Positions 1-64,000 of a DNA stretch of 64,000 nucleotides are shown here, piece after piece (the first letter of the stretch is position 1; each line of letters begins with the position of its first letter). The notes under the pieces are model-generated. The model had not been told where the DNA came from. It did no database searches and worked only from the letters and a program-made list of their open reading frames with translations. The stretch lies in assembly GCA_036785375.1 (NCBI GenBank), contig JAWMAR010000160.1, positions 4,278,001 through 4,342,000 on the forward strand, read 5' to 3'. The DNA comes from Leucoraja ocellata. Its lineage: Eukaryota. Position numbers and translations under genes: made by a program.

Positions 1-620
1 TTAGGGTCGAGACCTTTCAGACTGAGTCAGGGGGAGGGAATCAGATATTGAAGGGTAAGGTGTGAAAACGACAGATCAAAGCTGGTGATGATTAAGAATT
101 GTAGGTAGACAAAAGTGCTGGAGTAACTCAGCGGGACAGGCAGCATCTCTGGAGAGAAGGAATGGGTGATGCTTAGGGTCGAGACCCTTCTTCAGACTTT
201 GACCCGAAACGTCACCAATTCCTTCTCTCCAGAGATGCTGCCTGTCCTGCCGAGTTACTCCAGCATTTTGTGTCTACCTTTGATTTAAACTAGCATCTGC
301 AGTCCTTTCCAACACATAGAATGGCTCATTGTTGGCTATGGCGAAGGTGACAAGAAGGCATACAATCAGTAAAATTAATCAGTAGGACAGTGAAACGAGT
401 TGGAGAACTAGGGTTGGAGATAAAGGGAAAGCCACAGTTACTTGAAGTTAGAGAAATTAATATTCATACCGCTGGATTGTAAGCTTCCCAAGCGAAATAT
501 GAGGTGCTGTTCCTCCAATTGCATTGGGTCTCACTCTGGCAATGGAGGGGGCTCAGGACAGAATGAGAATGGGAAGGGGAGTGTTCAGCAACCGGGAGAT
601 CGTGTAGGCTTAGGCAAACT
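1..620 (-). mobile_element. Penelope-like element 3' fragment (GIY-YIG endonuclease C-terminus, 3' UTR, start of terminal repeat)
   Basis: The - strand of ~560-438 reads SVLSPLHCQSETQC/LEEQHLIFRLGSLQSSGMNINFSNFK* (one frameshift), resembling the C-terminus of PLE GIY-YIG domains. It continues to a decayed ctgaa..ggtctcgaccc motif at 1-25. Confidence 0.75.
101..316. mobile_element. Inverted pair of Penelope terminal-repeat fragments nested in the Penelope fragment
   Basis: gtagacaaaagtgctggagtaactcagcgggacaggcagcatctct (105-197) is followed by its reverse complement (200-316). Confidence 0.8.
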
Positions 621-1299
621 GGTGAGGGTGGTTTCACTCTAAAGGCATCTGTTCCACACTTCCCCCATTGTGGGTCTTCCCCATCACCTCAATGAGAGGC
701 AGCCACAGGATGTGCACAGAAAGATCCCAACAGTAAACATTGTCACAAACAACTTGCTTCCTTTCCTGGGTTCTTCAGCCCCTACCAGGGAGGATGGGTT
801 TGATGTCTCCGGATAAAGGCAGCATCCCGACAAAAAAAATATTCTTTGAGCAGAACCCAAATTCTCTGCTCCAGTGTGGGAGTGGAACCAATAGCTTGTT
901 TTGAAGACAATGTTCTCAAATCTCTGAAGGCTGACAGCTGGTCTGTTGGGGATTATAGCCTAAGAACAGATGGAGAGTGAAAAGAAACCAGATTACATCA
1001 TTTTGGCATTGGTTTAAGAAGGTCTTTCTAACAACATGGCCAATCATGTTTTAACTTTTAAACCTGCTCTGTAATGGGTATAGACATTTTGTGTAAGGCT
1101 GAGTTAGGAAAGCTTTGAAGTATGTTTCCAAGTCAACAGAGCATAGTATAGTTCATTGCCTAGGATTTTTACATAATCACTTTACTTTGCAATTCTTGTT
1201 AATTTGCGGAAAAGGATCTTTAGATTAATGAACAATAGGTGTTTTAGAGAGAGGTTGTGGTACACAACGTACAAATAAACATACATTATCTCTCATTGC

Positions 1300-2290
1300 A
1301 ATGAAGAGGCAGAACATGTAAATAATCGGCTGTGGTGTTAAATGAGAAATTGCAGAAAATTGATGTTTTGTATAAAGTGTTTTGGAGAAACTAGTGGGGA
1401 AACAGCAATCAACAAATTGCCACGACTTGATGATCTGCACCCAAAGATTTAAAAGAGATAGAGGCAGTGAATCTGCCAGATGAAATCTTCCAAAATTTAA
1501 TGGAACTCTAGAATGGTTCCCACACAATGGAACATAGCAATTTTAACACTGCTCCTTGAAGGACTACAGACCAGATTATCAGTGGTAAGGAAGATCTTTC
1601 ACTAAAGATATGCCTACAGGGCACTGTTTTAAAAGGAGATAAGGTTCAGTGCAAGTATTTGGATGACATGTTAGCCGTCACTGCATTAGAATTTGACTCC
1701 ATCTAACACTGATTTCAGTAATACTGCTTCTGGAAAATTGTATACACATATGATCACAATCTACGGAAGTATATACATACGATGAAGGGAGTGCAATTAT
1801 GATTTGCCACATGTTAAGCAGAGGCAGCTTAGACTTGGGTTTAGAAGAATGGGACAATCCATTGAAACATATTTTAAAAATTATTGAGGGTGTGTTCCCC
1901 AGTCTAGTTGGGTGAGGGCAAGAACAGAGCTGATCTTGAAATAAGGGACCTGATCATTCGGAACAGATGGAAAGAAGTCTATTTACCTTGAAACTATTGA
2001 ATTTTAGGAATTATCTACCCGGTTGCTGAATATATTAGGATGAAAATGAATCTACTTTTGGATATTCCGAGAGTCAATGGGTATGGGTTCTGTGCAAGAA
2101 AGTGGCACTGATGAGAAAAATATCATTTATGCTTGTATTGAATGGTGGGTCACAGCTGCTATTTCATGTGAATTTCATGAAATTCACAGGAGAATGGGCT
2201 AGAGAGGGACAAAATAGGTCAACCGTGTTTGAATGGCAGAGTAGACTCGATGGGCTGAATGGCCTAATTTGCGCCCATGTCTTATGATCT
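1300..2290 (+). mobile_element. Degraded CR1-type LINE fragments
   Basis: Decayed RT-region and 3' end motifs, ending in gatgggctgaatggcctaatttgcgcccatgtcttatgatct, the CR1 tail seen throughout the window. Confidence 0.55.
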
Positions 2291-3901
2291 TCTGTTATTA
2301 CAACTTGATTTATGTTTGCATGCTCACAATCTGCCTTTCTACATTCACCAAATTCAACAAGATTTTAATTGCCTCTAACTGCAGCTAACTGTCTTGAATT
2401 AATTTTTATTGTATGCTTTAGTGACTTTGGTAACCTTTATTCTGCGAATGCATAACTCTTAACATTGTGCTGTATGGTGTGAATGAGTTGCTGATGGGGC
2501 CTCAGTAATTAGTCAATTATTTGCCCTGTTTCTTCCTCTGACCTGGTCAAATCACCGTGATTAAAATACACAGCAGTCTCTCACAGCATCGGAGGACAAA
2601 CTAACAACACCGATGTAGATACCTTCATATGTAGCCACAAGATTCAAGTGATTCAAACTTGGTTCATATAGAATACGTACAGATTTTTATTCCATTGAGC
2701 TAGATTTGCAATATAATTCCAGGAATGGAAGAATGTTTAACCACACAATTGTTTTTAAATGTTATATAGGTTCTCGCGAGGTGAGTGTGATTAGGGTGGG
2801 GGTGAAACCATATATCAAATTAAAATCCATGTTCTTAGCTATTTTAATTACTGACATTCAAGATTTTTTACTTCTGATTACAGAAATGCAGCCATCAGCC
2901 ACAAATGGAAAGAGTAATTATTTCCAAAGTTCTTACCCAAAGGTTTCACCCATAACAAACTGGTGAAAATGTAACACCATTTATATTTGATTTGAGGACC
3001 ACTGTGTTCCATGGCCCACAATTTGGTGAAACACGTGTCATCCTTTCATGGTGACTTTTATGCTCTGTATTGGAAGCCATTGTACTCTGCCAGGAAGCCG
3101 CTGCCTGTGTGAGTTGGGTGTTGACTCGATTTAGGGGTAAAAGCTTGTTTGGAACTGATCTTATTGCTGCTACATTTTGCTGATTTCTGATTATAATTTA
3201 ATTGTGCATGTTTCATTTGAGAGTTTCATCTAAGTGTGGTGGTGCCTCTCTTGCTTAGTGGACCTGGCAACTTTAGACGCTTGTCTTTACCATCTGCATT
3301 CTTAAAAAACATTAGTTTCTGGCTTTCCTCTGTAGCTGACTTTAGTCTGGTTTAAGAAGCGGGTCGACAATGCTTCTTCTCCTTCTCCAGTGCTTATTCT
3401 TGTGTGGGTGTGGTTTATTTTTCTAATCAGACAACCTTGTTTCTAGCCCTGTGGAGCTTCTTCTGTTTCTCCTTTTGAAGGTGGAACAACTTGAAAGTCA
3501 AGCCCGGACTGGAATCTCGCGCCAGCCAGAGTGAAGAGGAATGATGGCTGTTAAAGGACCAATACTTTAGAAATTAATTATTCTCATTTCAAATCGAAAA
3601 ATCACAATAAAAGCTTACATTGGAAGAAAGACAAAATAACTTCTGTGAAATGTACATGATGAAAAAATAGCAAAGATGCCTATAATTAAAATAAGTCAAG
3701 TAAAATTACAATTAACTAGACATTTTCAACTACTACTGTGTTTGTTTACTGGAATTTGTGCAATATCAGTATTTTTATATGTTGACCAAAAATGATGGTC
3801 ACCAAGTCTGTGCCTCTATTTTGAAGCATTTTATTTGCCCCAACTTAAATTTTTTAAAGCAGAAATATATCTTGTTAGAGTATAAGACACTAGTGATTGG
3901 G

Positions 3902-3951
3902 ATTGAAGGATAGGTTGAGGCAGGTGGGACAGCCTCAACCTATCCTTCAAT
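3902..3951. repeat. Perfect 20-bp inverted repeat with 10-nt loop
   Basis: attgaaggataggttgaggc (3902-3921) and gcctcaacctatccttcaat (3932-3951). Confidence 0.95.
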
Positions 3952-5516
3952 GAAAAGCCAAAATTTTCATTTTCTGGAAGAAAAATTGTGTTTGATGGCC
4001 TCTTTTGGCCTTTAGTCCACTATGTTTAAAATTCTTGATTCTATTTTGAGGAAAGATGTTGAAACAAACCAAGACATTCATGTGGGTCATTGTGCTCCTG
4101 AGGTATTCATGCAAATATACAGTTCATTTGTGGTGGCATTTACTTGAAGCTGTTTGGTTTGTCCAGTTACTTACAGACTCCAGTATCAGTTGAGTGGAAA
4201 CTTGGTTTGGTTAAATATTATAGCTACAATTATTGTCTTCATTGTGTGCCACTGACTTACTTCTACACCCACTGGATATATTTTATTATTCATGTTTTAT
4301 GTGTAACTGTCACTGTATGTCATGTTGTCACTTGCGGGCGGAGCACCAAAGCAAATTCCTTGTATGTGAATACTTGGCCTATAAACTTATTTGTTCATTC
4401 ATACCCCTCTCCCCTGCAACTCCCAACACTAAGCCCAACTGTTACAATTTTTGTGCCCTATCTAATCCTGAGCTTCCAATCCTATGCTTTTTCCATCATT
4501 AGAATTGTCCTTGTCTATGTCTGTCTGCATTGTAAAACCTTCAGTTGAAAATCTCCATCTCTATTCAGCCTATATAAACGTAAACATCTGAAATCTTCCT
4601 CCTGGTTTCCTTGCATGCACGAACTCTTATTAACCCACCAATACTCCGTTTTAATGATCTACATTGGCTCTCAGTCCTGCAATAATGTGGTGTTTGCATA
4701 TTTAGCCTTGCTGTTTCCTGTTTCAATATTCTGATGCAGCCCTGCAACCCAGAATCTTTGCATTCCTGAACTCTAGCCTCTTGCACATTGCTGATTTCCT
4801 TTTGCACATCTATGTTGGCAATGCTTTAAGCTGTCGATGTCTTAAACTTTTACATTTAGTTATAAGATGTGATTCGAGTAAATTGCTGATGATGCATTCA
4901 TTCGCGTACTTTGTATGGCTGTTTGTTCTATTTTATCCAATAAACCTCTGTGACATTTGAACCTCTGTGACCATGTTAAAAGTACTTATTTTAAAAGGGT
5001 TATTTGTTTTATCGTCTAAACTGTTGGTAACTGTGCTGCTTTTTAAAAATTAAACTCCACTTTAGCTCTTTCTGGTGATATGACATATCTTTTATAAGAT
5101 GGTCATCATGATGGTATTGGGTAGACAAAAATGCTGGAGAAACTCAGCGGGTGAGGCAGAATCTATGGAGCGAAGGAAATAGGCAACGTTTCGGTTATTT
5201 TGTTTTGAATTCATAAATATTATTTTAATGATTGCAAACAGCTCATGATAACAGAGGCACATATCTGTCTTTGCTATGTCTGTACATGATAACCTTGCTG
5301 ATATTGCAGCTTTCTCAAGCCCTGTGACATGTAAATTATAACGTCGCCAACAATCGTGGTTAAACCCCTGTGCTCACTAGATGATGTTTACCACAATTTT
5401 CACTTGACTCTTTTAACAAATCTAGTGTTGTCATTTAGCTCGCATTTTATTCTGCACTATCATTTTGGCCAGTCTTGGCATATTGTAAGCCAGTGACTTA
5501 TTGCTGTTTAAATATA

Positions 5517-5775
5517 CAGGTTCGAATCTAACCTTGGGGGCTGTCTGTGCGGAGTTTGCGCGTTCTCCCTGTGATCATGTTTCCTCTGGGTGCTGTGGTC
5601 TCCTCCCACATCCAAAAGATGTGCGGGTTTGTAGGTTAATTGGCCTGTGTAAATTGTCCCTAGTGTGATGAAAGTGGACGAGAAAGCGGGATAACAGAAC
5701 TAGTATTGATGGCCAGCGTGGACCCAGTGAGCAAAAGGACCTGTTCCCTTACTGTATCTCTAAATTAAACTAAAT
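5517..5775 (+). mobile_element. V-SINE/HE1-type tRNA-derived SINE (5' truncated)
   Basis: B-box ggttcgaatc, V-domain gctgtctgtgcggagtttgcgcgttctccctgtg, LINE-like tail ctgtatctctaaattaaact. Confidence 0.8.
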
Positions 5776-5814
5776 TCATGGCAAAAATGCTGCAGCTGAC
5801 ATATTGCATCTTTT

Positions 5815-6140
5815 TGAATTGAATTGAATTTATTTGTCATTCAAAAAAAAAAATTGAATGAAATGTCGTTACCATACACTCATAACAATAAAAAGCAAAC
5901 AAAACACACAATTACATAAATTTAACATAATCATCCATTACAGTGACTCTACTCCAGGCACCTCCTCACTGTGATGGAAGGTAAAAAAAGTCTTATCTCT
6001 TCCTTGCTTCTTCTCCCCGCGATCAGGCAGTCAAACTGCTGCGTCAAGGCTATCGAGGCTCCCGATATTGAAGGAAGATCCCGCTGCTGAGCCAAGCCAG
6101 GCGAAGAAAAGTCCTGCGAACGGGCCGATTCAAGCCTTTC
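5815..6140 (-). mobile_element. Non-LTR-derived repeat family with GC-rich body
   Basis: Shares cctcactgtgatggaagg...cttct with 6500-6675 and 42360-42740; the ccccgcg body is shared only with the 42360 copy. Confidence 0.55.
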
Positions 6141-9100
6141 ACTCATTTATCAGTTTTACTTGATCTGTGGATAGTGCTGTAAAATTTGTGATCATCATAT
6201 TTGTTGATAAAGTGTTTGTTCTGCAAGTTGTAAAGAGCTTAGATTTGTGCTGACAGTAAACAGTTGGCTATGACATGTGATGTCCCGTAGGTGGCAGTCT
6301 TGTTCCAAAGTTACTCTATTTCATTCAAACCTGGCATCTTTCTGGGATTATTAAGAATTAAATTTGGTTTTTGCAGATAGAACGTGGTAATTTTAAATGT
6401 TCAGTTGATTTATGTCACACCTTTTATAAGCTCTTTTCTCCATTTGCAAACTAGCAGCAAAATTGTATAAATGTAATGTTCAAGTTTCAAGATTTCACGG
6501 TCAGTTTATTTACGTGTACCAATTAAGGTACAGTGAAATACAAATGAACATACAGCCATACTAAAAAAAACATGACACACAACTACATAAAAGTTAACAT
6601 AAACATCCACCACAGTGGATTCCCCACATTCCTCACTGTGATGGAAGGCAATAAAGTCCAATCTTCTTCCTCTTTGTGTTACCAATTCAAGGGTTGTGTT
6701 TATTTCTGGTGCACTGATAATTATTTGCAAAATAGGAAGGAGGAGGTGATGATACCAGGTTCAGTTGTTATGGCATTGACCATAGGTTAGCTGTAGCACT
6801 GCACATTGAGCTGAATAAGAGTTGCATTGTTATAGAGGGCAAGGGTATTGATCTTGTGAGAACATTTCCAGTGCATTGGCATTTGATACTGAAAGCTGCT
6901 TGCTGTATTAAATGGTGTAGCGATGCAATGCATTCTCTCCCATTTGAAACTTGACACTGCTACTTGTCCAGACTGCAAATGAAGTCATAGGGGAATGCAT
7001 TCTGGATGACGTCCAACACTCCCCACTGCTTGTAACGCTTGTTGCTTGCTTTCCCTGATCATTTTCTTGGCTGCAATGCATTATCATTTAAACCTTTCTC
7101 CCTCATCACCTCTATTTCTCTAGGTTTCTGTAACTGGGTTGCTACTAATTTGGCACGGGCAGGAGGACATCTGGTATTTTAGCTGGGAATAGTAATCTAA
7201 TTTCTTGATGTTTAAGGAAATGGGAATGAGAAATTGGGGTACATCAAGGTCATATTTAAATAGCGAAGGAAAGATTATGTGAACCTCTAGTAGAAGCAAG
7301 GAAAGCTGTACCATGGAACTTTGGAATGCTAGGTTTTAGGCTGAACAAAATAGAGAACAAGTGTGACAATGAGAAAGGAAATCAGTTGAACTTGGGTCAA
7401 TGTAATGTCATTACTAGGCTGGGAGATGCCACTAGTGATAATAGGGATGTTCAGTAATCCAGCTGACCATCATAAACTTGCTGGGGTAACTCAGCAGGTC
7501 AGGCACCATCTCAGCAGGACATGGATCAATAGCCTTCTCCAATCTGAAGAAGGTTTCCAACTCAAAACTTCACCTATCCATGTTGTCTAGTGATGCTGCC
7601 TGACCCACTGTGTTACTCCAGCACTTTTCTTTGTAAACCAGAATCTGAAGTTCTGTGTGTCATCGTAAATTTGCTACAGGCCAACTATTTCCCTCGGTAA
7701 AAAGGGGAAAAGCAAGTGGCTTTGTAACAATAACACTAAAAACCTGTCATAGCAATTAGCTTTTTACCACGCTGATTAATTCTTTTCGGTAATTATTTAT
7801 TAAATAATGTTGAAACGTGATGGGTGATTTGGGGATTCAACCTAGGATAGTCTTTGAATTGATATCACTTGCATCAGTTCAACCTTGCTGGGCTGATCAA
7901 GGTACTTGATGTTCACAACAAAAAAACTAATGGTCGCAGCACCCTTTTCTCCATTTTCACAAAGCCCTTGATATCATTTCTCATCCCCTTGGTCCTGATG
8001 TTTGGCTGTCGTGAGGATTATAAATGTTCAGGTTTATGATCTGCTCTGCGTGAAGTTCGACAAAGTATAGTGCAATACATCTTTTGAGGTGCAAATTACC
8101 CCCAACATCGGGGCGTACTTTCTTTTACCTTTTTTGTGACGCAGTCTTGCAAGGGCTTGTATTTTGTGATAGTGCCACGCAATATTTCTCCAGAGAACAA
8201 AAGTGAAATCCAATTTCCTGGCACCTACTCCTTGCCCACATCTCCTTCTTGATATTCTTGTCATGCTGCTGCAAGTAGAAATTTCATTGTTCCATTTTGG
8301 TACATATAACAATAAAACACTCTTGACTCTTGTCTACTGGGATCTATGAAAATGTATCACTCCTTGAAACAGCTTGAAATCTGTACCTTGCCCTTTTCCC
8401 TCAATTTCAGCTTTTTGAATGTCACATTTTTACATATATATACATGTTCATCTTGACTATTTCTCAACATTGTTGGTGACTGTGTTAATGGAAAAGAGCA
8501 GTTTAGTTTAGTTGAGTATATAAAGGCTAACCTTACACAAAAATAATAACCATACACAAAAATAATAAAACAAAGCTGGGAAAGGAGGAATCTGCTTTAC
8601 CGTACACGGGCTTCTTGGATTCATGAGCAATACTGTGAAATGATAGCTAGAATTTATACCAAAAAAATATGTTTTCAAGAGAGAGTTAGATTTAGCTCTT
8701 AGAGTGCTGATTTTGGATGCAGCCATGATCACATTGAATGGCGGTGCTGGCTCGACTGGCTGAATGGCCTACTCCTGCACCTATTTTTCTATGTTTCTAT
8801 ATTAAGGGGGTAGGAAAAATGTAGATGTAGTAGTTATGCCACAAGCATGAAAGGTTAAATAGCCTCTACCCAGAGTGAATGGGATGTGGAGCTAGTTAAA
8901 TAACAATATCCTTATACAAAATATCCTTATGCAAAATCTGAAATAGCAAAGCTAGCTAATATTTTAGAGGTGCGTGTACTTTTCTGACTGTTTACTCATT
9001 ATAAAGGGATTAAATTGTATTTAAATTAACGGAAGTGGTTTAGATGTCAGGAAGCAAGACTCTCCAGAGGATCCGGTTCCAGGTGGTTAGTGGCAAATCT

Positions 9101-11765
9101 AATTTACTAAATTCCTCATATTAAAGAATATTTTAATTGTCTAGGGAGGAAATGGTCTTAGACTTCTACAAAGGTAGATTTCACAGAGAATTGTCAAAGC
9201 TGGAGTAATTATGAACACCTAAATGATGAGTCAGAGGAATTTTCCAAGTTTTATTTTTGCATATTTTCCAGGAAGTTGCAATCTGTTGGGATAGGTTACT
9301 GAATATAGTAATGTAGGATGCAGTGGGTCTTCTGCTTGTTAGTTATAACTCGTGTGATGACTTCCTTAATCTTGATAATTGACTACATCCCCATATCTTT
9401 CTGCAACCAGGTCGGAAAACAACTATTATTTACCATTTTAGAGATTCCGTGGATTCTGTTTTGCATTCCACTTGTCACATTAACACTTGTTTGTTAAAGT
9501 AATATTTTGCCCCTTGTGATCTTATGGTCAGCAAAGCTTGTGTCTCCCATAAGTCATGTTGTACCATCAGCTTTTCTCGCATGCAGGCTATATATAAAGA
9601 AAGTTAACAAGTTTGAGTTGGGGGTTTAGTGCATGTAATAAACAGATAAGGTGAATTTGGAGCAGGAGTGGGCAGAGATTAGGAGGGAGGAAGTTGTGTA
9701 AACATGACAGATGATGTTTGGGGCTAGGTTAAGAGATGATAATGAATATAGATTTGGCTATTTAACAGATAGAGTTTGGCCTCATCAAATTCTACCTGAT
9801 TTTGCTAAACTTTATCCCAATATCACCAGCACGCAAATATAAGCTTTTGGCTCCCGATTCCTACTCGTACTAACTATTACTGCTAATCGAAGGTGGAGGC
9901 GCTCCTTAAGGAGGGATAAGTCCATGAGGTGTGAAGAAGGAAATGTGTTGGAGGGTGCTTCCTTTATCTTTTCTCTGCGACTGTTTTCCTGTGATATGGA
10001 CGTGTGATTGCCTGAGAGAGTGTAGAATTGGACTTGGCTGTGATGCCGAAACGGAATAATTTTCAGGCACATTCTGGGGCACTCTTTATTAGGCAATATT
10101 CTTCATGTATGCACTTGTAGAACACTCTGATCTGGAAAAGCTAGTGCAGTAACTGTACATATATTTGGTGGGGTCTACTGAGGAACAGTGCTGCAATTCT
10201 AGAAGGATTTCATAAGAACTTCGCAAAATGGCAGGGCAAGATGGAGAGAATATTTCCCCTCAATGAATCAAAATGTTCTATTTAATGGTTGGCTCATCTA
10301 AATGATTTTTCTCATTTCTAGTTTTTAACACATTTGTATTATTGTTATCTGTGAGATTCTCATGGATCAGAACAAAACATTTTGGGAGTGAGGCACCAAT
10401 TATCAGCTCAAGTTCTAGTTATAAAATATTTAATGGCAGGCAGATGGTGAACATCAAGGAGAAAGTGCATTGGGGAGGGGGGGGGAATTAAAAACTTTGA
10501 TTTATCCATGGGTTGGGAGTAGGAGAAAGAAAAAATGGCATGGTGATTGCTATCCAGGAAGCAAAGACTGCAACCACATAGTTCAGCACCTTGTCTTCTC
10601 TATGGGTATGTTGCAGTGTTGAGCTCAACAATTTCTGGTAAATGGCTTTTCCTGGCCAATTCTGATACAAGGCCATCCATCTCTAACATTCACTCATTTG
10701 TTATATTTCCACAGATGCTGCCTGATCTGCAGGGTGTTTCCAGAAAGTTTATGTTTGATTTTCTGCCAGCATGTTTCTTTTCACTGTCGGCCAGCAATGT
10801 AGTTACATTACCAGGACAACCTTGTCTCCACCCTATTGCATATATTTTCCCTCCACCCTGTATTACAAAGTAAAATCAACATTGTTTCTTATAACAGATC
10901 TGATGTTGGATCAATGACCTGAAAAGTTTACATTTCTCTCTTTGTTTTCATGCACACGCACACACTCTCTTAAATGGAAAATAGTATGTTTGGATGAAGA
11001 GTACACATCCTGCAAAGCTGTATGAATTACTGCTGCTTTAATGTTAGTGCTTTTTCTCCATTTACTTTAGCAAATGTTTTATGTTTTCAGAAAAATATTA
11101 TGCATCCAGAGACCTGAAAACTGGATGCTTTTTTCCTAACATGTAATTTTCAGTTGTGCACCGATAGTTCTTGCTTTAATTGAATTTGCAGGCAGGTGCA
11201 TTGTCAGACTGGTTCCCTATGGTTTATTCCTCCAGTGGCAGCACTTTTTTACTTTCACCTATTGCTACTTATGTGAACAGAGCACAGAAGAGCTGGTCAA
11301 ATAATAGCATCAAAAGAATTGATACAGGGAGAAGCAAGATGACAGAAGCCTGGTGTTGTCATAACAAATGTGGGAAATTGAGTATTACGCTTTATGACAG
11401 GATCGCAAGTTATTAGGCTGAAACAAAATCTGAATTTGCTGCAAACACTCTGCAAGGCAGGCAGCATTTGCACTCTGGGCCAAGTTTTGCAAAGCATCCA
11501 GGACCTAGAAATGTGTTTGCACTGTGCCAAAGAATGGTCTTCTGCAGTTGAAAAAATGCATCCAAATGGAGTGACACAATCTTACAGTTCTTACTGCCTT
11601 AATGTCCACTGCTAGCCTTGTCCATGTAACAGTGGGACTCTTCCCCATTGTCAAACTTGCCTGAATGTCAACAAGATTTACAGTTGTTAGTCATGAAAAA
11701 TAACTGCCACTGTTCACTTAGATATTCCGGCTTTCATTAAAGCTAAAGGTTCAAATAATATGTAA

Positions 11766-11862
11766 AGGTAGACTAAAATGCTGGAGAAACTCAGCGGGTG
11801 AGGCAGCATCTATGGAGCGAAGGAATAGGTGGCGTTTTGGGTCGTCCCCCTTCTTCAGACTG
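11766..11862 (-). mobile_element. Penelope terminal-repeat fragment (decayed hammerhead core)
   Basis: ggtagactaaaatgctggagaaactcagcgggtgaggcagcatctat...cccttcttcagactg. Related copies lie at 5121, 13455 and 16012. Confidence 0.75.
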
Positions 11863-12669
11863 ATGTGATATTATAAACAACATTTATAATATATAAATGT
11901 CAATCATATTAAAGCAGCATTCGCAACCAGGCCTAATATAAGGGCTCTATACCCAATTTCCTGTTCACCTAGGCTTCATTGGAATCCACTCTTCTCAGAA
12001 GTAATCTCCACAGAGGCTGTGTTTCCATGAGCTAGCCTTCATTTATATTTGACCTAAATCATGACGTATAAGCTTGCATGGCTCTCACAGTCAAGGTCAC
12101 TCTCACTCTTCTAGTCTTGGGCTCATGCCCAGCGTGCAGCTGTTGATATACGCTGTATATCACTATTTGCTACTTGCCACTTTGCAGTAATCATTGGCAG
12201 TCTCGGGCCATTTTAGCTTTTCACATGCCACAAAATCAAACATGGTGATTTGCTGCCACCATAGACTTTGCTCTATTTAGCCATTGTCAATGCATCTTCC
12301 GACTTCAAAGTAAATAACAGCATGGGACCATGTTATCTGTGTGGCCAATCCCAGCAATGTTGCAAGCTCACCTAAACATTTTAGTCAATTGCAGCTGCCT
12401 TTTGTTGGATGTCATCCTGTCCTGAAACCTGCATTTTGGACTAGGATAATCCCAACTCGCCTGGCTAAATGCACTGCCATAGCCCAAACTCACCAGATGA
12501 GTAATGCCTCAATCACAGCCACTGCCATTTGGTTGGTGGATAAACCCAAATGGATTGTTCAAAATGGAAATGTCCCTGCCTTTGGCAGAGCAGTACAGTA
12601 CTCAAAACGGACAAGCTGCCACCCATAGCCTAGAATCAGTAAGGATAGGCCACAAAAAATGTTCAACGA

Positions 12670-13410
12670 TAATTCTCAACACCTGTGTCCTGCTAAGATG
12701 CGTTATATGCCCCTTACTGTACTCCCTCACACACTCATAATTGTGTGGCCAATCCTGCTCTTAACTCCATTTACAAATTTGCAGGCGACACCACCATAGT
12801 GGGCCAGATCTCAAACTATGACAAAATAGGAGTACAGTGATGAGAGAACTTAGTAACATGGTGTCAAGACAGCAACCTGTTCCTTAAAGTCAGCAAAATG
12901 AAGGAGCTAGTTATTAATTTCAGGAAAGTAAATGGTGTACATGCCCCAATGGTGTTGATCTGCAGATGGACGTGTTTTCACGTTACTTGTAATAAATATC
13001 ACCAACAATTTATCCTGATTCAACCACAGCAAGGAAAGTACACCGACGCTTCTATTTCCTCAGAAGACAAAGGAAGTCAAACGTGGCCCCAATGATTCTT
13101 GTCGGGATACATCACAGCTTGGTTTGGCAACAGCTCTGCCCAAGAGTGCAAGAAATTGCAGTTATGGATGTAGTTCAGTCCATCACAGAAAGGATCCTCC
13201 TTCTCCACCCCCCCATTGACTCCATCTACACTTCACTGCCTCAGGAAAACAGCCAACATAATGAAGAACCATTTGCACTCCGATCATTCCTTTTCGCCCT
13301 TCAATTATTTGGGCAGAAGATTAAAAAAATCTTGAAAGTAGCTACCACCAGATTCAGGAACAGCTTCTTCCTCACTGTCATCAGACTGTTGAACAGAATT
13401 CTCATAAGCT
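12670..13410 (+). mobile_element. Rex1/Babar-like LINE reverse transcriptase and 3' fragment (pseudogenised)
   Basis: Reads CVICPLLYSL.TH...SIYKFAGDTTIVG (FADD-like motif), KELVINFRK and TTRFRNSFFLTVIRLLN. Confidence 0.75.
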
Positions 13411-14816
13411 AAGGTTGAGTTGAATGGATAACATGCAAAAAGAGTTTTAGACTAAAGATAGACACAAAAAGTTGGAGTAACTCAGCGGGACAGACAGCAC
13501 CTCTGAAGAAAAAGAACAGGTGATGTTTCGGGTTGAGACCTTTCTTCAGACTCACAATTTTACAGTATCTCAGTTCATGCAACCAAAATATACCAATACT
13601 AATTCCTTCTAGAACTTTTTCCAGGTTACACCAATATAATATTGTGGGAGCAGTATTTAGTATGATGTAGTCAATAGCTACAGCTTTACAACACAGCCAC
13701 ACCACCACCAATAATGATTTTCAAGAAAGTTAGCTTAGCATGGGTTAGGCCCTTGTCACCCATAAATCTACGACATTGGATCCATAATTGTAAAGGCTGA
13801 ATCTCCCAATCCAGTTCTCGGTTTCGGTGAGACATTTCACTAGAACTTACCCAGGAATAAAGACGTAGTTGAGCAAATTCAACTTGTCATTGTTGTGAGC
13901 CCTTGGGGGGGGGGGGAAATGTGAAAATTATGTCCTATTGTCCACATACCGCTGTCACTTTTCAAATCTAATGCCTATTACAATCATGAATTTATCGTGG
14001 AGGTTGAATGCCCTTGTGGCGAGCAGCTCGTCCCATTTGCAAACTTTGCACTCACTAAATACCCCATTAACCCACTTACAATCAAAAACACTGATGAATG
14101 TTTAGAATCAGAAAAACAATATAGAATAGTGGGCTATTCTGTAAGTGGCCTTGTGACTTTGGTCTCTGTATTCAATGGAATAAATGGACAGTCGCTGCAC
14201 ATTATATCTTGTTCATGTCGTATAGCGTTAGCCAGCTCTCTAACACTATAGCACATTTTGTCATGATAATTTACAATTATAGATCTAATGTCATATGTTT
14301 AGACTGCCATTCTCAACTCCTACAGTTCCCGTGAAGTTGCTGTGGATTTGTGTAACCATTGACTTTAAGCGAGAAATCTGTGTGAACCCTTCTGTGATCT
14401 TTGAGTGGCATTTCTTAAGCAACATGGCATGAAGCATAGACTGCTGTCCCGCTGTTTGACATTTTGCAGTCTTATTGTAACATTGAGATCAACTGCACAT
14501 TTTCAAAGGCATCTAGGATCACCAGCCTCTCCTTAGAGGATCATAGTTTCAAGGCATCACACTATTGCTGCAGAATGTTAGAGGAAAACCTGCCTTCATT
14601 TTGAGTTACTATTATAAGGCTTTGAACCATCTGTACAAGTTTATTATTGTTGTCAGCATTAAATCAGTATGCCTCGAGGGATCCTGATAATAACTGGCTG
14701 CCTTAGTCCTCAAAGTAATCTTCAAACTCCAGCTAACCATATTTTGTATCATCTTAGATTGCCCTAATTAGGCTCATTGACTTCCTCTTTGAACAGTAGC
14801 ATGAGATGATGAGAAA

Positions 14817-14950
14817 TAGGTGGCAGAGCGGTTCAACAGTTAATGCTGCAATGTTGCAGCTGCTGTAACCCGAGTTCGATCCTGACCGCTGGTGCTGCCT
14901 TCGTGTAGTTTGCATGTTCTCATTGTAATTGCATGGATTTCCCCCCATGT
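14817..14950 (+). mobile_element. V-SINE 5' part
   Basis: A-box-like ggtggcagagcgg, B-box gttcgatcc and V-domain. Confidence 0.65.
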
Positions 14951-15075
14951 GAACTGGTTATTTCCAACATTCCTAACCATTCTTCCCCTCTGTTATCAGG
15001 TTTCTGAATGGTCTTTCCATAAACTGTTTAATTAACTTCAACTCCATTGAGGACATTGAACTTTGTCTTAGGGAA

Positions 15076-15214
15076 TGTCTTCTTCTTGCGTATGGCATGC
15101 ACAGCCTAAAGTTGTAAGACAACTTGTTCTGTTTGATCTTCTGTTTGTGCACGCCAGGTTGATTGCATTTGTTGAAACAGGGTGGACCACGTGAAGGTTG
15201 CAATCTCCCACCCC
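15076..15214 (-). mobile_element. Short retroposon headed by an HDV-like ribozyme, copy 1
   Basis: TSD tcttagggaa at 15066-15075 and 15215-15224. Near-identical to 49249-49389. The - strand ends in ..gaagaaga. Confidence 0.85.
15161..15214 (-). ncRNA. Minimal HDV/CPEB3-like ribozyme fold (copy 1)
   Basis: GGGGUGG GA GAUUGCA ACC UUCACGU GGU CCACCCU GUUUCAA CAAA UGCAAUC. P1 is 7 bp with G1.U, P2 7 bp, P3 3 bp, L3 UUCACGU, and the catalytic-position C is retained. Confidence 0.8.
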
Positions 15215-15489
15215 TCTTAGGGAACTGATGCACGACAATGCTGAGTACTATATTCTACATTCTGTATCTTCCCTTTTGTTCATCTATTGTACTTGAGTTT
15301 GAACTGATTGTATCTACTGTATGCATGGTTTATCTGAATTTGGATAGCATGCAAAAGAAGGCATTTCACTGTACTGAAATCTTAACATGTTAACAATAAG
15401 ATATGCCAGGGCGATTAACTGCTACCCTCTCACATGGCTGTCACCCTAAATCTTCTACCACCAACTTGCGCCAGATGTCATTTTCAGTA

Positions 15490-15665
15490 ATCAGTAAACC
15501 TATCACCCAGCAAATCCTTGGGATCTAAGAAGAAACCCACGTAGCCACAGGGGATCGTGCAAACTCCACACAAACAACATTGGAAGTCAGGATTAAACTT
15601 GGGTTGCTGGAGCTGCGAGGCATTAGCAATACCTGACGCACCAATGTGCTGTGTTCCGTGGTGTA
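15490..15665 (-). mobile_element. V-SINE
   Basis: Reverse-complement V-domain cacaggggatcgtgcaaactccacacaaaca. Confidence 0.7.
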
Positions 15666-18600
15666 GTAACAAAGGAAATGGACCGACATCAGACAAGAAT
15701 GAAACGTTACACTGATGATGCACATGGTGCCTCCATTCATAAGGACACATCTTGTACCGTGAAGTAACAGTTACTCCAAGAGCCTAATGCATGTGGCTGG
15801 TTTGATAAGGAAGGGTAGAGAACAGGATGATGTACAGCATGCAGTCAGTTAAGTTAAATGGCTTCAGCATCATAAGCACAAATGGATGAACAACAAACAA
15901 TAATGGAACTAAATGTTAGATTGCAGCTGTTTTGAAAGTTCACAACTATAGCTGACATCTGACCACTGGAAAACTGCCCTCTTAGGATTCTTCAATCAGC
16001 TTGTCCTTGATGATAGACACAAAGTGCTGGAGTAACTCAGTGGGTCAGACAACATCTCTGGAGAAAAGGAGTAGGTGACATTTCGGGTCAAGACCCTTCA
16101 TAATTGACCAACAGTCTGGGGGACCAGGCATAACCTTTGGGACCCAGCAGTTTTAGAGGAGGCAAGGTCCTTTGTGTGTGAAGTTTACGTGACATACTGT
16201 ACCCTCTACGACCCTGCCAAGAACAGCAAATAGATCTTGAAGATGACTATCTAGCCCTTGATGGTGCTGCTGATGGCTTGGCCTACTGCTCTCTTAGGGT
16301 TATCAGAGCTTTGGAGGACTGGCTCTGGTTCCTGGAAGTGGATGCCTGCTCTCTCAGCAATTGCTGTTGCCTGATGTGGAAGTGAGGCTCTACTCTTGCC
16401 CCTGGAAGAATGTAATATCTTCCTTTACATACCTCTTCATCTCATGGGGTCAACCTGAGGCCTGGATAACTATTCCCACCATTTTGAGTGTTTACCCAAA
16501 TGTTTTCAGATCATGGCACTCATGTGGCCCCTCCATCTAGACTTTCACTTTACCTCGATACACACAACGATAAACTAAACTAGAAGAGGTGCACATTGTG
16601 GATTCAGAGGAAGGAATGCAGATGGAAGAGGAAGGGAAGAAATGGTGTGAAATGCAAAGGAATGCTTTTTAAAGAAGCCATTGCTGGCATCTCTAACAAG
16701 GTTTCTATCTCTTTGCTGTAGGCCTATTTTCAGGGGTTCATAAATGTCAGAATTGCTACTAATATGTCCCATTCCCTCACATGCCTGAGAACTACAGTGT
16801 AAGTGCTTTCAGTACACTGCTGTTGTTGGGGAAATTTTGGAAAATAATGACCTCTGCATATTTATAAAGGTACAGTTTGCTAAATGTGTCAGATAAATGA
16901 CCTTGTTCTGATGCTTGTGTCCTCGGAATAGCTGCCACAACTGGACATGTTTGGCAGGGTGAAAGGTTTTCAGTGGAGCCTTGGCTCTCGAAGATGAAGA
17001 TGACGAGCTTTGATCACAGATCTGTGATCTTGCATTGCTTAAGTGTTCTCAATGAAGAAGCCTTATGCAGCCTGATTACTGTATGACAATCAAATCTGCT
17101 AAAAATGTTTATTTTGGATTATATGTATATATTGTGTGCTGATGTTCCCTTGACATGATGTGTTGGGTTGTTATGGATGCACTGATAAGTGTACTTGCTA
17201 CAATGCAGAAACCTTTATGGCTCTTTAGAGTGCATGTCCAAGTGCAACTTCATGATATATGTGCTACAGGCTATTGATTGCACCTGGCTAGCTTACTGAT
17301 GTGTGAAAGATTCATTAATTGAGCTTAATTGGAAATGAACCCTCCAGGTTATTGTTGTAGTCCCTGCTTTCCGGTAGGGGCACCTATACTGATGAGTGAG
17401 ATGGTCCTAAGATATAATTCGATCTTTCCCAAAAATCTTAGACAAACTCATCTGCTCTAGCACCCCGGGCATGCCTGCCCATGTCTCTGTCATCAGCCCC
17501 TCCCTAATGCATGTGCTGGAACCTGCTGACTCCCCCATCTTTATTTAGCTGCAGCTCCCTCCAGCACAGATTGCTGTGGTAACTATGGTGGTTGCTGACC
17601 TTAAGCCTTCTGCAGCCAAAGAGAGGAGTGAGCTGGGCAGTGTGTCAAGTCATGGAGCAGGTACTGCCAGTACCCTGCAGTGGCCTGTACTCACCGTACT
17701 GGCCAATGTGTAACTGTGAGCATCTGAGTGCCCTCATCGCATGCTCTGGCCCACCTAAACTGTTGCTCTCATACTGTATTGAGGCGTGGATGATTTACGG
17801 TTGCCAGAGCCCAAGTGGGTGGCAAGGATTTATGCCAGGTTCCTGGCACAATAAAGCATAGCAATAGAGAGAATAAGGGTGCGTGCCAGATTTTCAGCAG
17901 AGCCAGAGAGGTACAGTGAGTATTCGGACTGGAATACCAGTTAGTATTCGGACTGGAAAATGAAGAGAGCTACGACAAATCGGCCTTCTGCAGGATAGCA
18001 TTAAGCTGGGTGTGAGTGTAATGAAGAAATCTTGTGAAGGTTCACCTTTATCATCTGTTAGATCACACTTTGTCAGCAGTTGTCACCAATACAGGCATTG
18101 TTGCTCCTGCGAAATGTCGTTGGCTGTCTCCTGTAGGTTGGCCTGGAACAGAGGTCGTCCATCCAGTGGGTAATATGATCCATCAGCCTCTCAAGATCTG
18201 TGTCAGTAAACCTGAGAACATGCCTTCAGGAATAGACTACTGCAACCATCTACATGTAAACACCATTCGTCAGCAACAGGAAGTGCATTGCTGCTGTCGT
18301 GTGCCTGTGTCTTTAAGGACGTGGATATGTTTACAGCTGCAAGAAATGGAATTAAAGCTTTTGAGTAATATCCACTATGCTGATACACAAGGAAGCCTGA
18401 CAGCATCATGATTTAAATGGGAAAGTGGAGCATTTGCAATGTTTTTCTTTTAAGAGCTTTTTAAAACGTGGAACGCAGAAGTCAACTTTAAGTGTGAATA
18501 AGCAGCTCGGACAAACTTATGAATCAGTATCTTAAGACACCGATTTTTTTTGTTCTATTGTTGGATGCGGCCTTATCTTTGAAGATTCCAAGTACTTCTG

Positions 18601-20399
18601 CTTCTATTTCTGACTAAGCAGCATATGGAGAATTCTGCTTTTGGTTCCTCCAGAGACCAAATTTGAATTTGTCATGAACTTCTTCCCTTGCGTTGTATGA
18701 GATGGAATAATTTGGTGACTACATTGATGTGTTGTTCCAGGAGATACAGAATTCAGAAGAGATTTCTCTATGAAGTCAAAATTGGACACATACGGGAATT
18801 CTTGCGTACCTTTGCAGTTCAGTGTAGGTCAAACACTTTCCTGGTTTCATTTCAAGTATGACAGGTGTGTTGCCTTTCTTATGCGTAGATTCATAGAGAA
18901 TAGGTGCAGGAGTAGCAGCTTCGAGCCAGCACTGCCATTCAATATTATCATGGTTGATCACCCACAATCAGTACCTATGTGTCTTCCATGTCTAGCTGAC
19001 AACAGTACTAACAGTTTGTGTTGCTTGCAGAACACATTGTTAATTTAGTGAGCCATCCCATGGAGGCATTATTAAACAAAGCTCATATACAACAACCTAG
19101 AGATTTTTAGAAGCATATATATTAACGGATGATGGGCTGGAGTGGTTAATGGAGGGAATCACAGGTTTATTGCCTTGGAAGTTGAAGAAATGCGCTCCAG
19201 TAATCGGGCAATGGAAATAGTCATTGTACAAAAGGCCAGAAGCTGAGGAACACCAGAGGGCACTAACATGAAGCAACTATTTACACCAAATTCTACATGA
19301 ATCCCATTTTATTTTCTCCCCACATTCCCATCAACTCCTCCAAGATTTACCACGACCACTTACTGGAAGCAGTTTACATTGTTCTAGCAACCCACTAGCC
19401 AGGTCTACCAGGAATGACAGAATCATAATATTATGGGACAAGAGGGCTGTAAAAAGATTTTGAGAGTGAAGTGGAGTCATACAGCATGGAAACGCCCTTG
19501 GCACAACTTGCCCATGCCGACTAAGATGTCCCACACCTACATTAGTCCCACCTACCTGCATTTGACCCATATCCATTTCCTATCCATGAACCCGTTCAAA
19601 TGTCTTTTATGTGTTGTTATAGCAAAATGCGAATTAAAATAATTGAGAATGATGTTTGCATGGGAGTCAATGCAGGCCAGTACGGATAACTCAAGCGGGT
19701 CAGTGGGTGATGTGTGAATATAATTTGCTTTCAGTTAAAATTGGCCAGGAGAGTTATGGATGTGTTCAAGTGTATGGCTGGCAGAGTAAAACTGAAAACC
19801 TCCTTCCTCTATAATACCTCATCTCCCCACGGAATATTCTGTGTTTCAGTAAGACCATTCTCTCGTCCTTCAAATCCCCAATGAACACAGGCCCAACCAG
19901 CTTGCCTGTGAGGTGACCCTGTCTGATGAGCCTTCCCACTCTGCCTCTGACACGGTACATCCCTTAATGTTATGGCAGAATCATCGAGTCCGTTGATGCC
20001 TTTTCTCCTCCATGGCTATAATTCCTTATTGCCCTTATTTAGGAACATTGCTGGATTGTTAATATAGCCAATCTCCAATACTACAATAGTGTTCAGAAAA
20101 ATTTCAACAACCAATTTTTGAGTAAAAATACCCAATGCAATGTGTGTGAGGCCAGTGAGGAGCAAATGTTGATCCTTATTTCAGTGCCAAATTTACCATG
20201 AGGAATGGATTGTGATCCTTATTTTTTTCATTTACTGCCATGTGTTCACATTAAGTGAAGTTGAAACAATATTCAGCGTGAATTGACAGCTCATATTCTT
20301 GCAGCTCTTAGCTGACAAATGTTTTTCAAGTTCCACATTAGGTGGCGATAATTTTTTTCTCTATCTGTTTCTAAACATGTTTTTGAAATTAAAACCCTT

Positions 20400-20985
20400 G
20401 CATAGGTTCTTCGTCAATAGAACACAATCAGTGGGAATTAGTAGCAACACTTCCTCATCGATAACAATCATCGCAAGGGGCATCTCAAGGCTACGTGCTC
20501 AGCCCCCTGCTCTACTAATCCTACATCCATCAGTTTAGTTCAGTTTAGTTTATTGTCATGTGTACCGAGGTACAGTGAAAAGCTTTTGTTGCGTGCTACC
20601 AGCCAGAGGAAAGACAATACATGATTACATTTGAGCCATCCACCCTTGATTTTGTACCCAGTCACAGCTCCAAATCCATCTTTAAATTCACTGAAAACTG
20701 TAATGTCCAGGTTCACCAACAGTTTCTTCCCAACAACCATGCAGCAATTGAACAATGCAAACTCCAACTAAACATCTGAACTGTAATCTGCTTTGGTTGC
20801 ATTAGGAACTTTGTCTTGTTTTTGCACTATAGTGAGTTTTTGAATTTATTGATTTTTTAAATTGTCATCATTATATTTATTAACATTATTATATTGTCAA
20901 TTGAATATTGTGTTTACAAACCCATTGTGCTACTCCAAGTAAGAAACTCATTGTCCCGCTTTGGTACATATGACAATAAAATACT
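20400..20985 (+). mobile_element. Rex1-like LINE fragments with nested opposite-strand tail (20533-20640)
   Basis: caaggctacgtgctcagccccctgctctac (QG.VLSPLLY), aacagtttcttccca, and tail tgacaataaaatacttga. Confidence 0.6.
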
Positions 20986-21254
20986 TGATTCTCTTTTGGA
21001 TGGGATAAACATATATATATAATTACCCTGATGAGGAAAACTAAGAAATGGCTCTTTGTTAATTTTTGATAATTCCTTTCCAACATCATATTTCTTGTGA
21101 ATAATATAAACACTTTCTCGATGGGATTTTTTTAAAGCACTAGTACTGAAAGCAGGCAACAGCAAAAAATATGAACTCGTGGAACTTCTAATCTTTTTAA
21201 TTGTCCTTTGTTTCCAAGAAAATATTACTTTAAAAAAATGTTAAAAAAAATAAG

Positions 21255-21480
21255 GGTGGAACAACTCCACAGCAGTTAATGCTGCTGCCTCTCAGCTCCA
21301 GAGACCCACATTCATTCCTGATATCTGCTGCTGTTTCTGTGGAGTTTGCACATTCCCCCTGTGACTGTATGTGTTTCCAACTGGTTTTATTTTGCATCCC
21401 AAAGATATACTAGAAGGTTAACTGCTTGTTGTAAATTCCCCTTTTTGTAGCAAAGTGGTAAATGATGTGCAAAATGTGAG
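21255..21480 (+). mobile_element. Old V-SINE
   Basis: gctgctgcctctcagctccagagaccc...gtggagtttgcacatt. Confidence 0.6.
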
Positions 21481-23852
21481 AGAGAATAATTTTGGGAGTG
21501 ACCTATTATGTTGTGTTGCTACGAGTAACAATTTAATTGTTGTATCTGGGACATATAACAATAAAACACTCTTGACCAGCTCCTCTATAATCTTTGCTCT
21601 TGACTCTCCTGACTTGGATATAAGCGGGAAATTGGACCATCAGAGAAGCCAGCATGGACCACATCGACAAATGTCCATTTTCTGTCATAATAACTGACAA
21701 AGAAAGATAACAGAGTACTTTGGGCAATGAAATTAGATTTCAAATATCTGACTCCTTACAGCAACAAAACAAAAACTGCTAGACTAAATAGACGGGCCAG
21801 GTAGCATCCTTGAAGAAAATGGACAGTCAACGTTTCAGATGGAGATCCTTCCTCTGGGTGCAGTCTCTTTTGTCTTTAACTGATTGTCTTCATAATTTCC
21901 CCCCAGTTATTTCTTTCTCCCTTATTATGAGAAATATTCATGTTACTGACACTGTGGGCTGCAGGGCCAGTTCTTGCGCTGAGCTGTTCTACGTTGGCCC
22001 TTATTTGCTGTGAATGTGTTTCTTTTTAAATGAACACCATCTTTTCTCACCATCTCTAAAATGGCATGATTGCAGACAGATATAAATGGAGGTGCCTGTG
22101 TTCCTTAGCAGTCTCAGCATTTATGCTAAAAAATAATCACACGACTGCATGCACTATCCGTTAAGATATTCCTACAGCAATTCTTTAAACCCGTGACCTC
22201 AACACCAAGGAGGGACAAGGGCAGCAGATGCATGGGAATACCACCACCAGGTTGCACACCATCCTGGCTCGGAATTGTAAACATTTTTTATTGATGCTGG
22301 GTCTACATCCTGAAACTCTGCCCAACAAACTCCCCAATCACCCACTGGGAGCAAGTTCACCTGCAGGATTGTAGCTGTCCAAGAAGGCAGCCAACCACCA
22401 CCCTTGTAAGTACCATTAAGGATTGGTAATAACTGCATACCTTGATCAGATTCTGAAAAATGAATAAACAAGATGTCCCGCCACTCCTCTCTTCCAGCTT
22501 TCATTCCTCCCACCCACCCCTCTCCTCAACTGCACTGCACCATTAGTCTGCAGAAGGGTCCCAATATGCAACGTCTCTTATCCACGTTCTCCAGAAATGC
22601 TTGCTGACCCGTGGATTACTCCAACACCTTGTGTCTTTTTCTTTCTAGTCGAAAAGTTGTGTTCCAAAATATTGGGGATAGGCACAAATAAAATGTAGTA
22701 AATTGTTATTTTCCCCTGCATTCTGTTTGTGTTTCTGCTCTGCTTGTTTTCCCTTGATCTACTTTATGGTAAGACCTGTTACTAATCCCTATGCCCCTCT
22801 ACATCCCCTCCCTGGTCTGGTTTACTAGCAATTGTCCTCCATCAGGGTTGGAAGGTCTGTGTTCATGTAGAACAAAGGGCAGGTAACCCACACAAAAAAA
22901 GATTGTGTTTAGTGCTTACAAACACTACAACTACACTGCCCGCCCAAAATAGATTCCTTTGTGCAAAATTAGAAATTAGTCATCCTCATTATCATTGCTT
23001 TTATGAATATTATCTCTACCTATGAGTGACGATAAGTGGCTCTTGTTCTTGTGATTGCTGGTTCATTACATATGTCAGAGAAATAGCAAATAATCTCAAA
23101 ATGGTCTTGTTTCATGATGGAAGTCAACAGCTGCTGGTACTGAGAAAGTTGGTCTCGTCATTGTTTGCTTGTTTTTAGCGATACAAGCTCCCAAGTCTTT
23201 TCCTCTGCCTTCTTGCCAGTTTACTATACTGCACTGCCACTTAACCTTTTGGGTTATTGAACTGAAGTACTGATTGTGGCTGGTGTTTGGAGAGGGGAGG
23301 GATTGTTGGTGGCAATTGATACTTAAAAGTATGAATAAATATGTTTGAAAGGTGTGTACCAAATGTGATTGACATGTTTGGTAATCTCTGCAAAGTGTGC
23401 CTTTTCCGACTCATATTACAAGCTTTGCTGTCTGCAGCCTCACAGTTGCTTTGGTAAGCGCGCTAAGCAGGTGGTAGAAGCATTGCTCTGAACATGTTCT
23501 GCCTGAATTTCCAAAGGTTTACTGTGAACAATTTGCCTAAATCTATCACATCGTTGGCCTGAAGCCAGAAGAAAGTTTTTTTTTGTTCTTGCTGTCTTTA
23601 AGTAACCAGCTGGAAGCAGTATGTATCAGTATCAGGGCTGCTGTGGGCTGCTGCTCTTTAATGTGTATGATCAGGAAGGTGTGCGGTTTACTGCAGACTG
23701 CTTGGCCAGCCTGTGCGTTAGTTGCATTTGCTGAGTGAAGCCAGGATGTTGGTTGAGTCTTGCTGTTAAAATTAGCTCCTTTTCTCTCTGCTGTGAATGT
23801 TGATGACACGAGGAAAAGCAAGAAGAATCTTACGGATCTGTTTTTTAAAATC

Positions 23853-24057
23853 ATGAATCAATGTTCAGAGGTGACTTGTCAACGAGCTGCTGATCGCAAA
23901 GGGTCAAAAATGTCCTCTGCTTTTCAAAAACTTGAGAACTTGGCCATAAGGCTCTTTAACAGGAGTACAAGGGGGTCTTCACAGGACTTTGAAACGACAG
24001 CTTCCGAAAGTGACACCAGGCAGGAGTCAGAACAGTGCTCAGCCTGGAACTTGCACA
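23853..24057 (+). CDS. PRKACB: Long alternative first coding exon of PKA catalytic subunit (Cbeta2/CalphaL-type N-terminus); paralogue assignment tentative
   Basis: MNQCSEVTCQRAADRKGSKMSSAFQKLENLAIRLFNRSTRGSSQDFETTASESDTRQESEQCSAWNLH resembles the human Cbeta2 N-terminus (ALQKLEGFASRLFHRHSKG...SEHTALWDRS, recalled from memory). A phase-1 donor A|gtgagt at 24058 joins exon 2 to give ...WNLH-M-KDYLEK. Confidence 0.88.
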
Positions 24058-24923
24058 GTGAGTGTCTCTATATTAAAAGCTTTCCTTTTTTTTTGTGTTC
24101 AATTTAATATTTGATTGAATTCCCAGGCTACTGTTAATTAAATGCTTAAATTGGTATCATTTTGTAATTGTCGTGCATTTGAATATTTGCTCATAGCTGG
24201 AGGGGTTGGGCTGCAATGAAATGACTGAATTAGGAACATGGTGAAAAGCTGTTTGCTTAATTTAATATATGCTTTGCTTTGATAGGAAGCTCAGGCATCG
24301 TTGCGCTTCATGTCCAAGTGCAGGTGCTGCAGCTGTTTGTGCAGAGAATCCGACCAGTTTATCACAGGGCATGTTCTCATTTGAATATGTGTTAGAACTG
24401 AGCCGCCCGCCCGCGCTGGGTAGCATTTATATTTCAGCCCTGTCAATGAAAAGGCCATGTTGAATTTAGTGCAGCAGTACGTTTCCCAGGTTACTCTGCT
24501 GCTCCCTGTAAGTAAAGCAAAATGCAAATAAATTGTCATCTTGGTTTCATTTTAAAATGCATTAGAATGCGATAACGCATTTTGGTCTTTTGTCCCTCGG
24601 CCCTGGGTTTTAATTCATCACAAATAATGGTGTGCAAATCCCTGTGCTTGCTATGACCAAGGCTCCTATAAATTTACTTTGTGCAATATCAAACTAGTTT
24701 ATCTTGCCGTTTGGCTCCAAGCACAGAACTGCTTCTGGGGAAATAGGTGGAGTTCCCCTGTGGTTATGATAGAGGAGTGGGTGTTTCACTCTCCCTGAAT
24801 ATTCCTTTGACCTTGGCAATATTTGATGCTGACATTGATTATCTGCATTGAAAATCATAGAATCGTCCAGAAAAAAACAAGGCCATTTGATCTATTCCGT
24901 TTATGTTATCTCTTTTACCATAT

Positions 24924-25415
24924 GGATGGCGTAGTGGTGCATCTGATAAAGCTACTGCCTCACAGAGCCAGGGATCCTGGTTCAAACCCGACATCGGGTG
25001 CTGTCTTTCTAGAGTTTGCACGTTCTCCCAGTGACCACATGCGTTTTCTACGTGTACTCCGGTTTTCTTCCGCATCCCAAAAGATGTATAGGTTGTAAAA
25101 TATAGAAACATAGAAACATAGAAAATAGGTGCAGGAGTAGAGGCCATTCGGCCCTTCGAACCTGCACCGCCATTCAATGTCATCATGGCTGATCATCCAA
25201 CTCGGTATCCTGTACCTGCCTTCTCTCCATACCCCCTGATCCCTTTAGCGACAAGGGCCACATCTAGGCTAATTAGCCTTTGTAAAATTGTCCCAAGTGT
25301 GTAGGGAGCGGAGGAAAAAGTGGGATAACATAGAATTGCCGTGAATAGGTAATTGGTGATCGGTGTGGACTCAATGGGCCACAGGGTCTATTTCCATGCT
25401 GTATCTTTCTATCTA
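24924..25415 (+). mobile_element. Full-length V-SINE interrupted by a CR1 3' fragment
   Basis: tRNA-like head at 24924-24995 and V-domain. The SINE resumes at ~25266 (taggctaattagcc) and ends in ctgtatctttctatct. Confidence 0.8.
25100..25266 (-). mobile_element. Young CR1/HER1-type LINE 3' end
   Basis: (catagaaa)n tail followed by taggtgcaggagtagaggccattcggccc. Confidence 0.85.
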
Positions 25416-25911
25416 TCAATCATTGAATGATTTCCCTTACAATTGTATATCCGGTTTATTTTTCAGAATTTACTAAACAATCTCTTTGCACCATCCTTTC
25501 TCAAAATGCATTTTAAATCATAACAAGCCATGTTATTTAAACTAAAAAGTCGTAGAGCTATGCAACATGGAAACAGGCCCTTTGGCCCAACTTGTCAAAC
25601 CCGACCAAGTTGGCATTCAGAGCTGATCACATTTACCTGTATTTGGCGCATATCCTCTAAACCCGTTCAATCCATATCTGTCCAAATGTCTTTTGCAAGT
25701 CGCAATTGTATTTGCTTAATTGGCCGTTGCCGCTGAAGGCCCCCTGAAATTAACTACCCTGCAGTGAAACTCTTTCCTTACAACTCCTTCCAAGCCCTTC
25801 CTTAGTTTAATCAATTTGTTCAGCACCTTCAAAGATTTTTGCATGTTTCTCCTCTTCCCCACCCTATGTCTCTTTGCTCTTGCAAATTCCTTTTCATAAT
25901 GCGTGTTCTCA

Positions 25912-26258
25912 TGGGTGACACAGTGGCGCAGCTAACAGCGCTGCTGACTCACAGCTCCAGTGACCTGGATTCAACTCTGACCTCCTGTGCTGTTTGCGTG
26001 AAGTTTGCATGCGACAATGTGGATTTCCTCTCGCATCTCAAAGGCATGTGGATTGGTATAGGTCAATGTAAATTGCCCTTGGTGCCATGTGGTGGCAGAA
26101 CATGGGGAGAGGGAGGATAAAATGAACATGTATGGAGGATAACATGGGGGTGGATGGTGGATAAAATAGGGTTTATGTAGGATTAGTATAGATAGATGGA
26201 TGATTGCTTAATGGTTGACACATACTCAGTGGGCCAAAATGCTTTTCCATGCTGTATG
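25912..26258 (+). mobile_element. Old V-SINE
   Basis: cagtggcgcagct...acagctccagtgacctggattcaa head and tail ccatgctgtat. Confidence 0.65.
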
Positions 26259-27807
26259 GCATAGTGCTTCCTCCCAAATGCATCACCATGTTTCTTTGTG
26301 TTAAGTAATTAATTTCAAATCCCCCACATTTCACTTATGTGAAATCTATAATTCTTCACTGATGAATACATTTGCAAGTTGTTTCTGTTATCTTCAGAAA
26401 TGATGCCTTGTATGCACAGGTTCAAATGTAGAGGGGGACATCATTGTGAACTTTTCTTATCACGCACAGCTTCTGTGTGCTGCTGATTGCTTGTCAGTGT
26501 TTGACCTTGACATTCTTTCACACAAGCCTAACAAGAAATGTGTCGTTGAGTGAAAATTGGCTAAAGAGTAGAGAAAGGTTATGCTCACTCTGAGGTGTCC
26601 TACACCCATGGGGAAATTCAACTCCCGCCATGTTCAAGGGATTTTCTTTTCCAAAAGAACTTCCCCAATTAACATCAATAGCACTGCAGCATACAACGTT
26701 TGTCACAAGCATACTGTTTGTGCTAATCTAGTTTACTTGTCTTTTTTTTCTCCCTCTTGACAGTATTCTAGTTAGCACTCAAACTGCACTGTTTGTTGTC
26801 ACTGAGATCAGTTTGTGCTGTAATCTCAAACCTAGGTTCCATATGCCTGAACTGCTTTGCCCATGAATATCAAGGCTACCCCTGCTTCTTTGTTCAGCTA
26901 GGTTTAGAGATACAGCGCAGAAACAGGTCCTGAGGCGCATCAAGTCCACACCGACCAGCAATCCCTACACATTATCACTATCCTACACACACTAGGGACA
27001 ATTTACATTTATACCAACCCAAGTAACCTACAGACCTGTACGCCTTTGGTGTTAGGATTATTCAAGGTATCTAATGATGTTCCTTTTTCCTTTCCACATC
27101 TTGGCATTCACTGTTCACTGCTCCATTAAAGAGGTCACCCAAGACTTAAACTCAAGAAGAGACTTATTTTGTAAGCTGAAGGGACAGAGGGGCCAGGGAT
27201 GCCTGACTGTAGATCTTGAGTCTCTCTGGTTGCTGGCAGAAAGACTATTTCCTGCTGACACAGTTCTTCAACAGCTGAGCCTCCCGATCCCCTAGTGGCC
27301 CATTCTCTCTCTCCCCCCAACCACTCCCTTTTTGCTGGAGATTTTTGCTGATGTTATTATATTTTGATTCCTTAGAGCTGGTTGCTGAGATTGCACCTGC
27401 ATGGCTAAATGCTGTAATCTGCAAAAACTTGTAAAAGATCAATAGGGTACACTGCTCTGAAACTTACACAGTGCTGCATTACACAAGGAAGCCTGCAACC
27501 TTACTGCACTTTAAATCTCACAATTGAAAATCTCTAACTATGTGCAACTTTCACAAACAGCATAAGATGGCCCACAACACAGTTTTAGTGCCAATAAAGA
27601 TGCATTTTAAGCTTTTGTATACTTGCCTTTTTGATCCCATGGGCTTCATTCACTTATACCGTTCATACAACATATACATCAAATAATGTTTGAAGGCTTT
27701 GGTGTGTTTAACTGGTGAGTTGCTTAGCCAATGTATTAAGATTCCCCTAAACGACTTTTGAACTGCGCAGTGTTGATTGATCACAATTGTACCTACAGTG
27801 GAGAACA

Positions 27808-28143
27808 CCCACGGGCACCCTGGGGGATTTCCCACACCCTTGGGCACCGAGGGGGGTTGAATGTATTCTGGACGACGATAGTAACAACAAGGGTTTCGGC
27901 CTGAAACGTTGCTTATTTCCTTCGCTCCATCGATGCTGCCTCATCCGCTGAATTTCTCCAGCAATTTTGTCCACCTTCGATTCCCAGCATCTGCAGTTCC
28001 TTCTTAAAGACGGAGTGTACTATTGTTGTTTAGTAGTATATTTGTTTTGTCGTACTATGGTGGTGGGTTCTGTTTTGTTTTATTGTGTTGTAAATAATAT
28101 TTTAATACTTGAATAAATATTTTTGATTTAAAAACAAAACAAA
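27808..28143 (+). mobile_element. 5'-truncated Tx1 (L1-clade) retrotransposon with nested Penelope end (27887-28008)
   Basis: TGTLGDFPHPWAPRGVECILDDDS resembles a Tx1 ORF2 end. It has a GT-rich UTR, aataaa and an A-rich tail. The 13-bp TSD acagtggagaaca lies at 27795-27807 and 28144-28156. Confidence 0.75.
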
Positions 28144-28377
28144 ACAGTGGAGAACATTACAATTATCTGTCATTGGATTGATAGAAAACGAACCAAGAAG
28201 TCTATTCCAAATAGAAGACGTCTATTCCGAATAGTTTTTGCATGACTATGGATGGGAATTTACATTGGTAGTTGGTGATTGATTGATTGATACTTTATTA
28301 TCACATGTGACATGTCATAGTGATTTTTGTTTGTTTTGCATACCATACACAAAGTATGCAAAGAGTTGCCACGTATG

Positions 28378-28728
28378 CAGGAAAAATGTTCCCAATGTTG
28401 GGCGAGTCCAGAACCAGGGGCCACACAGTCTTAGAATAAAGGGGAGGCCATTTAAGACTGAGGTGAGAAAAAACGTTATCACCTTGAGAGTTGTGAATTT
28501 ATGTAATTCCCTGCCACAGAGGGCAGTGGAGGACAAATCACTGGGTAGATTTAAGAGAGAGTTAGATAGAGCTCTAGGGGCTAGTGGAGTCAAGGGATAT
28601 GGGGAGAAGGCAGGCACGGGTTATTGATACGGGACGATCAGCCATGATCACAATGAATGGCGGTGCTGGATCAAAGGGCTGAATGGCCTCCTCCTGCACC
28701 TATTTTCTATGTTCCTATGTTTGTATGT
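28378..28728 (+). mobile_element. CR1-type LINE 3' fragment
   Basis: HSLRIKGRPFKTEVRKN...RVVNLCNSLPQRAVE...FKRELD followed by the tail tctatgttcctatgt. Confidence 0.9.
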
Positions 28729-29153
28729 ATAGGGCAGCGACAAAATGTGAGCAGTCTTGTTGGTAAGCTTACCATTATTATCACATTTGAGGCCCATTAA
28801 GTTATTGGATATGGCTCTTGGACAGAGAGAATCAGACTTTGAACATTTGGGTAGGTAGGAGATTTGATTAGAAGAATGTGATCGGTCAAGATTTTGTGTA
28901 TGGGATGAAAAATTTTGTATGGTAACTATCTGATTGGGTTAGGGCTTGTGTTAAATTAGTCAGAAGACATTGTTATTCAACGCTTTAAGGTTGAGATAGC
29001 GTAGGTTAGTGATGGAGACAGTGGAATGGGTAGGAGATGATTAAGGCGAGGTCCAGTTGAGGACTGGGGATTGGTGTGCAATGAGGATGGCAAGGCAATG
29101 AGCCTCAGCAATCTCAGCATCGTGAGGGTTAAGAGGATGTAACTGACAGAAGA

Positions 29154-29441
29154 TAGATACAAAATGCTGGAGTAACAGCGGTACAGGCAGCATCTCTGGA
29201 GAGAAGGAAAGGGTGACGTTTCGGGTCAAGACCCTTCTTCAGTCTGAATGGGTGACGTTTTGGATCGAGACCCTTCTTCAGACTGAATGGGTGACGTTTT
29301 GGGTCAAGACCCTTCTTCAGACTGAATGGGTGACGTTTTGGATCGAGACCCTTCTTCAGACTGAATGGGTGACGTTTTGGGTCGAGACCCTTCTTCAGAC
29401 TGAATGGGTGACGTTTTGGGTCGAGACCCTTCTTCAGACTG
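29154..29441 (-). mobile_element. Penelope terminal fragment with tandem 6x39-bp hammerhead-core array
   Basis: Unit aatgggtgacgttttgggtcgagacccttcttcagactg at 29208-29441. The 13-bp TSD aactgacagaaga lies at 29141-29153 and 29442-29454. Confidence 0.9.
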
Positions 29442-30029
29442 AACTGACAGAAGACCTTCTGAATGAATACAGACCAAATAATATTTGCCCTTAACGTAAT
29501 AGAAAAGCAGGCATCACATTTCTCATTATGACAAGATAGGATATGAGCTGTCTGCATCGTTCACAGATTCAGATGTGCAAATGGAATTTGAGAGTGTGAT
29601 GTTAGTGTACATTATATACCATTTGACATATCTGCAAATACACAGGACCTCTGTGAATAAATGTCACCAACACAGGAGGACACAGAACAAATTTACCCAA
29701 CTCTGCAACAATTGCAGTAAGGAAGCAATTGGTTTTTAAAATGAATTCCTTCACCAACCACACCGAATTTTAAACGTTGAATTGTACACGTTTTACTTTC
29801 TCGGCTACAACACAAATACCATCAGACAGTCCCTTAATAATGAGCTTACAAAATTTCTCAGAGAACCTTAACCAGCAGTCGGCTTTTAGGTCCATGTATT
29901 AGGTGCTCGAAGTAACGTGATGTTAAATGTATTGAGACATGGACCGAGAAATGTGATGGTACAATAGATAAGCAATTACTTTTCTTTCAAAATTTGCTGC
30001 TGGAATGTGCATTGCGCTTATAAAAAAAA

Positions 30030-31370
30030 AGAGCTATCCTGAACTCTGGAACTGTGCTCGAGTTAAGCTGTTCCAATTAATTTGCAATGCTGGCAACTAC
30101 CTGACAATGTGGAAAATTGCCCAGTTACGTCGCGTCCTGTTGGAAGATGTTATCAGCAATCAAACAGATTCATGTAAATTTATGCTTGATGGTCAGCGGA
30201 GACTGGTTAGGCAAAAGGCTTGTTTCCACACAATTCCTTGGCATTTGCTCACCAATAATCTGCCCACTGATGCCTGATTTGCCTTTCACCATGATCATGT
30301 AGTCCAACCCTCATCACAACTTTGAGTCAAACATGGACCAAAAAATGGAATTCCAGAAGTGAAGTGAGAGTCACTGCCCTTTATCAAGCTTGCCTTTGAC
30401 AAAGTGTGACATAGATACAATCAATGAGCATCAAGGGGAAAACACTCCAATGACTGGAGTCGCACATCGCACAAAGAAAGCAGGTTGCAGATGTTGTCCA
30501 TCACTAACGCTGGCCTCTACAGGACAGCGTCCTCAGCCCAGCCATCATCAGCTGCTTCATTAATGACTGATCTTCCATCTTCCAGAGTTTTTTTTTTTAA
30601 ATTAATGATTGTACCATGTTTGATTCCGTTTGCATCCCATGACCATTTGCATATCCTAATGACGTCCAAGACTGTCCTATTATTCGGGCATGAGCTGATA
30701 AATGGCAGCTAAACTTTGCACAACAGAAATTCCATGCAATGACCATCTTCAGCAAGAGCAATCATCTTGACATTACCATCACCAACCACATCCTGGGGAT
30801 CACTGCTGATCAGAAACCCAACCTGTCCAGCCACAAAGCCCATGGCCACAGATACAGGTCAGCAGCAGGTTATCATGTCATGAGTGATTTGCCTCTGCAC
30901 ACCCAAAGCCTTTCCACCTTCTACAAGTATGATAGAATACTCTCCACTTGCCCGGAACAGTGCAGCTCCAACTACTATCAAGAAACTTGACCACTTCTAG
31001 AACAAAGCAGTCTGGCTGATTAGCACGCCAATCAAGCATAAGACTGCAATTCGCATCTGCAAACTGCACTGCACTTGTACAAAATGTGCTCACCCAGGCT
31101 ACTCTGACAGCACAACCTCTCCAACTAAGAAGTTCAAATGCAGCAGGTATTATGGATTGCCTCCACTTGCTCGTTTCCCCCATCCAAGTTCTACACTGAT
31201 CTGATCTGGACATATACATCATTGCCCTGGGTCCAAATCATAAAACTCGCCACCCAACTACACTGTGTGCGAACCTTCATTACAAGGACTGTAGTGGTTT
31301 AAGATGGCTGCGCACTTGTGGAAGTTAGGGACAGTCAGTAAATACTTTCCTTTCTAGTGATGCCATAACC
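30030..31370 (+). mobile_element. Ancient degraded CR1/L2-superclade LINE RT region
   Basis: Remnant motifs (WKIAQ, gcctttgacaaagtgtgacat = AFDKV*H, gaatactctcca) with many stops and frameshifts. Confidence 0.55.
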
Positions 31371-32509
31371 TCAAAAAAAATGTTTAATGACCCTCCTTAT
31401 AACAATGGGACGATATACTTCCTTGTGAAGCTACGAATGTTAAATGATGAAGATATTTTGTTGTTGGGGAATGCATAAGTCTTGGTTTAATCTCCAGAAT
31501 CACGTGTAAAAAAATCCATGTTTGATTTCTGTTCGGCATCACATGATTTGTCAGCCTGCTGTTAATAATGGTGAATAGTGCACTCCTTCTGAGGTGATAT
31601 CTGCACTGCATCAGCATAATGGTACCATTCAATGTATTTCAACATCAACTACGAACAACGTCCATCATTTAGCAGTTCTAAACAAGCCAAGATCAATTTA
31701 AGAAGCCAATTTTATGGGTGTGGTCATCCACTATTAAGAATGATAGTACATAGTTTCCCCATTCTTCAAGTTCTCTTGTAACACAGCTTATCACATACAT
31801 AAAATAACACATTAATTGCAGTCCTATGTAAAGAAAAAAATCTAGCATTTAAATGTCCATGATTACAGGTAGAATCTGCTGAATAAGGGATGCCAGTATT
31901 AAGGGGAGGGCAAGAGAATGGGGTTAGGAGGGAGAGATAGATCAGCCATGATTAAATAGCGGAGGGGACTTGATGGGCAGAATGGCCTCATTCTGATCCT
32001 GTCACTTGTAACCTTATGAATCATCACCCAGGAGATGTGGACATATGCTGTCCTTGAATGTATAGGTTGTAAAATGAGGGTGAGGAAACTTTTCTGGTTC
32101 TACCACATTCTCGTATAGTTGAGTTAATCTCAGATCTTGATAATGTTTCAACACATGATTATCATCTTGACAAACCTCCACTGCAACTGGTGCAGTGCTA
32201 TCAGCTTTTTCCCTTGTGCTTACAACATCTTGCACAAATGCAGAATCGTCTACTTTAAGTGGATGTGCTGATGCTGAGGATAAGATGTCAAGGGTTATGA
32301 ATCTCCTGAAGAAACTAACTTTGGAACCGACGGATGCAAGTAAAATGGATTCTTACCTTCTGCAACATAATATAAATTAGTAAAGATATACATTTTTCCT
32401 AAACATTCACTCATGAAGCAACTGAATAATTGAAAGAATCTGAAGTACCAAGCATTCTCACCTTGACACAACTTTCATGCAACAAGAGAATAAGGTCCCT
32501 CAGAAATCT

Positions 32510-33130
32510 GTGTAGAGGTGCAGGAAAAGGGTGCGGTCCTCCAAGAGTCTTTCTCTGGTTTTACCATGGAGAAAGACATGAAGACTGGAACAGTTAATGG
32601 AGATATCTTGAGGACAGTCTGTAATATGGTCAAGGAGGTGCTGAATGTACTAGGGTGTATGTGGGTAGAGAAATCTCCCAGGTCTGATCAGAAATATCCA
32701 AGGAGATTGTGGGAAGATAGTTACGAGATTATTTCCCTGGACCTGAGGACCTGAGTTTTGGGAGAGGTAGAGCAGGCTAGGACTTTATTCCTTGGAGCAC
32801 AGGACAATGAGGGATGATCATATAGAGGTGTATAAGATCATTAGTGGAATAGATGGAGTGAATGCGCAAATTATTTTACCCAGAGTAGGGGAACCAAAAA
32901 CAAAAGGAAATAGGTTTAAGATTTAATAGTAGCCTGCCTGACGGGCCACTTTTTTCCAGTTGGTGTGTGGTAGGTGTATGGGGTTAGTTGAGGCAGGTAT
33001 TTTAACAACATTTAAAAGAAACCTGGAAAGGTACATAGATAGGAAAAGTTTAGAGGGTACATAGATAGGAAAAGTTTAGAGGGTACATAGATAGGAAAGG
33101 TTTAGAGGGTACATAGATAGGAAAAGTTTA
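32510..33130 (+). mobile_element. CR1-type LINE fragments
   Basis: aaatctcccaggtctgatcagaaatatccaagg (KSP.SD.KYPR) and gatcatatagaggtgtataagatc (D.IEVYKI). Confidence 0.7.
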
Positions 33131-33131
33131 G
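33030..33131 (+). repeat. 26-bp tandem repeat, ~4 copies, derived from the CR1 3' end
   Basis: ggtacatagataggaaaagtttagag repeated. Confidence 0.9.
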
Positions 33132-34299
33132 GATCCACGTCAGTACCCTCAGAAATGAAACAGAAGCAAATCATTGTAATTTACACACAACTGCATGAGA
33201 AGAATGGGAGGACAATGTGATCGTTCGTTCGCTCGTGTGTCAGACGATGTAGCTCGCCGTTGGCTTCTGTCGTCTCCAACATGTTGACAGAATTGTTGCC
33301 CGTGCGTCGAAGACTGCCTCGCATCGTCGCTTCCAGGCATCGCCACGAGGAGGCTTCTGATCTTCATGTCATGATGTGATGAATGGAAACAACCTGGGAA
33401 AATCTCCATAGGTGATTACAAATAGGGAGGAGAGCTATGTGGACTGATGGAATTTGAGGGGGTGAGAAAGGAATCAAAGGAACAATGTCAAGAAGGTGGG
33501 TGGAGACGGGAAGGGTTGTGTGACTGATTTTACAGAGTAACCATACTTGCACTGAGAAGTAAGAGCAGCAGACGAAGGAAGAACTGCTGTGAGCAGAAGA
33601 GAATTATGTGGACGACATGTAGAGGGGGTAAGGCTGTCCACAAGAACAAGTTTGCAGCCGGGTTAAAACTGCAAGTAAACAAAGATGTTGTTGAGGAGAG
33701 ATTAAATCAAGCTCTACATGATGTTAAAGGAGTATAAAATAGCTTAATATAAAAGGGTTCTAAAAATATTCTTGTAGCAACGGGTAGTTATGAAAACAAT
33801 TGGATTTATTAAGGATTCTTAGGGTGGCATATCATCAGGTGACTTCTGCCTCATTTATTTTGTCCTTGGTGGCTGGAGATGTTATTTTAATTGGATATTC
33901 TTCGTGGTTGGTCTTGATGAAGGCAATTAAACCTTTCTGAGGTTGCTGCAAAAAGAACTAAGAGCCAGTGACTAAAATCAAAACCCCCTGCCAAACTCCA
34001 TCCATGTAAAGGAAACAACAGGCAATTTCATGAAAAAATACAATGGATCCCAATAGAGAAATATAATTTTCAGGCTGCAACGAGGCTAGATTAGATTAGT
34101 CAGGAAATTATTTTGTAAATAAATTCGTGAAGGATAGTTGATGAACGTCAGAAGTACAGAGGCACAATGGAAATCATGTAAAAATTCAAATGATAATGAA
34201 AATGTGCAAGGTTAACACATTCGGACCAAATTACAAGGGCTAAACTACTGATTTGAATGGATGTCTTAGATCATGGGAAATGTAATTTAGTTATTTTTT

Positions 34300-34990
34300 A
34301 GAGATACAGTGTGGAAACTGTGTGGAAACGTGTCTGTGCTAGCTGGCAATCACCCATACATTAGTACAATCCTACACTCTAGGGACAATTTACAGAAGCC
34401 TATTAACCCGCACATCTTTGGGATGTGGAAGGAAACTGGAGGACTCAGAGAAAATCAAATGGTCACGGGAAGAACGTACATTCTCCATACAGGTAGCACC
34501 CATGGTCAAGATTGAACCTTGGAGCTCAGAATCTTTAGACTGAAAACTGGTGTTCTAGCTGTGAATGAAATATCTTTGCTTGATTTCTGTCAGGCCTACT
34601 AAAATGTCTGATCGTATTCTCTTTTTTAACAAAATGGGTTATATAAGCCTTGACAAAATATCCATCAACTGGTACATACAAGAACGGCACAGCTTGTAAA
34701 GATGATGCCTCACTGCGCCAGAGACCCAGGTTCGCTCCTGACCTCGGGTACTGTCTGTGTAGAGTTTGCACGTTGTCCCTGCGATCGTGTGGATTTCCTC
34801 CATGTCCACAGTCTCCTCCCACATCCCAAAGATGTGAGGGTTTGTAGGTTAATTGGCCTCTGTAAAATTGCCCCAAATGTTTAACGATTGGATAAGAAAG
34901 TGGGATAACTTAGAACTAATGTTCACACGTGATTGATGGTTGGCGTAGACTCAGTGGGCCGAAACACCTATTTCCATGCTGTATCTCTAA
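34300..34990. mobile_element. Two divergently oriented V-SINEs (34300-34520 -, 34705-34990 +)
   Basis: Each has a V-domain and an LINE-like tail, in opposite orientations. Confidence 0.75.
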
Positions 34991-35962
34991 AACATTCACT
35001 ACCTGGTAGTTTTATTCATCTTAAGCACCAATTGAGGGTCTTGTCCAATCTAACCAGCTTCTAGATAGGTAACTTCAATTAAGATTCATTAATAAGAAAA
35101 AAGATCTTGCAGATGTTGGAAATCTGAAATAAAATAGCAAATGTTGGAGAAGGTCAGTGGGTCAGAAAGTGTCTTTAGAGAGAGAAAAATAATTAATATT
35201 TCAAGATGATTATTTTGCATCAGAACTGGAAAATTGAAAACAAGCAAATTTTAAGTTGCAGAGAGGAGAGAACAAAGTAAAAGTCTAGCATTTTGTGTCG
35301 ATTTTTGGAAACTAGCACTTGCACTTCCTCGTGTCTAAAATAAATGTCTGTGTGGTTGTCCAAATAGTGTTGGTGGCATCAAAGAGAGGGGAAATGAATG
35401 CTTATTATTAATCACAACTGACATCTCGGACGGAAGGAGTATAAATTGGGAGGGATGAAAAAAAGGGCAGTAGCAAAAAAAAAGAACATCTTGGAATAGT
35501 GCAATGCAGAACATAGCAGTTGCTGCAAATCTGAAATAAAAGTAACAGTGGAAATACTCTACAGATTTCTCCACTCAGGTAGTATATCTCCAGCATTTTT
35601 TTAAATTTGGGTTAAAACTACACTCATATATTTACGTATAGAAGCATAACCAAAAGTTACAAAAAGAATGTTACTGTTAGGGTGAGGGGCAGTGCAGATT
35701 GGATTGGACAACCTTGGCTGATGCAGGATATTGAGGCTCGAGTCTGGAAAAAAAAAGGAAGCCTATGCCAGGTATTGGCTGCTGGATCAAACAAATTATT
35801 CGTAGACTGAAAGGAATGAAGGAATATGATAAGGAAGGCAATCCGGAGGACGAAAAGAGGATATCACTTTGGCAGATAAGGTAAAGATGAATCCTAAAAC
35901 ATCCTATGTATATTAAGAACAAAATGATAACCAAGGAGAGCACAGATCCTCTTAAGCATTAG

Positions 35963-36060
35963 ATAGAAACAAAAAGTTACTCCAACTCAGCGGGACAGGC
36001 AGCATCTCTGGAGAGAAGGAATGGGTGACGTTTCAGGTCAAGAGCCTTCTTCAGACTTCC
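35963..36060 (-). mobile_element. Penelope terminal fragment inserted into a CR1 fragment (35740-36170)
   Basis: 12-bp TSD cttaagcattag at 35951-35962 and 36061-36072. Confidence 0.85.
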
Positions 36061-37538
36061 CTTAAGCATTAGTGTGGTCATCTATGTGTGGAACTAGAAG
36101 AGATGAGATGAATATTTCACATCTGTATTTATCATGACAAAGATTATAGAGCAGGTGAGTTCTGGTTGATGATTCTGATTGATGATCTTTTATCAGATTT
36201 CCAGAACCTGCACTCATCAGATAGGATGGGCGGAAGAATTGTATGAGGAAGATTGTCCTTCTGCCAGGGATGTAGTTGGGAAGATGATTAGGATGGCCAG
36301 GTTACAAATGAATTGGGGAAGGATTGCACGGGCAGGATTTGAATCAGGTGGTTAATTGAATGGTCTGAGCAAGGGCTGGGATTTAGGTTGAATGATGTAT
36401 TGGGGGGCTGGGTAGGTGATGGGTGCAGGCAGAATGAATTGGCACTTCTGTAGCCATAATAATAGAAAGCAAAGAATCATTCTACTTGGGGGATGATGGA
36501 TCCTTGCATTCTTCAGTAATGTTGCTATCATTAATTTTCATAAAACTATTGAAGGGAAATTCTCGTATTTAGAACCAGCAATGTTGAAGTAAATAAGGTA
36601 GGCATATATGCATGAAGACCAAGCAACACAAGCTTGTGAAAAAGGTGGGTGTAACATTTATGTTTACTCAGACTGCAGGAACAAACCATATCCAAGAGCA
36701 TAATCTCAATATCTCCACTTGACATCCATTAGCGATGCCACTGACAAATTCTACCCAGTCAAACTCTGCGAACCATCGTTAACCAGAAATTGAATTAGAT
36801 CAGTCACTGGAAACTCAGCCCATCATTTATATCGCAAATGACTGATTCTAACTATCCATCATAAGGCATATCAGAATTTTGATGAAATCATATCCACTTG
36901 GATATGGATGCATACAACTCCAATAATTCTCAGAGCTGAACTCCATTCAGGAGAAAGAAGCCCACTTGATTGACGATTCCCTCTACCTCCTTAAATGATT
37001 ATTCCCTTCACTGATGCAAAGTGTCAAGTGTACATCATGTGGACATGAAAGATAGAGGAGCCCCAAACTGAGCGAAATGCACACACTTCAATGGGACAAC
37101 TCTTCATTGTTTTCGAGTGATAGGACCTCCAGTTCAGATTAGTAATTTGTAATTAATAACCTTAAAACAACCTGAAGAAACAGTCAGAAATCTAGACAGG
37201 TTTCACTGAAGAACAGGATATTGCAGAGGCATCACCGTCTTTGAATTTCAGGGTTTGCCATTTTACTCCTGTAATGAACCACATTTTAGTTTAACCACTA
37301 AATCCTCACTAATTAGGTTTTAGTAATGTGCCCATTAACTCCTGTTCATTTTCCTGGTTGTCAAACTGAAACTATTGTTAAAGGTAAAATACCAGAGTTT
37401 AAAGTACTGAGCAGCATCTACTGTAAAAAAGCACATGTTTCCGGTTAATGACTTTTATCAGATTTCTAAAAGCTGCACTATTTTGCTTTTGCTTTAGTGT
37501 TTTTTCTTCATAATTATGTCAGTTGCTGAGCTGATGAA

Positions 37539-39773
37539 CCCGGTCATTAACCCAGCCTTGTACTGGATGCTTCAGGGTAGTGGGTAGTGGGCTAAACCAG
37601 CGGTGGTATCTGAAGCCCTGTTATGATAGAGCTCTAGGGGCTAGTGGAATCAAGGGATATGGGGAGAAGGCAGGCACGAGTTATTGATTGGGGACGATCA
37701 GCTATGATCACAATGAATGACGGTGCTGGCTCAAAGGGCCGAATGGCCTCCTCCTGCACCTATTTTCTATGTTACTATCTCCTCTGGATACACTAAGTAT
37801 CTCCCCTCAAGACCCATTCAAGTTCCTCCTCTGCACTCCAACTTCATCGGTGAAGTTGAGTGTGCCCAGGTTCTTCTTCTGCTTGTGTGTGGCTCTCCAG
37901 GGTTTGGGTTCAGATTCTTCCCCTCTGTCAGAAAATTCTCTCCGACCCTCCATGCTCCATTGTTGTGTTGTCTCTCTGTGACAGTCAGACTTTATTTGGC
38001 TCTGCCTTCCAATTTCCCCTGTCAGCTATGCTCCTTTGTAACTTATTTCTGCAACCACAACAAAGGCATCCGTTGGTTGGATCTTTAAAAGAGATCATTT
38101 GATAAGATCATAGCAGAGAAATTGTTTTCTAGCAGTCTTTTGTATATTATTAAGCTGTTGTTTAGATGAAAGAAATCAGAAACACTTTAAAAGCCAAAGG
38201 ATAAAAGGATAATAACAAGGCTGTAGCAAGACAGCATCAAAAATGCATCCAACATCCAGCCAGTGATAGTCTCTGAATTACCAATATGTTGCAATAGTTT
38301 TGCACAATAAGCAGGCTGTCAACCTATGAAAAGATAATCCCTCCTAATTTTAGGTCCCCCCCCCCCCTCCGAAAAGTATGGAGAACATGGATAGTTAATG
38401 TAAGAAAAAGACACAATGTGCTGGAGTAACTCAGCAGGTCAGGCAGCATCAGACTAATTAGTCTGAAGAAGGGTCCCACCCAAAACATCATCTATCCATG
38501 TTCTCCAGAGATCCATGTTCTGCCTGCCCCGCTGAGTTAATCCAGCACATTATGTCCTTTTGTGTACACCGGCATCTGTAGTTCCTTGTTTCTACTAGGT
38601 ATAAAGATATTTGCATTAACACCAAAATATCTTTCACTCTCTCTCTATCAATCCTTACACTATCAATCCTTTGTTTTTCACAGACTACAAAATCATTGAC
38701 GTTTCAAAGTTATAGAGAAGTGCAAAGTGATTGCATTATGAAATTTTACCTAACATCTAACACCTGAATCTATGACACATAATGTCATTCTGGCAATGTA
38801 TTTGCTATTGTTCTACATGATATTGTTTTCCAAAGAGTCTGACACTAAATGATGCACCAGAACAATGAGGGGTTGAGGAGTCTACTCTTGCCTCTATGTT
38901 CTTATCGTACCACCCAGCCGACACAATGCCTGACTGGGCCATTTATCTGACTCAGCGTTAGTAATGGTGAGATGTTGATGCTGGTGCACTAGATGTTGCT
39001 GAGATATTGACTGCAAATAAAATTGGCAGGATGGAAACCCCCAACTAAAACTACAGAGCCACCTACAGGATGTGTAAATTGCCCAGAGGGTTGGGCAGAA
39101 CAAAAAATGGAGAAAACCCACAAATATATTCAATTGTACCTAGACAGGTACATGGATAGGACAGGTTTGAAGACTTATGGACCAAGCGCAAGCAAATGGG
39201 ACTAGTGTAGCTGGGACATTGTTGCCCGGTGAGGGCGAGTTGGGCCGAAGGGCCTGTTTCTAAACTGTGTCACTCTATGTCTCTATGATGAGAAAAATCA
39301 GGAGATGCCAGAATGGTACATCAAAGAAGAACTTGAACCAGAGTACGTGAAATAAGAATAAGGAGGTTCAGGGGATCTAGAAAGGAGAGCTAGAGCAAAC
39401 CGTTCTTTGTCATTACAGAAATGCTGCAGCAATTATATAATTACCGTGAAACATGAACACTTTTAACATCAAAAACCCTGATAACATTACGGGGCGAATA
39501 AATTATCGAGGAAGGAAAGCAAGATTATTTTTATAAAACAACTGAATTTTTAAACCATACATCTCACTTTCCACAGTGCAGTTTGAGACTTCAATTGTCT
39601 ACAGTTAACAACCAGATGATAAATGAATCAAGAGTTTCAGGGGAAAATATAGGGCAATGCAGCAACTTGATCCAAAAGCCTCAGATACTGATTCATAACA
39701 GGGCTTCAGATACCACCGCTGGTTTAACCCACTACCCTGAAGCATCCAGTACAAGGCTGGGTTAATGACCGGG
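37539..39773. other. ~2.1-kb inversion bounded by ~80-bp inverted duplication
   Basis: 37539-37626 is the reverse complement of 39693-39773. The CR1 halves at 37625-37772 (+) and 39774-39903 (-) are contiguous in the intact copy at 28433-28720. Confidence 0.8.
38408..38597. mobile_element. Inverted Penelope terminal-repeat pair
   Basis: gacacaatgtgctggagtaactcagc...gtctgaagaagggtcccacccaaaacatc...gctgagttaatccagcacatt. A similar structure lies at 7474-7660. Confidence 0.75.
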
Positions 39774-40409
39774 TAAATCTCTCGTAAACCCATCCAGTGA
39801 CTTGGCCTCCACTGCCCTCTGTGGCAGGGAATTCCATAAATTCACAACTCTCTGGGTGAAAACGTTTTTCTCACCTCGGTCTTAAATGGCCTCCCCTTTA
39901 TTCAATCAAAAATATCAATCAAACTTCAAAGGAATAAACAACCTGAGCAAAAATTGGAGAATAAAGAATGGGAAATATAATGAGAGAGCATGAAAGATAT
40001 CTTGGTGTTGTTGCAAATATATTTCTAAGCAAGTGTGTTAATACAACCTTAAGTGCCATCCTGAAAATCCAAACGACTGCAGATGGAAGAAGTCAGAAGT
40101 TAAAAACTGCTAGAGATATTTATTGATCGGAATGTTCAAGTCCGTTTCTACAGAGAAGCTGTTGACCTGCCAAGTATTTGCAGCTCTTTTTGCTTTTTAT
40201 TGAGTGCATTGCTTGAACTACTTATGGAAGTTGCTGACAGATCCTGATTTATTGTGACCCTCGTACAACAGATACTTTTGTTTTTGTTCTGCAAACATTG
40301 CCATACTTTGCAAGTGTGACTGATGCCCCTGCACCTAGGCATACTGCTGCAACTGGTAATTATTAGCAGTGGAAAAAAATGGCAGGCAGGATGGAAGATG
40401 AAGTTCATA

Positions 40410-40705
40410 GCCCACAGTTTAAGAATAAGGGGTAAGCCATTTAGAACGGAGATGAGGAAAAACTTTTTCCCACCTAGGGTTGTGAATCTGTGGAATTCTC
40501 TGCCTCAGAAGGCAGTGGAGGCCAATTCTCTGGATGCTTTCAAGAGAGTTAGATAGAGCTCTCAAAGATAGTGGAGTCAGGGGATATGTGGAGAAGGCAG
40601 TAACGTGGTACTGAGTGTGGATGATCAGCCATGATCACTGTGAATGGTGGTGCTAGCTCGAAGGGCTGAATGGCCTACTCCTGCACCTATTGCCTATTGT
40701 CTATT
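40410..40705 (+). mobile_element. CR1-type LINE 3' fragment
   Basis: HSLRIRGKPFRTEMRKNFFPPRVVNLWNSLPQKAVEANSLDAFKR followed by the tail ctattgtctatt. Confidence 0.9.
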
Positions 40706-43700
40706 ATATCCTTATATCCTATTATAACCAACTGCAAACATAACCCATTATTTTCCAGCTTCTTCCAGTGATGAACGGTCTGACAGAAGATGACACTATT
40801 TCTTGTGGACCCAAATATTTTTATATCTCATTCCTTCAACAAACTTTTAAAACTTACATTGATATTGAAGTCACCATCTTGCATTTTATCCTGCTTATTT
40901 TAACTTTGTCAAGGCAGTTCAGGAAAATTCCAAAATTGTATGAGAATTTGTATGCTGTACATTTCTGGCAGCTGTGTTTCTGCTCTGATTTAATGATGGA
41001 AATTCAGCAAGATTATCCATTGAACGTCAGAGCCACACAAGCACTTTAAGCAGCTGAGCCATTCTGTATGGTGATATAGGATTGATTATTTGACAGTTTT
41101 AATTTGTTGAATGCCTAATAATATTTTACAGTGCATTTCAGATCAGTTTGTCATATTAATCTTTAGGCCCACTGACCATTTCAAAAGCTTTTCACTGTAC
41201 CTCGGTAGACATGACTCTAATAAACTGAAGTAATGGTGTTCCTCTAAATATGATGAATTAGTGGCAAATGGGTACACACTGTTGCCCTCCCTTGTGATCT
41301 TCGTGGGTAGCATGGTGGGAGAGCTGTATGCTAGAATTGAGTTGTTTTTTAATTTAATTTCTCACCTCAAAAAACCACCGATACATGTGGACATCAACAT
41401 TCCAGTCAACTGAACAGCGGAGGACGTCGCAGATGAACCAATCTAGTCCTTTCTTTCCTTCTCCCACCCTGCATGACCATCATCAACCAACACTCCATGC
41501 TCAGCATAAACTACAATCATTGAACTATGAGCAGTAACAGCTGTGGCAATTTTCTGCTATCTCTGACTCGAGCATCCCATTTAAAAGAGATGTGTTGCCT
41601 GACCCGCTGAGTTACTCCAGCATTTTGTGCCTATCTTTGGTATAAACAAGCATCCGCAGTTTCTTTTAATTTCATAACACAGTTTAGTTCAGTGTGGTGG
41701 CTGGAAGAAATGTAAAATAACCTAAATTTAAATAGCTGGGAGGGGGTGGGAGATGGCAGGGGGAGATAAGTGGTTGGAGGAGCTGGAAAGAAACATTTAA
41801 AAAAAATCTGCTATTGTATATGAAAAAGTAAAAGAAAACATATGCAGAATTTAGCTAGAAAGAAAAGAGGTGGGGAAAAAATATCAAAAGAGCCACAGAA
41901 AGCAGTTAAATAAGATATGTGCAAGGGATATTAAAATTAACATAAGAGCTACATGATTGTATTCCGTAAAAAGTGGTGGTCGGGCGTATGCCAGGAGACG
42001 TTACAAAACTGCAATAAACGATATAACCGTAAATGTGCAATAGAGCACAGTCAAAAGAATTGATTCCCAGCTTCCAAATAATATATACCTCCTTAGAGAC
42101 AAAACAAAAGCATCAGGAAAAGAGGTTGTATCCGTGGCTATGAAGCGGTTAAAGATGGTGTCGGATAAAAGAGAGTGTTTAATGCTGCCAATTGAACAGC
42201 TGGAGGATTTGGAAAATAATCATAATCAAATAATCATAATTCAGCAAAGGAGGATAAGGGAATGTAAAGCAGAATAAAACAATGGGCTACAAACTTAAAA
42301 GCGTACAGTGAAAGCTTATAGAGGTAATTCCAAAGAAAATGATTAGCGAATGTTCAATGGTCCTTTATTGTCACGTATACAGAGAAATTTGAGTTACAAT
42401 ACAGTCATACCAAAAGAGCAACAAGATACAAAACCACATAAGGATTAAACATAAACAGCCAACACAGTGGTGTGTGAGAATCGCCAAGGCACACTGCATA
42501 AGCAGAGACCCACAGGCATCAGTTCAATGTCCAGGTTACACACACGCTCCTTCACCGTGATGTGACCAGAGTCGGCGACTTCACATTCCTCACTGTGATG
42601 GATGGCGAATAACTTTTACCTCCTTCCTCCTTTTCCCCCGCGGTCGGGCGATCGAAATTCCCGCAGTCGGCGATTGAAGCTCCTTCAATGTGGTGATCGA
42701 CATTACCGCGGTCAGGGCGGTCAAAGCTCCTGCGGTTAGAGATTAGAACAGCAGAATTTACATTGGGTAATAAGGAAATCACAAGGACATTTTCCCCTGC
42801 CCATGGCATCGAGAACTGGGGGTCCAGTCATAAAACAATGGGTTGGCCCTCAGAACTGGGATGAGAAGAAATGTCTTCAAATCTTTGGAATTAACTGCCC
42901 CAAAGAGTTGTGGAAGATAAGTTGCAGAATATATTCAAGAAGAACATCAATACATTTTTAGATCTCAAAGGATTCAAGAAAATTGAGATGAGTGCAGGAA
43001 AATGGTGATTGATCCAATAAATCTTGTTGTCGGCCAAACAATTTCAAAGCAATTTCAATTTTAAATGTTCCTAGGAGTGTAATAGAAATGTGTTATATTC
43101 CGACAATTGCTTGTAGCATTTGGCTGCTCACTGACTGGTCGGCATTCGCGGTATTGTTTCTGCCTGGACTTGCTCCTTCGACCCAGGGAAACCAATGTAC
43201 GTGAATTTTGTATCCTCCATAGCTGAACTCTCACAGGTTTTATCAGACCTTCACTCACGTCAATGTATGTTACCAAGGATAGAACGTTGACTGTGGAAGA
43301 TCATTATTGGCAAAGCTACACTAGCTCGCCATTTTAATCTAGTTTGTTTAAAGCTAGTGGGGGAAGTACAGATAACTCGTGAATTAAGGAAATGTATTCC
43401 CACGTTTCTGTAAAACTGTGTTTAGCTGATATGTTGTGTGGAGCAGAAAACAGTCCTTGAGATGGGGAATGTGAAAAGTTGTAATAGACTAAGTAATGCA
43501 GTATTTATTTATTGGCTCAATGTATACAGATGCCTGGAGTTTCCTAAAAATGTGGGATGCATTATACTGATTGTCTACTAAGCTGAACAATACTTGTAAA
43601 TGTTCCCTCTTCATAGTCCATCTGTATCCAGTGCAATACTTGCCCATGATGTTACGCGATCAGTACTTCATTCATGGTTATACATCTGCATTATCTTAAC

Positions 43701-45337
43701 TCAAGCCAGAATTTAATTGATTAAGTTGCTGCTCTTTCTACATTATTGTCTGTAAAGATACTTGGAATTCCAGGCATTTATTGTTAGACCTATATGAAGA
43801 ATGCTCCTTGTACACATTCTGCATTGTTCAAATTATATACCACTAAAAGGCAGATATTTTATGCTGAATAAAGCATTTTACCAGTTCTGGAGTTCTTCAG
43901 CAGGTTTCAGTGAAGAATATTAAGAGTGCCAAGGAAGATTGCTTTTGTGTTTTGCTTCCAGCATTAATATAACAATGTCCACATCACCTTTTCAAGCAGA
44001 TCATGCAATACAATGGATTACATTTATAGAACGTTTCCAACATAATAAACCTCCCAGGATTGGTTATCATGAATGATTTGACCTTGAGCTTCAAAAGACA
44101 ATATTTAAGCAGGCTTGGTCAAATAAGAATGCCTCAAGAGATGACTACTACTGGAAGGAGTGAGTTAGCATGGAGCCAGTTGGTGAAGCAGTGAAAATGG
44201 ATCAGTGCCAAAAGCAGAACTGATATCCCAGAAGATTGTAGAATTAGAGTATATCGCAGAGATGTAAAAGGGCAGCTCTATGAAGGGATTTGGTAAAAGG
44301 ATGTGAATGTAGCTCAGAATATGCATGAATAATGGTGAACAGGACTTGGTCTGAGTTAAGATACCGGCAGCAGAGTATTAGATGGACACAGGTTTACAAA
44401 GAGCACAAGATACCGAGTGAAAAACCTTCTATGTTGTCCCATCCAATACTTCTAGATCAGCTGCAGCAATGAATCGATGTAGAGTAAAGGTCCTCCTTTG
44501 TCCCATCAATCATTTGCGGGGCACATACAGACTAAAACCCAGTCTCCCCATGTCATTGAAGGGGGTGCTTGTCTCCGCATCTCATCATATAAAGTTTTAA
44601 ATTGTATATTGGAAGAAACAATGAAATCCAAGTGTCTGGAGAAAGTTCATTTGGAAGCGAGTCTTTATCTGAAGAAAAGTGCAGTTATAATGCGAGGTTT
44701 TGCAAACTTGGCTGTTACAAGACCACCCTCGCTCTTCCTTTTTGCTTCAGACAGTCTGCAGTGCTGTACAGAGCCAGGAAGTCCAGTGTAAATATAGTAA
44801 CTCTATCAGTGTTGCCATGTGAATATCCAGCACAGCTTGTGGATTGTAGAAGGTTGACGTCCTTGGGTGGTTATAATCACGTGTGCTGATTTGTGCTGCC
44901 CTCTCTGCATTGACTGGTGAAGCAGGGGGCCCTGCATTGTGACAACTCCTTGTCTTTGGAGAGTACTTTACATTGACCCTGATATAGTCTCAGAGGGGAT
45001 GCCGCAAAGCTAATTGCCGAAGTGTTATTAACTGTTCACCAGCTTTTCCTTTCATGCTCTGGCTTGCTTATGCTGAGAAAGTTTAAAGTAGCTGATTTCA
45101 GTCAATTCTGCTGCGACTGAGGCTAGATTTCCCTAATTTCCAGGTGGGACTTTGTGGAGTGGGTTAGCTCGCACAAGCTGGAGCTGTGCACAAATCAATG
45201 TTTGCACTGTTGTGAAGTAAACTCATGCAGCTCAGCCTTTGAGCAAGCTGCAGAACTGTCGACAAGGCAAGATTCGGGAGCTGACAACAGGGCACATCTC
45301 TCACCATTCATTCTTAAAGACAAGGCTTGAAGGCGGG

Positions 45338-45359
45338 ATGGCTGAAGACTATTCGTATG
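45338..45359 (+). CDS. PRKACB: Probable short alternative first coding exon of the PKA catalytic gene (MAEDYSY-V...)
   Basis: Strong Kozak context gggATGG, 22 nt long, with a phase-1 donor G|gtaagc in frame with exon 2. It sits in a repeat-free block between the long first exon and exon 2, as short PKA-C isoform exons do. Confidence 0.6.
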
Positions 45360-47299
45360 GTAAGCAAGTATCTAGCTGAGTGGTGTGTGTCAACTGAGTT
45401 GCGATTGTTTACCTTTTCCACATCAGGAAGCAAGCCTTTAAATACTCAAGCTAGCATTGAATTTTTAGACCAGTTATGCAAGGAATCTTTTCAAAATAAT
45501 TTAGAATAACTTTAGAATTACATTCTAACTTTGACACCGAACTAGTCAATCTCACCTGTCATTGAATACATGTCATTGAATGACTGACTCCTAATTAAAA
45601 ACACATATTGATATGACTGAACTGTTTACAATATCTTGCTGTACATTTCAGTCAGTGCTTAATGATGAAATGTACCAAAACTGAGAAGCTAGTTGTCATA
45701 CAAATTCTTCTCTGAATGGGAGTCGATGATAAGTGGTTGTTTGTGAAAGTTTCCTGAACTTGTAATACATCGCAAACTGAAACGTAATGTACAAACTCTT
45801 TGTTTTTATAAATTATATACATTGCCCTGGTGTACTGATTGTATCTAGAATATATTTTACTCATTTACTTACAATAATTCCTTTTTTACCGTTAAATCGG
45901 TTACAATGATTGTTGAGTTGAGTGCATCATTGTAAATGAACAATTGCATAAGAAATGGTTTGATTAGAATTTCCGCGTACTGAATAGGTGCTAATTTTTT
46001 TGCTAATGCTAATTTGGAACCCTTCAAAAAAATGTATGGTTTAAGAAATTATTTTTATAATTTACTCCCTTTTAAGAGATCTGGGTGTCTCACATAGACT
46101 CTACTTGCTGAGAGAACAACAGCAATGTCATTTGTGTGCTGGCGGTGCTGGCTCGAGGGGCCAAATGGCCTACCCCTGCACCTATTGTCTATTGTCTATA
46201 GTCTGACTTTGGGAAATTGGTCAGCACGATATATACTGACATATTGAAGCTGCCAAGGAGATGACGTCAAACTGTGACGTTGGGTAGTCGGTATATGATG
46301 GGAAGGGGGAATCGCAAAGGAATTGTGTGGGAGGGGATGATGGCATGTAGTCTACTTGGGATCCCTCACCTCTCCTTCCGACGACAGAACAGGCCACTTA
46401 CACCGCACGACTGTAGATGTCTCCACACCCGTTTAATTTGGCTTAGAGAAGCTTTGATACATACCTAGAGCTCACAGCAACAGGGCACCGTGAATAAATG
46501 TAACAAAGGGTGATATTCAGCACAGATATTACATCCCGGGGGGGATAATTTAAGACTCCGCCATCAACAATTTTAGCATAATGTACCTCTTGTTGAAATG
46601 CAAATGAATTATACAAATCTTAAGAAGTGAGCTTTTGATCCACTTTATGTGAATGAGTAATGAATAACTGCGCTGCTTGTTAATGATAACACTTGCGACT
46701 GGCAAATGATGTCACCATCATGGTGAATTGTGACAAGAAATGTCTTATCCAATTTCCCATTGGGCAAGAATTCAAACGTGTCAAAAAGCATGTCTTATGT
46801 ATTATTTACGCCTCTTCTCCCAATCCAATTTCTAGGCTGAAAGAGTGTAGTGTTGTCTTGCCACATAATGTCCTCATTAAACAGATTGGTTGTGCAACTT
46901 GTATTAATAAGTATTCACTGCGACTCTTCTCCCCCCCCCCCCTCCACCCCCTGTGCCCAGCCCCTAGTCCACCAACAACTCCCATTTGTTTGTTATATAT
47001 CCTCTAATTTTCCTTTGCCACTTCCAATCTTCCCTGCCTAGACTGAGATAGATAGATACTTGATTAGTACGGGTGTCGGTTATGGGGAAAAGGCAGGAGA
47101 ATGAGGTTCGGAGGGAGAGATAGATCAACCATGATTGAATGGCACAGTAAACGATGGGCCAAATGGCCTAATTCTGCTCCTATCACATGACCTAGACCAC
47201 AAAACTGAATTAAGAAAAATAACTTTTCCTGTATTCCTTAATGGGTCATTGCTGCCACCACAGATTAGGATCCAATAAACTAAGCTACTTACAATGTTT

Positions 47300-47511
47300 A
47301 AGAAAGAACTGCAGTTGCTGGAAAAATCAAATGGAGACAGAAATGCTGGAGAAACTCAGCGGGTGAGGCAGCATCCATAGAGTGAAGGAATAGGTGATGT
47401 TTCGGGTCGAGACCCTCCTTCAGAAGAAAGGTCTCGACCCGAAACGTCACCTATTCCTTCGCTGCATAGATGCTGCCTCACCTGCTGAGTTTCTCCAGCA
47501 TTTATGTCTAC
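47300..47511. mobile_element. Near-perfect inverted Penelope terminal-repeat pair (~85-bp arms)
   Basis: agacagaaatgctggagaaactcagc...gagaccc is followed directly by ggtctcgacccgaaacgtcacc...ttctccagcatttatgtct. Confidence 0.85.
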
Positions 47512-47897
47512 CTAAGTTACTCACAACCTCGCCTCAAAAACTCCACCACAGCCTCACCTTCAAAGTACCATTCTCTATACTTTAAAAATGCCTCTAAAAT
47601 TACATTTTTGTTCCTTCGCCTTTGGAAATCTCTTTGAATCTATCCTATCATTGCCCTTTTTCTTTCTGTTACTCAGTAAATTGATTTTCTGAGGCTTCTG
47701 TATAGGACCTTTATCTGATGATATGACTGTGAGAAGAATGATTATATAATCCAATCCGCAGTGTGGAGGATTTTCTTGGAGGAGTATCATTTGGATTTAT
47801 TCTGTGAACTGTAATACTAAACAAGTGCTAACAGATGGCTTATCGTACGGAGGTTGGGTGTGAGTGAATCCCACACCTTCTCAGCAGCAGCACCAAG

Positions 47898-48096
47898 NNN
47901 NNNNNNNNNNNNNNNNNNNNNNNNNNNNNNNNNNNNNNNNNNNNNNNNNNNNNNNNNNNNNNNNNNNNNNNNNNNNNNNNNNNNNNNNNNNNNNNNNNNN
48001 NNNNNNNNNNNNNNNNNNNNNNNNNNNNNNNNNNNNNNNNNNNNNNNNNNNNNNNNNNNNNNNNNNNNNNNNNNNNNNNNNNNNNNNNNNNNNNNN
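47898..48096. other. Assembly gap (~200 N)
   Basis: Run of N. Confidence 0.99.
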
Positions 48097-49248
48097 GGTG
48101 TAACATTTTGAGAGATGGATCCATTGAATGGTTGGTTTGTCAGCATGCTTTTTGCCTGGATTTTTTCAGCGCAATCCTAATAGTTCCCTTCTTTCTTCCC
48201 TCTGTAAGGCCAATGTCACCAGATCTCTGCTGTTTGGACCTTATCCCTGACCAAGTTCAGCTTAGCTTTCATTTCATTGGTACCTAGAACCACAGTGATT
48301 GTGTTTGAACTGAGTTGATATCTGATTCAACAGTAATTTTGTTTCAAAACACTCAATCTCTCTTTTCAGATGGCTTCACACCTCCTTGTCTCTGCAATCT
48401 ATAGTACCAGAAGTCTTCAAGGTTATCTGGGTTTCTCTGATTTTAACTGTCTTGTCATTGGTAGCTGTGCCTTCAGCTGTGAAGCTGAAGTTCTGGAATA
48501 TCATACGATCATGTGATAGGAGTAGAATTAGGCCATTCAGCCCATCAAGTCTACTCCGCCATTCAATCATGGCTGACCTATCATGGCTAACCCCATTCTC
48601 CTGCCTTCTCCCCATAATCTCTGAGACATCAAGAATAAATTGAAACACTTAACCTCTCTACTTCATTTTCCTTCAATATAATCCTTAAAGCCTATCTCTT
48701 TGACAGAGTTATTGGTTGTTCTTGTAAATTGTGGTGATTGGAGTTGATAGCACTCGTATGATGAGTATTGGGGCGTTTTACTTCATAAAAATATGTTATT
48801 ATTGTTCCTCATGCTCTTCCAGGTTTGTCAGGCTCAAGGTTCTGTGGGTCTTTTCTGGGGAAAGCTGCAGTGATCCACTGTTGATTAGGTTTTTATACAA
48901 TTCAGTTTTATGGGATTTAGGCATCACTGACAGGCATTCCATGTATTAACTGTCCTAATTCGTTTTTTTGTGAAGATATCCCTGTTTATCAAAAAACATT
49001 TGGAGCACCAAATAAGAATAGCAACTTGAGGGGTAACGTTTTTCACGCAAAGGTTGGTGGGTGCATGGAACAAGCTGTCGGAGGAGGTAGTTGAGGCAGG
49101 TACCATCGCAACGTTTAAGAAACATTTGGACAGATACATGGATATGTCAGGTTTGGAGCGATATGGGCTTAAATGCAGGCAGGTGGGACTAGAGTAGATG
49201 GGACATGTTGGCTGGTGTGGGCAAGTTGGGCTGAAGTTGCCACACTGT

Positions 49249-49389
49249 CTTCTTCTTCTGGCATATGGCGTGCACAGCCTAAAGTTGTAGGACAACTTGT
49301 TCTATTCGATCTTATTTGATTGTGCACGCCAGGTTGATTGCATTCGTCGAAACAGGGCGGACCACGTGAAGGTTGCAATCTCCCACCCC
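49249..49389 (-). mobile_element. Short retroposon headed by an HDV-like ribozyme, copy 2
   Basis: TSD ttgccacactgt (49237-49248) / tttccacactgt (49390-49401), 11 of 12 matching. (GAA)n tail on the - strand. Confidence 0.85.
49336..49389 (-). ncRNA. Minimal HDV/CPEB3-like ribozyme fold (copy 2)
   Basis: GGGGUGG GA GAUUGCA ACC UUCACGU GGU CCGCCCU GUUUCGA CGAA UGCAAUC. The nested double pseudoknot pairings are intact and J4/2 is CGAA. Confidence 0.85.
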
Positions 49390-49927
49390 TTTCCACACTG
49401 TAAGACTATGACTAGTGAGAGATTCACTTTGGATATAATGTGAGCTGCATGCAAGCAACATTGTGCTTTACCATAGAACCCCACGCATGTTGGCCTTTAA
49501 TGTTCCCAAATGATCTGCTGACTGTTGCCACAGTTGGACGGAATTATCAGTCCAGCTGTCAATGTGGACATGATGCTGTTTTCTGAATTTAGGGCTCATT
49601 CAGAGATTATCATTGACGAGAGGCTTATGTAGAAAAAGCTTCATTACAAAAGTACAGGATACAGAGGTTGCTCTCCAAATTTATAATGGACTGAATTAAC
49701 CCATGCTATTTACCATGGCACAGCTGGGCAAATGTTTAATGATTGCCACTGATTTTTAAATGTCATCCTAAAGCCAGAGTGGTGAGCCCTCTGACCCGTT
49801 CCTCAACAGGCGATGCTGATCCAGCTGGATAAAGGCCCCAATCAAAAGCGATAATATCTTCCGACTGTTTTTCACAAATGTGTCAACCGTCGTGTACAAG
49901 GGATAAAAGCGATTTAATTTTGAGCCC

Positions 49928-50076
49928 AAGATAGACACAAAAAGTTGGAGTTACTCAGCGGGACAGGCAGCATTTCTGGAGAGAAAGAATGGGTGATGTT
50001 TCAGGTCGAGACCCTTCTTCAGTCTGAGAGTCTTGGGAAAGGGAAACAAGCATCTGCAGTTCCTTCCTATGTATTC
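49928..50076 (-). mobile_element. Penelope terminal fragment with short inverted end
   Basis: 11-bp TSD attttgagccc at 49917-49927 and 50077-50087. Confidence 0.8.
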
Positions 50077-52613
50077 ATTTTGAGCCCTACAACTGCTGCA
50101 TCTGCAATGGTGTGTGAAATGTCACAGGATTGTGCATGTGAAACTCCTGTTTCAATTGATCCATTAATTGTTTTTGTACTGAGAATGGCATCTTGATGTA
50201 GAAAGAAGCGATATTTCTTGTCTCACCCTCGAAGGAGTAATTCTCCAGGATTTCTCCTTCGCTCCTTTTGTCAAGTACCTTGTGTCATTTCAACAATTAG
50301 GTTGCACTAGATAGTTTCAATAAATGCAGTAAAAAGGCACATGGCATTTTGGAACAGTGTAAAACAAAATTTAGCACTGAATCAGATGAATTACTTACAT
50401 GGAAGACCAAAATTTGATTAAAGCGAGATGTTTAGGTACTTTTGAAAAGGATTAGAGGTAGAAACAGAGATACTTTCGATAACTTCAATTATTTTCACAA
50501 CGTCTGCCCATTAAAGCTCACAGCATTAATAGCTGTCCCTGAAATGCACCCTGTGTGCAACTACCACATAAGTAGACTTCAGGATATTGATGTTAAGAAT
50601 TCAGAAATTATTTCCTCTTCTCCTACCACTTTAAGTAAGTTTTATTAGCATAACAATTTGGCAGAATTACCTTTGTATTTCACAGAATATTTTTCCTTAG
50701 AGACCCGAAGAAGCCTTGACATGTAAGTAAAGGATCCCTGCTATTCCACTCCCTGCTTGAAAGACAAGACCACCCTCAGACAAATAGCAGAGTGCTTCAT
50801 GAGCGCCTTAAACATTGGTACAGCGTGCGGTAAATTCCTTGCTACCACTCCTAACAAAATGCTCCAAAGCTGTATCTCAATTAAAGAACACCACATTGTC
50901 AGGAGGCCTTGTGATTAGCAGTGATTTGTGATTCCACAATTTCATTGTTCACATCTGGGAAGAAGAGTACATACCAAGGGACCAAAAAGATCCAGTAATT
51001 GCAACCATCTTAGCAAATGTAGCAGAGGACAGGATAACAATCCTAGGTTCTCTCCTCCCTGCTGTTCCACGAATTGCAGTGAGAATTCTGTCCATCTGGT
51101 GACACAGTGGACATGATCTTCAATGCGTGACAACTCAGAGAGAAATGCAGGAAGGCAGCACCAATGATGGACACTGCACCCAGGAGCACTGTGCTCCAGT
51201 TCACCCACTATATAAATTCATCTCCATCCTACTACGCTTGCCTCCTAATCACATCCAAGCTGTGACCCTAACCAGTGGCTCTGCATCAGAGCCAGTCGCA
51301 GTGAAGACACTGGTGTCATACAAGACTGTGCTTGGAAAGTTACACCGGTGAAGATTAAAATTGTCCAACTGGATTTACAGAGAAGATGGACAATAGAAGT
51401 TACATGTATTAGTGCAAAGTTAGAAATTAATGCTTCTAGACTTATTCCAGTAATCGTATTATTTAAAGTCTTTTGTCACAAGATGGCTGACTTTATAAAC
51501 CTACATACTGAGCACATTATAACCTGCTTTTCATCTGTGATTTTTTTGCTCATGTAAGGCTGAAACTAAACTGGATTATTACTAGTTAGGTTTAATTTAA
51601 TGTCGCGTGAACTGAGGTATGGTGAAAAGCTGTTTTTGTAGCGTGCTTATTATTGTTTATGGTACAGGAAACAGCAAACCTGTGCAGGATTATTTCTTTG
51701 TTTAGCTTAGTTTATTGTCATGTGTACAGAGGTACGGTGAAAAGCTTCTTTGCTGCATGCTTTCAGTGGAAAAACTATAGATGATTACAATCAAGCCAGA
51801 GATATAGGATAATGGGAATAAATTCCCACTTCCACAGATCTTTCTCTATACCCTGCTAGTTCCCTTTTGAAAACCCATTCTATTTCTATAACTCTTATAG
51901 ATAGTAATATCCAGATCATAACCACAATCTATATTTGTCGTTTCATTTAACGTGGCTGTAAAGCTACAGCAAGTCCAAATTTAATTGGTCTGGTCACAGT
52001 ACATATTTCAATGAAACAATCTTCACTCTTTGATTCAGTGATTTTTAATATAATGTCTAAATGCTTTCTTTTGCATTCGCCGACCACTGGTTCGGATATT
52101 TTTCTAATTCACTCTGGGAAAGAATGCAGTGCAATCAAAGAATGTTGGCCTGACCTGCTGCCTGTGAGAAAGCATTCTGTGGTCTAAGAACTCCATGCAA
52201 GTATGTATCTGAGGAAAGGGTCATTGACCGAAAACATTAACTCTTTCTCACTTTGCAGTCTGTTCTGCTGAATATTCCCAACAATTTTTGTTTTCATTTC
52301 AGATTTGCTTTATTTTTGATCTTCAGAGCATGTTTGCATTCTCTTTTTGCTCCCTTCTTGACAATTAATAATCCATCTTCATTGTTTTAATGTTCTTGAT
52401 CATGGAAATCTAACTTCAAATAAATGTGTGTGAATTTATAATTCTAGATCCTGTTTTCCAAAATCCAATACTTCATTACCTTTTAATCTGGATACATCCT
52501 CAGTTTTGGAGAATTGTGTATAATGTGTGGAGAATTGTGTATAACTTTCCGTTACTAACTCAGAGGAATTCCGAAATGCAGCATAGCTGATGAAACAACA
52601 GTTTTAATTTTGA

Positions 52614-52890
52614 CACTGAAGATAGACACAAAATGCTGAAGTAACTGAGCAGGGCAGGCAGCATCTCTGGAGAGAAGGTATGGTTTCTGGTTGAGACCCT
52701 TCTTCAGACAGGTTCAGAGAAGAGGGAGATATGTAAAGAGTAAGGTGTGTAAACACAGATCAAATGGGACAGTAATCAAGGAAAATGGAGAATGGTTCAT
52801 TGTTAGCTGAGGGGAGATGCTGCCTGTTCCGTTAAGTTACTCCAGCATTTTGTGTCTATCTTCGGTGTAAACCAGAATCTGCAGTTCCTG
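52614..52890. mobile_element. Penelope 3' fragment with inverted terminal repeats
   Basis: TSD cagttttaattttga (52599-52613) / cagtttcaattttga (52891-52905). The spacer matches the 3' UTR at 30-350. Confidence 0.8.
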
Positions 52891-55355
52891 CAGTTTCAAT
52901 TTTGATCATTGATAAAGTGCTTAAAAACAAGGAAAAATCAGAGCATTTCAATGAACAGTGGCTTTGGGTTGCCCTGCAAGGAATTGTCTGCACAGCCCAT
53001 TTCATTGTGCTTCAATGCTTCCTGCTTCTTCTCTGCAGGGAGAAGTTATGAATTCCAGGCAAGGCTTGAATTCCAGGCAAGTTATGAATTCCAGGCAAGG
53101 CTTGTTTGTGCCAAGGTCACTATTATTTTCATGATTCTTAAAACCTTACCTGTTTATCTGGTCACTTCAAGTGAACCTGGCGAACTTGAGATTTCTCACC
53201 TCTCAATTCAGAATAATCTATTTTGGGTCTCAAAGTAGTTGCCTCAAGAGAGTCGTGTGTTTTGTCTTTGTATAAACTTCTCAGCAATTTCCAATGAGGT
53301 TTAACAATATTGAAAGTCAGTTCATGACATTTCAGCCACCCAGCATTGAGGGCAGCAATACTGACTCACTATTTACAATGCACAGTCTCTGATGGCATTT
53401 ACTAGGCTGCATATATGGAATTTGAAGAGGTGTGCCGACCCAAAACATCACCTATCCATAAGCCGCAGCATTTGGACAGCCAAGCAAATTTGGGTCTTTC
53501 TGGAGAAAAGAAATAGGTGACAATTCAGGTCGTGATTCTTCTTCGGACTGAGACCCCCAGCAGAGTCTTCTCTATCAGTTGAGTACCATCATGGGAAGAC
53601 CACAGACAGTGATTCTGGGAAAGAGTCGTGAAATGGTAGAGACTAAGCTAACAGTAACTAGTCCAAGCATGGCAACATATCTTACAGCACAGGAATGAAC
53701 AATCCACTGAATCTGGTCTATGTTGGCAGTTATGTTGCAAGTGAACCTTCTCTTTCAGTCTTTATGTATCCTCTCGTCAAAATGGTTTTCTGTTCATTTA
53801 TCACTCACATTCTTTGACGTACAGCATGGAAAGAGGCCCTAAGGCCCAACTTACCATGCCCCACCTACACTAGTACCACCTGCCTGCGTTTGGCCCATAT
53901 CCCACTAAAGCTTTCCTATCCATGTGCCTGTCCAATTCATCTGTGCTGTTCAGATCAGTCACACATGCTTGCAAGGTCGACATCACCAAGCGTGAAGTTT
54001 TTCCAAATTCCACATTAGATTTAGTATTGACTGTCTTGTATTTCAAACACTTCATTTTGGATTTTCCCGTGTGGAATCGTATATTCTTTCAATATTTATG
54101 AGCAAAACCTTTTGTAAATTTAAATCCCACTGTTTTCCTTGTTTCTATTTAGAAGAGCTTCAGCCTGTTTGGGGTCTGTCTTATCAGTTATATCCTCTGT
54201 GCTGGTATCATCATTTTAATAAATAATGTTATCCCTCCCACACTTGTACCTTCCCTGTTGACTTGTCAGTTTGTTGAATGTTCCTGTTGAGTGATACAGT
54301 GCGCATCGTCTGAATACAGAAATGCGGTGTTTTTGCCTTCTAACGTTGAAGCCATTATTCGCTGCTAGTTGCTCTATTCCTCTGCTGCATTCCACTAGGA
54401 TTCTATTTTCTATCATCTAGTTGTGCTGCTCCAAGATGTTAACAAAGAAAAAATAATTTGTACTTACAATGTGATACGACTTTCGAGTTGGCTCTAGGAA
54501 CATGATATATTCAATTATTTTGAATTGCAAACTTTCTTTTATGTGGGCAAGTCTCAGTTGCCACACAATCTATTTGTGTTTGGGCGGGCAGCTTCCTTTT
54601 CAGTTGTGAATGAAACGGTGCAGCTAACTTGTGCCTAGCAAGCTCCCAGAAACCACTACAATTTGGTCATCTGTTCTGACACTGTTGAACAAAGCATAAG
54701 TACAGGTTGTCTAAGAAGCACATGAAAGATTGGATCTTATGTTATGGTTGTACAAGACGTTGGCGAGTTTCAGTTTTGGTCACCCTGCTACAGGAGGGAT
54801 GCCATTAAGCTGTGAAGATCGCAACTATACATAATTGAAACAGCAGCATCGTGCTTTTTACAGCATGTTAAAAATAAGATGACATACCGGATTATATGCT
54901 CCCTAACTAAGTACTGTGAAATATCAGGCTAGATTCAAGTAGAGGACTGTTTCGGGGACTACTAGGGGAATTAATCTGGCACTTGATAACGGATTCAGAT
55001 TATCATAAACTTTTTTAATTTGATTTTCTAGAACTCGTAAATTGAACATTCAGCTTCTGGTTGGGTTTTTACAAATATTCTGTGTATCCACTTCTTTAAG
55101 CTTGAAACGGTCCTGCATTACTTGTGGAATGGGAGAGCATTGCAAATGGTCAAGTTACGTACATGCGAAATAGAAAAACAAGTCCGCAGGGCATCGGCAA
55201 CCATGTTGTTACTAAAATTACTCATTGCCAAAACAAAAATAAGTTGTCCATTTTTGGAGAGCTTCAGCATAAAGAAGCTCTCTCTTGCAATATGTATTTG
55301 TACAGATAATTTGGATTGCACCTTTAAAATAGGACAAAGGAGATTAATGTAATCT

Positions 55356-55502
55356 GACGAAGGTCAGTCTGAAGAAGGGTCTCGACCCGAAACGTCACCT
55401 ATTCCTTCTCTCCAGAGATGCTGCCTGTCCCAATGAGTTATAATGCAGCATTTTGTGCCTATCTTCGGTTTAAACCAGCATTTGCAGTTCCTTCCTACAC
55501 AT
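55356..55502 (+). mobile_element. Penelope terminal fragment with intact minimal hammerhead core
   Basis: CTGAAGA(55369)-A-GGGT-CTCG-ACCC-GAAAC-GTC(55396). Flanking repeat tgtaatct at 55348 and 55503. Confidence 0.8.
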
Positions 55503-56544
55503 TGTAATCTTCTTCACTGACCACTGAATGTTCAAGTTTTGCAAGATCATTAATTATCTCTTTTAATGTCATAAACACCCATTGTTTTATAAAAGTCATA
55601 ACCAACCATCATACTAGTTCCTCTTAGATCATTGTTGCTCAACTATAAACTTCATTGCCTGAGTACTTCTGTCTTGATTTCCCACGGTGTAAAATATTTA
55701 TGCCCTTTCTTTAATAATCTTTTTAATATCGCCTTTCCAGTGCAATCAATTCTCAACATTATAGTGTAGGGATACTACATTTACTGGGAGAGTTTCATGA
55801 GCTTGTGAATCTTTCAGTTCGGTATTGCAAATGTATTTTTTGGTTAACTGTATGCCTTGCCAAACAGCTGCAGGAACTCATGTCAGGAATCACCAAGAAG
55901 GGCTACAATGCCATGCATGTCGCTCTGTTGCAGTTGGTGCTCTGCATGTTGCTCCATTGCAGCTAGTGCCATGTAAGAGCTTGTTTTGCTTCAGTCCAAT
56001 TGCACATGCACAGAGTGACATTAAGGCCCAGGGAAGAGAACCTTGTATTTACATCATATCTTCCCTGGTTTCAGGCTGTCCAAAATGAGTAATGGATGCT
56101 GAAGTTTTACATGGATAAGAAAGGTTTGGCGCGAGATGGGCAAGTGGGACTAGCTTGGTAAGGCAACATGGTCACCACGGATAGGTTGGGCCGAATGGCC
56201 CATTTCCATGCAGTATACCTCCTATGTACCAGTAATTCAGTGGCATCTGTTGTAACAGTCCGACTGTATCACATTTGCACTATAGGAATAGGCTTTAGTG
56301 TGCCCTAAACATCCTCATCTATTCAGGAATTTGCCTGTGTTTGGATTACATTGAAAATCAATCAATGTACCATTGTCCCTTCAGCTACTATACAGTGTTG
56401 CGGTATTGGGCCTTGTTTTACAAACCATTGAAGGTGATGACAAGTAGAAATTAATATTCTTAACCATTTCTACTTTACCACCAAACATATCGTAAAATTT
56501 GTACCTATTGTTTATACTCCAATAGAGGTTAGAACTAGACGGAG

Positions 56545-56813
56545 GATAGACACAAAGTGCTGGAGTAACTCAGCTGGTCGGGCAGCATCTCGGGAGAAAA
56601 ATGGAATGGTAACATTTTAGTTTGGGACCCTTCTTCAGACTGATTGTAGTGGGGGGGGGGGGGGGGGAGGTTGAATTGGAAGCGGGGAAAAAACAGGACA
56701 AATGGGAGCCGGCAAGAGATGACCAGGCAAGGGGGTTGGCTAGAGATGTAGTGAGTCCAAGAGGGAGGAGTTTATATAAGTTACCGATAATTGGAGAATT
56801 CAACATTCATACC
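56545..56813 (-). mobile_element. Penelope 3' end (ORF stop, UTR, terminal repeat)
   Basis: The - strand of 56813-56781 reads GMNVEFSNYR*, followed by a pyrimidine-rich UTR and cagtctgaagaagggtccc. Confidence 0.75.
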
Positions 56814-57559
56814 AGTTTAGTCAGATATAACTGAATCGTGTGGTGGTTTCTAAGGTTCTAGCAACATGGAAATAACAGAAATCATCTGAGATGTATGATG
56901 GTCTGGAGCTTTCTGAGATATACAATGGGTCGTGAGATGGCAGAAATCGGAAACTAGTGATAGATACAGTTATACCACAAAGCAAAATGTTCCACCCATA
57001 GCTATTTTCAACTTGTCATATACATGCCAGTGTTATAACTGTAACCATAACTGTATGGGGGCTTATCTGGTTATGGAATCCAGGTCTTCAGATCTGATTA
57101 TCCTGTCTGTAGTCATGCTGTATGCAATGTCCTCAACAATCTCTTGGAATAAATCGAATTGGCTGATGATGGGATTCTGTGACGATGGGTTTCAAGTCAG
57201 CCAAGACTGATCACCCCTTTGGTCTCTCTGGCTGAATGTAGGGTCGCACAGTCCTGAGGCGCTATTTGGCACCAGCTACCTTGATTCAACCCTGGCCCTT
57301 GGTGCTGACGGTATGGAATTTGCACATTCTCCCAGGTTTTCTCTGGGTATTCTGATTTCCTCCCACCTCCCAAAAACAGTAGATTTGACAGAATATGGAT
57401 AGAATGGGTTGCAGGGAAAATAGGCGGGGGAATGAGATTCCTCTGTGACCACAGTATAAAATTGATGGGCTGAATGGTCGCCATGTTGTAAGGAAATATG
57501 AAATATATAATGGGTGTTAATGTTTCAGCCTTAACATTGACACTCGCATGACTGGCCCA

Positions 57560-57840
57560 TTCAGATGTTATCAGGCAACTGAATAGTCCTCTTATCAGCT
57601 CGAGTGCAGCCCTGACCTCCCACCAACCTCATGGGAAACCTTTGAGCTATCTTTAATCGAACTTTCTCGCACATTCAATATTATACCTTTCCTTAAATGT
57701 TATAACCTTTATCCATTTTCTGTGCACTGCAGACGGCTTGATTGTATTCATGTATGGTGTTTTCTTTGACTGGATTGCACGCAAACAAAAGCTTTTCACT
57801 GTACCTCGGTACACGTGACAATAATTAACTAAACTAAACT
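57560..57840 (+). mobile_element. Rex1-like 3' UTR/tail repeat
   Basis: Tail gcttttcactgtacctcggtacacgtgacaataa-(actaa)n. The same family occurs at 63420-63845. Confidence 0.65.
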
Positions 57841-58519
57841 AATCTTTCACGACCAGAATTAATAATGATGCTGCCTTTTCATTCTGTACATTTTCCCTCT
57901 AACCAGATACCTCAGCCCCATTTTCTCTGGTGAATGCTCCTACCTTCCCAGTAAGGTTGCATTTAAATTGCACTTAGTGCCTTGCTAGTGTTGCTGACTA
58001 CCAGCTGGCAGCAATGCCAGAATTGTCTTGCGATGTGTACTCAGTGTTTATAACAGCAGCTGATATATCTATTTCATGCATATTTGCAGTTGAAAATGGG
58101 AGGACCAGGAAATTTCACAAAGTACTTTGTAGAAACATCAAAATGGGGCTAGGATTTGCTTCTGGGAGATGTCTCAGGGGAGTGAGCAGAAGAAGTTCAA
58201 TTGTGGTTGAATCTCCATAATCCCCGGTCCTTGCTGTTTTGTGACTATCTTCTGCTCCGTAGCACAGCCATCACTTTTCTCCTGTGGCTTAACTATTAAA
58301 AAAAGATAAGTTATGCAATGTTTGTAGAGCAGAACCCAACAGCATGGTTCCACCTTCAGTGGTAGCGCGGGGAATGCTTTTACTTCCCGTTTCATAGGAC
58401 TGGAAACAAAAAAGCAAACACACTGTAGAAAGGAGAATCAAATGAAATATAAAATGAAATTCTTCTCAAGATAGAATAATCCATGCCCTAAACATTGATT
58501 ATATTAATCATTACGTTGT

Positions 58520-58826
58520 AGTATAACAGCTGATAGAGCTGCTGCCTCACAGTACCCTGGTTTAATTCTGACCTCGGGTGCTGTCTGTGTGGAATTTGCA
58601 TGAACTTTCTGGGACCACATGGGTTTCCTCCGGGTGCTGCGGTTTTCTCCCACATCTCTCAAACATCGCGTGGGTTTATATGTTAATTGGCGTCTGCAAA
58701 TCGCCCCCCCCGATGTGTAGAGAGTATGTGTGAAGGTGACCTAACATAGAACTGCTGTGAACAGGCAATCGATGGTCAGCATGGTCTCTGAGCCACAGGG
58801 CTTATTTCCATTGCCATATCTTTCAA
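58520..58826 (+). mobile_element. V-SINE
   Basis: gagctgctgcctcacag...ctgacctcgggtgctgtctgtgtggaatttgca. Confidence 0.75.
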
Positions 58827-58884
58827 TCAAAAAGTATGACAATCACATTGAGTGAACTGGAGTGAAAGATAGTTCATGAATGGC

Positions 58885-59085
58885 ACTGCCGCCTGTGGCA
58901 ATGAATTCCACAGCTTCACCACATTCTGGCTAAAGAAATTCCTTTTCATCTCCATTTTCAAGGTACATCCTTTTATTCTGTGGCTGTGCCCTCTAGTTCT
59001 AGACTTTTCCATCATGGGAAACATCTTTTCCACGTCCGTCCTGCCTTGGCCTTTCATTATACGTAAGTTTCAATGAGATTCCCCT
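58885..59085 (-). mobile_element. CR1-type LINE ORF2 3' fragment
   Basis: KSRTRGHSHRIKG...RNFFSQNVVKLWNSLPQ. Confidence 0.8.
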
Positions 59086-61409
59086 CAAATTGCTCAACTC
59101 GTGGTCCACTCTCTCTCAGGTCTGCTCTCTCCCACCAACTCTTTACTTCTCTCACTCCTCTTCTATATCATTTGTGCTCACCCATTCAGCTAAAACCATC
59201 TACCCAGATCCCTTCATCTTACAAAATCATCCACCCTCTTTGGATTTCTCTCCCTTTTGGTTCCCATCCCATTCCGCCCACCCATAAGTGTTGCCCTTTT
59301 TATGTTGCCAAAGACTTACAACATATGAAATCTGTTAGCTAATTGGAAATCTCGTGCACAGTGTAAGCCCCAGCATCACTACCTGATTTGAGGAACTTGC
59401 TTCCTTGGATAGTCCTGACTTCAATACTCTGAAGGGAGGTGTATTTCTGGGAAGTAGAATGGAAATATTTTCTTTGTACCCAAATATCAGCTTACCCTGA
59501 AAATGTGCGATGCACTTGCGTTTCCTTGAAAGTACACGACTGGCCTATTTAATGAACACAATGCTGCTTGCAATCATTGTGCTGGCTGCTTTCCCAGGTT
59601 TGTGTTAATTCCCGAGTGGGTGTTGTGAGATCTGTAGACTTTTAATGTCTTCTGTCACTGTGTGCTGGGAACTGTTTACTGAGTCAAAGCTTTTGGATGC
59701 ATTTCAGTTCAAGTGTTCTAATTTTAGATGTGCAATGACCTCTCTAGTGATGTGCCATAGTTGTCATTGTGACCCCTCTTGCTTTACTGAATACACATTG
59801 CACACTGCTCAAAAGCTGCTGCTTTAGAAGGCCATCTGCAATAGAGGAAATATTCTCTTCCTAGCCTGCATATTCAATCCCACTCCTGCTGCATCTGAGC
59901 TCTGCAGCAGTGGAGGGAGATGTGATTATTTGTGTGTTTCTACATACTTCATACTTTAAAGGTGCTATACAAATGACGGTTATTTATTCTATTCTGTGAT
60001 GCGTGGTATTGAAGAAGTGTCTGTTGTTTTACGAAACCTGATGTGGCTATAATCTAGCAGTACCTGTGGCTCTTGGAAGAAAGTTAACACTAACTATTGG
60101 GTGGAGGACAACATTAAATTAAGGATTGAAGTAAGGGTGGGATTTAATACTTATGAATCTTCTTTCTTGCATGCATAAAATCATTAATGATCTTGTGCCT
60201 AAAGTCCACATTGGTGCCACACCCCCTGATCCATCTGACTCCCTTTCTGTCCATGTCTATCAATCTCAGCCAATTCCTCGATTATTGAGAATCAACAGAC
60301 ACCAACTGTCCTAGAGTAGGGAATCTCAAATATTTACAACTTTGGCATTAAAAACTATTTTCAACCAATTCCCAATGGCCGACCCTTTGTACTGACACAC
60401 AAGTCCCTCACGTGAGTCTCTAGTGCTAGACAAAACAGCACCCCCCTTGTTAATTCCTTTGGCAGTAACAGTGTCTAAGTAGTGGTATCTCCTAAAGGTT
60501 TGGATGCTGAGAATTTGAGTTTTCAAATTCAATGAAAGCTTATGGTGGGAATAAATAAGTCGTCATTGATAGATCCTGCTGGATGTCTTGATTGTAGATT
60601 TCCAATTTTGTGCCTGCTTTCTTGACAGCTCAGTTTGTTCCCTACTCACCAACATTTAAATATTTGACTATGGTTTTTATTAGCAACTAAGTCAGTGGTT
60701 TGGAAAAGTAATCTCATCAAGGTATCTGACAAAACAACAACATCTCACTGTTGTACCATCTAGGTTCAAAATTTAATGGGACTTGAACTAATCACCATCT
60801 GATTTGGGAACAAAAATATTATCAGCTTAAGTATGGACCAATGAGCGTTGGAGATATAACCTGTTCTAAAAATGAGAATATTTGTGCATATTAACCAAGA
60901 TTAGTGCAAATGAATACAAATGCAAAAGTCACTACAAGGTAGATTGGAAGATCAGGAATTCATTCTTGGCATCTGAGTGGTTCATTGAAGAGTGTGATTA
61001 CAGTGGTGAAGAGGCTCTCTTGAAGCTGTTGGTACATGCTTTCAAGCTTTTGTAATCTTTGCCCAACAGGAGAAGGGAGAAAAGAGAATGACCTCTGGGT
61101 GTGAGTGGTCCTTGATTATGTTGTCTGCTTTCCCAAGGTAGTGTGAAATATTGATGGAGCTGAGGCTTGGTTTATGGGCTGGGCAGAGTTCACCAAACTC
61201 TGCAATTTCTCACCATCTTGGGAAAAGCAGTTTACCAAACCAAGCTGTTCTGAATCCAAATAAGATGCTTTCTTTGGTGCATCCGTAGTAATTGGTAAGA
61301 ATAATTGGAGACACTTCTTCACAACTTGTTCACATGATCCAGCACTTAACTAGGTCTCAACTATGATATTGGTGTAGCTGCAACAAAAGATCATATGTGC
61401 GACAAGTCA

Positions 61410-61830
61410 GATTCAGATTCAAACTTTTATTGTCATTGTGCAGTGTACAGTACAGAGACAACGAAATTCTGTTAGCATCTCCCTAGAAGAGCGACAAAGA
61501 ATATGAGCAATAAATAAATATATTTACGTGCATACAGTCGTCATAGTGCAATTTTTTTTCTGGTGGAGGAGTGTCCGGGGGGGGGGGGGTGGCGATTGGC
61601 AATCACCGAGGCACAGTGTTGAGTAATGTAACAGCCGCAGGGAAGAAGCTGTTCCTGGACCTGTTGGTCCAGCAATGGAGAGACCTGTAGCGCCTCCCGG
61701 ATGGTAGGAGGGTAAACAGTCTGTGGTTGGGGTGAGAGCAGTCCTTGGCGATGTGAGCACCCTTCGCAGACATCGCTTGCTTTGGACACACTCAATGGAG
61801 GGAAGTGAGGAACCGGTGATGCATTGATGT
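61410..61830 (-). mobile_element. Rex1/Babar-like LINE 3' end
   Basis: DCSHPNHRLFTLLPSGRRYRSLHCWTNRSRNSFFPAAVTLLN, with tail gacaataaaagtttgaatctgaatctg. An older copy lies at 60890-61330. Confidence 0.8.
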
Positions 61831-61969
61831 CGTTGGTGTCATTCAACAGCCAGAGCCAAGGAATTGCACACCCAACAGATCAGATCAAAGCCCTGCAATA
61901 CTGCCAGATCAAGCCATGAATGGTAATAGGCAATTAAAGGAGAAGCCAGCTCCCAGAATGTCACCACTC

Positions 61970-62365
61970 AATGGTGCAGCTACCAGAGCTGCTGCCTCAC
62001 AACGTCAGAGACCCAGGTTTGATCCTGACCTTGGGTGCTGTCTGTACGGACTTTACACATTCTCCCTGTGACCACATGGGTTTCCTCTGGGTGATCCGGT
62101 TTCCTCCCACATCCCAAAGGTCTGAGTGTCCATGGATCAATAGGACTCTGTCAATTCCCTCTAGTGTGTAACATAGAACCAGTGTGAAGAAGGGTTCCGA
62201 CCTGAAACGTCACCCTTACTTTTTCTCCAGAGATGCTGCCTGAGCCGCTGAATTACTCCAGCAATTTGTGTTTATTTATCATAGAACTATGTGAATGGGT
62301 GATCGATGGTCGAAGTGGACTCGGTGGGCTGATGAGCCTGTTTCCATACAGTATCTCCATACTTT
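61970..62365 (+). mobile_element. V-SINE with nested Penelope terminal fragment (62186-62279)
   Basis: The SINE segment catagaac..gtgaa is imperfectly duplicated on both sides of tgaagaagggttccgacctgaaacgtcacc. Confidence 0.75.
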
Positions 62366-62841
62366 AAATATTGTCATGGCAGGATCCTTCAAATTGGTGC
62401 CAAAACTGTTGCATGTGCAACCATGTTCAACCAGGGGGCATGAGTGCTTCTGTAGTTTGATCTATTCCAGAATAGCACAAAGGGTGAAGTTTATTATTCC
62501 TATTCCAAGCTGTTGCTTTAATCCACTGGTGCAATTTACTTGGGGAAATATAACCACTCGGTCAATGCATTGAATTACTACCATAGTCTGCCACTTTTCT
62601 TATGGTTCACCAACAGTGATCTGCATTTGGTTGTTTTAAGTCATTCTTTGCCAGAGCCACATTAATTCAATCTGGGACTAAGACTATATGTGGGTTCTTA
62701 ACAAAAAAATATTCTGCCAATTCCTTGTAATTATCAATCTGATTTATTAGAATCTGCTCTTAAATGATTGATCCTGAAGGCCAGCAGCTGTGCGATTATG
62801 ACATTTGAACAAAGTGAAATATTTTTGTTCTTTTATTGCAG

Positions 62842-62903
62842 TGAAAGATTACTTAGAGAAAGCAAGAGAGGAATTCTTACAGAAATGGGAGTCCCCATCA
62901 CAG
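62842..62903 (+). CDS. PRKACB: PKA catalytic subunit common exon 2 (A-helix); PRKACA vs PRKACB not resolved
   Basis: ttttattgcag|62 nt|gtaagt, phase 1 to 0. Encodes (V/M)KDYLEKAREEFLQKWESPSQ, compared with human Calpha [21 protein letters not shown] (14/21 identical). Confidence 0.93.
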
Positions 62904-63489
62904 GTAAGTCACAGATCTATTTCAAGAGAGCTTAACATAGGTAGGTCATGTACTTCACAATAATCCACATATTCACAGGTACACACTAAGCAAATTAAAT
63001 TGGAGTAATGCATTTCCTGTTTGAATTCAGATTGAAGTAGGGAATGGAGGCAAAATCTATATTTGATGCTTCACACCAAATCTGATTCTCATTTCTTCTG
63101 GCATCTTATGGCTACCGCTTTCACTCCCTGGGAATTAATTCCTCCTGACAGAACGCAGAAGGCTCTTTCCGCAGAGAAATCAATATCCAGAAAAGGTGGC
63201 CACATTGCTGTCCATTTCATACCGTTTGCAATAGTCATAACTTTGGGATTCCAGGTGCCGCCCAGAAGCTCTGCTTCCAGAAGTGTACTGGGATAGAAGT
63301 TCCATTCATCTATCTATAAGACCATAAGTTATAGGAATAGAATTAGGCCATTTGATCGTGGCTGATCTATTTTTCTCTTTCAAACCAATTCTCCTGCCAT
63401 TTCCCCTTAGCCTATGAGGCATACCTCCAGATTCAGGGATAGTTTCTTCCCAGCTGTTGTCAGGCAACTGAACCATGCTATCACCAACG

Positions 63490-63612
63490 ATGTATAGGAA
63501 AGAACTGCAGATGCTGGTTCAAATCAAAGATAGACACAAAATGCTGGAGTAACTCAGCGGGACAGGCAGCATCTCTGGGAAGAAGGAATGGGTGACATTT
63601 CGGGTTGAGACC
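63490..63612 (-). mobile_element. Penelope terminal fragment nested in a Rex1-like tail
   Basis: gaactgcagatgctgg...gatagacacaaaatgctggagtaactcagcgggacaggc. Confidence 0.8.
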
Positions 63613-64000
63613 AAAGATAGTGGTCCTGAGTTACCATTGACCTCATTGGAGACCCTTGGACTATCTTTAATTAAACTTGACTGGACTTTATCTTGCACAG
63701 AACATTACTTATTTTAATCTGTATCGGTACACTGTGGGCAGCTCCATTGTAATAATGTATAGTCTTTCCGCTGGCTCGGTAGCACACAACACAAAAAAAA
63801 AGCTTTTCACTTTACCTCGTTACACATGACAATAAACTAAACTAATTAAGATCTCATCAATCTCTGCTTTAAAAATACCCAAATATTTTGGCCTCCACAG
63901 CCATCTGTGGCAATCCTTTTATTCCTTTTATTCTGTGACTGCCCTCTGTTCCCATTACTGGAAATATCCTCTCCACATCCAGATCAAAGATATTATGCTG

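Follow-up and report, generated by a model that had tools for sequence, protein, structure and literature searches.

A 141-nt retroposon family of an animal genome with a predicted P4-less HDV/CPEB3-type ribozyme at its 5' end, and its candidate Vingi-like partners

The window, a 64-kb stretch of DNA, carries on its minus strand a 141-base element (49389-49249), whose copies support its assignment to a multi-copy, non-autonomous retroposon family with an HDV/CPEB3-type 5' end. The first 54 nt likely adopt a fold that self-cleaves before their first base, G1. The reading favoured here, with a probability of about 0.7, is that this P4-less fold cuts itself out of longer transcripts, and that the resulting uncapped RNA of ~135 bases is copied back into the genome by the proteins of a Vingi-like LINE. 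It draws on a repeat family with target duplications at G1, on pairings that covary between two families, on RNA 5' ends in a relative, and on ribozyme-headed Vingi-like LINEs residing in the same genome.

Organization of the element

Re-reading of 49389-49249 gives the same letters as an earlier note on this DNA, and recovers the P1, P2 and P3 helices, L3, J4/2 and the (GAA)n end described there (Table 1). The ribozyme layout proposed in that note stands, with one refinement: P4, which it called almost absent, is absent and not merely short. The head fits a nested double pseudoknot made of P1, P2, P3 and P1.1 in the right order, and has all the core bases of HDV-like ribozymes (G1.U, U20, C22, G25 and the C that opens J4/2). 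The core shared by the CPEB3 and HDV ribozymes is described as G1.U, U20.G25, a one-pair P1.1 and a catalytic C in first position of J4/2 (PMC4836649). As in minimal HDV-like ribozymes, P4 is absent, and L4 counts 5 nt in both short families presented below. The window copy is identical to the family majority at 54 of 54 head positions. Its target duplication is 12 bp long, with 11 of 12 positions alike between the two copies, and the 5' copy ends on the base immediately preceding G1, so that the abutment claimed from the sequence holds. The insertion site is an older common repeat, which the element interrupts.

Table 1. Features of the element, of its relatives and of the candidate partner LINEs
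Feature	Position	Strand	Remarks
Target-site duplication, 5' copy	49390..49401	-	12 bp; last base adjoins G1
Predicted 54-nt P4-less HDV/CPEB3-type ribozyme fold	49336..49389	-	predicted cleavage 5' of G1 (49389)
P1	49389-49383 with 49360-49354	-	7 bp, GGGGUGG/CCGCCCU, G1.U
J1/2	between P1 and P2 5' strands	-	2 nt, GA
P2	49380-49374 with 49342-49336	-	7 bp, GAUUGCA/UGCAAUC
P3	49373-49371 with 49363-49361	-	3 bp, ACC/GGU
L3	49370-49364	-	UUCACGU
J1/4	49353-49352	-	GU
L4	49351-49347	-	5-nt loop UUCGA
J4/2	49346-49343	-	CGAA
C44, predicted catalytic cytosine	49346	-	opens J4/2; corresponds to HDV C75 and CPEB3 C57 as described in PMC4836649 and PMC10879173
Predicted long 3' stem-loop (element positions 59-124)	49266..49331	-	-24 kcal/mol; internal deletions often shorten it
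Terminal AYRC motif and (GAA)n tail	49249..49265	-	resembles 3' ends of LINE families A and B (Vingi-like)
Target-site duplication, 3' copy	49237..49248	-	follows the (GAA)n tail
Second, more diverged family copy	15078..15214	-	10-bp duplication; intact descriptor match
S2 copies	L210:4935-5113; L274-L293	L210 -	P4-less head
LINE family A	L197:443-3571; L194-L208, L214-L234	L197 +	~3.13 kb; begins at G1 of a full ribozyme
LINE family B	L226, L221, L241, L354, L355	L226 -	found by protein searches
Two further, rarer Vingi-like families	L349; L350 and L358	L349 -; L358 -	ribozyme-like heads; (TAAA)n or (GAAC)n tails; also from protein searches

A topology descriptor, composed with the sequence already known, matches the window twice, at the element (49389) and at the second family copy (15214); with the window dinucleotide-shuffled 100 times and the element shuffled 20,000 times, it finds nothing. 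It also recognised the heads of unrelated LINE families among the loci retrieved. The Rfam models leave the head undetected, at gathering score over the window as well as at E<=10 locally, and the 141-nt family gives no match to CPEB3_ribozyme (RF00622) and does not reach its gathering threshold of 35 bits. Pseudoknot-free minimum-free-energy folding of the element is unremarkable (z -1.42).

No tRNA gene is found in the element, and the best fits to A- and B-boxes are partial, both located in the 3' half and in the wrong order, in agreement with the claim that a tRNA-like pol III head is lacking. A reading as a pol III SINE was therefore rejected, no tRNA, 5S or 7SL head and no ordered A/B boxes being present. 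With its 141 nt, the element is devoid of coding capacity.

Copies and ends of the 141-nt family

A 20-mer taken from the core matches the genome assembly (G000, 3.44 Gb) exactly at 7,148 places and, when reversed, at none. The copy number, a quantity that the earlier note had proposed to establish, is at least 7,148, a lower bound in which some matches are segmental or tandem duplicates. The same 20-mer has 0 matches in viral contigs. Full-length distinct copies diverge from the majority by 5% on average (61 copies, 5 of 66 having been left out as partial).

The copies begin at G1. When loci are chosen by the 3' 75 nt alone, the head is present in 23 of 24 distinct loci, the remaining one having an internal deletion, and G occupies position 1 in 22 of these 23; this set is blind to truncations inside its query. 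Loci taken in positional order give G at position 1 in 25 of 27 distinct cases. Duplications of at least 8 bp flank 22 of the 27 positional loci, and 20 of them end directly before G1, as compared with 19 of 300 random places in a control with a somewhat narrower search window. The upstream flanks are unrelated from copy to copy. The pile-up of 5' ends at G1 that had been suggested as a check is thus observed in the sampled copies. A search designed to avoid typical copies returned loci that keep only the last ~30 bases (12 of 23), which is the pattern produced by target-primed insertion. The most frequent variants of the head lie in J1/2 (G8A), in the U5.G32 wobble, which becomes U-A, in L4 and at position 2 of J4/2; CpG decay is also seen, C44U (6 of 61 copies) being one instance.

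Dispersed copies, variable duplications, a simple-repeat 3' tail and some 5'-truncated copies are the marks of a non-LTR retroposon. Together with the copy number, the ends at G1 and the lack of coding capacity, they bear out the claim of a non-autonomous multi-copy retroposon.

Some loci depart from the usual arrangement. A copy identical to that of the window, flanks included, and with a perfect duplication lies 229 kb from the window copy (L002, G000:C160:4097991-4098131) and is a segmental or haplotype duplicate of it. On contig C1, a tandem array of ~2-kb units holds one element copy in each unit (L091, G000:C1:19261000-19270999); a retrozyme-like multimer was considered for it and rejected, the flanks being identical, as in a local segmental repeat. 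Mini-copies with target duplications of their own (L063, L128, L097) include a form of ~80 nt, made of the ribozyme and the last ~25 bases, and one copy of ~60 nt, and give a hint of the minimal mobilisable unit.

A second short family and covariation of the helices

A second ribozyme-headed short family (S2) is ~173 nt long, with 1,290 first-look candidates. Its spacing matches that of the 141-nt family (5-nt L4, C-N-A-A in J4/2), with different helices and, in most copies, a P1 3' strand of 6 nt. Between the two families, 10 of 18 pairs are changed on both sides, across P1, P2 and P3, so that the covariation looked for is present, essentially as one family-level contrast between two families, with few independent events. 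Over ten copies from the two families, 98.9% of cells are paired, as compared with 35-49% in slid-partner controls. The G1.U pair and the C-N-A-A of J4/2 are retained across families. The S2 head scores 32.3 bits against the Rfam CPEB3 model (gathering 35) and aligns with the head of LINE family A (E 4e-7); the 3' end of S2 resembles that of LINE family B.

Candidate partner LINEs

LINE family A was found with a core pattern permitting a longer P4. It possesses a single ORF, interrupted in all copies seen, and many copies are full-length from G1. Its protein, scanned in pieces, harbors APE endonuclease and reverse transcriptase (RT) domains and gives no RNase H match, and an RNase H domain is absent from all 120 homologs listed; these come from lizard, lancelet, sea urchin and insects (48-57%). 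The family A head reaches 60.4 bits against the Rfam CPEB3 model (gathering 35). The head of family B is of the HDV/R2 type, with an A1-U pair, a GG junction and a long P4, and its P3 is that of the element. Both families are ~3.13 kb long and display (GAA)n tails, duplications of 7-11 bp and copies 94-97% alike, a likeness comparable to the 5% mean divergence of the element.

Vingi LINEs are defined by a single ORF with APE endonuclease and RT, no RNase H and a length of about 3.1 kb (PMC13708176), and Vingi-2_Gav measures 3,128 bp (PMC5786205). The candidate partner LINEs, as judged from the pieces of family A, share this architecture (single ORF, APE and RT, no RNase H, ~3.1 kb); the name Vingi-like is given here from it and from the 5' ends printed in the supplement of PMC5786205.

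The ends of the four Vingi-like families do not align with the element beyond the core motifs and the tail (best E about 2, in a non-exhaustive search). Four pattern searches, with 23, 9, 2 and 194 matches (30 of the 194 examined) and with patterns excluding neighbouring bases typical of the short element, returned no parent LINE; every match examined was rejected as a truncated, deleted, mutated or interrupted short copy. Element positions 8-18 (window 49380-49372 region) coincide with 11 bases of the family B 3' UTR at E about 2-4, a match that was set aside as probably due to chance.

RNA ends at G1 in a relative

Parts of the element are present in 20 listed runs from 13 studies and eight organisms; none of these runs is registered as RNA, which weighs neither for nor against transcription. 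Raw reads were taken from two single-cell RNA runs of one study (X21 and X22), from a relative (organism A) linked by species label only; they are non-independent and were viewed as consensus rows, not as single reads. Loose ends at G1 occur in 1,930 of 2,777 reads in X21 and in 1,619 of 2,604 in X22. These ends share, as their consensus, a fixed 30-mer (agreement 0.72 in X21 and 0.68 in X22), carried by ~47-62% of the loose-end G1 reads as estimated from the agreement, which we take to be the template-switch adapter. It is also found at an unrelated antisense position (55 reads). At the G1 junction, the three G of the adapter are additional to the four G of the element, and no further base is inserted. 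Template switching on capped RNAs mostly adds one extra base, whereas ~90% of uncapped RNAs gain none (PMC6885630), and adapter junctions without an extra base at G1 are thus the signature of uncapped ends. Strand invasion fails to explain these junctions, since a genomic G is found at -1 in only 5 of 51 loci; it would furthermore merge the G of the adapter into those of the element, whereas the observed ones are additional. No tabulated molecule starts are listed for X21 or X22.

Sense reads outnumber antisense reads 3- to 4-fold. The C44U change is depleted among them (97 of 3,842 sense reads, 2.5%, vs 61 of 990 antisense reads, 6.2%), and C24U and G25A are about halved, while changes in L4 are undepleted. 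G32A, predicted to be harmless, is depleted to a similar extent (sense ratio 0.40, vs 0.41 for C44U), and in X22 alone the C44U depletion has p 0.058, so that locus or subfamily bias may contribute. In the bulk oligo-dT runs, 1,160 and 986 reads continue past G1 into mixed flanks, which indicates that uncleaved transcripts are common. Adapter junctions at the internal GGG (positions 6-8) are absent among the rows listed, the smallest of which hold 55 and 48 reads. Loose ends resembling poly(A) directly follow position 124-126 (360 and 334 reads); they may stem from priming by oligo-dT within the A-rich tail, and are set aside as evidence.

Proposed mechanism and alternatives

In the proposed mechanism, a sense copy, probably without a promoter of its own, inside a host read-through transcript would fold as a ribozyme and cut before G1, with C44 as the putative general acid. 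Cleavage would release a short RNA without a cap, with its 3' end at the (GAA)n tail or close to it. Family A and/or B would supply the endonuclease and the reverse transcriptase, the Vingi-like protein priming reverse transcription at the nick and leaving a duplication of ~11 bp. The cut falls upstream of the entire ribozyme, so that every new insertion would carry the ribozyme along; the precision of the 5' ends would follow from this.

The same ends could arise if the head were an internal promoter with its start site on or adjacent to G1, whether by itself or along with cleavage, and if the fold served stability or protein recognition. Positions 22-27 read CACGTG, an E-box-like site, and the changes depleted in sense reads include C24 and G25. 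A capped RNA beginning at G2 would moreover yield an identical adapter junction, and there is a precedent in Pr77 of L1Tc/NARTc, both promoter and ribozyme (PMC3383444). A cap at G1, however, is expected to leave an extra base that the junction lacks, neither a tRNA gene nor ordered A/B boxes are present, and G1.U and C-N-A-A are conserved across families; an internal promoter is accordingly considered unlikely. Less likely again is that the fold, as a relic of a Vingi head, has weak catalytic activity or none, the ends at G1 reflecting stalling of a 5' exonuclease at the pseudoknot or a G-rich library bias. Such a relic would fit the missing P4 and the many read-through reads; template switching is reported to prefer a 5' G (PMC6885630), and strand invasion can be drawn to G-rich starts (PMC4534009). 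Yet P4-less HDV-like ribozymes of the theta type are described as active (PMC10879173), the catalytic positions are kept in two families while the helices covary, and a library bias toward G runs sits poorly with the lack of junctions at the GGG of positions 6-8 among the rows listed.

As for the partner in self-cleavage-driven mobilisation, the earlier note had pointed to an RTE-like LINE. LINE families that we take to be RTE are present in the genome, and 50 of their loci were examined (30 top matches and 20 chosen from 150 listed). Where locatable, their 3' ends are (CCA)n, (GAT)n or GGCCTAC, and their copies are older (~72-93% alike); among the 50 loci sampled, none matches the element at E<=1. 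Bipartite derivatives are known from four clades, RTE among them (PMC5786205), and other RTE families may exist in the genome, but an RTE-clade partner now appears very improbable and the proposal is not upheld. The shared tail, duplication length, age and ribozyme core point to a partner that is likely Vingi-like rather than RTE.

Comparison with known systems

Some metazoan LINEs and SINEs use HDV-like ribozymes (PMC6765202), and the concept of a ribozyme-headed short retroposon is already known from R2 SIDEs and NARTc. The trypanosomatid elements NARTc, RIME and SIDER, of the L1Tc/ingi clade, are likewise short, non-autonomous and dispersed, with an HDV-like ribozyme that cuts before +1 (PMC3383444). 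They are mobilised by an Ingi-related LINE (PMC3383444). NARTc is described, however, as 263 nt long, with P4 kept, a poly(A) end and a 77-nt head 97% shared with L1Tc (PMC3383444), whereas the present element has 141 nt, no P4, a (GAA)n end and no parent found with alignable ends. The R2 SIDEs and R2/R1 hybrid SIDEs of Drosophila combine a 5' ribozyme with a LINE-recognised 3' end and are released from a co-transcript, and their heads diverge from that of the LINE through compensatory changes (PMC3414825). They are site-specific for rDNA and of low copy number, R2Dwi_SIDE measuring 529 bp (PMC3414825); the element, in contrast, is dispersed in thousands of copies and carries a minimal ribozyme.

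The bipartite derivatives of Vingi, RTE and Ingi (Kojima 2018) are similarly non-coding, without a small-RNA head, and have a LINE-type 5' end (PMC5786205). By eye, the Vingi 5' ends printed in the supplement share the L3 / CCCUGU / CGAA core with the element (PMC5786205). In that paper, Vingi is not among the ribozyme-bearing clades listed, and CPEB3 is unmentioned (PMC5786205). The element fits this class in these respects; the non-exhaustive search found no autonomous parent with alignable ends that would trace it to internal deletion.

The mammalian CPEB3 ribozyme (RF00622) has the same L3, G1.U, one-pair P1.1 and CGAA; the likeness in L3 and CGAA, already drawn in the earlier note, agrees with the published core (PMC4836649). 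The CPEB3 ribozyme is a single intronic ribozyme with P4 present (PMC4836649), whereas the element head has no P4, other P1-P3 sequences, and is missed by the Rfam model. The minimal ribozymes theta and drz-Mtgn resemble the head in lacking P4, in their short L4 and in the catalytic C first in J4/2 (PMC10879173). Nearly 99% of these minimal ribozymes come from phages, often beside tRNAs (PMC10879173), whereas the minimal fold described here heads an animal retroposon.

New relative to the SIDE/NARTc kind are the size, the P4-less ribozyme, the copy number and the animal host. A literature search, outside Dfam and Repbase, found no account of the 141-nt family or of a link between Vingi and CPEB3, a prior mention being possible; the family may already bear a name in a repeat library.

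Relation to the CPEB3 ribozyme

A broader view, for which the odds seem a little better than even, is that the CPEB3 ribozyme is a domesticated descendant of Vingi 5' heads. These heads would here have shrunk to a 53-54-nt P4-less form driving two promoter-free mini-retroposon families, with thousands of active self-cleavage sites in host transcripts. The likeness of a Vingi-like LINE head of the same genome to the CPEB3 ribozyme (60 bits against the Rfam model) makes the origin of the ribozyme testable by phylogeny and by a search for Vingi remnants in the CPEB3 intron. If the head cleaves, the element would be among the smallest ribozyme-defined retroposons, its copies could cut host pre-mRNAs, and HDV-like ribozymes without P4, known almost entirely from phages (PMC10879173), would extend to an animal genome in thousands of copies. 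As a natural template of 141 nt, it would also delimit the cis elements that Vingi proteins minimally require; these proteins are under development for gene insertion (PMC13708176).

Other CPEB3-like loci were encountered. A variant of the CPEB3-like ribozyme scores 48.8 bits, above the gathering threshold of 35 (L209:5001-5076, minus strand), with no LINE body recognised in the 260 bases behind it; it may be a solo head that was retained, or else an old remnant of a Vingi element. A metagenome scan with the Vingi/CPEB3 core motif gave 6 loci, with no LINE among them. Four of these were dismissed, as they looked like chance bacterial matches, and the other two represent one CPEB3-like locus on two metagenome contigs (L189:4852-4941, plus strand, and L190), with a CPEB3-family match of 66.5 bits, a longer P4 and CAAA in J4/2; the contigs are probably animal host DNA. 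Within the window, a decayed reading frame lies at 12996-13412 on the plus strand, and resembles the C-terminal part of the reverse transcriptase of another LINE.

Follow-up and report, generated by a model that had tools for sequence, protein, structure and literature searches.

The hammerhead-bearing repeat described here is very probably the pLTR end of an autonomous Neptune-type Penelope-like element (PLE), and the copy at 55364-55500 a short, likely abortive and inert insertion of it, whose hammerhead is predicted not to fold for cutting unaided. This copy lies in a 64,000-nt stretch of Leucoraja ocellata DNA (assembly GCA_036785375.1, contig JAWMAR010000160.1, 4,278,001-4,342,000, forward strand), referred to below as the window.

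Re-reading the sequence gave the same minimal hammerhead (min-HHR) layout, extra A and predicted cut as a preliminary description of this DNA, with CTGAAGA at 55369-55375, the extra A at 55376, GGGT(CTCG)ACCC at 55377-55388, GAAAC at 55389-55393, GTC at 55394-55396 and the cut after 55396. Numbering the motif from the first core base, C3, as 0 places this cut between +27 and +28. The repeat proper, of about 140 bases (-5 to +131), is preceded by an 8-nt junction insert (55356-55363) and flanked on the + strand by an 8-bp TSD, TGTAATCT, at 55348-55355 and 55503-55510, the left one being 11 bp in the duplicate locus L002. It opens on the + strand with TCAGTCT (55364-55370), which forms the 5' edge, also reads as a 3' splice-site-like CAG, and has a putative function discussed below. 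The minimal type I core (55369-55396, +; CUGAAGA, extra A, 4-bp stem II, GAAAC-GUC with palindromic ACGU) is followed by the pLTR body (55397-55462, +), which extends to a first class of 3' ends at about +93 and contains a CCUUC tract predicted to pair with the core in an inactive fold, and then by the PLE 'tail' of about 37 nt (55463-55500, +), which extends to a second class at about +130. A junction micro-inversion (55354-55367, +) forms a 5-bp hairpin that, in this copy, sequesters stem I's 5' strand; the copy is likely a dead insertion, now inert.

Set against the published descriptor, the motif at 55369-55396 has a CUGANGA box and then one extra base ahead of stem II, a stem II of 4 bp with a 4-nt loop (descriptor: 3-7 bp opened by G10.1-C11.1, loop 3-10 nt), GAAANNUH with a palindromic 15.2-16.2 (GAAACGUC), and a pLTR location in a PLE. 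The one departure is stem I, for which the descriptor specifies at least 3 bp but which measures only 2 bp both in this copy and in 14 out of 20 intact cores, the 2-bp form being present in all four subfamilies. The earlier assignment to PLE-type minimal type I hammerheads is thus upheld apart from stem I, whose weakness had itself been pointed out. Since PLE hammerheads with a 2-bp stem I are published for D. virilis and Oikopleura (PMC4209133), the motif files, by its sequence, as this published variant. An Rfam search with the motif returned no hammerhead match at the gathering threshold or at E<=10. Two further candidates were considered and dropped: an older family with a longer stem I, for which 28 GACTG matches proved to be a selection artefact of the pattern (an unbiased pattern also gives a 2-bp stem), and an N7=U variant (2,470 matches), which did not form a separate family among the matches listed.

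The copy is likely intronic in a PKA catalytic gene. RNA depth, splice signals and a protein match place a host exon at 62842-62903 (+), corresponding to residues 16-36 of the cAMP-dependent protein kinase (PKA) catalytic subunit, and downstream exons confirm this identity. Upstream of the exon, sparse unique reads are on the same strand in stranded runs, and copy and exon both lie on the + strand, in agreement with the claim that the insertion is sense to the host transcript. A Pfam search of 131 window ORFs found no host exon, and exon 1 of the gene was sought and not located. First exons of three other + strand genes further upstream (L113:718-950, and at distances of 40 kb and 11.4 kb from the window) are presumably COLGALT-, TECR- and ASF1-like, and with such neighbours the host would be a PRKACA-type locus.

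Searches of the window recovered 30 related pieces with the 55364 copy as nhmmer query and 35 (13 on the + and 22 on the - strand, five of the latter forming one array) with a family HMM, more than the roughly 20 counted earlier. The intact core plus stem II is kept in only two of them, at 55369 (+) and 29242 (-), and a loose core pattern is in modest excess (17 occurrences against 7.5 expected, with 2 of 100 shuffles reaching 17). On the minus strand, a hammerhead-part array (29136-29445) consists of five 39-nt head-to-tail repeats without G12 (29246-29445) and then a tailless copy; RNA reads show many 21-44-nt back-steps around +37 to +41, and taken together, array and back-steps suggest that the family commonly carries micro-tandems of the motif. 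Three head-to-head pairs, with no single strand, lie at 96-315 (one tailless and one tailed arm), 47295-47518 (one tailed and one tailless arm, joined at the core palindrome) and 38405-38590 (subfamily C). Other repeats in the window (28424-28726, 40413-40712, 34680-34994, 58526-58829 and 57626-57845) are, we presume, CR1-like 3' ends, a SINE of tRNA type and a short element that terminates in (TAAAC)n. This contig region is duplicated at an offset of about 224-229 kb (L002; L111-L115 vs L126-L130) with 97-99% identity, as a segmental or haplotype duplication, and elsewhere, too, many search matches occur as pairs.

Genome-wide, the full min-HHR pattern occurs 90,901 times and its reversed control not at all. 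Short copies, here called stubs, gave 151-170 matches in a spread-out 400-kb sample, which extrapolates to 1.3-1.5 million, or less once duplicated assembly segments are discounted; in round terms the genome has roughly one million stubs. Both counts bear out the massive amplification proposed in the preliminary description. A young DIRS-like family (about 97% alike, 2,792 candidates; L172-L195, e.g. G000:C89:2040980-2044210), which we take to be DIRS-like from its RT/RNase H-like translation, has a single tailless stub of subfamily B as its fixed passenger. At L094 a Neptune copy sits inside such an element, and its apparent 5' end, considered as a PLE 5' end, turned out to be the DIRS-like host element.

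Copies that extend upstream of the repeat lead to its parent. They run into a GIY-YIG C-terminus that lies some 100-240 nt ahead of the core (e.g. L030), and a ladder of 5' truncations in longer copies continues from GIY-YIG into the RT. Intact elements hold a single 1221-aa ORF, RT first and GIY-YIG at the C-terminus, with DKG, YIDD and a CX2-5CxxC linker; relatives of this protein carry RVT_1 and GIY-YIG, and the named proteins closest to it come from sharks and rays. The elements stand in 3,946-bp head-to-tail tandem arrays in which the repeat is found some 120 nt past the stop codon of the GIY-YIG domain and 164 nt before the ATG of the next ORF. Young copies are 98-99% alike, and the family looks to have been active recently. 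Intact arrays are found at L339 (G000:C300:1138800-1148799) and L340, where the ORFs contain a long proline-rich repeat region. Tandem and partial-tandem pLTRs, an inverted 5' copy and a one-sided tail are all present, and a CX2-5CxxC linker before the endonuclease marks Neptune or Nematis (PMC8557442). By its sequence motifs, on which alone the clade is set (the linker fitting Neptune or Nematis), the element is a Neptune-type EN+ PLE. Three main subfamilies differ by about 9, 11 and 17-20% from their own consensus, and there is an older fourth; the core is common to all of them, whereas the UTR upstream of it is freely variable in both length and sequence, and conservation begins at TCAG.

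End statistics of the stubs refer to 296 deduplicated copies, the first 46 kb of a neighbouring stretch having been dropped as a duplicate. At the 3' side, ends fall at +83 to +99 in 145 of the 296 copies and at +120 to +130 in 109, two classes about 37 nt apart that, in this analysis, define the PLE tail. Six of 30 copies chosen for containing the ORF start (L221, L229, L231, L237, L242 and L248) begin at +83 to +94, the tailless 3' end site, and would therefore be unit-length copies flanked by tail, resembling in this the 34-bp repeats of Drosophila Penelope (PMC2377424). TSDs surround 19 of 161 solo copies (4.5 in the control). Neighbouring copies are arranged head-to-head in 129 of 348 cases versus 42 tail-to-tail, and among 49 head-to-head pairs, 41 join a tailed to a tailless arm, eight join two tailless arms and none joins two tailed arms (p=5e-7). 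Both arms belong to one subfamily in 45 of the 49, and a TSD encloses the whole pair in 18 (0.8 in the control). Junctions often fall on palindromes (core, stem II, ACGT), as expected if two same-sense cDNAs anneal. The arms share more non-consensus bases than random copies do (1.9% vs 0.55%), which fits finer subfamilies and also short source copies. An inverted copy with a one-sided tail is a published PLE layout (PMC8557442) that is here counted.

At the 5' side, 119 of 296 ends fall at -5 to +2, whereas only 11 fall at +26 to +30, around the predicted cut, where the background is 1.9 per nt and there is thus no peak; the stub template was therefore uncut RNA, as in the anole assay. Tailless (71/156) and tailed (40/112) stubs have this 5' edge in common, which indicates that it is fixed by position rather than by length. 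Once copies reach +21, 193 of 225 stop within -5 to +21. The ends are scattered across about 8 nt, a shoulder extending to +21, and microhomology blurs such HMM and local-alignment ends. In RNA reads of stubs, homology breaks off most often at -3, -2 and -1. Long copies behave differently: after setting aside three chimeric copies of one locus (L239-L241) from the 30 ORF-start copies, 17 of 19 that cross the motif continue into the upstream UTR (17 of 20 with the chimeric locus), compared with four of 41 short subfamily-B copies, the other 37 stopping at the front edge (p=2e-9, the 19 long copies including several tandem or duplicate loci). Only one of the 30 (L238) begins at the edge itself, and a plain start-site model predicts more.

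The template thus likely has its 5' end at about -3, at an initiator-like TCAGT. TCAGTCT at 55364 fits what we take to be the initiator consensus, YYANWYY, with +1 at 55366 (-3), and an ACGT lies near +27 to +30 from this putative +1. In this placement it resembles the internal promoter of Drosophila Penelope, which has an ACGT-containing downstream element (PMC2377424). Reads containing the ORF start are sense-biased, dropping downstream, in two of three cDNA runs (X14 and X17; X15 is the exception). No pile of molecule starts at -3 was seen in the RNA reads, whose libraries are fragmented, and the frequency of a cap-derived extra G at -4 (22%) gave no signal over background. As for an intron that might end at the splice-site-like CAG, no conserved donor was apparent by eye, and no such joint occurred among the 15 of 106 listed. 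A UCAG precedes the core by a few bases in about six of about 24 alignment rows visible in PMC4209133 (fugu, Tetraodon, Xenopus 1, Trimeresurus, Ixodes 2 and Nasonia), and there is a weak hint that an initiator-like motif before the hammerhead is wider than the skate family.

These end positions suggest a mechanism. The element protein would nick the target and begin reverse transcription internally at one of two sites, as the protein of the anole element does in vitro. Given an mRNA whose start is likely the initiator-like TCAGT, three bases ahead of the core, the RT would copy about 95 or 133 nt, run off the RNA 5' end and leave a stub, while a template with upstream sequence would allow it to continue into the ORF and give the rare long copies. 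Were both target strands primed, each would probably use a different site, yielding a head-to-head pair with one tailed arm. We tentatively propose, at somewhat less than even confidence, that stubs are in this way the PLE equivalent of integrated strong-stop DNA, with core and internal promoter overlapping, priming at about 95 and 133 nt from the cap, run-off as the usual outcome and dimers that use each site once.

Two other accounts of the stubs were weighed. The RT might instead stall at a folded or dimerised hammerhead on a long template, the motif itself thus causing the flood of stubs. The 5' ends do cover core and stem II (the 193 of 225 stopping at -5 to +21), and inversion junctions are often at palindromes of the core, stem II or ACGT; however, long copies mostly pass the motif, which makes a structural roadblock unlikely, and the hammerhead fold is predicted to be rare. 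Alternatively, stubs with promoter-like and priming signals might be transcribed and re-inserted by the Neptune protein, propagating themselves as a SINE-like or retrozyme-like family, close to the 'non-autonomous family' of the preliminary description. About 98% of matches do lack ORF sequence (seven of 367 extend more than 100 nt upstream, this count and the totals of that survey still including the duplicate 46 kb), stub length is uniform, the repeat is abundant in RNA, the arms of pairs share non-consensus bases, and retrozymes are described as pLTR derivatives (10.64898/2026.07.22.740005). Yet every tail type examined also occurs fused to the upstream GIY-YIG ORF, including that of the 55364 copy (in L088 and L089), within an ORF-linked sample that is biased; the intact 1221-aa elements bear the same repeat, and the subfamily consensus sequences equal the pLTRs of long elements. 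In stranded runs the RNA of stubs derives from both strands, like passive read-through, and among 141 cores there are no fixed-period whole-unit arrays, the 39-nt array being the only one. That array is also the only repeated spacing found, in place of the head-to-tail 150-400-nt units, each with a hammerhead, that characterise non-LTR retrozymes. Self-propagation thus appears more improbable still than stalling, the non-autonomous family is unsupported, and the best reading of the stubs is as abortive insertions of the autonomous element.

Whether the motif is still a ribozyme is a separate matter. In the predicted folds of the 55364 copy, a young B copy and a long A copy, the same alternative hairpin pairs the core purines with the downstream CCUUC, stem I has a probability below 0.001 and stem II at most 0.17, and an active dimer lies at least 15 kcal/mol above the minimum, energies that ignore tertiary and protein contacts. 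The doubt expressed earlier about activity agrees with this predicted inactive fold, and cutting by the lone 55364 copy is highly improbable. Eight RNA runs show no accumulation of read ends at the cut site, an insensitive test on raw reads chosen by species label, from which single-cell strand bias was left out (priming artefacts, unclear mate). For full elements we are slightly inclined towards a working ribozyme that is assisted: if it acts at all, it would do so in full-element transcripts, as a dimer or with protein help, and published min-HHRs cut poorly or only with protein (PMC4209133, PMC11167929). A vestigial hammerhead, with stem I below the working minimum and its bases kept as promoter (initiator plus downstream ACGT at about +27 to +30) or protein-binding signals, is a lesser but serious possibility. 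It would account for the 2-bp stem I in 14 of 20 intact cores and all four subfamilies, and the Drosophila Penelope internal promoter offers a precedent in its downstream ACGT (PMC2377424). Against it, the 12 invariant bases of the core, the added base, G10.1-C11.1 and the palindrome all persist across four subfamilies with freely differing upstream UTRs; PLE hammerheads with 2-bp stems have been published (PMC4209133), and the anole motif needs protein in order to cut (PMC11167929).

Sequence change between subfamilies bears on the same choice. Subfamilies A, B and C have five differences in the 35-nt motif against 30 in the 101 nt downstream (p=0.08), so that core conservation is not significantly above that of the rest. 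The proposed check of core conservation between subfamilies is therefore only weakly positive: the core is unchanged in all four subfamilies, but other blocks are equally invariant. All five motif changes are tolerated and none is two-sided; two are alternative CpG-decay products of one ancestral state, which explains the apparent compatible changes and is in keeping with a vestigial motif. A lower core mismatch in single copies (4.5% vs 7.7%) was rejected as a sign of selection, being biased by alignment ascertainment.

Both the kind of motif and the class of element are already known, and the value of the present case lies in the stub population. The min-HHRs of metazoan PLE pLTRs described by Cervera and de la Pena (2014, PMC4209133) have the same CUGANGA plus extra base, G10.1-C11.1 and GAAAN-palindrome-NUH without loop III, the same place in the pLTR and thousands of dispersed single copies from truncated PLEs; the skate motif differs in its stem I of 2 bp (descriptor minimum 3), has a stem II of 4 bp, and is about ten times as numerous as the 9,000 reported there for Xenopus. 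The terms 'shark', 'skate', 'Callorhinchus' and 'Leucoraja' are absent from the portions of its supplement searched, and our literature search found no description of this PLE family in cartilaginous fish. Neptune-clade EN+ PLEs (Craig et al. 2021, PMC8557442) share the order of RT, CX2-5CxxC linker and GIY-YIG as well as 5' truncation, partial tandems, an inverted 5' copy and a one-sided 30-40-bp tail, all four of which occur here, whereas the extreme excess of 95-135-nt stubs with one 5' edge sets the skate apart. In the green anole Poseidon element PAc (Frangieh et al. 2024, PMC11167929), two internal priming sites likewise define the tail, both target strands are primed, the template is uncut RNA and no read ends lie at the cut site; PAc, however, belongs to another clade and its ORF starts inside the hammerhead, while the skate ORF lies 164 nt behind it and is known from sequence. 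Non-LTR retrozymes (PMC7229834; 10.64898/2026.07.22.740005) share the type I hammerhead and pLTR origin, but the skate repeat has no whole-unit tandem arrays and a minimal rather than canonical ribozyme, and retrozyme-like circular RNA is not part of the skate data; the second of these sources also covers retrozyme families of one chondrichthyan, among which this repeat may already figure.

To this the present analysis adds the second-passage test, the finding of zero double-tailed pairs, the CpG account of apparent covariation and the departure of stem I from the descriptor. The role of the PLE hammerhead and the origin of the tail and of inverted ends are open questions in the literature (PMC4209133, PMC8557442, PMC11167929), for which this genome offers young intact tandems together with about a million end products that follow countable rules, namely the absence of double-tailed pairs, the lack of starts at the cut site, and stopping at the edge of the motif on first passage only. 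About 90,000 intact-looking cores are tolerated, many of them in introns, in keeping with a motif that on its own does not cut. If the strong-stop proposal is true, the fossil stubs, a million in number, would preserve a record of where transcription starts and of both priming sites in an active vertebrate Neptune element, and the intact units of 3,946 bp would provide a system for direct tests of PLE transposition and of the role of its hammerhead.
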